Below, in pieces: positions 1-5,276 of a stretch of DNA of 5,276 nt. Within the stretch, counting starts at the first letter, position 1. Each line of letters opens with the position of its first letter. The notes beneath the pieces were generated by a model. The model made no database searches. It was given only the letters and a program-made list of their open reading frames with translations, and was not told the origin of the DNA. Position numbers and translations under genes: made by a program. The stretch is taken from the IMG/VR virus record IMGVR_UViG_2534681992_000020. The stretch is one strand, 5' to 3'. The DNA comes from a virus (taxonomy: Duplodnaviria > Heunggongvirae > Uroviricota > Caudoviricetes).

Positions 1-47
1 ACCCAGTTCTGAGCCTCAAGACGATCCTGAATGTAATAAGCGTTCAT
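1..47 (-). CDS. N-terminal 15 codons of a leftward gene that runs off the left edge of the window; product unknown
   Basis: Minus-strand ATG at 45-47, preceded by AGGAG (complement of 55-59) with a 7-nt spacer. The frame is open to position 1 and reads [15 protein letters not shown]. It lies in the same orientation as the upstream 68-aa gene, consistent with a leftward early operon. Confidence 0.35.
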
Positions 48-122
48 GGCTGAACTCCTGAAAATGGCTGTGAAAATATCGCCCGCGAAATGCCAGGCTG
101 ATTAGGTAAACAGGAAAGGGGA

Positions 123-329
123 TTAGTGATTCAGGCCGTTGCCGCGTCCGTCGAGAAAAACTTCCACGAGCAAATCACGGGTATAAGTGCGCTCGATGCC
201 GCGATGCAGATAAAGCCGTCCGCGTAAATTAGCTGATGCAGTCCAGGTTCCATCTTTGTGTTTGACCAGCATTCCTGGCATGACCGCACCGCGATTAACG
301 GTCTGCGTTCCGTAATGTTGATGAACCAT
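123..329 (-). CDS. hypothetical small protein (68 aa), early-left operon
   Basis: ATG at 327-329 (minus) with a strong AGGAG (complement of 335-339) 5 nt upstream. The translation has a balanced, protein-like composition, unlike the overlapping alternative-frame ORF 131-364. I do not recognise the family. Confidence 0.5.
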   Translation of the reverse strand: MVHQHYGTQTVNRGAVMPGMLVKHKDGTWTASANLRGRLYLHRGIERTYTRDLLVEVFLDGRGNGLNH

Positions 330-596
330 AAAAACTCCTGCCCGTAAGCTGGGCTGCTGAACAAATAAGGGGTTGCGCAGTATCTGGCGGTGGATGGCCG
401 CCGGTTGTCATAACTAAGTCGCCTCGTTGAAGCAACTGAGGTATGAAGTGTTGAGTTGATTTCAGCTGGTCACACCGACGTTCACGCGTCCGTTTCACCC
501 CTCGCACTCCCCGGAGCCTGCTGAAATTCAAGCTGCGGATCTAAGCGGTCATCGCAACGGTGAATCAGGTGGTTGCCGTATCGTTGTGTTGTTGCG

Positions 597-670
597 ACAT
601 GGTGATAATAGCCATTGCTATTGGTGATATTAATACTTATTGCTATTGTTAGATGTGTTTTGCTATTAAA
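597..670 (-). promoter_or_regulatory. OL-like operator cluster with a putative leftward promoter (pL-like)
   Basis: Three copies of TTGCTATT at 615-622, 640-647 and 660-667. The first lies in a perfect inverted repeat AATAGC-catt-GCTATT (607-622); the second is an imperfect version, AATACT-tatt-GCTATT (632-647). On the minus strand there is a -10 TATTAT (complement of 605-610) and a weak -35 TTAATA (complement of 628-633) with a 17-nt spacer. The same GCTATTAT element forms the -10 of the rightward promoter at 2585-2592. Confidence 0.45.
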
Positions 671-771
671 TGTTTGATGGCAAAAAGAATTAATTTTGTG
701 ACTTGAATCGCATAGCGATAACTGAAGCGAGGTCGTGGTGGTTTTTTGAACGGTTTGTGTGATGAGGGGAG

Positions 772-801
772 GCAAAAGAAAACCCGGCACGGTGGCCGGG
801 T
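772..801 (-). terminator. intrinsic (rho-independent) terminator ending the repressor operon
   Basis: Seven-bp stem ACCCGGC (782-788) paired with GCCGGGT (795-801) around a 6-nt loop. On the minus-strand RNA it is followed by UUUUCUUUUG (complement of 772-781). It begins 5 nt past the stop (806-808) of the 806-1747 gene. The plus-strand side also has a moderately U-rich tail (UAUCUUUAUU), so it may act in both directions. Confidence 0.75.
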
Positions 802-805
802 ATCT

Positions 806-1747
806 TTATTCGAATGGAAGATCTATTTGCCTTTGAGGATTCAACTGTTTTTTTACATGCTCAATTTCGAATATGGTTTTTATGGCATCTCCGATCATAT
901 ATTGAGTTACTTTTAAATCTACAAGTAACATATCACCTTTAGAAAAATTTAAGGTGTTGTTATCAATATCGCTGATGAATTTCTGGTCTTTTATTTCAGC
1001 CAAAAAGCTACTGGCACCATCAGAAAACCGCCACCGGCTTCCTTCATTGAAGGAAATATTTTTAATTTGAAGGGCTTTCTCTACTGTGTACTCTGAAATT
1101 ATTGATTCTGCTGGTAGATTGACTTTGAAATAATGTGCTTCTTGCTTGTTGATCGTCATGAATGTCAAACCATCATCGACAGTAGAGGCAAAGCTGTCAA
1201 TGCCTTCCTGCTCTAATGGCTTACTTATAACTTCTTGTAATGAAGAGCGAAGTTTAATATTTTTATAAAGTTCAATAACGTTACTGTCGTAGATCTCGCT
1301 TTCGTCATCAACAAAGACTTCGATGTTGCTATCAGGCAAATTGTGTAATTTTTTTATTTTCCTTGGACCTATCCATTTTATCAGTTGAATTAGGCCTTTG
1401 CATATTTTTTCTTTAGAACCAGGACAGAGTCCAATAAAAGCAATCAAATTCGCAGCGGCTGTTGCTGAATCGCCGGATAAAAAATCAACAGCCTGTTTGA
1501 ACCAAGATGTAGATGAGGCAACCAGATCTATTCCAAATGAGCCAGCTTTAAATGATGCATTGACTTTTACAGAAACAACAGTCTTGTTTCCGTAGAGAGT
1601 TTTACCGGCTTCCTCTAATGCATCTGATAGTGATAGAAGGGCAGGAGCAAGGTCTCGCACGTTCATTTCATGCGTTTCCAGTGCCGGACCGTCGTATACT
1701 ATCCTGAACTTCATATCATTGGTTTCCGAATTGTTGCCCGCATCCAT
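806..1747 (-). CDS. hypothetical protein (313 aa from ATG 1747; 317 aa if GTG 1759 is used) in the rexAB-equivalent position downstream of the repressor; candidate exclusion/defence gene, function unknown
   Basis: Long uninterrupted minus-strand ORF. The first ATG (1745-1747) follows a GGTGA Shine-Dalgarno-like element by about 9 nt. The gene is visibly AT-rich compared with flanking phage genes. It sits between the repressor stop (1821) and the terminator (782-801), in the same orientation as the repressor and with no terminator in the 1760-1820 spacer. I see no P-loop or other motif I can name. Confidence 0.8.
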   Translation of the reverse strand: MDAGNNSETNDMKFRIVYDGPALETHEMNVRDLAPALLSLSDALEEAGKTLYGNKTVVSVKVNASFKAGSFGIDLVASSTSWFKQAVDFLSGDSATAAANLIAFIGLCPGSKEKICKGLIQLIKWIGPRKIKKLHNLPDSNIEVFVDDESEIYDSNVIELYKNIKLRSSLQEVISKPLEQEGIDSFASTVDDGLTFMTINKQEAHYFKVNLPAESIISEYTVEKALQIKNISFNEGSRWRFSDGASSFLAEIKDQKFISDIDNNTLNFSKGDMLLVDLKVTQYMIGDAIKTIFEIEHVKKQLNPQRQIDLPFE

Positions 1748-1820
1748 TATGGCATTCACCTGATCACATATACAGTTAATTTACGATATTGTCTTAAATC
1801 TTAAAACTTCTATTGTATGG

Positions 1821-2513
1821 CTACCCATGCTTCCTATACGTCTGCGGCATGCTCCCAATAACCTTACCGAAGATGAACACCCGGTTCATCTCGTCTTTCT
1901 CGATCGGGTCCCAAGGTGAGTAGCTCTTGTTATCAGAGATAACCAGCAGCTTATCCTTCATCATTTGCAGACGCTTTACATGGGCTGTGTCGTCGTACAG
2001 AAACGCATAGATACCATCACCGTCGAAAGATTTAACCGTGATATCAACGAACAGCAGATCACCTGGTTCGATCGTTCCTGACATGCTGTCACCACGCACG
2101 TTAATGATGCGGATATTTTCCGCCTTCCTGCCATCGAACATGTGACGAGCATCGTCAAACGAGTACTCAACCGAGCGTAGAACTTCTACAAACTCACGAT
2201 TGATGACACCCGGCCCGGCACTGACTTCTATATCAAGAACGTCAATCTTGAAGTATTTGGAATGGTTGACAGCAGGCTTCCCTGATTGTTGACCGTCATT
2301 TCTCATCGGGCCTATGCCTGATGAGAGCCACTCAGTTCGAACACCCAATGCATTAGCTATTTCAACAATTTTTGTTGAGCCGCGCGCGTTGCCGCTTGTC
2401 AGTCTCCAGATTGTGGGTTGAGCTACGCCAGACGCCTTTGCAAGAGCGCCTTGAGACATTCCAGATTGTTCCATCGCTAGGTTTAAGCAATCAGCAAGAG
2501 TTTCTTTTTTCAT
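1821..2513 (-). CDS. cI: CI-type prophage repressor (N-terminal XRE-family HTH, C-terminal LexA-like S24 autopeptidase)
   Basis: HTH segment SQGALAKASGVAQPTIWRLTSG. Probable Ala-Gly autocleavage site in EVSAGPG. Catalytic serine motif GDSM and lysine motif VKRL, spaced as in LexA and lambda CI. I place the start at ATG 2511-2513 (MKKETL...) because a minus-strand promoter (-35 TTGACC, complement of 2544-2549; -10 TATAAA, complement of 2523-2528) would start transcription at or just before that ATG, giving a leaderless message as for lambda PRM-cI. The ORF track's 2549 start is a TTG with no ribosome-binding site. Confidence 0.9.
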   Translation of the reverse strand: MKKETLADCLNLAMEQSGMSQGALAKASGVAQPTIWRLTSGNARGSTKIVEIANALGVRTEWLSSGIGPMRNDGQQSGKPAVNHSKYFKIDVLDIEVSAGPGVINREFVEVLRSVEYSFDDARHMFDGRKAENIRIINVRGDSMSGTIEPGDLLFVDITVKSFDGDGIYAFLYDDTAHVKRLQMMKDKLLVISDNKSYSPWDPIEKDEMNRVFIFGKVIGSMPQTYRKHG

Positions 2514-2522
2514 AAGTTTTAA

Positions 2523-2607
2523 TTTATACGCTTGCGTATTGATGGTCAAAACACGTTTTGCTATTGATTGGGTTAATACGCATTGCTATTATCTATTCAT
2601 TGCAATA
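2523..2607. promoter_or_regulatory. OR-like operator cluster with divergent promoters (PRM-like leftward, PR-like rightward)
   Basis: Repeats related to the OL sites: ATACGC-tt-GCGTAT palindrome (2526-2539) over the PRM -10; AACACG-tttt-GCTATT (2550-2565) abutting the PRM -35 and overlapping the PR -35; AATACG-catt-GCTATT (2575-2590) overlapping the PR -10; ATTGCAAT palindrome (2599-2606) near the PR +1. PR has -35 TTGATT (2564-2569), a 17-nt spacer and -10 TATTAT (2587-2592). The 2550-2565 site is centred about 43 bp upstream of the predicted PRM start, the position from which lambda CI at OR2 activates PRM. Confidence 0.6.
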
Positions 2608-2623
2608 CCAATAGGAATTGATA

Positions 2624-2851
2624 ATGACAAATCAAACCATTCAACTCGCAATCAGTATTACAGGTAGTCAAAAACGACTGGCAGATCTATGCGGTGTAGC
2701 CCAACCCACTGTTTGGCGTTGGCTACACGGTGGCGGAATTGATGCCCGCTATGTAATGAAAATTGTCTCAGCCACTGGTGGAAAGATTAAACCAGCAGAT
2801 ATTCGTCCCGACCTCGCACCATTGTTTAACGCGAGTAATTCTGCCGCCTAA
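2624..2851 (+). CDS. Cro-like transcriptional regulator of the YdaS family
   Basis: First gene rightward of the PR-like promoter. ATG at 2624 with a GGAA ribosome-binding site (2614-2617); the ORF track's 2618 start is a TTG. The sequence GSQKRLADLCGVAQPTVWRW...ATGGKI...IRPDL matches, from memory, the conserved pattern of YdaS-type Cro proteins (DUF1019). Confidence 0.8.
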   Translation: MTNQTIQLAISITGSQKRLADLCGVAQPTVWRWLHGGGIDARYVMKIVSATGGKIKPADIRPDLAPLFNASNSAA

Positions 2852-2875
2852 ACTGCGGCGTTAACTGATAAGGCA

Positions 2876-3421
2876 ATGACTATGCAATCACTTACATACC
2901 AACAGACTAGCGGATTTAGCCCGACTGCGGTGATAAATCGTTCTCAAACAAAACAGGCGCCAGGCCACGAAAAAATCCGTGATGCCGTTCGCGCCTGGTC
3001 GGCTGCAGATAATCAGGATGTTGTTGCCGCACTCATTGTGAATGAGTATCGGGAGCAGGGCGGCGGCACCATCGATTTCCCTGATGATGTCAGCCGTGCA
3101 CGCCAGAAGCTGTTCCGCTTCCTCGATAACAAATTCGATTCTGAAAAATACCGAAATAACGTGCGTGAACTGACCCCGGCAATTCTGGCGGTACTACCGC
3201 TGGAATATCGCGGCCACCTGGTTGGGCAGGATAGCTTCATGGCTCGGCTGGCTGAAATGGAAAAGGAACTCAGTGAGGCAAAACAGGCTGTCATTCTCAA
3301 CGCACCACGCCACCAGAAACTGAAGGAGATGAGTGAAGGCATTGTGTCGATGTTTCGTGTGGACCCGGATCTGGCTGGTCCACTGATGGCGATGGTCACC
3401 ACCATGCTGGGGGCAATATGA
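2876..3421 (+). CDS. YdaT-family protein (functional analogue of CII in YdaS/YdaT-type immunity regions)
   Basis: Occupies the cII position immediately after cro. The motifs NEYREQGGGTIDFP and LTPAILAVLPLEYRGHL match, from memory, the conserved core of E. coli YdaT-family proteins. Start is ATG 2876 or 2882; the second has better spacing to the AGG at 2872-2873. Its stop overlaps an in-frame ATG of the next reading frame (ATGA at 3418-3421). Confidence 0.7.
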   Translation: MTMQSLTYQQTSGFSPTAVINRSQTKQAPGHEKIRDAVRAWSAADNQDVVAALIVNEYREQGGGTIDFPDDVSRARQKLFRFLDNKFDSEKYRNNVRELTPAILAVLPLEYRGHLVGQDSFMARLAEMEKELSEAKQAVILNAPRHQKLKEMSEGIVSMFRVDPDLAGPLMAMVTTMLGAI

Positions 3422-3507
3422 CAGGTTCAGAAATGGCGAAAGCCGGTCTGCGCGAACAGAACCGACTTTCAGGTGCAAATCGTAACACACTCATTGCGGG
3501 AGGAATT

Positions 3508-4437
3508 ATGGCAAACACTGCTGAGATATTCAATTTTCCAGTGCCGGATGTGGCACAAAAGGAGCCGCGCGTGGCAGATCTCGATGATGGTTATACGCGC
3601 ATTGCAAATGAGTTGCTGGAAGCTGTAATGCTGGCCGGATTAAAACAGCACCAGCTTCTGGTCTTCCTGGCTGTCATGCGCAAAACATATGGCTTTAATA
3701 AAAAACTGGATTGGGTGAGCAACGAGCAACTTTCCGAATTGACCGGGATATTGCCGCACAAGTGTTCTGCTGCAAAAAGCGTTCTGGTAAAGCGTGGGAT
3801 TCTTATTCAGAGCGGGCGGAATATCGGCATCAATAATGTGGTCAGTGAATGGTCAACATTACCCGAATCAGGTAAGAAAAATAAAGTTTACCTGAAAGAG
3901 GTAAATTTACCTGAGTCAGGTAAGAAAAGTTTACCCAAATCAGGTAAAGGCACTTACCCGAATCAGGTAAACACAAAAGACAAACTAACAAAAGACAATA
4001 TAAAACCTTTTTCGTCCGAGAATTCTGACGAATCCTCTGACCAGCCAGAAAATGCCCTTCCTGTGGTGAAACCGGATGCTGCGATTCAGAGCGGCAGCAA
4101 GTGGGGGACAGCAGAAGACCTGACCGCCGCAGAGTGGATGTTTGACATGGTGAAGACCATCGCGCCATCAGCCAGAAAACCGAATTTTGCAGGGTGGGCT
4201 AACGATATTCGCCTGATGCGTGAACGTGACGGACGTAACCACCGCGACATGTGCGTGCTGTTCCGCTGGGCATGCCAGGACAACTTCTGGTCCGGTAACG
4301 TGCTAAGTCCGGCCAAACTCCGCGACAAGTGGACCCAACTCGAAATCAACCGTAACAAGCAACAGGCTGGCGTGACAGCCGGAAAACCAAAACTCGACCT
4401 GACGAACACTGACTGGATTTACGGGGTGGAGCTATGA
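3508..4437 (+). CDS. O: replication initiation protein O (lambda O family) with a divergent iteron-binding N-terminal domain and a lambda-like C-terminal domain
   Basis: ATG 3508 has a GGAGG (3498-3502) 5 nt upstream. The N-terminus MANTAEIFNF...VADLDDGYTRIANELLEA aligns with lambda O (MTNTAKILNF...VADLDDGYARLSNMLLEA, recalled). The C-terminal ~110 aa (SKWGTAEDLTAAEWMFDMVKTIAPSARKPNFAGWANDIRLMRERDGRNHRDMCVLFRW...WIYGVEL) look almost identical to lambda O as I recall it. Iterons lie inside the gene. The ORF track's 3418 start adds 30 residues with no counterpart in lambda O. Confidence 0.9.
   Translation: MANTAEIFNFPVPDVAQKEPRVADLDDGYTRIANELLEAVMLAGLKQHQLLVFLAVMRKTYGFNKKLDWVSNEQLSELTGILPHKCSAAKSVLVKRGILIQSGRNIGINNVVSEWSTLPESGKKNKVYLKEVNLPESGKKSLPKSGKGTYPNQVNTKDKLTKDNIKPFSSENSDESSDQPENALPVVKPDAAIQSGSKWGTAEDLTAAEWMFDMVKTIAPSARKPNFAGWANDIRLMRERDGRNHRDMCVLFRWACQDNFWSGNVLSPAKLRDKWTQLEINRNKQQAGVTAGKPKLDLTNTDWIYGVEL
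3859..3970. repeat. origin of replication: five iterons (TTACC-N7-GGTAA) followed by an A-rich tract (3971-4013)
   Basis: Iterons at 3859-3876 (ttacccgaatcaggtaag), 3888-3904 (ttacctgaaagaggtaa), 3907-3924 (ttacctgagtcaggtaag), 3931-3949 (ttacccaaatcaggtaaag) and 3954-3970 (ttacccgaatcaggtaa). Each has perfect inverted arms TTACC/GGTAA. They are followed by acacaaaagacaaactaacaaaagacaatataaaacc. This matches lambda ori architecture (iterons plus AT-rich region inside O) but the iteron sequence differs from lambda. Confidence 0.8.
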
Positions 4438-5087
4438 AAAACATCGCCGCACAGATGGTTAATTTTGACCGTGAGCAGATGCGCCGGATCGCCAATAACA
4501 TGCCGGAACAGTACGACGAAAAGCCGCAGGTACAGCAGGTAGCGCAGATTATCAATGGTGTGTTCAGCCAGTTACTGGCAACTTTCCCGGCGAGCCTGGC
4601 TAACCGGGACCAGAATGAACTGAACGAAATCCGCCGCCAGTGGGTTCTGGCTTTCCGGGAAAACGGGATCACCACGATGGAACAGGTTAACGCAGGAATG
4701 CGCGTAGCCCGTCGGCAGAATCGACCATTTCTGCCATCACCCGGGCAGTTTGTTGCATGGTGCCGGGAAGAAGCATCCGTTATCGCCGGACTGCCAAACG
4801 TCAGCGAGCTGGTTGATATGGTTTACGAGTATTGCCGGAAGCGAGGCCTGTATCCGGATGCGGAGTCTTATCCGTGGAAATCAAACGCGCACTACTGGCT
4901 GGTTACCAACCTGTATCAGAACATGCGGGCCAATGCGCTTACTGATGCGGAATTACGCCGTAAGGCCGCAGATGAGCTTGTCCATATGACTGCGAGAATT
5001 AACCGTGGTGAGGCGATCCCTGAACCAGTAAAACAACTTCCTGTCATGGGCGGTAGACCTCTAAATCGTGGTAAGCGTACAGCCTGA
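4434..5087 (+). CDS. P: replication protein P (lambda P, DnaB helicase loader), C-terminally truncated and fused to IS-derived codons
   Basis: The start overlaps the O stop (ATGA at 4434-4437), as in lambda. Residues 1 to about 212 (MKNIAAQMVNFDREQMRRIANNMPEQYDEKPQVQQ...PVMGGRPLNR) match lambda P as I recall it. After codon 212 the sequence departs from lambda (expected AQALAKIAEIKAKFGLKGASV) and reads GKRTA-stop, encoded by the inserted element starting at about 5071. Confidence 0.9.
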   Translation: MKNIAAQMVNFDREQMRRIANNMPEQYDEKPQVQQVAQIINGVFSQLLATFPASLANRDQNELNEIRRQWVLAFRENGITTMEQVNAGMRVARRQNRPFLPSPGQFVAWCREEASVIAGLPNVSELVDMVYEYCRKRGLYPDAESYPWKSNAHYWLVTNLYQNMRANALTDAELRRKAADELVHMTARINRGEAIPEPVKQLPVMGGRPLNRGKRTA

Positions 5088-5276
5088 ACCGTCTGGTCAG
5101 AATCTGACGAATTAGACAAAGTGGTGTCCACCAAATAAGTAGTGGGAACCAAAGTGTCAGATATGCAGAAAAATGTGACTCCCGGCAGGCGAAAAGGCTG
5201 CCCTAATTATCCTCCCGAATTTAAACAGCAGCTCGTTGCTGCCTCCTGTGAACCCGGGATATCCATCTCAAAACTT
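5071..5276 (+). mobile_element. left end of an insertion sequence (probably IS66-family-like) inserted into the 3' end of P; continues beyond the window
   Basis: Lambda-like P sequence stops abruptly after ...aaatcgtg (5070). The new sequence begins GTAAGCG (5071-5077), the terminal motif I recall for IS66-family inverted repeats. A transposase-type ORF starts 92 bp inside. The right end and any target-site duplication are outside the window. Confidence 0.55.
5163..5276 (+). CDS. transposase accessory protein OrfA/TnpA (HTH), N-terminal 38 codons; partial at the right edge
   Basis: ATG at 5163; open frame to the end of the window reading MQKNVTPGRRKGCPNYPPEFKQQLVAASCEPGISISKL. The Y-x2-EFK-x2-V...S-x-S pattern is typical of the small HTH first ORF of IS3/IS66-type elements. 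It is absent from the ORF track only because it has no stop inside the window. Confidence 0.6.
   Translation, partial: MQKNVTPGRRKGCPNYPPEFKQQLVAASCEPGISISKL

Follow-up and report, generated by a model that had tools for sequence, protein, structure and literature searches.

A predicted lambda-type operator switch in a prophage immunity region with an ST104/BTP1-type repressor

Introduction

In phage lambda, the cI and cro genes diverge from one another, and three operator sites are found at each of OR and OL. Sites 1 and 2 overlap the lytic promoters, site 3 overlaps PRM, and OR2 is next to the PRM -35 element. Lambda cI combines a helix-turn-helix with an S24 domain, no Shine-Dalgarno sequence precedes its gene, and a cargo operon 3′ of cI ends in a terminator, with OL and OR separated by about 2 kb. 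The lambda operators are 17 bp long and are spaced 24/23 bp apart. The operator of phage 434 is 14 bp (ACAA-N6-TTGT) and has short outer half-sites around a central stretch that varies between sites.

A switch with other protein families has been described for the PaaR2/YdaS/YdaT region of CP-933P in E. coli O157:H7 (Jurenas et al. 2021, PMC8630535). Its Cro and CII belong to the YdaS and YdaT families, PRM, PR and PL are accompanied by sets of sites at OL and OR with the repeat consensus GTTTAGTAA, and a toxin-antitoxin pair is carried downstream of the repressor, PaaR2, a 15 kDa protein that lacks an S24 domain. Also close to the locus studied here is the immunity region of the Salmonella phages BTP1, ST104, ST160 and SE1. 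The 'ST104' repressor type was named by Villafane et al. 2008, whose rule predicts a common specificity for repressors that are at least 92% identical (PMC2629481), and in BTP1 lysogens cI and bstA form one operon with a single start site (PMC7067206). Our literature searches, made with the operator sequence and for BTP1/ST104 operators, found no operator map and no binding, footprint or transcript data for this repressor.

Here we analyze a stretch of phage DNA of 5,276 nucleotides (the window) and compare it with these systems. The window very probably holds a lambdoid prophage immunity region that is organised as the lambda genetic switch, with operators to which cI and Cro would bind.

Results

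The window encodes a cI repressor of 230 aa on the minus strand (1821-2513) and, divergent from it, a Cro of 75 aa on the plus strand (2624-2851); the 110-bp gap between the two genes (2514-2623) holds PR and PRM back to back. Pfam matches cI to HTH_3 (E 2.1e-6, above cut-off, residues 13-63), with the recognition helix QPTIWRL at residues 32-38, and to Peptidase_S24 (E 1.3e-18), and UmuD is matched in the PDB. The residues expected of an S24 protein were found as an Ala99-Gly100 cleavage site, GDSM at 141-144 (Ser143) and VKRL at 179-182 (Lys181). Having an N-terminal helix-turn-helix and an S24 domain with a Ser/Lys dyad and an Ala-Gly site, cI appears to be a repressor of the LexA/lambda-cI type. 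The best PDB match to residues 12-67 was the N-terminal domain of the phage 434 repressor (E ~1e-4), although the two sequences are only weakly similar and have different recognition helices. Cro is a YdaS-family protein (Pfam YdaS_toxin, E 9.6e-15) with a weak P22_Cro match; its closest solved structures are the Cro proteins 3bd1 and 5w8y, and it has a recognition helix, QPTVWRW, similar to the one in cI. The operon slot that holds rexAB in lambda and bstA in BTP1 is taken, downstream of cI, by a cargo gene (minus strand, 806-1759; RefSeq start at the ATG at 1747), which matches PDC-S42 in PADLOC (E 3.4e-86) and the LAPAL family in NCBIfam (E 1.9e-80) but has no match in Pfam. The cI-cargo operon ends at an intrinsic terminator (minus strand, 782-801) with the stem ACCCGGC/GCCGGGT followed by TTTTCTTTT.

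This layout follows lambda in its divergent cI and cro genes, in the domains of cI, in the terminated cargo operon 3′ of cI and in the distance between the operator clusters (1968 bp from OL1 to OR1). In contrast to lambda, Cro is of the YdaS type, the cII slot is filled by a YdaT-type gene and no N gene follows PL. The Cro and CII families, the three promoters with their OL and OR site sets and the cargo downstream of the repressor are shared with CP-933P. However, the window cI has an S24 domain, its sites are unrelated to the PaaR2 operators, and we therefore rejected the PaaR2/CP-933P immunity type for this locus. An O157:H7 match proved to encode not PaaR2 but the same cI as the window, with a SIR2 cargo.

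Among the closest known systems is the Salmonella BTP1/ST104/ST160/SE1 region. The BTP1 cI is 85% identical to the window cI overall, which is below the 92% rule, though the helix-turn-helix stretch SQGALAKASGVAQPTIWRLTSGNA is identical. Both regions also have the same half-sites at OR and OL and the same three promoters, whereas the BTP1 region differs in its cargo (bstA rather than PDC-S42), in having an N gene, a P22-type cII and other replication genes, in the spacers between sites and in host genus. With the same recognition helix and the same operator half-sites, the window cI can be assigned, as judged from sequence, to the ST104/BTP1 repressor type. The original prediction had spoken of an apparently uncharacterised immunity type; the locus is no orphan, since its type is common to BTP1, and the description holds to the extent that we found no published operator map. 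This repressor type also occurs in phages 4A7, 4C10 and Perceval and in Klebsiella prophages, and 718 of 5426 complete E. coli genomes (~13%) carry the module.

We then analyzed the repeats on either side of the cI operon. The motif TTGCTATT occurs five times in the window, always on the plus strand (starts 615, 640, 660, 2558 and 2583), against 0.26 occurrences expected, and a count of five was reached in 0 of 200 shuffles. Three copies lie at 615-667 and two at 2558-2590, so that the motif is confined to the two clusters, as had been claimed; only the bare hexamer GCTATT has one extra copy in the window, within cI at 2356. Three copies had been predicted on the left, which agrees with the exact count. 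For the right-hand cluster three to four had been proposed, where just two are exact, the third is a variant palindrome and the fourth a weak candidate. When three or fewer mismatches to the 16-mer were allowed, the window gave 11 matches against 2.3 expected. (A match to TTGCTATT in PMC12457610 turned out to be a Legionella primer.) The operator consensus is 16 bp long, AATAss-N4-ssTATT, with a half-site AATAss whose positions 1-4 are nearly invariant. It is thus 1 bp shorter than the lambda site, and it resembles the 434 operator in its short outer half-sites around a variable centre.

On the left, OL1 (607-622, AATAGCCATTGCTATT) is a perfect palindrome, AATAGC-N4-GCTATT, whose left half holds the PL -10 element. 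It is followed by OL2 (632-647, AATACTTATTGCTATT), which is kept in 4A7, BTP1 and the Klebsiella phage, and by OL3 (652-667, GATGTGTTTTGCTATT), the weakest site, with a good right half only, and the most polymorphic one among close relatives. On the right, OR1 (2575-2590, AATACGCATTGCTATT) holds the PR -10 element in its right half, and OR2 (2550-2565, AACACGTTTTGCTATT) abuts the PRM -35 element and overlaps that of PR by 2 bp. OR3 (2525-2540, TATACGCTTGCGTATT; ATACGC-TT-GCGTAT) is a variant palindrome that overlaps the PRM -10 element and spacer; it is centred at -19.5 from the cI ATG and is nearly invariant in relatives. From centre to centre, the OL sites are 25 and 20 bp apart and the OR sites 25 and 25 bp; similar spacing had been noted for the two clusters.

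The prophage was scanned with a matrix built only from the Salmonella (BTP1), Klebsiella and Fraca sites. Over the 50-kb prophage, the ten best matches all fell within OL or OR, and the next best score was 12.7 as compared with 14.3-20.8. The sites scored 20.8 (OL1), 20.0 (OL2), 12.5 (OL3), 20.7 (OR1), 18.5 (OR2) and 14.3 (OR3), with OL3 and OR3 far below the others. A further match, on the minus strand at 2604-2619 (AATACCAATAGGAATT; 15.6), lies in the cro leader and overlaps the cro Shine-Dalgarno sequence. Its score exceeds that of OR3, its left half-site, (A/T)ATAC, occupies the same position in 4A7, Klebsiella phi8.2 and BTP1, and CP-933P, which has the same Cro and CII families, has four equally spaced repeats (PMC8630535). 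Nevertheless, we consider it rather unlikely that this is a functional fourth operator on the right: its right half reads GAATT in place of the invariant TATT, only the left half is kept in relatives, its distance from OR1 is 29 bp, not 25 bp, and close relatives are polymorphic at 2606, 2611 and 2612. Moreover, the right half falls on the ribosome-binding site of cro, and this by itself could account for the conservation. We retain three sites at each cluster: the region appears to be a tripartite switch of the lambda type, with three related dyad sites at both OL and OR that overlap the promoters.

The predicted promoters fit these sites. PL (minus strand, 605-633) has the -35 element TTAATA (633-628), N17 and the -10 element TATTAT (610-605), with a predicted start at ~598. 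PR (plus strand, 2564-2592) has TTGATT (2564-2569), N17 and TATTAT (2587-2592) with a TG upstream of the -10 element, and a predicted start at ~2599; its architecture is the same in BTP1, the Klebsiella phage and Fraca. PRM (minus strand, 2521-2549) has TTGACC (2549-2544), N17 and TAAATT (2526-2521), followed by 7 nt (AAAACTT) and the cI ATG. These are the only sensibly placed sigma-70 matches of a promoter scan, which gave 4 sites as compared with 6.1 in shuffles, i.e. fewer; the promoter calls accordingly rest on position, not on statistics. That the -10 hexamer TATTAT is embedded in an operator half-site, as originally predicted, holds for both PL and PR, in each case within GCTATTAT. The geometry of OL relative to PL is identical to that of OR relative to PR, with site 1 centred at -16.5 and site 2 at -41.5 from the predicted start; OR2 is also centred at -44.5 from the cI ATG.

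The inward promoter had been placed 0-3 nt before the cI ATG. This was not borne out, as the PRM -10 element ends 7 nt before the A of the ATG (2513); the distance of 0-1 nt to the ATG applies to the predicted PRM start point and not to the promoter. Since the -10 element is 7 nt from the ATG and no Shine-Dalgarno sequence is present before it, it is plausible that the cI mRNA is leaderless or has a 1-nt leader. A leaderless cI-like mRNA was demonstrated by 5′ RACE and N-terminal sequencing for the YdaS/YdaT-type switch of CP-933P (PMC8630535). Lambda is a further experimental precedent for such an arrangement of cI. Alternatively, the operators could be real and the mRNA could start further upstream, from another promoter or from a PRE-like promoter beyond cro, or it could be translated from a TTG at 2549. 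The mechanically called cI ORF does reach this TTG, and the RefSeq annotation of BTP1 c1 starts at its equivalent. However, the PRM -35 hexamer TTGACC begins with this TTG, and the 12 additional codons would span OR3 and are missing from the repressors of PhiR47_2, HK639 and Klebsiella ST101, which align from MK. Neither start codon is preceded by a Shine-Dalgarno sequence, and the exact 7-nt gap between the -10 element and the ATG is retained in BTP1, ST-87 and Klebsiella phi8.2 despite a change in its sequence. We regard this alternative as rather unlikely for this locus. In Fraca, which has the same type of operator, a normal Shine-Dalgarno sequence (GGAGG) precedes cI; leaderless expression is therefore not fixed for ST104/BTP1-type immunity. 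The supplements consulted from the D23580 transcriptome papers give expression values and gene coordinates, and no start-site position for the BTP1 cI; its start would be expected near position 379527 of FN424405, 36 nt within the annotated CDS (378838-379563).

Comparison with relatives supports the operator reading in two ways. First, across Salmonella BTP1 and ST-87, Klebsiella ST11-VIM1phi8.2 and coliphage Fraca, whose cI proteins have a common recognition helix (QPTIWRL/I), the half-sites are kept while the spacers diverge, in the manner of a footprint. In a set of 80 near-identical loci, variation affects 2 of 30 positions in half-sites versus 22 of 81 other positions (Fisher p=0.014). 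Second, PhiR47_2 offers a natural domain swap. Its cI is 100% identical to that of the window in the C-terminal domain but only 48.6% identical over residues 1-75. At the DNA level it differs only at 600-689 (OL) and 2260-2889 (the cI N-terminus, OR and cro), where identity falls to 40-70%, whereas the flanks of both patches are 93-100% identical. In both patches an ACAACC/GGTTGT-type repeat takes the place of the window motif, i.e. the operator sequence co-varies with the DNA-binding domain of cI and with cro. This swap is the strongest evidence for reading the repeats as operators. It is very improbable that they are instead shared promoter elements (the -10 TATTAT and A/T-rich upstream DNA) or boundaries of recombination modules: the surroundings are A/T-rich, two of the six sites overlap -10 hexamers and both clusters adjoin mosaic junctions, yet OL2, OL3, OR2 and OR3 have the same half-site off these -10 elements, the junctions are found beyond the repeats and not in them, the motif and the helix-turn-helix domain with cro change together and never one without the other, and a dimeric helix-turn-helix protein needs just such a dyad of fixed 16-bp span. 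Half-site conservation, the relatives-only matrix, the co-replacement in PhiR47_2 and the promoter placement with its identical geometry all agree with the operator reading.

Discussion

These observations suggest a model in which cI and the YdaS-type Cro would bind the same six 16-bp pseudo-palindromes. OR1 and OR2 would cover the -10 and -35 elements of PR, OR3 would cover the core of the divergent PRM, and OL1 and OL2 would occupy the matching positions relative to PL. PL and PR would be silenced in a lysogen by repressor bound at OL1/2 and OR1/2, and occupancy of OR3 would lead to negative autoregulation. The PRM mRNA is predicted to begin at the cI AUG or 1 nt before it and to run through the PDC-S42 cargo to the terminator at 782-801. 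OR2, which abuts the PRM -35 element, may stimulate PRM. In lambda, OR2 is centred at about -42, and the window OR2 (-44.5 from the ATG) is 2-3 bp further out; in addition, the acidic residues by which lambda cI activates PRM are all absent from helix 2 of the helix-turn-helix in the window cI. Given this position and this helix, positive control of PRM is uncertain. Binding itself is inferred for this switch, as are the order in which the sites fill, cooperativity or looping between OL and OR, activation of PRM, the points where transcription starts, and induction that depends on RecA.

The feature is real but canonical, and its layout is textbook: our understanding of lambda-style switches is unchanged. 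What is gained is an operator map that can be tested, with the consensus AATAss-N4-ssTATT, six sites and three promoters, for a named repressor type for which we found none. Such a map would aid the prediction of cross-immunity among ST104/BTP1-type prophages, the interpretation of the high spontaneous induction reported for BTP1, and the engineering of the cI-linked slot for defence genes. A more speculative consequence follows from the exchange of matched OL and cI-N-terminal domain/OR/cro cassettes around an identical C-terminal domain, by which mixed dimers or oligomers could form between repressors of different specificity in polylysogens. We regard it as doubtful that such mixing occurs and that the operator set defines one cross-genus immunity group. 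If it were true, mixed repressor oligomers would couple or disturb one another's immunity and induction in polylysogens, and through the operator set the epidemic Salmonella phage BTP1 would belong to one immunity group with ~13% of E. coli genomes.

The PL leader (330-598) was considered as a put-like antiterminator RNA and rejected, as it does not resemble the pL-proximal DNA of HK022 or HK639; its fold is no more stable than those of shuffles (z = -1.07). An apparent 78-aa ORF with an arginine-rich start in this leader is broken by a 2-nt indel in 4A7, and the sole Rfam match in the whole window is a chance match to a miRNA. One match to a YdaT-type site, with a single mismatch, is present at 2618-2635, but the YdaT-like protein of the window is only remotely related to the YdaT that has been studied and solved (E 3e-4).

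Predicted operators flank the cI operon

The window represents the early-control region of a lambdoid prophage. From 560 to 2900 it shares 100% identity with E. coli 2013C-3264, in which the region lies within a ~45-kb lambda-like prophage adjoining dsdC/torI, and coliphages 4A7, 4C10, 1W, 3W and Perceval are ~97% identical to the window, the cargo gene downstream of cI excepted. The minus strand carries kil (123-329), the cargo gene (806-1759) and cI (1821-2513), and the plus strand carries cro (2624-2851), a YdaT-type gene in the cII slot (2876-3421), O (3418-4437) and P (4434-5087). The left promoter and operators (PL/OL, 605-667) lie between a non-coding leader (330-598) and a terminator (782-801), and the right operators (OR, 2525-2590) between cI and cro. 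From ~5071, the 3′ end of P is interrupted by an IS66-like element (5071-5276; TnpA start ~5154) that is multi-copy in E. coli genomes; because P is uninterrupted in 2013C-3264, the source prophage may be defective in replication. The interval between PL and kil has no N-like antiterminator gene. Its 270-nt leader (330-598, minus strand) is kept in 4A7 and PhiR47_2 and is non-coding because a 2-nt indel disrupts the sole ORF; it has no similarity to the put RNA of HK022 or HK639, and its predicted folding is not unusually stable (z = -1.07).

The original prediction, that GCTATT-type half-sites recur in two clusters, was confirmed with minor corrections. TTGCTATT occurs five times in the window, on the plus strand only (starts 615, 640, 660, 2558 and 2583), against 0.26 expected, and 200 shuffles never yielded that many copies. 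The complete dyad AATAGC-N4-GCTATT is present at 607-622, and the 16-mer with up to three mismatches has 11 matches versus 2.3 expected; bare GCTATT has one additional copy, at 2356 within cI. The resulting sites are OL1 (607-622), OL2 (632-647) and OL3 (652-667), with centres 25 and 20 bp apart, and OR3 (2525-2540), OR2 (2550-2565) and OR1 (2575-2590), with centres 25 and 25 bp apart. Three to four right-hand copies had been proposed; two are exact, one is a variant and the fourth, at 2604-2619, is a weak candidate. The variant, OR3 (TATACGCTTGCGTATT), lacks TTGCTATT and forms a dyad from the sister half-site AATACG.

Two further elements were noted near these clusters. Immediately upstream of OL3, TTGATGGCAAAAAGAATTAATTTT (672-695) is kept in E. 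coli, Salmonella (TTGATAGCAAAATGAATTTATTTT) and Klebsiella relatives despite diverged surroundings and, by analogy with lambda, may serve PL as an IHF or UP-type element. At 2618-2635, running across the cro start codon, TTGATAATGACAAATCAA differs at one base from the published YdaT operator TTGATT-N6-AATCAA (0.04 expected); this match may be chance, since the YdaT-like protein of the window is remote from the studied YdaT (E 3e-4).

Half-sites are conserved while spacers drift

Homologues of cI with 74-85% identity fall in three groups: Salmonella P22-like phages (BTP1, ST104, ST160, SE1 and ST-87), Klebsiella phage ST11-VIM1phi8.2 and coliphage Fraca (77%). Between cI and cro, these relatives preserve the three sites nearly base for base while the inter-site spacers diverge (GATTGGGTT, GCTTTGGTT and GCTAAAGCC), and OL has the same conservation pattern. 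Pooling 21 sites gave a half-site of A36 A42 T39 A40 (of 42), with C/G at the next two positions. A weight matrix built from the BTP1, Klebsiella and Fraca sites only was used for the whole-prophage motif search proposed with the original prediction; across 50 kb of the 2013C-3264 prophage, the ten top matches were all within OL and OR, and the next match scored 12.7 versus 14.3-20.8 for OR3 to OL1. The order of the scores (OR1 20.7, OR2 18.5, OR3 14.3; OL1 20.8, OL2 20.0, OL3 12.5) is a lambda-like hierarchy. Among 80 viral contigs whose cI is 99-100% identical, we found 30 OR haplotypes, with 2 of 30 half-site positions variable versus 22 of 81 others (Fisher p=0.014); variation was concentrated in the OR2-OR1 spacer and the bases directly after OR1. 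In ST-87, the A run that follows the cI ATG is one base shorter (ATGAAAAAG versus ATGAAAAAAG), so that no full-length ORF begins at that ATG, reflecting either a frameshifted repressor or a homopolymer sequencing error.

A natural swap in PhiR47_2

The cI of PhiR47_2 is 100% identical to that of the window over residues 111-230 and 48.6% identical over residues 1-75, and its recognition helix differs. At the DNA level, the flanks are 93-100% identical and only two separate patches diverge (40-70%): 600-689, which is exactly OL, and 2260-2889, which comprises the cI N-terminal half, OR and cro. Both patches bear another repeat, of ACAACC..GGTTGT type, which accompanies the related helix both in Klebsiella ST101-KPC2phi6.1 and, in the form ATAACC..GGTTAT, in HK639. 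These non-adjacent patches swap jointly with the DNA-binding domain and cro, the pattern that immunity specificity predicts; such joint change would be hard to explain if the repeats were promoter elements alone. Together with the spacer drift and the matrix search, this exchange supports the operator interpretation. The pair is a clean example of split-module exchange involving two matched cassettes (OL; cI-NTD/OR/cro). Such heteroimmune phages, whose repressors share identical C-terminal domains, raise the possibility that mixed repressor oligomers may form in polylysogens or double lysogens.

Promoters and a predicted leaderless cI transcript

Scanning 300-2900 for promoter consensus matches gave four sites, among them the predicted PL, PR and PRM; since four is not above chance (6.1 in shuffles), the promoter calls are argued from position. 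The outward promoters are PL (633-605, minus strand; TTAATA-17-TATTAT) and PR (2564-2592, plus strand; TTGATT-17-TATTAT, with an upstream TG), and the -10 hexamers of both lie within GCTATTAT, as anticipated. Measured upstream from the predicted start, the distance to the site centre is 16.5 bp for OL1 and OR1 and 41.5 bp for OL2 and OR2. The inward promoter PRM (2549-2521, minus strand; TTGACC-17-TAAATT) had been placed 0-3 nt before the cI ATG; its -10 instead ends 7 nt before the A of the ATG (2513), so transcription is predicted to begin at that A or at the preceding T. This ATG has no Shine-Dalgarno sequence before it, and the TTG at 2549, the cI start in a mechanical ORF list, forms the first three bases of the PRM -35. 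The 7-nt gap is exactly conserved in BTP1 (GAATATT), Klebsiella phi8.2 (TGAAATT) and the window (AAAACTT) although the sequences differ, which argues in favor of a leaderless cI mRNA. Also in favor, BTP1 cI-bstA is a single operon with one mapped start site (PMC7067206), and in the CP-933P switch, whose Cro and CII families are those of the window, RACE and N-terminal sequencing proved the repressor mRNA to be leaderless (PMC8630535). GGAGG precedes cI in Fraca, however, which speaks against leaderless cI as a general rule.

A model for the switch

The switch has the architecture of lambda. cI contains HTH_3 and Peptidase_S24 domains, with Ala99-Gly100, Ser143 and Lys181 in the expected motifs, and its closest solved structures are 434 repressor (N-terminal domain) and UmuD (C-terminal domain). 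Cro is of the YdaS family, with Cro proteins as its closest solved structures, and a YdaT-family protein occupies the cII slot. The recognition helices of Cro (GVAQPTVWRW) and cI (GVAQPTIWRL) are alike.

By analogy with lambda, from which we infer every binding step, repressor dimers on OL1/OL2 and OR1/OR2 would block PL and PR. OR2 adjoins the PRM -35, and repressor there may aid RNA polymerase at PRM; two cautions are that the OR2 centre lies at -44.5 from the cI ATG and that helix 2 of cI lacks the acidic residues used by lambda cI. OR3 would mediate negative autoregulation at high repressor levels, and Cro would fill the same sites in reverse order. PRM would yield a leaderless cI-cargo mRNA ending at the terminator (782-801), and induction would proceed via RecA-stimulated self-cleavage of the repressor.

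Specificity, distribution and cargo

The operator specificity matches the 'ST104' repressor type, a predicted specificity that Villafane et al. 2008 (PMC2629481) treated as distinct and unstudied; the BTP1 repressor is of this type, and its helix-turn-helix stretch is identical to that of the window. Elements of this kind are thoroughly characterised. The operator map itself appears to be new, because the BTP1 papers examined describe the cI-bstA operon and no operators, and a literature search combining 'repressor' with the PR operator sequence found no relevant paper. The immunity module is common: 718 of 5426 complete E. coli genomes carry 2290-2860 at ≥95% identity, and 509 IMG/VR contigs encode a cI relative. 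Carriers from E. coli, Salmonella and Klebsiella may together constitute a single cross-genus immunity group.

The cargo gene (806-1759, minus strand), co-transcribed with cI, matches PDC-S42, a candidate defence family of PADLOC (E 3.4e-86), as well as the NCBIfam 'LAPAL motif' family, and has no Pfam domain. Elsewhere, beside the same or a related cI, this slot holds BstA (BTP1), GevT/GevA (PhiR47_2), a SIR2 protein (O157:H7 Z1834) or, in Klebsiella phages, a ParA-like protein or RexAB; the slot downstream of cI is a defence-gene hotspot.

Follow-up and report, generated by a model that had tools for sequence, protein, structure and literature searches.

A LAPAL-motif cargo gene in the rexAB-equivalent slot of a lambdoid Escherichia coli prophage is an exchangeable moron and a candidate for prophage-encoded defence

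The gene that lies between the cI-type repressor and the OL region of a lambdoid prophage of E. coli is a horizontally exchanged moron, and its product belongs to a family already listed among predicted defence candidates. We give an even chance to the view that the gene serves to defend the lysogen against other phages. Such a single-protein defence, which would act by abortive infection or exclusion, is considered the most plausible role because PADLOC lists all other cargos of the same slot as defence candidates and because homologues of the gene adjoin BstA and a PD-T4-6-like kinase. The stretch of DNA analysed here as a whole (the window, 5,276 nt) matches a prophage of E. coli strain 2013C-3264 with 100% identity. 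The insertion site of that prophage adjoins dsdC/torI, and the window comprises the region for immunity and replication of a lambdoid phage.

The arrangement of the window follows that of lambda. Next to kil (123-329, minus strand) lies the OL region (605-667), where a PL-like promoter (633-605) that points away from the cargo gene overlaps the operators, three copies of the 8-mer AATAGCAA being found at 615-667. Two further copies make up the OR operators (2558-2590), which overlap a PR-like promoter (2564-2592), so that the window holds five copies of the operator 8-mer as against 0.23 expected by chance. Between the two operator regions, an intrinsic, bidirectional terminator (782-801) is followed by the cargo gene (806-1747, minus strand, 313 aa, stop codon TAA at 806-808), a spacer of 73 nt (1748-1820, minus strand), the cI-type repressor gene (1821-2513, minus strand, with HTH_3 and Peptidase_S24 domains, in a reading frame open to TTG 2549) and a PRM-like promoter (2521-2549, minus strand, TTGACC-17-TAAATT) that ends 7 nt before the cI ATG. 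Beyond OR come a YdaS-like cro (2618-2851), a YdaT-like gene in the position of cII (2876-3421), O (3418-4437) and P (4434-5087). The preliminary description had placed the gene in the slot that corresponds to rexAB, and both the operator copies and the lambda-like gene order locate it there, between OL/PL and cI. An Rfam scan of the window gave no match.

The cargo gene and cI share one orientation, and the spacer between them is AT-rich (28.8% GC) and unstructured, with no folding advantage over shuffled sequence (z = +1.5); a scan of it for terminators was negative, in agreement with the earlier claim that nothing terminates transcription between the two genes and that they are laid out for co-transcription. 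The strong intrinsic terminator that had been noticed after the stop codon of the cargo gene is likewise present: it follows that codon directly and consists of a 7-bp stem with six G-C pairs and a U-run, UUUUCUUUU, with a folding energy of -16.6 kcal/mol (z = -3.8). By analogy with PRM of lambda, the PRM-like promoter is the likely source of a cI-cargo gene transcript in the lysogen, and the cargo gene would probably be transcribed by read-through from the repressor promoter or promoters; the protein would therefore be made in the lysogen, an expectation that we infer from the layout only.

In its longest reading the open reading frame spans 806-1759 on the minus strand and encodes 317 aa from GTG 1759, and the likelier start is ATG 1747, which gives 313 aa. 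A Shine-Dalgarno sequence, AGGTGA (1756-1761, minus strand), precedes ATG 1747 by 8 nt, the alternative GTG 1759 falls within this very sequence, and the 313-aa form is the one used by RefSeq (WP_000338655.1, 942 nt) and by the 276-member cluster P0001. An open reading frame of 313-317 aa, co-oriented with the repressor, is thus confirmed, and it can be taken as a real gene because its product is matched at E<=1e-3 by the representatives of 5,259 clusters formed at 50% identity. Its GC content of 0.377 (GC3 0.34) departs, as had been reported, from that of the neighbouring genes, which lies at about 0.46-0.54 (GC3 0.51-0.58), the individual GC and GC3 values being 0.47 and 0.51 for cI, 0.49 and 0.52 for O, and 0.54 and 0.58 for P.

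The most direct evidence for exchange comes from sister phages, whose homology to the window ends at about position 802, just past the terminator stem, and at 1821, in the cI stop codon. From these junctions it follows that the terminator belongs to the phage backbone and that the spacer and the gene are the cargo; the terminator at 782-801 is indeed common to phages with other cargo or with an empty slot. Between identical junctions the slot is found in four states: it holds the gene under study in the window prophage, 121 bp without a gene in PhiR34_1, the two-gene GevAT module in PhiR47_2, and two hypothetical genes in PhiR30_1. Both of the other cargos are defence candidates in PADLOC, GevT and GevA of PhiR47_2 matching PDC-M11 A and B (2e-133 and 7e-52) and the gene pair of PhiR30_1 matching PDC-M63 B and A (4e-42 and 8e-36). 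A literature search on GevA/GevT returned nothing relevant. The acquisition as a moron, which had been suggested from base composition, is borne out by the empty slot and the two other cargos, and in this lambdoid E. coli prophage its site of insertion would lie between the stop codon of cI and the terminator of the backbone. Since the slot of the sister phages holds either defence candidates or nothing, lysogeny does not require the gene. Of 5,426 complete E. coli genomes, 34 carry the allele at >=99.6% identity, always as a single chromosomal copy (one of the 34 copies being split by IS1), and among the loci that were inspected an identical protein is encoded behind at least three cI alleles, which come with two different cro genes.

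At the level of the protein, the preliminary description had found no family and had considered the gene undescribed, and here it has to be corrected. The window protein is a full-length member of PDC-S42 in PADLOC (E = 3.4e-86, 287.5 bits; residues 15-316 aligned with profile positions 3-300 of 302), of PHROG 3243 (E = 1.3e-116; residues 8-314 with positions 2-293 of 293), a group whose category is 'unknown function', and of NCBIfam NF053583 (270.4 bits against a curated cutoff of 60), whose product name is 'LAPAL motif-containing putative phage structural protein'. The three collections hold one and the same family. Its name-giving DLAPAL motif occupies aa 36-41; of these residues, L37 and P39 are invariant, and D36, A38, A40 and L41 are conserved at >=90%. 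A Pfam scan of the window protein found no domain; across the Pfam, NCBIfam, PHROG and PADLOC scans no domain with a named function was found, and sequence and profile searches of PDB sequences returned no relative of solved structure. Counted as cluster representatives at 50% identity in an exhaustive profile search, the family numbers 5,259 members at E<=1e-3 and 1,711 at <=1e-30. Nearly all of the best 150 of these 5,259 representatives are standalone proteins of about 300 aa, and no domain fusion that could tell a sensor from an effector is seen among these best 150 homologues.

PDC-S42 is one of 145 predicted defence candidates, and a single-gene one, published in 2024 (Payne et al., 2024, preprint, 10.1101/2024.01.29.577857). 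These candidates were selected by 'guilt by embedding', that is, by a family member lying within a BREX, DISARM or type I RM locus (10.1101/2024.01.29.577857). Given this membership, the idea that the family takes part in defence is already public as a prediction, and what the present analysis adds to the PADLOC record is the location beside prophage repressors, the make-up in domains and the behaviour as a cassette. No paper, experimental ones included, was found in the literature on PDC-S42, the LAPAL motif, WP_000338655, phrog_3243 or NF053583.

The homologue loci examined lie in prophages or phages and in small islets, and a survey of them for adjacency to repressor genes, which the preliminary description had thought informative, showed that the family recurs behind unrelated repressors or beside integrases. 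In E. coli, a homologue of 60% identity (P0026) stands directly behind an unrelated RacR-type repressor, co-oriented with it, in Rac-like prophages and before kilR/recET. P0064 (41% identity) is found downstream of two different S24 repressors, with a 77-aa ORF in between, and the Burkholderia homologue P0114 (38% identity) lies behind an HTH repressor in one prophage and in the divergent early region of others, as does P0098. In phage genomes, ORF19 of Lactobacillus phage A2 (33% identity) has an endolysin on one side and an integrase on the other, the homologue of Listeria phage 188 (31.5% identity) is placed between the repressor block and the integrase, and that of Bifidobacterium phage PMBT6 (27% identity) adjoins an integrase. 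In Acinetobacter, P0105 (41% identity) belongs to a small chromosomal islet and lies two genes away from a bona fide BstA (4e-115), and in Yersinia, P0034 (59% identity) belongs to an islet located at the remnant of an integrase; one genome has a PD-T4-6-like kinase in the vicinity. Two Mu-like prophages are exceptions, one homologue being located in the early region upstream of Mor and the other just past Mu F and tail-S genes, at the boundary with reversed early genes; a further exception is a metagenome-assembled genome in which the homologue lies between carA and carB, in a non-phage operon. Against a role in the lysogen, some homologues occupy sites at which a lysogen would hardly express them, for example this Mu-like early region, or a non-phage operon.

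The same contexts bear on the possibility that the protein is a structural component of the virion, for which the curated NCBIfam family name is the only argument. The contexts examined are mostly lysogeny or early regions or prophage ends and never a head or tail operon; the one Mu-like locus close to tail genes is at a boundary, the gene is optional among sister phages, and structure searches with the models described below matched no virion structural fold. A structural role is accordingly poorly supported and extremely unlikely. As no homologue lies within a structural module and the gene is optional in viable sister phages, the name given to NF053583 is doubtful, and the product name 'putative phage structural protein' that is spreading through RefSeq is probably wrong.

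The AlphaFold2 models of the window protein (pLDDT 83.4, pTM 0.69) and of the 40%-identical homologue P0059 (pLDDT 87.6, pTM 0.76) agree in a predicted architecture of three domains without any recognisable enzymatic domain. With domain residues given in 317-aa numbering, the modelled N-terminal domain (aa 16-80; 1520-1714, minus strand) is a strand-helix-hairpin unit composed of the strand FRIVYDGPAL, a helix with DLAPAL and the beta-hairpin VKVNASFKAGSFGIDL, with ASFKAGSFGIDL also contained in the unit, and it is the best conserved part of the protein, with a mean pairwise identity of 0.57 against 0.30-0.41 elsewhere. It is followed by a linker and a Gly/Ala-rich hydrophobic helix-loop-helix, then a basic RKIKK patch (aa 81-131; 1367-1519, minus strand). 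The middle domain (aa 132-215; 1115-1366, minus strand) is of alpha/beta type, modelled at a pLDDT above 90 and without a fold assignment, and the C-terminal domain (aa 216-306; 842-1114, minus strand) is an OB-fold-like beta-barrel with conserved W243, F237, F252, F261, K274 and D276. The conserved columns of the family are mainly hydrophobic, Gly or Pro, together with a few Asp, Lys and Arg, and among the conserved residues no catalytic motif can be recognised, be it of a nuclease, an NTPase, a hydrolase or another enzyme.

In the Gly-rich segment the model of P0059 has helices at 86-96 and 106-113, and the highest Kyte-Doolittle value over 19 residues is 1.3 in the window protein, the family median being 1.54. 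A single transmembrane helix was considered for this segment and rejected on the basis of hydropathy and of the P0059 model, the segment forming a helix-loop-helix inside a soluble fold in both models; in the E. coli protein and its clade the hydrophobic stretch is broken up by charged residues. These features are relevant to superinfection exclusion at the envelope, in which the protein would block the entry of DNA rather than cause abortive infection. Proteins of the SieA/SieB type and of the HK97 gp15 type block DNA entry, and the known Sie proteins are small membrane proteins. Although the position in the lysogeny module and the moderately hydrophobic Gly-rich segment with its basic patch are what such exclusion could build on, neither a signal peptide nor a lipobox nor a convincing transmembrane helix is seen in the window protein, which carries charged residues within the segment and, with about 300 aa, a predicted soluble nature and three domains that include an OB-fold, is unlike the small membrane Sie proteins; we hold this explanation to be quite unlikely.

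The predicted C-terminal domain is a five-stranded closed beta-barrel that can be superposed on SSB-, PriB- or RPA-type domains, the fold being like that of the OB domains of SSB, PriB, RPA70N, Stn1/Ten1 and RecO at a sequence identity of 6-22%. The top matches include protein-binding OB domains (Rfa1-N, Ten1), and the domain is net acidic, with a pI of about 5, which argues against simple binding of ssDNA. The resemblance to SSB, PriB, RPA and RecO, the gam-bet-exo region near the gene and the early-region site in Mu-like prophages could be read in favour of a function in the phage's own DNA metabolism, as an SSB-like protein or a recombination accessory of lytic growth. This reading is poorly supported and very improbable: the gene is located upstream of PL, outside the PL operon and in the transcription unit of the repressor, it is missing or swapped in phages that are nearly identical in other respects and were viable when isolated, homologues occur in non-phage islets, and the OB domain is acidic.

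Searches for more distant relatives have provided three leads, of which the first two are weak. DUF7946 (PF25678) was matched by 11 of 55 family members at 12-14 bits, below its gathering score of 27, the matches being co-linear from profile position 1 on, over the N-terminal domain. EACC1 (PF19953) was matched by four of the 55 at 13-15 bits, below a gathering score of 23.6, with the best score of 15.3 bits for P0112 and a further match for P0092; here the Gly-rich hydrophobic segment and the strands that follow it align co-linearly with positions 43-104 of the 107-position profile. Membership in either family was rejected, the matches remaining sub-threshold in all Pfam scans of the 55 members, and the window protein itself gave neither an EACC1 nor a DUF7946 match in its Pfam scan. 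EACC1 has been described as a conserved transmembrane helix in whose middle small or Gly residues are clustered (Kaur et al., 2020), and as a protease-activated effector whose C-terminal fragment is reported to become pore-forming and toxic once the autoinhibitory part is cleaved (Evans et al., 2025, preprint). The aligned profile positions correspond to this fragment. The PDC-S42 family appears to have a comparable hydrophobic helical stretch rich in Gly and small residues, followed by beta-strands; the models show it as a helical hairpin, and it sits in a multidomain protein of 300 aa. No gene for a protease, such as the caspase-like partner of EACC1, is directly adjacent in the loci examined. 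The third lead comes from Foldseek searches against viral models, in which near-full-length matches were obtained only to uncharacterised proteins, among them a protein annotated with DUF6575 (E = 1e-8) and Q6NE06 of Leptospira phage LE1 (7e-5), over 313-356 columns and with query TM-scores of only 0.34-0.37. DUF6575 is a domain of one validated anti-phage PD system (Vassallo et al., 2022). By sequence, the window protein matches neither DUF6575 in Pfam nor a PD system in PADLOC.

How a defence protein of this architecture might work can be outlined tentatively, and the outline that we infer is much less certain than the defence role itself and rather unlikely. The more variable C-terminal OB-fold would act together with the middle domain as a sensor for a phage product, either ssDNA or a phage protein; since the OB domain is acidic and the top OB matches include protein-binding domains, a phage protein and ssDNA are equally likely as ligands. 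The effector would be the strongly conserved N-terminal domain together with the Gly-rich hydrophobic hairpin, possibly oligomerising and disturbing the membrane. Such a scheme would be functionally analogous to RexA/RexB of the same slot in lambda, where RexB is the effector at the membrane for RexA. A more specific version, which we regard as unlikely, would be a protease-independent abortive infection by one protein, in which the OB-fold sensor would restrain the distantly EACC1-like segment and the LAPAL domain until a phage product sets them free and an oligomer permeabilises the membrane; a single protein would then do the work of RexA and RexB.

The evidence from layout, fold and context can also be read as that of an accessory gene of the lysogen with a function other than defence, either the modulation of induction or of the SOS response through contacts of the OB-fold with ssDNA or RecA-related partners, or a conversion that affects host fitness. 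This explanation is rather unlikely. It would account for the apparent co-transcription with the repressor, for the OB-fold, for the recurrence of the family beside repressors and integrases, and for the fact that neither a toxin nor an enzyme domain was found. It sits less well with the cargo of the sister phages, in which the slot holds defence candidates or nothing and the gene is dispensable for lysogeny, with homologues outside prophages that adjoin BstA, and with the way in which the family was picked, as embedded in BREX, DISARM or RM loci (10.1101/2024.01.29.577857). If the defence of the lysogen, the role that we favour, is true, a PADLOC prediction becomes a validated system, and its mechanism would probably be new, as no enzymatic domain is present in the protein. 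The family, a very large one, occurs in temperate phages of Proteobacteria, Firmicutes and Actinobacteria, and the interval between cI and the terminator is a clean four-state cargo hotspot in lambdoid coliphages, a natural test bed for prophage-encoded immunity. The locus is therefore a good and widespread experimental target, in which the defence candidacy of the family is not new and the mechanism possibly is.

Two known prophage systems invite comparison. RexA and RexB of lambda provide abortive infection and exclusion and are co-transcribed with cI, and BstA is a prophage-encoded abortive-infection protein of about 300 aa that is found behind repressors. With lambda, in which the order is OL - rexB - rexA - cI - OR - cro, the present locus shares the sequence of OL/PL, cargo, cI, OR and cro, the co-orientation of the cargo with cI, the short unterminated spacer after cI and the terminator before OL; it differs in having one gene instead of two and in lacking a counterpart of the multi-pass membrane protein RexB. 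Homology to RexA or RexB was rejected, the hhalign probabilities being 0.13% and 0.09% and neither Pfam nor PADLOC giving a Rex match, which agrees with the earlier statement that RexA could not be recognized in the protein. The comparison with BstA, for which a KilA-N-like N-terminus had been pointed out, revealed no homology either: a KilA-N or BstA_C domain and a PADLOC BstA match are absent, and hhalign gave a probability of 0.1% against the bona fide BstA of Acinetobacter. What the two have in common is a size of about 300 aa, a single gene, a site in the lysogeny module of prophages and their co-occurrence in one Acinetobacter islet. In its position and in its probable logic the locus resembles both the rex locus of lambda and the BstA loci, and its gene belongs to neither family.

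The interval between the cI stop codon and the terminator of the phage backbone exists in at least four states among lambdoid coliphages (window 782-801, and in the compared loci L034 2590-2735, L001 3116-4616 and L002 3206-4696). It can be empty (121 bp), or it can hold PDC-S42, PDC-M11, which is 'GevAT' with an antitoxin carrying an ASCH domain, or PDC-M63, the A component of which is DUF6932. Every cargo found in this slot is a PADLOC candidate, that is, a predicted defence gene. In recent PGAP annotations (e.g., NZ_OZ547223.1 and NZ_AP038814.1), the gene at window 806-1747 carries the NF053583 name 'LAPAL motif-containing putative phage structural protein', which is probably misleading as far as 'structural' is concerned, since all examined genomic contexts speak against such a role. 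Among the 34 copies of the gene in E. coli, one, that of STEC388 (NZ_CP041425.1 3561499-3563228), is split by an IS1A element.

Two Mu-like prophages carry a homologue of the gene (L015 6001-6927; L026 5001-5906). Its place is either upstream of Mor, among the early genes, or the boundary that follows Mu F and tail-S; neither site adjoins a repressor, so the timing of expression of the gene may differ between phage types. In a metagenome-assembled genome, a homologue with 39% identity (cluster P0068; L032 5001-5927) lies between carA and carB, with a 4-nt overlap at the carA end; such a non-phage, in-operon context fits none of the explanations proposed. A chromosomal islet of Acinetobacter (L008-L012 6001-9067) combines a LAPAL-family gene with a bona fide BstA (4e-115 in PADLOC), a HIRAN-like protein weakly matching PDC-M03B and an ORF of 78 aa, and is flanked by an HxlR regulator on one side and, in several strains, by cysS on the other.

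Between kil and the PL-like promoter, the window contains a 78-aa ORF on the minus strand (295-531, TTG start), where the RefSeq annotation has no gene and for which Pfam gave no match. The region is conserved at 86-90% at the protein level in the sister phages, in some of which a longer 'Kil' CDS takes it in, and the arginine-rich motif of the ORF, GVKRTRERR, is similar to the motifs with which lambdoid N proteins bind RNA. The PRM-like promoter (TTGACC-17-TAAATT, within 2513-2549, minus strand) ends just 7 nt before the cI start codon annotated in RefSeq (ATG 2513), so the cI mRNA should be leaderless or nearly so, as it is in lambda. At window 2618-3421, the genes in the cro and cII positions belong to the Pfam families YdaS and YdaT, respectively; Pfam labels both families 'toxins'. 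The Rac prophage has these two families as well, while the repressor here is an S24 protein like that of lambda, and the immunity region of this phage is therefore mosaic.

Follow-up and report, generated by a model that had tools for sequence, protein, structure and literature searches.

The 5,276-nt stretch of DNA analysed here (hereafter the window) represents, with a probability that we put at roughly 0.9, the part of a lambdoid E. coli prophage that governs immunity and replication, a patchwork of interchangeable modules with a lambda-like switch made of non-orthologous parts. A CI-type repressor distant from that of lambda is followed by a YdaS-family protein in the place of Cro, a YdaT-family protein in that of CII, and then by a hybrid replication initiator O and a truncated but otherwise lambda-type helicase loader P (Table 1). 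These family memberships, together with the identity steps, the repeat families and the positions of the junctions, are directly established here. The first-pass annotation described the region as a classic lambdoid module junction; the phrase is accurate, and by the same token the finding is ordinary. The roles of YdaS and YdaT as equivalents of Cro and CII were established before, as were O hybrids of two domains, module swapping of this type is textbook knowledge, and the cassette is already present in sequenced phages, so that nothing here is new and the case has little importance beyond correct annotation. The gains for annotation concern the start of O, which most likely lies at 3508, the disruption of P by an IS66-family element in this copy, and the doubtful label of the gene in the rexAB slot.

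Table 1. Position, strand and main characters of the features recognised in the window.
Feature	Position	Strand	Remarks
PL-like promoter	633->605	-	promoter-like hexamers in scan
OL-like operator cluster	607-667	.	three 16-bp sites, 607-622, 632-647 and 652-667; putative operator function
Terminator-like hairpin	782-801	.	GC-rich, T-runs on both strands; end of the cI-cargo operon, left edge of the cargo slot
Cargo gene	806-1759	-	low GC; LAPAL-motif protein at the rexAB position; PADLOC candidate defence family PDC-S42
CI-type repressor	1821-2513	-	230 aa; N-terminal HTH and C-terminal S24 self-cleaving domain; start per RefSeq annotation
PRM-like promoter	2549->2521	-	a near-leaderless cI mRNA would result
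OR-like operator cluster	2525-2592	.	three 16-bp sites, 2525-2540, 2550-2565 and 2575-2590; putative function, by analogy with lambda OR
PR-like promoter	TTGATT 2564-2569 / TATTAT 2587-2592	+	promoter scan
Candidate YdaT box	2618-2635	.	TTGATAATGACAAATCAA; straddles the start codon of the cro-like gene; weak lead only
Cro-equivalent, YdaS family	2624-2851	+	75 aa; all-helical HTH; PF15943
CII-equivalent, YdaT family	2882-3421	+	179 aa; PF06254
ydaT-O spacer	3425-3533	-	leftward hairpin at about 3437-3470; promoter-like site 3533->3505 overlapping the O start
Replication initiator O, hybrid	3508-4437	+	309 aa; PF04492; conserved lambda-type start
Five palindromic iterons	3859-3970	.	type TTACCNGAANNAGGTAA (TTACC...GGTAA); starts at 3859, 3888, 3907, 3931 and 3954
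A-rich ori segment	3971-4002	.	ACACAAAAGACAAACTAACAAAAGACAATATA; 32 nt, directly after the last iteron; about O residues 155-165
Lambda-type helicase loader P	4434-5070	+	residues 1-212 of 233; PF06992
IS66-family left end	5071-5276	+	begins GTAAGCG; includes the start of the tnpA accessory gene

Gene layout and condition of this copy

The open reading frames lie where the first-pass annotation had placed them, and the RefSeq annotation of a prophage of E. coli 2013C-3264, 100% identical to the window over 1-5070, concurs. At the right-hand end, P matches PF06992 with 209 bits and is 97% identical to lambda P, which makes it a member of the family by descent in a truncated copy cut after residue 212 of 233; its reading frame runs past 5070 into foreign DNA and meets a stop at 5087. 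IS66-like tnpA regions of about 3,400 E. coli genomes match the foreign segment at 100%, and the few IS copies that align already from 5058-5063 are attributed to chance extension into flanking DNA. A contiguous P/IS66 junction was found in none of 5,426 complete E. coli genomes, and the 2013C-3264 prophage encodes an intact P of 233 aa. Because P is truncated by the IS66-family end, autonomous replication of this copy is probably impaired, with the immunity genes and the cargo gene remaining.

The same interruption at 5070 suggests another reading, in which the window is what is left of a prophage in decay, its switch and replication genes having ceased to cooperate, and only the repressor and the cargo gene are kept under host selection; pseudogene fragments near the corresponding region of the 2013C-3264 prophage point the same way. 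However, every open reading frame other than P is intact, viable phage isolates (1W, 3W, 4A7, Perceval and the PhiR series) carry the cassette at 96-98% identity, and the 100%-identical prophage just mentioned has kept its P. We regard such decay as possible, if rather doubtful. It concerns the state of this copy and not the identity of the modules, and is thus compatible with the main explanation, a mosaic lambdoid immunity and replication region.

An observation separate from the claims of the first-pass annotation is that a PDC-S42 cargo gene lies within the immunity region, with a GC content of 0.35-0.39 and matches to NCBIfam NF053583 (270 bits) and to the PADLOC model PDLC05015 for PDC-S42 (E 3.4e-86). 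The label “phage structural protein” given to this gene in the rexAB slot looks wrong in view of its match to PDC-S42, a candidate defence family. In PhiR47_2 the slot (807-1820) is occupied by GevA/GevT, and in phage 1W by genes different from that of the window. At its left edge, positions 769-811 have 82-88% identity to the lambda sequence surrounding the 3′ end of rexB, and the similarity to relatives breaks at 806. Comparison with relatives places further junctions at 806/1821, at 2377 inside cI, at about 2860-2881 and at 3499.

The hybrid initiator O and its internal junction

O contains the Phage_rep_O N-terminal domain (PF04492, 117 bits; TIGR01610, 82.7 bits) and, inside its gene, iterons followed by an A-rich segment, an arrangement that corresponds to the origin architecture of iterons and then an AT-rich tract inside O (PMC7466680, PMC3349717). 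Its start is most likely at 3508 and not at the RefSeq-annotated 3418; the sequence AGGAG-N-ATTATG found there is conserved in lambda and in Klebsiella phage ST11-VIM1phi8.2 (MK448234, hereafter the Klebsiella phage), and phrog_277 aligns from residue 31 of the long reading frame that begins at 3418.

Overall identity to lambda O is 66%, distributed very unevenly along the protein. Over residues 1-165, identity is 42% to lambda O (47% for the first 117 residues) and 79% to O of the Klebsiella phage, whereas over residues 166-309 it is 95% to lambda O (137/144) and 14% to that of the Klebsiella phage. A sliding profile of nucleotide identity to lambda gives the same picture, with 45-65% over 3499-3970 and 93-100% over 4030-5070. 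The iterons go with the N-terminal part: five copies were found against 0.01 expected by chance, four copies of the same type are present in the Klebsiella phage and none in lambda, and the window is devoid of the lambda-type TCCCT...AGGGA. With an N-terminal domain this far from lambda and iterons of another sequence, the origin recognition specific to lambda is not retained, and O is a lambda O homologue with a predicted different ori specificity. In the first-pass annotation, P and the C-terminal domain of O had been described as apparently of lambda type and the O N-terminal domain with its iterons as divergent, and one recombination boundary had been placed inside O, between its origin-binding and P-interacting parts. 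All three proposals agree with our results, and the boundary can now be mapped to 3971-4002.

In a three-way alignment, the A-rich segment directly downstream of the last iteron is common to the window, lambda and the Klebsiella phage. By megablast, lambda and about 200 further phage records match the window from 3971 onward, and the Klebsiella phage matches it as far as 4000. On passing this segment, third-codon identity to lambda rises abruptly, from 0.44 for the O N-domain to 0.89 for the O C-domain and 0.96 for P, a jump that demonstrates recombination; on the sequence evidence, the identity step in O is a recombination event within the conserved A-rich part of the origin. Independent support for the junction comes from the Klebsiella phage, which has the same N-domain and iterons and the same join point, followed by an unrelated C-terminus.

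The step could also be imagined to reflect unequal rates without any recombination, the DNA-binding N-domain and the iterons co-evolving fast as selection favours new origin specificities, and the P-binding C-domain being constrained. The N-domain is indeed still recognisably homologous to lambda O at the 47% given above, and identity to lambda rises in a somewhat graded manner across 3970-4060 (0.78, 0.87, 0.93). However, the silent sites step likewise, the Klebsiella phage has the left half at 79-80% joined to an unrelated right half and another loader, and the roughly 200 phage records share only the segment starting at 3971. Rate differences are therefore already contradicted by the present data, and we consider them very improbable as the cause of the step.

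The O N-terminal domain (residues 1 to about 155) travels together with the five iterons that it would read, and the C-terminal domain (from about residue 166) would recruit P, which in turn would load the host DnaB. This division of labour is proposed from homology and published work, and the interaction of the C-terminal domain with P in particular from its identity to lambda. O offers a clean natural case of two-domain organisation, with the exchange point in the conserved A-rich part of the origin.

The lysis-lysogeny switch

The repressor matches both HTH_3 (28 bits) and Peptidase_S24 (67 bits) of Pfam, as well as the CI-like phrog_4 and phrog_6201 of PHROGs. Its translation holds an Ala99-Gly100 cleavage site, a GDSM motif (Ser) at residue 141 and a VKRL motif (Lys) at about residue 180, so that the HTH, the S24 domain, the Ala-Gly site and the Ser/Lys dyad of the CI/LexA-type class are all present. 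Identity to lambda CI is 24% (E 0.03), and the repressor, a member of this HTH and S24 class, is thus not the lambda version, as had been claimed. On both sides of the repressor and cargo genes lie putative operators. The half-site TTGCTATT occurs five times in the window, always at the OL-like and OR-like clusters, against 0.26 copies expected (0 of 200 shuffles reached five), and a 49-nt direct similarity connects 599-647 with 2542-2590. In the promoter scan, promoter-like sites point outward from both clusters. Going by homology and published work, the SOS-cleavable CI-type repressor would bind the three OR and three OL sites of 16 bp, shutting PR and PL, and PR would drive the cro-like gene, ydaT, O and P.

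The rightward operon opens with a gene divergent from cI; 110 nt separate the two starts, that of cI being at 2513 (-), and the operators lie in this interval. The 75-aa product of this gene covers 60 of the 65 model positions of PF15943 with 54.5 bits (gathering cutoff 30, E 1e-14), matches phrog_35 and is 32% identical to YdaS of Rac (E 6e-10), and is consequently a YdaS member and not the lambda version, as the first-pass annotation had suspected. The nearest solved structures are the Cro proteins 3BD1 and 5W8Y, and comparison with lambda Cro itself gave no meaningful similarity (E 0.004 over 46 aa). The HTH segment of the window protein, GVAQPTVWRW, closely resembles GVAQPTIWRL of cI, and the HTH segments of the two genes have 79% complementary sequence in common. 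The YdaS-family protein would act as Cro and, with a recognition helix that is nearly CI's own, would compete with CI for the same operators. For YdaS of CP-933P, binding to the repressor operators and repression of PRM have been demonstrated (PMC8630535).

The protein at the cII position likewise proved to be a YdaT member and not the lambda version, in agreement with the first-pass annotation, whose start at 2876 is an alternative in-frame ATG two codons upstream of 2882 that would give 181 aa. The 179-aa product covers 90 of 92 model positions of PF06254 (104.8 bits, cutoff 21, E 3.4e-30), matches the CII-like activator family phrog_163 (E 1.3e-66), is 35% identical to YdaT of Rac (E 2e-12) and has a weak match to the CP-933P YdaT structure 8BT1 in PDB (phmmer E 3e-4); pairwise comparison with lambda CII yielded no alignment. 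In the recognition-helix alignment, HRW of Rac and FRW of CP-933P correspond to FRF here, the Arg, which contacts DNA in YdaT of Rac, being kept and Trp replaced by Phe. This Arg-Trp pair (R57/W58) is needed for DNA binding and fold in Rac YdaT (PMC11879457). The roles of YdaS and YdaT were argued from genetic context, with a history back to Casjens 2003 (PMC5917428), and the two proteins are now regarded as Cro and CII analogues, YdaT activating a PRE-like promoter in CP-933P (PMC8630535). The structure of YdaT has been solved and its box given as TTGATT-N6-AATCAA (PMC9986795; box also in PMC11879457), and YdaT of Rac activates racR from a reverse promoter within ydaS (PMC11879457). By homology with these systems, the YdaT-family protein here would work as the CII equivalent, forming an HTH tetramer and activating leftward transcription of the repressor gene from an establishment promoter. 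A promoter scan and inspection of the window gave no convincing candidate for such a PRE-like promoter.

The Pfam names “Bacterial toxin YdaS” and “Bacterial toxin ydaT”, the RefSeq product “toxin YdaT domain-containing protein” and the toxicity of ectopic Rac YdaS and YdaT (summarised in PMC5917428 and PMC11879457) would suit a toxin-antitoxin pair serving in addiction or abortive infection, a reading that is extremely improbable, since the genes occupy precisely the places of cro and cII, flanked by a divergent repressor of CI type and by O, both proteins are HTH DNA-binding proteins, PADLOC found no defence toxin (only a marginal HTH match of YdaS to mad1), and the experiments on CP-933P and Rac describe transcription factors and no toxin-antitoxin pair (PMC8630535, PMC9986795, PMC11879457). 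A type II toxin-antitoxin identity is likewise rejected by genetic context and published experiments (PMC5917428, PMC8630535). The toxin labels are misleading here, the genes being the Cro and CII equivalents of a lambdoid switch.

Around this switch, several regulatory elements were searched for. No N homologue was found. In a search of the unannotated gap 330-805, no PHROG family matched the 78-aa reading frame at 295-531 (-), which has an Arg-rich N-terminus, or the 102-aa reading frame at 482-790. The interval between cro and ydaT is too short to hold nutR, and the 271-nt PL leader folds no better than its shuffles (z = -1.0). An Rfam scan of the whole window at E<=1 returned only a chance miRNA match and no nut, put or oop family. 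Early antitermination, if any, is different from that of lambda. Conserved hairpins upstream of kil (386-447, minus strand) were considered as relatives of the Rac sRNA KilS and rejected, as neither a convincing alignment nor literature support was found.

The spacer between ydaT and O occupies the position of lambda pO, oop and tO, and its hairpin (fold z = -2.5) aligns with the oop terminator region of lambda; the outer arms are conserved, and the inner stem differs in the Klebsiella phage. We note this oop-like hairpin as part of a candidate transcript (3425-3498, minus strand) predicted from the sequence.

The candidate YdaT box has one mismatch to TTGATT-N6-AATCAA and is the sole match in the window at <=1 mismatch, marginally above chance (0.04 expected; 8 of 200 shuffles reach one match). 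The corresponding site has two mismatches in phage 1W, only a half-site in PhiR47_2, and is absent from the Klebsiella phage, which itself has no ydaT. PhiR47_2 shares the same ydaT with a different cro, and upstream of the shared block no inverted repeats are common to it and the window, the shared elements being just words of 8-9 nt whose significance is doubtful and two of which occur in each of the cro genes. It is conceivable, and we think it unlikely, that YdaT binds the box at the cro-like start, just downstream of PR, and thereby directly brakes the entire PR operon, ydaT itself and O/P included, besides or instead of activating a PRE-like promoter. If this were true, then, given that N and nutR seem to be missing and that the oop-like hairpin lies clear of ydaT, the lysis-lysogeny decision would be wired unlike that of lambda under the same gene order.

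Comparison with known systems

Besides the 2013C-3264 prophage, the closest relatives are a group of isolated phages, 1W (classified in the genus Bievrevirus), 3W, 4A7, Lambda_4C10 and Perceval, which carry the cassette at about 97% identity with the same order of cI, cro (YdaS), cII (YdaT), hybrid O and P (97-98% over 1821-5070); the cassette is also carried by 34 complete E. coli genomes. These phages and the 2013C-3264 prophage have five iterons as in the window. Phage 1W differs in the cargo of the rexAB slot, and in both 1W and the 2013C-3264 prophage P is intact, whereas that of the window is interrupted by the IS66-family end.

Rac (racR-ydaS-ydaT) and CP-933P (paaR2-ydaS-ydaT) resemble the window in having YdaS and YdaT downstream of a divergent repressor and upstream of the replication genes (PMC8630535, PMC11879457). 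However, the window proteins are only 32-35% identical to YdaS and YdaT of Rac, nucleotide comparison of Rac with the window revealed no DNA similarity, so that the kinship is at the protein level only, and the replication module is YdaU/YdaV in Rac and O/P here. The repressor is a full CI with HTH and S24 domains, unlike RacR or PaaR2, the latter being without a peptidase motif (PMC8630535).

Lambda shares with the window the gene order and its logic, the divergent PRM and PR with three operators, a further set of operators at PL, and an origin inside O built of iterons and an AT-rich tract, besides the nearly identical O C-domain (95%) and P (97%). On the other hand, CI stands at 24%, Cro and CII are replaced by YdaS- and YdaT-family proteins, the O N-domain stands at 42%, lambda has four iterons where the window has five of different sequence, and N, nutR and rexAB of lambda were not found in the window.

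The Klebsiella phage has related cI and cro genes (75% nucleotide identity), the same type of O N-domain (79% at the amino acid level), iterons of the same type and, behind the last of them, the A-rich segment. It differs in having a short classical “CII family protein” in place of YdaT, and an unrelated O C-domain (14%) followed by an AAA ATPase that replaces P. One origin-recognition half is thus naturally paired with either a P-type or an AAA+-type helicase loader.

Gene content, relatives and the interrupted P gene

The immunity and replication cassette of this lambdoid prophage is laid out in the table below. A prophage in E. coli 2013C-3264 shows 100% identity to positions 1-5070, and the isolated phages 1W, 3W, 4A7, Lambda_4C10, Perceval and several PhiR phages are 96-98% identical across most of the window; in sequenced, isolated phages the cassette genes already carry the labels cI, cro, cII, O and P.

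Features of the window (gene coordinates from the ORF list and RefSeq annotation; block boundaries from comparison with relatives)
Feature	Position	Strand	Remark
kil	123-329	-
Unannotated gap	330-805		putative leftward operators and promoter
Two-hairpin element	386-447	-	unannotated
OL-like cluster	607-667		putative operator
Low-GC cargo gene	806-1759	-
Block boundaries	806 and 1821		edges of the cargo slot at the rexAB position
CI-type repressor	1821-2513	-
Block boundary	2377		inside cI
OR-like cluster	2525-2590		putative operator
Candidate YdaT box	2618-2635		over the cro-like start codon
cro-like gene	2624-2851	+
Block boundary	about 2860-2881		between cro and ydaT
ydaT-like gene	2882-3421	+
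oop-like element	3425-3533	-	promoter-like site overlaps O start
Block boundary	3499		just upstream of conserved O start
Iterons	3859-3970		five
A-rich segment	3971-4002		directly after last iteron
O	to 4437	+
P	from 4434	+
IS66-family left end	5071-5276		begins GTAAGCG

The IS66-family end, in which the tnpA accessory gene begins, cuts P off after residue 212 of 233, whereas P is intact in the otherwise identical 2013C-3264 prophage. The contiguous P/IS66 junction is missing from all 5,426 complete E. coli genomes searched, and it is therefore either strain-specific or an assembly join. That this copy of the module is decaying is partly true, since P is disrupted here, but this leaves the identity of the module unaltered.

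The hybrid O gene and its junction

The first-pass annotation described a mosaic module in which YdaS/YdaT-type Cro and CII analogues and a non-lambda CI are joined to a lambda-type O C-terminal domain and P; this description is correct, and all its factual statements stand. Identity to lambda in a sliding profile is 45-65% over 3499-3970 and 93-100% over 4030-5070, and in megablast lambda and about 200 other phage records match from 3971 onward. At the protein level, residues 1-165 of O (the N-domain) are 42% identical to lambda O, residues 166-309 (the C-domain) 95%, and P is 97% identical to its lambda counterpart. Rate heterogeneity without recombination, as an explanation of this step, is not supported: at third codon positions the identities are 0.44, 0.89 and 0.96 for the O N-domain, O C-domain and P, so that the step is present at silent sites and reflects different ancestry, not merely faster protein evolution.

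The iterons are divergent as well, being five palindromic copies of the type TTACCNGAANNAGGTAA (0.01 expected by chance), and lambda-type TCCCT...AGGGA iterons are absent from the window. Klebsiella phage ST11-VIM1phi8.2 lends independent support: it has DNA in common with the window up to position 4000, including an O N-domain of 79% amino acid identity and four iterons of the same type, but the C-terminus of its O is unrelated (14% identity), with an AAA ATPase downstream where P would be. A three-way alignment shows the window to track the Klebsiella phage on its left side and lambda on its right, and all three have in common the A-rich segment ACACAAAAGACA...ACAAAAGA, which corresponds to the AT-rich part of the origin by published architecture (PMC7466680; PMC3349717). 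This segment is the crossover zone, placing the recombination boundary inside O at about residues 155-165.

RefSeq starts O at 3418, giving a 339-aa product whose gene overlaps the ydaT stop. Homology to the O proteins of lambda and the Klebsiella phage begins at 3508 (309 aa), where the AGGAG-N-ATTATG context, with its SD and ATG, and the first codons are conserved in both. On the long ORF, alignment to the PHROG O model begins only at residue 31; judged by these observations, the true start is most likely 3508 and not 3418.

Regulatory proteins, putative operators and hairpin elements

The Cro-position protein (75 aa) belongs to YdaS (Pfam PF15943, 54.5 bits against a cutoff of 30) and the CII-position protein (179 aa) to YdaT (PF06254, 104.8 bits against 21); their PHROGs families are 'transcriptional repressor' and 'CII-like transcriptional activator'. 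Direct comparison with Rac YdaS and YdaT of E. coli K-12 gave 32% (E 6e-10) and 35% identity (E 2e-12), the former protein also matches solved Cro proteins and the latter the CP-933P YdaT crystal structure 8BT1, and neither resembles lambda Cro or CII in pairwise comparison. In CP-933P, YdaS has the role of Cro and a PRE-like promoter is switched on by YdaT (PMC8630535); in Rac, YdaT turns on racR through a reverse promoter that lies within ydaS (PMC11879457). The assignment of the two as Cro/CII equivalents dates to Casjens 2003 (per PMC5917428); reading them as a toxin-antitoxin pair is not supported. The repressor, with HTH and S24 domains, an Ala-Gly site and GDSM and VKRL motifs, shares just 24% identity with lambda CI. 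Its HTH segment GVAQPTIWRL is nearly that of the Cro-like protein, GVAQPTVWRW, consistent with the two competing for a single set of operators. A 24-nt inverted repeat (2406-2429 and 2693-2716, 79% complementary) exists because cI and the cro-like gene encode this segment, GVAQPT(I/V)WR, on opposite strands.

There are five copies of the half-site TTGCTATT in the window (0.26 expected; 0/200 shuffles reach five), confined to the OR-like and OL-like clusters, and once the left halves are added each cluster comprises three 16-bp sites. Promoter-like hexamers point rightward from the OR-like cluster (PR-like) and leftward from both (PRM-like and PL-like), and the clusters are putative operators. 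A perfect palindrome, CAAAACACGTTTTG, lies between OR sites (2547-2560), and another, ACTCATTGTGAATGAGT, within ydaT (3031-3047). YdaT is a tetrameric HTH protein binding TTGATT-N6-AATCAA (PMC9986795), and the sole good match, TTGATAATGACAAATCAA, has one mismatch (0.04 hits expected; 8/200 shuffles reach one hit). Phage 1W mismatches the published sequence at two positions here, PhiR47_2 keeps only a half-site, and the Klebsiella phage, which is without ydaT, lacks the box; this candidate is a weak lead. No convincing PRE-like promoter was found in the window.

The two-hairpin element, about 57 nt upstream of kil, is unusually stable (z = -3.96; 0/200 shuffles equally stable). It recurs over 62 nt at 93.5% identity just upstream of kil in the otherwise unrelated phage HK225, where two stem substitutions keep pairing, and at 88% identity in Enterobacter phages; no Rfam family matches it, and no similarity to Rac KilS could be detected. 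The oop-like arrangement has a leftward promoter-like site (TTGAAT-17-CATAAT, with TG) over the O start and a hairpin at about 3437-3470 (z = -2.5) that aligns with the lambda oop terminator region and keeps its outer arms, with a different inner stem, in the Klebsiella phage; in contrast to lambda oop, it would have next to no overlap with the gene upstream. No homologue of N was found in the gap, and the cro-ydaT spacer (2852-2881, 24-30 nt) has no room for nutR or tR1. The longer spacer of PhiR47_2 holds a boxA-like CGCTCTTTAACAA.

Further module boundaries and known systems

Several block boundaries make the region mosaic at multiple points, as expected for lambdoid phages. PhiR47_2 has the cI C-terminal domain in common (1821-2377, 89.6% identity), but not the HTH, operators or cro, and this junction is an immunity-specificity swap within the repressor gene. 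At the cro/ydaT boundary the Klebsiella phage carries a short classical CII in place of YdaT, and PhiR47_2 has the same ydaT preceded by a different cro. In PhiR47_2 the cargo slot (807-1820) is occupied by GevA/GevT, and in phage 1W by other genes. Here the gene in the slot (GC 0.35-0.39) matches the PADLOC candidate defence family PDC-S42 (E 3.4e-86); given that it is co-transcribed with cI, the name that NCBIfam gives this family, 'LAPAL motif-containing putative phage structural protein', seems questionable. Positions 769-811, with a terminator-like hairpin, are 82-88% identical to lambda DNA around the rexB 3' end and may mark a conserved edge of the slot.

From homology and published experiments, the module is most likely a lambda-type switch made of non-orthologous parts. 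The O N-domain would read the iterons inherited together with it, and the lambda-type C-domain would recruit P, which would load DnaB. Classical work on lambda hybrid phages established that the N-domain reads iterons and the C-domain recruits P, and the natural pairing found here is consistent with that division of labour. The module is a known one: the cassette is present in sequenced phages, YdaS and YdaT have published roles, and hybrid O genes are a classical finding.

Follow-up and report, generated by a model that had tools for sequence, protein, structure and literature searches.

Five TTACC-N7-GGTAA iterons within gene O of a lambdoid prophage mark a probable lambda-plan replication origin

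Introduction

Iterons within gene O, together with a specificity that resides in the O N-terminus, have been textbook material since 1979–84. The locus studied here raises the question of whether a set of inverted repeats in the middle of an O gene is an origin of this kind and, if it is, to which specificity type it belongs. The gene lies in a 5,276-bp stretch of DNA from a Caudoviricetes virus (IMG/VR record IMGVR_UViG_2534681992_000020), and we refer to this whole stretch as the window. An earlier note, made from the sequence alone, had described the repeats as a five-iteron TTACC-N7-GGTAA origin embedded in O and distinct from that of lambda. From sequence comparison we find that 3859–4013 is very probably a replication origin on the lambda plan, belonging to a lambdoid prophage and embedded in the initiator gene O.

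Five exact palindromic repeats lie in the central part of gene O

In a motif scan of the 5276-bp window, we found that TTACCNNNNNNNGGTAA is present as five exact copies (Table 1) and at no position outside these five sites, whereas 200 dinucleotide-preserving shuffles of the window gave a mean of 0.00 matches. The same five-copy family was recovered by a repeat search, with start-to-start spacings of 29, 19, 24 and 23, in agreement with the period of about 19–29 bp given in the earlier note. The five sites occupy nt 352–463 of gene O, the central part of the initiator gene. Its N-terminal domain is Pfam Phage_rep_O (PF04492; E=5e-34, 117 bits against a cutoff of 28.7), and the protein matches phrog_277, 'replication initiation O-like' (E=9e-163), so the location claimed for the array, inside O, is correct.

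Overall, this O is 66% identical to lambda O. The cluster of the exact protein carries only the name 'replication protein [Escherichia coli]' and no classical phage name. We place the start at the ATG at 3508: a GGAGG motif precedes it, and it lines up with Met1 in lambda O and in every divergent homologue. An alternative in-frame ATG upstream, at 3418, yields a 339-aa O and is used in some annotations, and databases hold both lengths.

In the AlphaFold2 model, O residues 29–115 have pLDDT values of 77–93 and the topology H-H-strand-H-H-hairpin. When we searched with this fold (Foldseek), the best PDB matches were all winged-helix DNA-binding domains (CRP/FNR, MarR, CodY, DnaD) at a weak E of ~0.01, and a sequence search of the PDB with O found no solved relative. 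On this model, the winged-helix N-terminal domain of O is presumed to be the iteron-binding domain.

Table 1. Features of the origin region and its surroundings (window coordinates).
Feature	Coordinates	Strand	Basis	Remarks
Gene O, replication initiator, 309 aa	3508..4437	+	Pfam, phrog_277, lambda O identity	
Coding region of N-terminal winged-helix domain of O, residues 29–115	3592..3852	+	AlphaFold2 model	
Candidate specificity segment and putative recognition helix, O residues 82–95, LPHKCSAAKSVLVK	3751..3792	+	alignment and model	
Iteron 1, TTACCCGAATCAGGTAA	3859..3875	.	exact motif match	accessory upstream site; codon frame 0
Iteron 2, TTACCTGAAAGAGGTAA	3888..3904	.	exact motif match	aligns with lambda iteron 1; codon frame 2; first of conserved four-iteron core
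Iteron 3, TTACCTGAGTCAGGTAA	3907..3923	.	exact motif match	aligns with lambda iteron 2; codon frame 0
Iteron 4, TTACCCAAATCAGGTAA	3931..3947	.	exact motif match	aligns with lambda iteron 3; codon frame 0
Iteron 5, TTACCCGAATCAGGTAA	3954..3970	.	exact motif match	aligns with lambda iteron 4; codon frame 2
A-rich tract, presumed DNA-unwinding element (ACACAAAAGACAAACTAACAAAAGACAATATAAAACC...)	3971..4013	.	composition and lambda homology	
Lambda-type C-terminal domain of O	4015..4437	+	near-identical to lambda O residues 160–299	
Gene P, helicase loader, truncated	4434..5087	+	Pfam PF06992 Phage_lambda_P, E=4e-62; BLASTP against lambda P	
End of IS66-like insertion sequence interrupting P	5071..5276	+	sequence identity	outside the origin

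The array follows the lambda plan with arms of its own

In a MAFFT alignment, the annotated lambda ori iterons 1–4 (39034–39118) align column by column with repeats 2–5 of the window. Both arrays lie in the middle of gene O and consist of palindromes with the same 5-N7-5 geometry, and the core spacing is 19-24-23 in the window and 20-24-23 in lambda. In contrast, the sites at these aligned positions read TTACC-N7-GGTAA in the window and TCCCT-N7-AGGGA in lambda, a difference that the earlier note had pointed out. Because the arms differ (TTACC/GGTAA against TCCCT/AGGGA) and the O N-terminal domains are only ~47% identical, we rejected the lambda ori specificity type for this locus.

Megablast identity to lambda-type phages begins at ~3971, directly after repeat 5. 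The C-terminal half of O, which in lambda is the P-interacting half, is ~97–99% identical to lambda O, and residues 1–212 of P are 97% identical to lambda P; the lambda-like character proposed for the O C-terminus therefore holds and extends to P. The A-rich tract has ~30% GC, the minimum of the O gene, with an AT skew of up to +0.71, and contains a 15-bp direct repeat, ACAAAAGACAAnnTA. By alignment it is homologous to the lambda AT-rich ori segment, which confirms that the iterons give way to an A-rich tract. The features of the ori-lambda family found at this locus are a central iteron array, positional homology, an adjoining AT-rich region, a Phage_rep_O initiator and a downstream Phage_lambda_P partner. 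An Rfam scan of the window found no RNA family and no oop-like match.

The window also differs from lambda in a YdaT-like cII-type neighbour and in one extra iteron on the upstream side. Comparison across homologues indicates that the conserved core consists of four repeats (2–5) and that this iteron 1 is an accessory to it: iteron 1 has no lambda counterpart at its position in the alignment, it is missing in homologues of 61–75% N-terminal identity, and the Klebsiella clade has only a degenerate form of it (GGTAC). Among close relatives (97–100% identity to the N-terminal domain), 75 of 80 have all five sites intact, iteron 1 included. The best analogy is found in the Stx phages 933W and P27, whose six iterons comprise a lambda-type four-site core and upstream extras; these extra iterons bind O weakly in vitro, yet they are required in vivo (PMC7466680). 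The Stx iterons are lambda-like (ATCCCTC...), however, there are two extra sites as compared to one in the window, and the N-terminus is ~47% identical.

Gene P is interrupted in this copy

Gene P adjoins O downstream and overlaps the O stop codon. After residue 212, P continues with 5 foreign residues and a stop, and the final 21 residues of lambda P are absent. Homology to intact prophages stops at 5070, and the remainder of the window matches, at 99.5% identity, multicopy E. coli elements that carry the annotation 'IS66-like element accessory protein TnpA'. An IS66-like insertion thus accounts for the 21 residues missing from the C-terminus of P. The fragment 3500–5070, which the earlier note proposed for plasmid replication, carries P without its last 21 codons.

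Since P is truncated, this copy may be replication-defective, and the origin may not fire without P in trans. The array could then be a genuine ancestral origin that is an inactive relic here, kept by recent descent in a defective prophage. As many E. coli prophages are cryptic, we consider this quite possible, if somewhat short of probable; against it, neither O nor any of the five iterons is damaged, all are identical to those of functional-looking relatives, and the module is found with an intact P in 16 isolated phages, among them 4A7 (NC_049946), 1W, 3W, Perceval and the PhiR series. Such a loss would bear on the activity of this copy only, and not on the nature of the element, which we continue to read as a lambda-plan origin.

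The iteron arms are conserved at the level of DNA

We compared the array with that of five divergent homologues chosen by protein similarity alone, without use of the motif, and found that TTACC-N7-GGTAA is kept at 85, 85, 75, 72 and 62% N-terminal identity (Klebsiella, Salmonella, two Xenorhabdus and Providencia). In this set, the iteron arms are identical at 237 of 240 nt (98.75%), wobble positions included, and the iteron spacing is the same to the base pair in every genus, as is the frame pattern. In contrast, identity at N-terminal codon position 3 is only 38–58%, and synonymous sites elsewhere are near saturation. These data support selection on the iteron arms at the DNA level.

The array DNA also encodes a linker of O, which the model predicts to be disordered, and it could be argued that what is repeated is an LPxSGK linker peptide, selected at the protein level, and that the DNA repeats only reflect it and have no DNA-binding role. 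Repeats 1, 3 and 4 indeed encode LPESGKK, LPESGKK and LPKSGKG, and for these three the earlier description of the repeats as a translated LPESGKK/LPKSGK linker holds; it fails for repeats 2 and 5, which have the same DNA arms in another frame and encode VYLKEVN and TYPNQVN. Because the repeats are read in different frames, the repetition is one of DNA and not of a uniform peptide, and a peptide repeat cannot explain the array. Each unit is also an inverted repeat, a symmetry that repetition of a peptide would not require, the conservation of the arms extends to their wobble positions, and the experimentally defined iterons of lambda lie at the aligned positions. We therefore regard a purely protein-level origin of the repeats as highly improbable and retain the reading as iterons. 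Copy-number variants of the array have 3, 4, 5, 7 or 9 sites, and where the spacing of a variant was read out, the change is a 24- or 48-bp unit, so that O stays in frame.

The O N-terminal domain and the iterons change together

We found 7 iteron types in 18 O genes, all at the same gene position. The repeats of the window are kept down to ~61–62% N-terminal identity, with P, DnaC or DnaB as the partner, whereas at 56–62% N-terminal identity there are clades with TTAGC-N7-GCTAA or TTTACC-N5-GGTAAA in their place. The N-terminus and array of the window type are fused to the lambda O C-terminal domain with P (69 loci), to another O C-terminal domain with a DnaC-type loader (21 loci), to the P22 O C-terminal domain with DnaB (1 locus) and to an mEp043-type O C-terminal domain (1 locus). 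Whatever the C-terminal type, lambda and 5/5 divergent same-type homologues have the first ~25 nt of the A-rich tract (ACACAAAAGACA..ACAAAAGA) after the last iteron. The comparison supports what the earlier note had suspected, namely that the O N-terminal domain and the iterons co-vary, and they do so independently of the C-terminal domain and the helicase partner.

In an alignment of 15 O N-termini, residues 82–95 are the only short segment that switches with the iteron type. The segment reads LPHKCSAAK here, HHTH(C/V)xxAK in the TTAGC type, xxTKCSTAK in the P22 type and PVKRCNEAK in lambda. In the model, residues 83–95 form a helix, and the type-specific residues are found at the start of this putative recognition helix. 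Alignment and model point to residues 82–95 as a candidate segment for setting iteron specificity.

Palindromic 17-mers are typical of operators, and the nearby immunity genes of the window encode HTH proteins, with a Pfam YdaT-type domain in the cII-type neighbour. We give very little credence, however, to the idea that the palindromes are operators of another regulator (CII/YdaT-like, a repressor or a host factor) and not O sites. From genus to genus the upstream regulators vary (a YdaT-type cII in the window, the Phage_CII type in Salmonella, and unrelated small ORFs in Xenorhabdus and Providencia), yet the array stays with the O N-terminal domain. With each change of O N-terminal clade the array changes too, and there is no copy of the motif in the cI–cro intergenic region of the window. 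We therefore keep to the reading of the palindromes as sites for O.

Comparison with other origin types

Among clades with a different iteron, the two nearest are the TTAGC-type SEN34 (N-terminus ~62% identical) and P22, whose gene 18 N-terminus is ~59% identical. The P22 origin consists of four ~20-bp repeats within gene 18 (PMC8022706). Its four sites have the same half-site, TTTACC/GGTAAA, and the same gene position, with a spacing of 20-24-23; however, the spacer is 2 bp shorter, giving TTTACC-N5-GGTAAA (17 bp) as compared to TTTACC-N7-GGTAAA (19 bp) in the window. The start of the putative recognition helix also differs (xxTKCSTAK in P22, LPHKCSAAK in the window), and the helicase partner is a DnaB-type helicase (gene 12) in P22 and P in the window. 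The P22 gene 18 ori type was rejected because the spacer is N7 and not N5 in 5/5 sites and in every same-type relative listed.

The phi80-type origin (gene 15/14), here represented by HK225, resembles the window in having iterons embedded in an O-like gene and a ~181-aa protein as the cII neighbour (in the window, with a Pfam YdaT-type domain). Its iterons, CGGGAA-N5-TTCCCG with 21-bp spacing, differ from those of the window, and on this ground the phi80 type was rejected; the HK225 N-terminus is ~39% identical, and HK225 has its own C-terminal domain and P analogue. An identity with Rac/oriJ of E. coli K-12 was rejected as well, as Rac ydaU is annotated as a DUF1376 protein and not as an O-type initiator. 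Rac ydaS and ydaT resemble the cro/cII-like genes of the window.

The origin of phage 82, reportedly described by Grosschedl and Hobom in 1979 and by Moore et al. in 1979 and 1981, is said to combine its own iterons and O N-terminus with a lambda-compatible O C-terminus. This architecture is exactly that of the window, and the module may belong to the type of the classical phage 82. Among the sequence matches obtained, none was a phage record named 82. A full-text literature search for TTACCCGAATCAGGTAA and GAATCAGGTAA returned nothing relevant, and the literature on the phage 82, phi80 and P22 origins yielded general statements only.

The module is widespread and confined to O genes in viral contigs

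The module is present in ~42% of complete E. coli genomes, a single genome having as many as 3 copies, and its only annotation is 'replication protein'; every match listed for the segment in E. coli genomes falls under a gene of that name. In viral contigs, 120 of 120 arrays of at least three sites are embedded in O, 117 with a detectable O N-terminus and 3 cut by contig ends. Occurrence at many unrelated locations, which the earlier note had named as the mark of a generic repeat, is thus not what we observe. The class reaches Klebsiella, Salmonella, Xenorhabdus and Providencia. When species-representative genomes were scanned for the motif, at least 2 enterobacterial loci were among the matches listed, which were mostly a 22-bp repeat of Bacteroidales; swamped by this repeat, the scan gives no taxonomic census.

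It is exceedingly unlikely that the array has no function as an origin and is instead a dispersed repeat of a generic, REP/MITE-like kind or a scar left by recombination at a mosaic junction. It does lie exactly at the border of the variable N-terminal and lambda-identical C-terminal parts of O, and a degenerate search met many TTACC...GGTAA arrays in Bacteroidales genomes. These Bacteroidales arrays, however, are strict 22-bp tandem TTACCA-N5-TGGTAA units of different geometry with no O gene nearby. The arrays in viral contigs all lie in O, the E. coli matches listed fall under 'replication protein' genes, and the spacing is the same across genera.

Discussion

From sequence and by analogy with lambda, we infer that O would bind the array, that the DNA would unwind beside it and that the origin would fire there. 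Dimers of the O N-terminal winged-helix domain would bind the 17–19 bp TTACC-N7-GGTAA palindromes, and the four-site core (repeats 2–5) with its one accessory upstream site would form a nucleoprotein complex. This complex would, as in lambda, destabilise the adjoining A-rich tract, while the lambda-type O C-terminal domain would recruit P, and P would deliver the host DnaB. The N-terminal domain and the iterons act together as a single specificity cassette, which recombines at the conserved A-rich tract with various C-terminal/helicase-recruitment modules. In the accessible literature we found no biochemical or genetic evidence for the TTACC-N7-GGTAA iteron type.

As the principle is a textbook one, the finding adds no new concept; the origin is real but ordinary, a very common specificity variant of a known system. 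We tentatively suggest that TTACC-N7-GGTAA is an experimentally uncharacterised ori-specificity class and yet probably more common in E. coli prophages than any other lambda-type replication module. Relative to the P22 class, only the spacer between the identical half-sites differs, being 2 bp longer; relative to the TTAGC class, one base per half-site differs. If the suggestion is true, TTACC-N7, TTAGC-N7 and TTTACC-N5 would be a natural series for specificity changes in a winged-helix initiator, and this series, with its matching changes at residues 82–90, would be useful for studies of initiator–DNA recognition. The finding also gives a precise origin annotation for the module in thousands of E. 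coli genomes that now label it only 'replication protein'. Finally, co-resident prophages of this class would be predicted to cross-fire or to be incompatible: they could activate or titrate each other's origins, which would be relevant to prophage induction and to the escape replication of neighbouring virulence or defence genes.

Five palindromic iterons and an A-rich tract within gene O

We found exactly five TTACC-N7-GGTAA palindromes in the window and none in 200 dinucleotide-preserving shuffles of it. Repeat detection recovered the identical five-copy family, with spacings of 29, 19, 24 and 23 bp, as well as a 15-bp direct repeat, ACAAAAGACAAnnTA, inside the A-rich tract 3' of the iterons, which is the AT-richest part of gene O (~30% GC, AT skew up to +0.71). 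The motif scan, shuffles, repeat detection and GC profile confirm the array of five repeats plus A-rich tract that had been proposed from the sequence alone. The earlier note had also read the repeats as a translated LPxSGK linker of O; this holds for three of the five, repeats 1, 3 and 4 in frame 0 (LPESGKK, LPESGKK and LPKSGKG, respectively), and fails for repeats 2 and 5, which lie in frame 2 (VYLKEVN and TYPNQVN, respectively). Because two reading frames are used across the repeats, the DNA palindrome, not the peptide, is the conserved entity.

The iteron-bearing ORF has a Pfam Phage_rep_O domain (E=5e-34). As judged from sequence, its start is likely the ATG at 3508 (309 aa), which is preceded by a GGAGG motif and lines up with Met1 in lambda O and in every divergent homologue; an alternative start at 3418, where ATGA overlaps the stop of the cII-like gene, gives a 339-aa form, and both forms are deposited in databases. 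A sigma-70-like promoter (TTGAAT-17-CATAAT, upstream TG) spans the O start codon and is directed leftwards into the cII-like gene, a position equivalent to that of the lambda pO/oop antisense promoter; Rfam gave no match, nor was a clear terminator seen.

Features of the window and array loci in other genomes
Feature	Position	Strand	Remarks
317-aa ORF	806-1759	-	~35% GC, surroundings ~50%
S24/LexA-type repressor, YdaS-type cro-like gene, YdaT-type cII-like gene			upstream of O (Pfam)
Sigma-70-like promoter	3505-3533	-
Gene O	3508-4437	+
Iterons 1-5 (starts)	3859, 3888, 3907, 3931, 3954		within O
A-rich tract	3971-4013		within O
Gene P	4434-5087	+	Phage_lambda_P (Pfam), downstream of O
IS66-like element end (tnpA accessory protein)	5071-5276		junction ~5070, within 3' end of P
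9-copy array, Kluyvera sichuanensis (L062)	2537-2744
Bacteroidales array (L026)	6061-6340
Bacteroidales array (L043)	7567-7790
Bacteroidales array (L032)	7721-7890

The proposed origin is positionally homologous to that of lambda

Over its full length, window O shares 66% identity with lambda O: the N-terminal ~117 residues and the linker match poorly, and the two proteins are almost identical beyond residue ~170. Megablast DNA identity with lambda-type phages begins at ~3971, immediately 3' of repeat 5. In a three-way alignment, lambda's four annotated "ori iteron" features fall on window repeats 2-5 and its AT-rich region pairs with the A-rich tract. The 5-N7-5 geometry is common to both, and spacing is 19-24-23 in the window (repeats 2-5) and 20-24-23 in lambda; however, the arms differ (TTACC/GGTAA versus TCCCT/AGGGA in lambda), and repeat 1 has no counterpart in lambda. 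The expectation that distinct iterons accompany a lambda-like O C-terminus was thus borne out. Phage 82 (described 1979-81) reportedly combines a lambda-compatible O C-terminus with an O N-terminus and iterons that are not those of lambda. The window has the same architecture, and its origin may be of the phage 82 type.

Iteron type follows the O N-terminal domain

When we compared the palindromic repeats at the corresponding position in 18 O genes, we found that iteron type tracks the N-terminal clade, whichever C-terminal domain or replication partner goes with it; the N-terminal domain and iterons therefore co-vary, as the earlier note had supposed. Among 120 viral contigs, the window-type N-terminus and array are combined with the lambda C-terminal domain and P at 69 loci, with a different C-terminal domain and DnaC at 21, with the P22 C-terminal domain and DnaB at 1, and with an mEp043-type C-terminal domain at 1.

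Iteron type and partner by O N-terminal identity to the window (over all 117 query residues)
O gene	Identity	Iterons	Partner
Window	100%	TTACC-N7-GGTAA ×5	P
Klebsiella phage GZ7	85%	TTACC-N7-GGTAA ×5	DnaC-type loader
Salmonella	85%	TTACC-N7-GGTAA ×7	O truncated, P-like gene downstream
Two Xenorhabdus species	72%, 68%	TTACC-N7-GGTAA ×4	DnaC/IstB-type
Providencia rettgeri	61%	TTACC-N7-GGTAA ×4	DnaB
SEN34, a Salmonella prophage	62%	TTAGC-N7-GCTAA	P (SEN34)
Yersinia phage, phage 2851	50%, 42%	TTAGC-N7-GCTAA	DnaB
P22-like, E. cloacae, P. stuartii, Proteus	56-59%	TTTACC-N5-GGTAAA	DnaB
mEpX1	51%	TGTCTC-N7-GAGACA	DnaC
Lambda	47%	TCCCT-N7-AGGGA	P
HK225 (phi80 type)	39%	CGGGAA-N5-TTCCCG	phi80 gene 14
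mEp043	38%	GTCAC-N7-GTGAC	toprim protein

In SEN34 (locus L004), the first ~31 residues of O are nearly identical to window O (3508-3600), despite which the helix-turn-helix segment and iterons are of the TTAGC class, indicating a mosaic junction within the N-terminal domain itself.

We modelled O residues 1-171 with AlphaFold2 (34-sequence alignment). Residues 29-115 form a confidently predicted core (pLDDT 77-93; helix, helix, strand, helix, helix, beta-hairpin), and pLDDT is <50 over residues 120-171, for which the iterons and A-rich tract code. The best PDB fold matches were all winged-helix DNA-binding domains (CRP/FNR, MarR, CodY, DnaD), at an E of only ~0.01; no sequence relative was found in PDB. 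Across 15 aligned N-termini, one short segment, residues 82-90, switches with iteron type: LPHKCSAAK in the window type, HHTH(C/V)xxAK in the TTAGC type, xxTKCSTAK in the P22 type and PVKRCNEAK in lambda. It forms the beginning of helix 83-95 in the model, and we infer that this is the recognition helix.

The iterons are constrained at the DNA level

A first conservation count was set aside as circular because the motif itself had been used to collect its loci. We repeated the count in five divergent homologues picked by protein similarity alone (N-terminal amino-acid identity 62-85% in a separate global alignment). In these, only 38-58% of codon position 3 is identical across the N-terminal domain, the iteron arms are identical at 237/240 nt (98.75%) and the central spacers are 86% identical; the 19-24-23 spacing and frame pattern (2, 0, 0, 2) are invariant, and a tract ACACAAAAGACA..ACAAAAGA lies 3' of the last iteron in all five and in lambda. 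All five sites are exact in 75/80 close relatives retrieved by the N-terminal protein alone.

O-linked arrays from the motif scans have 3 (1 locus), 4 (8), 5 (107), 7 (1) or 9 (2) copies. The 9-copy Kluyvera array triplicates a 48-bp unit of iterons 1 and 2, 7-copy arrays repeat a 24-bp unit, and one 4-copy variant is missing a 24-bp unit (variant loci L062, L176, L332 in Salmonella LR134140, and L175). Each of these changes is a multiple of 24 bp, so O stays in frame; binding-site number and O linker length change together. The four-site core is all that homologues with 61-75% identity possess, and the Klebsiella clade has a degenerate iteron 1, so iteron 1 is an accessory site. Its nearest parallel lies in Stx phages, whose additional iterons are needed in vivo although they are weakly bound by O in vitro (PMC7466680).

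Occurrence and genomic context

The O N-terminus adjoins 117/120 viral-contig arrays of at least three consecutive sites, and the remaining three are the same origin severed by a contig end. The N-terminus-plus-array segment is present at ≥95% identity in ~2,284/5,426 complete E. coli genomes (1-3 copies each), where each of the matches listed falls under a "replication protein" gene. Thus, rather than recurring at many unrelated places, as a generic repeat might, viral-contig arrays are O-linked. In a scan of species-representative genomes, arrays from Bacteroidales (including Prevotella) predominate among the matches listed. These are strict 22-bp tandem TTACCA-N5-TGGTAA arrays with a variable centre and 3-13 copies, at many loci (L012-L131), several per genome, including Prevotella and Parabacteroides; no O gene was found near them. 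We rejected them as the same element: the degenerate arm pattern is all that they have in common with the enterobacterial element, on which they have no bearing.

Window positions 1-5070 match a prophage in E. coli 2013C-3264 at 100% identity, and the same O type is found in sixteen isolated phages, including 4A7, Lambda_4C10, 1W, 3W, Perceval, the PhiR series and Turner. The otherwise identical 2013C-3264 prophage has no contiguous match past 5070. Window P is 97% identical to lambda P across 212 residues and lacks the last 21, the IS66-like insertion having swapped these codons for GKRTA-stop; the element is multicopy in E. coli. Because P is truncated, autonomous firing of this origin copy is doubtful, and the 3500-5070 fragment suggested earlier is a poor choice for a replication assay.

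The 317-aa ORF immediately follows the cI-like repressor gene, at lambda's rexAB position. It has no Pfam match; its matches are to PDC-S42, a phage-defence candidate of PADLOC (E=3.4e-86), and to phrog_3243 (function unknown), and "LAPAL motif-containing putative phage structural protein" is the PGAP name of its relatives. The ORF is probably a moron that the prophage carries for defence or exclusion.

Proposed mechanism and significance

By analogy with lambda biochemistry (Tsurimoto & Matsubara 1981, cited in PMC8022706; also PMC7466680), O dimers would bind each palindrome and build a higher-order complex, the A-rich tract would melt, and the lambda-type O C-terminus would bring in P with DnaB. 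In lambda, P22 and L, the iterons within the initiator gene differ from phage to phage, and the initiator proteins vary by origin specificity (PMC8022706); the concept of iterons within the initiator gene is already established. We found no description of the TTACC-N7-GGTAA iteron sequence in the searchable literature, and databases name window-type O only "replication protein" (90%-identity cluster, 7,825 members). This origin type is notable mainly because it is very prevalent and because it forms a clean specificity series with the TTAGC-N7 and P22 N5 classes.

Follow-up and report, generated by a model that had tools for sequence, protein, structure and literature searches.

Replication gene P of a lambdoid prophage in Escherichia coli O103:H25 strain CVM9340 is interrupted by an insertion sequence (IS), and our results support reading the altered end of the gene in this way and not as a natural variant of the P C terminus. 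In the account that we consider probable, an ISEc22-like element of the IS66 family recently hopped into codon 213 of P, the resulting allele is most likely null or strongly hypomorphic, and the prophage would not replicate on its own. The stretch of DNA that was analysed (5,276 bp; hereafter, the window) is the entire draft contig AJVQ01000008.1 of assembly GCA_000263895.1, as checked by sequence identity, and its truncated P has been deposited as EIL11129.1 ("P protein [Escherichia coli O103:H25 str. CVM9340]") and also as WP_000788879.1.

P is called on the plus strand as an open reading frame of 217 aa (positions 4434 to 5087). When P and the 206 bases downstream of it were compared by megablast with 5,426 complete E. 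coli genomes, the nucleotide homology of P ended at position 5070 (query bases 1 to 637, corresponding to 4434 to 5070). At the protein level, lambda P (PDB 8V9T, 233 aa) aligned over P residues 1 to 212 with an E value of 2.5e-141, and the alignment decayed after the residues GGRPLNR. The breakpoint lies between 5070 and 5071 and is unambiguous, with zero bases common to the tip of the IS and the P sequence that it displaced. The last intact P codon is 212 (CGT, Arg), whereas codon 213 (5070 to 5072) has been changed from GCA (Ala) to GGT (Gly) and is followed by AAG CGT ACA GCC TGA. The resulting protein is P(1-212) with the tail GKRTA, which is read together with its TGA stop codon (5085 to 5087) from the left inverted repeat of the IS (fusion tail and stop, 5070 to 5087, plus strand). 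The 21 codons that are lost (213 to 233), approximately the last 9% of the protein, correspond to the segment AQALAKIAEIKAKFGLKGASL of the intact allele. The first-pass annotation, made from the letters of the window, had estimated that about 21 P codons were replaced by 5 IS codons and a stop, a count that proves to be exact, and the 8 bases that it had marked to the left of the IS are indeed AAATCGTG, directly adjacent to the element (5063 to 5070, plus strand).

Its central claim, that an IS truncates P, also holds, in that the sequence from 5071 onward is the exact terminus of an IS66-family element. Positions 5071 to 5276 (plus strand) comprise a left inverted repeat starting GTAAGCGTACAGCC and an untranslated leader, end with the contig, and are identical at 206 of 206 positions to the first 206 bases of a full IS66-family element (locus L001, 3501 to 3706). 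The reference copy that we used (L001, 3501 to 5941) is one complete copy chosen among thousands matching the 206 bases. It is 2,441 bp in length, starts GTAAGCGTACAGCC, has imperfect inverted repeats of approximately 22 bp, and is bordered on both sides by the 8-bp direct repeat AATCAACC. Its genes encode TnpA (HTH_Tnp_1), TnpB (TnpB_IS66), and a 512-aa DDE_Tnp_IS66 transposase, of which the window itself holds only the first 38 codons of the accessory gene tnpA (5163 to 5276, plus strand, starting MQKNVTPGRRKGCPNYPPEFKQQLVAASCEPGISISKL; the annotated tnpA start, L001 3593, is equivalent to position 5163), in the same orientation as P. A terminus of the GTAAGCG type has been reported for other IS66 members (PMC12888890). 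Positions 5071 to 5078 of the window read GTAAGCGT, and its reverse complement, GTAAGCGTGCAGC, closes the reference copy. The 206-base query alone retrieved thousands of copies annotated as [quoted passage not shown] where "ISEc22 family" is a PGAP label and not an ISfinder assignment. The element therefore resembles the IS66 family of E. coli (ISEc22/ISEc8/IS679 group) in its terminal GTAAGCGT and in the 100% identity of its first 206 bases to annotated copies. It differs in scope, with only the left 206 bases lying in the window, whereas the three-gene layout and the 8-bp duplication are known from the reference copy.

The allele as it was before the insertion is represented in the complete genome of strain 2013C-3264, whose serotype is also O103:H25 (PMC7285328). 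Positions 1 to 5070 of the window match a prophage of this genome with zero mismatches, and the first mismatch is at 5071. In this sister prophage, an intact P of 233 aa precedes ren, ninB, and the remainder of the nin region. The sister prophage, of approximately 45 kb and adjoining dsdC/torI, is collinear and otherwise complete downstream of P. P occurs at three loci in the 2013C-3264 genome, bet/gam at three places, and the IS at about 10 (the query of P plus IS found 13 places and P alone 3). A natural alternative P C terminus was considered and rejected, as the replacing sequence is an exact IS tip and a strain of the same serotype has the uninterrupted allele in a prophage that is otherwise 100% identical over the window. 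With regard to the rest of the sister prophage (L002, 28646 to 29070; L004, 14134 to 23868), a small-terminase-like gene and gpJ are flagged as frameshifted, and the annotation shows no integrase belonging to the prophage at its ends, including the tail-fibre end; an abutting second prophage has a frameshifted integrase. The frameshift flags in the 2013C-3264 prophages may reflect real defects or sequencing errors.

The contig of CVM9340 stops 206 bases into the IS, and the left junction is the one visible. Both contig ends coincide with sequences present in several copies in the sister genome, the usual cause of breaks in short-read assemblies. The event is consistent with a simple insertion with an 8-bp duplication, in which case the right junction would read ...GCTGCACGCTTAC AAATCGTG CACAGGCTCTGGCG..., with the 21 remaining P codons and ren coming next; the duplication of AAATCGTG at the right end of the IS is expected by analogy with the reference copy. 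Exact searches gave 0 matches to the left junction in the genome contig collection, 0 matches to it in the metagenome contig collection, and 0 matches to the predicted right junction in the genome contig collection. The junction of P and IS was likewise found in 0 of the 5,426 complete E. coli genomes, where no place covered both parts in megablast. An exact-protein look-up retrieved only the contig of the window itself, and in a collection of approximately 15 billion proteins, the truncated P is recorded on one contig. Because the allele is confined to a single contig, is found in none of the 5,426 genomes, and shows no flanking difference from the intact allele, the transposition appears to have been very recent and private to the strain. 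These comparisons point to a transposition of very recent date in a lineage rich in insertion sequences.

The structural role of the lost segment is known from a 2025 study of E. coli DnaB and lambda P by cryo-EM and crystallography (PMC12661323). P consists of domain I (residues 1 to 29, the N-terminal lasso), domain II (approximately 30 to 119, which forms the P-P ensemble), domain III (approximately 120 to 192, which binds between the DnaB C-terminal domains), and domain IV (193 to 233, the C-terminal lasso or grappling hook) (PMC12661323). The helix of the C-terminal lasso is the only part of P that is ordered in all six protomers of the B6P6 complex, and in two of them, the domain IV helix is the sole ordered part (residues 211 to 232 and 210 to 233) (PMC12661323). 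It sits at the nexus of the DH helix (290 to 307) and the LH helix (182 to 199) of adjacent DnaB subunits, burying approximately 1,400 Å2 per protomer in a three-helix bundle that replaces DH-LH packing, and it contacts DnaB through P residues Ala215, Lys218, Ile219, Ile222, and Phe226 (PMC12661323). The authors propose that the lasso segment binds first and that DH-LH disruption takes place before ring opening; the N-terminal lasso also binds a DH helix, and domain III has separate contacts with the DnaB C-terminal domain (CTD) (PMC12661323).

The first-pass annotation had stated that the lost region of P binds DnaB, and the structures bear this out, as residues 213 to 233 are the lasso helix that packs on the DH and LH helices (PMC12661323). 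All of the named DnaB contacts (A215, K218, I219, I222, and F226) are absent from P(1-212)GKRTA, and the whole C-terminal lasso helix is gone. Codons 1 to 212 (4434 to 5069, plus strand) of this lambda-type gene for a DnaB helicase loader still encode domains I to III and the extended part of domain IV. The protein resembles lambda P (PDB 6BBM, 8V9T, 9OA1, and 9OA2) in that residues 1 to 212 are approximately 98% identical and in that the gene follows O with its iterons through an ATGA overlap, but it differs in that the helix at residues 213 to 233, which binds the DH/LH nexus of DnaB, is missing and five IS-encoded residues stand in its place. The Pfam model Phage_lambda_P (PF06992) matches P residues 38 to 198 with an E value of 4e-62; this core is untouched, and P lies directly 3' of O. 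Because the model ends at residue 198, the defect is invisible to domain annotation. The truncated P scores as a complete Pfam domain and carries the NCBI name "replication protein P" with no partial flag.

The effect of the lesion on helicase loading can be predicted by analogy with the lambda P structures, which provide strong structural grounds for loss of function. P(1-212)GKRTA would retain its N-terminal lasso, domain II for oligomerisation, domain III for binding the DnaB CTD, and the extended linker, and residual binding to DnaB via domain III and the N-terminal lasso is possible. The lost lasso helix is the wedge inserted where the DH and LH helices of adjacent DnaB subunits meet; in the structural model, it is the first segment to bind and drives ring opening. 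Helicase loading at the prophage origin would therefore most likely be abolished or strongly reduced. The IS lies in the orientation of the pR operon and of P, at a position between P and ren, nin, and Q; an element of 2.4 kb would separate ren, the nin region, and Q from pR, and a polar effect on late-gene activation is plausible. The induced prophage would not be expected to replicate autonomously unless another resident lambdoid prophage supplied P. The replication initiator gene O (3418 to 4437, plus strand; Phage_rep_O) is intact and identical to that of the sister prophage, and a repeat search identified five ori iterons TTACCYGARTCAGGTAA inside it (3859 to 3975, plus strand). As O and the five iterons, the cis-acting partner of P, are intact, the defect would be confined to P, a diffusible protein, and since the sister genome has two P loci besides this one, P supplied in trans could complement it. 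In this region we also noted an A-rich stretch 3' of the iterons, as in an intact lambda-type origin, and an ambiguity in the start of O. The ATG at 3418, which overlaps the stop codon of the cII-like gene, would give a protein of 339 aa, and an internal ATG at 3508, located after GGAGG, would give one of approximately 309 aa, which is closer in length to lambda O (299 aa).

Could the truncated P still be functional enough for replication? Domain III and the N-terminal lasso make their own contacts with DnaB and the Pfam core is whole, and distant P-like loaders diverge in sequence after approximately residue 200. P also tolerates a C-terminal tag of 66 aa, which indicates that the terminus is not exquisitely sensitive; removal of 76 codons at the N terminus gives a null allele (PMC3640518). 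We nevertheless regard sufficient function as unlikely. The lasso helix is the largest single interface named for P and is proposed to shear DH-LH and open the ring, and every functional relative keeps the C-terminal extension: in the viable phages lambda, 21, 933W, and Perceval, P aligned to residue 233, in Klebsiella phages (approximately 62% identity) to residue 228, and in a Yersinia phage (47%) to residue 232. The break that the IS makes in the pR operon ahead of ren, nin, and Q also counts against a functional outcome. In the literature on C-terminal truncations of lambda P, we found no published P lacking the lasso helix (213 to 233).

The event itself may be read in other ways than as a plain transposition. 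A rearrangement mediated by the IS, in which a deletion or inversion put other DNA than the rest of P, ren, and nin to its right and much more than 21 codons were lost, would be compatible with a contig that ends inside the IS and displays one junction, and the approximately 10 IS copies in the sister chromosome provide substrates for recombination. At the left junction, the IS terminus is clean, as would be seen for plain transposition, the sister prophage has a complete, collinear arrangement downstream of P, and we obtained no positive support for a rearrangement, which we judge distinctly unlikely. We consider it most improbable that the join between P and the IS is chimeric or derives from another P gene, with the P of this prophage being intact. 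The contig is a short one from a draft assembly, both of its ends lie in DNA found repeatedly in the sister genome (bet/gam and P three times each, the IS about 10 times), and it is the assembler that linked the junction to this prophage. A random chimeric join is nevertheless unlikely because the join sits on the precise terminal base of the IS, a position rarely hit by random chimeras, and for the same reason (the terminal GTAAGCG) transposition is favoured over misassembly. Mixing with another P gene is countered by the 637 P bases before the join, over which identity is 100% to the P gene at the corresponding place in the sister prophage and at most 99.2% to the next best P genes of E. coli. 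Transposition of the IS66-family element into this P gene thus remains our preferred reading.

The remainder of the window includes the immunity region. On the minus strand lie the start of gam (1 to 47, assigned by position in the sister genome 2013C-3264), a Kil/KilR-like gene (123 to 329), a 313-aa gene in the slot held by rex in lambda (806 to 1747), and an S24/HTH repressor gene (1821 to 2513), and on the plus strand, a Cro-like gene (2624 to 2851; Pfam "YdaS") and a CII-like gene (2882 to 3421; Pfam "YdaT") precede O. The repressor, its operators, and the gene in the rex slot had been described as looking intact, and Pfam, defence-family, and operator searches agree with that description. 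The 313-aa product has a full-length match to the PADLOC family PDC-S42, a candidate for anti-phage defence (E = 3e-86), and belongs to a PHROG of unknown function, with no match in Pfam; a terminator-like hairpin is present beside its gene (801 to 782, minus strand). The octamer TTGCTATT occurs five times (chance, 0.26), with three copies to the left of the repressor operon (615, 640, and 660) and two in the gap between the repressor gene and cro (2558 and 2583). These sites, within 609 to 667 and 2527 to 2590, are putatively operator half-sites, three for oL and two or three for oR, and the octamers flank promoter-like sites at 633 to 605 (minus strand), 2549 to 2521 (minus strand), and 2564 to 2592 (plus strand). 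The same immunity type is found in the isolated viable phages Perceval, 4A7, and PhiR70_1, which have a full-length P. As such viable phages exist, the module is functional when intact. Viable phages with the same immunity region differ in the rex slot, with only 70% of positions 1 to 3420 of the window being covered. Between the pL-like promoter and the kil-like gene (330 to 600), the position held by N in lambda, we found no annotated or convincing open reading frame in the window and no CDS in the sister genome, and an Rfam scan of the window gave no matches. If the phage lacks N-type antitermination, the polar effect of an insertion in the pR operon would be stronger.

The first-pass annotation had further proposed that the pattern fits a domesticated prophage kept for functions expressed in the lysogen, and our results, which cover 5 kb of the prophage, do not sustain this. 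The allele is a singleton without divergence from an intact relative, and the lesion is not shared between strains in the manner of a retained cryptic prophage, being present in 0 of the 5,426 complete genomes while the strain of the same serotype is intact. It could be argued that loss of P was adaptive, for example by blocking lethal in situ replication of a prophage that cannot excise, with the cargo of the repressor operon being kept. Natural insertions in lambda O or P have been recovered from cells that survived because the insertion spared them killing through replication of a lambda fragment unable to excise (PMC3640518). The sister prophage, with two genes flagged as frameshifted and an annotation that places no integrase belonging to it at its ends, and the rex-slot gene, which matches a candidate anti-phage family, are in line with such a benefit. 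We consider selected domestication improbable in this case: one contig with zero divergence gives no sign of retention over time or of recurrence, and a single IS hop in the IS-rich genome of a Shiga-toxin-producing E. coli (STEC) strain needs no selection. A more elaborate proposal, that P(1-212) is a natural separation-of-function variant that keeps the DnaB contacts of domains II and III but has lost ring opening, and that it was selected against lethal in situ replication or toxic sequestration of DnaB in a lysogen that keeps its repressor operon and PDC-S42 gene, seems very doubtful. The observations compatible with a benefit to the host, namely, the rescue from killing, the defects of the sister prophage, and the PDC-S42 match, do not show selection on this allele.

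Disruption of prophage genes by insertion sequences is commonplace in STEC. The insertion described here is real and had been read correctly in part, and it is an ordinary strain-private knockout by an IS. It resembles the IS-inactivated lambdoid prophages of STEC and the laboratory P::insertion mutants of lambda in that a mobile element hits an essential early gene and leaves the immunity region intact, but it differs from them in that only the last 9% of the protein is lost and the knockout is deduced from structure. The case is of mild interest in that the lesion removes exactly one structurally defined element and does so unseen by domain annotation. It has little importance beyond the annotation itself, in which the protein listed as "replication protein P" (EIL11129.1/WP_000788879.1) is an IS-truncated allele. 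The allele could be used for a genetic test of the ring-opening model derived from cryo-EM. For the genomics of STEC, it represents a further case in which an IS disables a prophage, and it bears on the prediction of which prophages are inducible.
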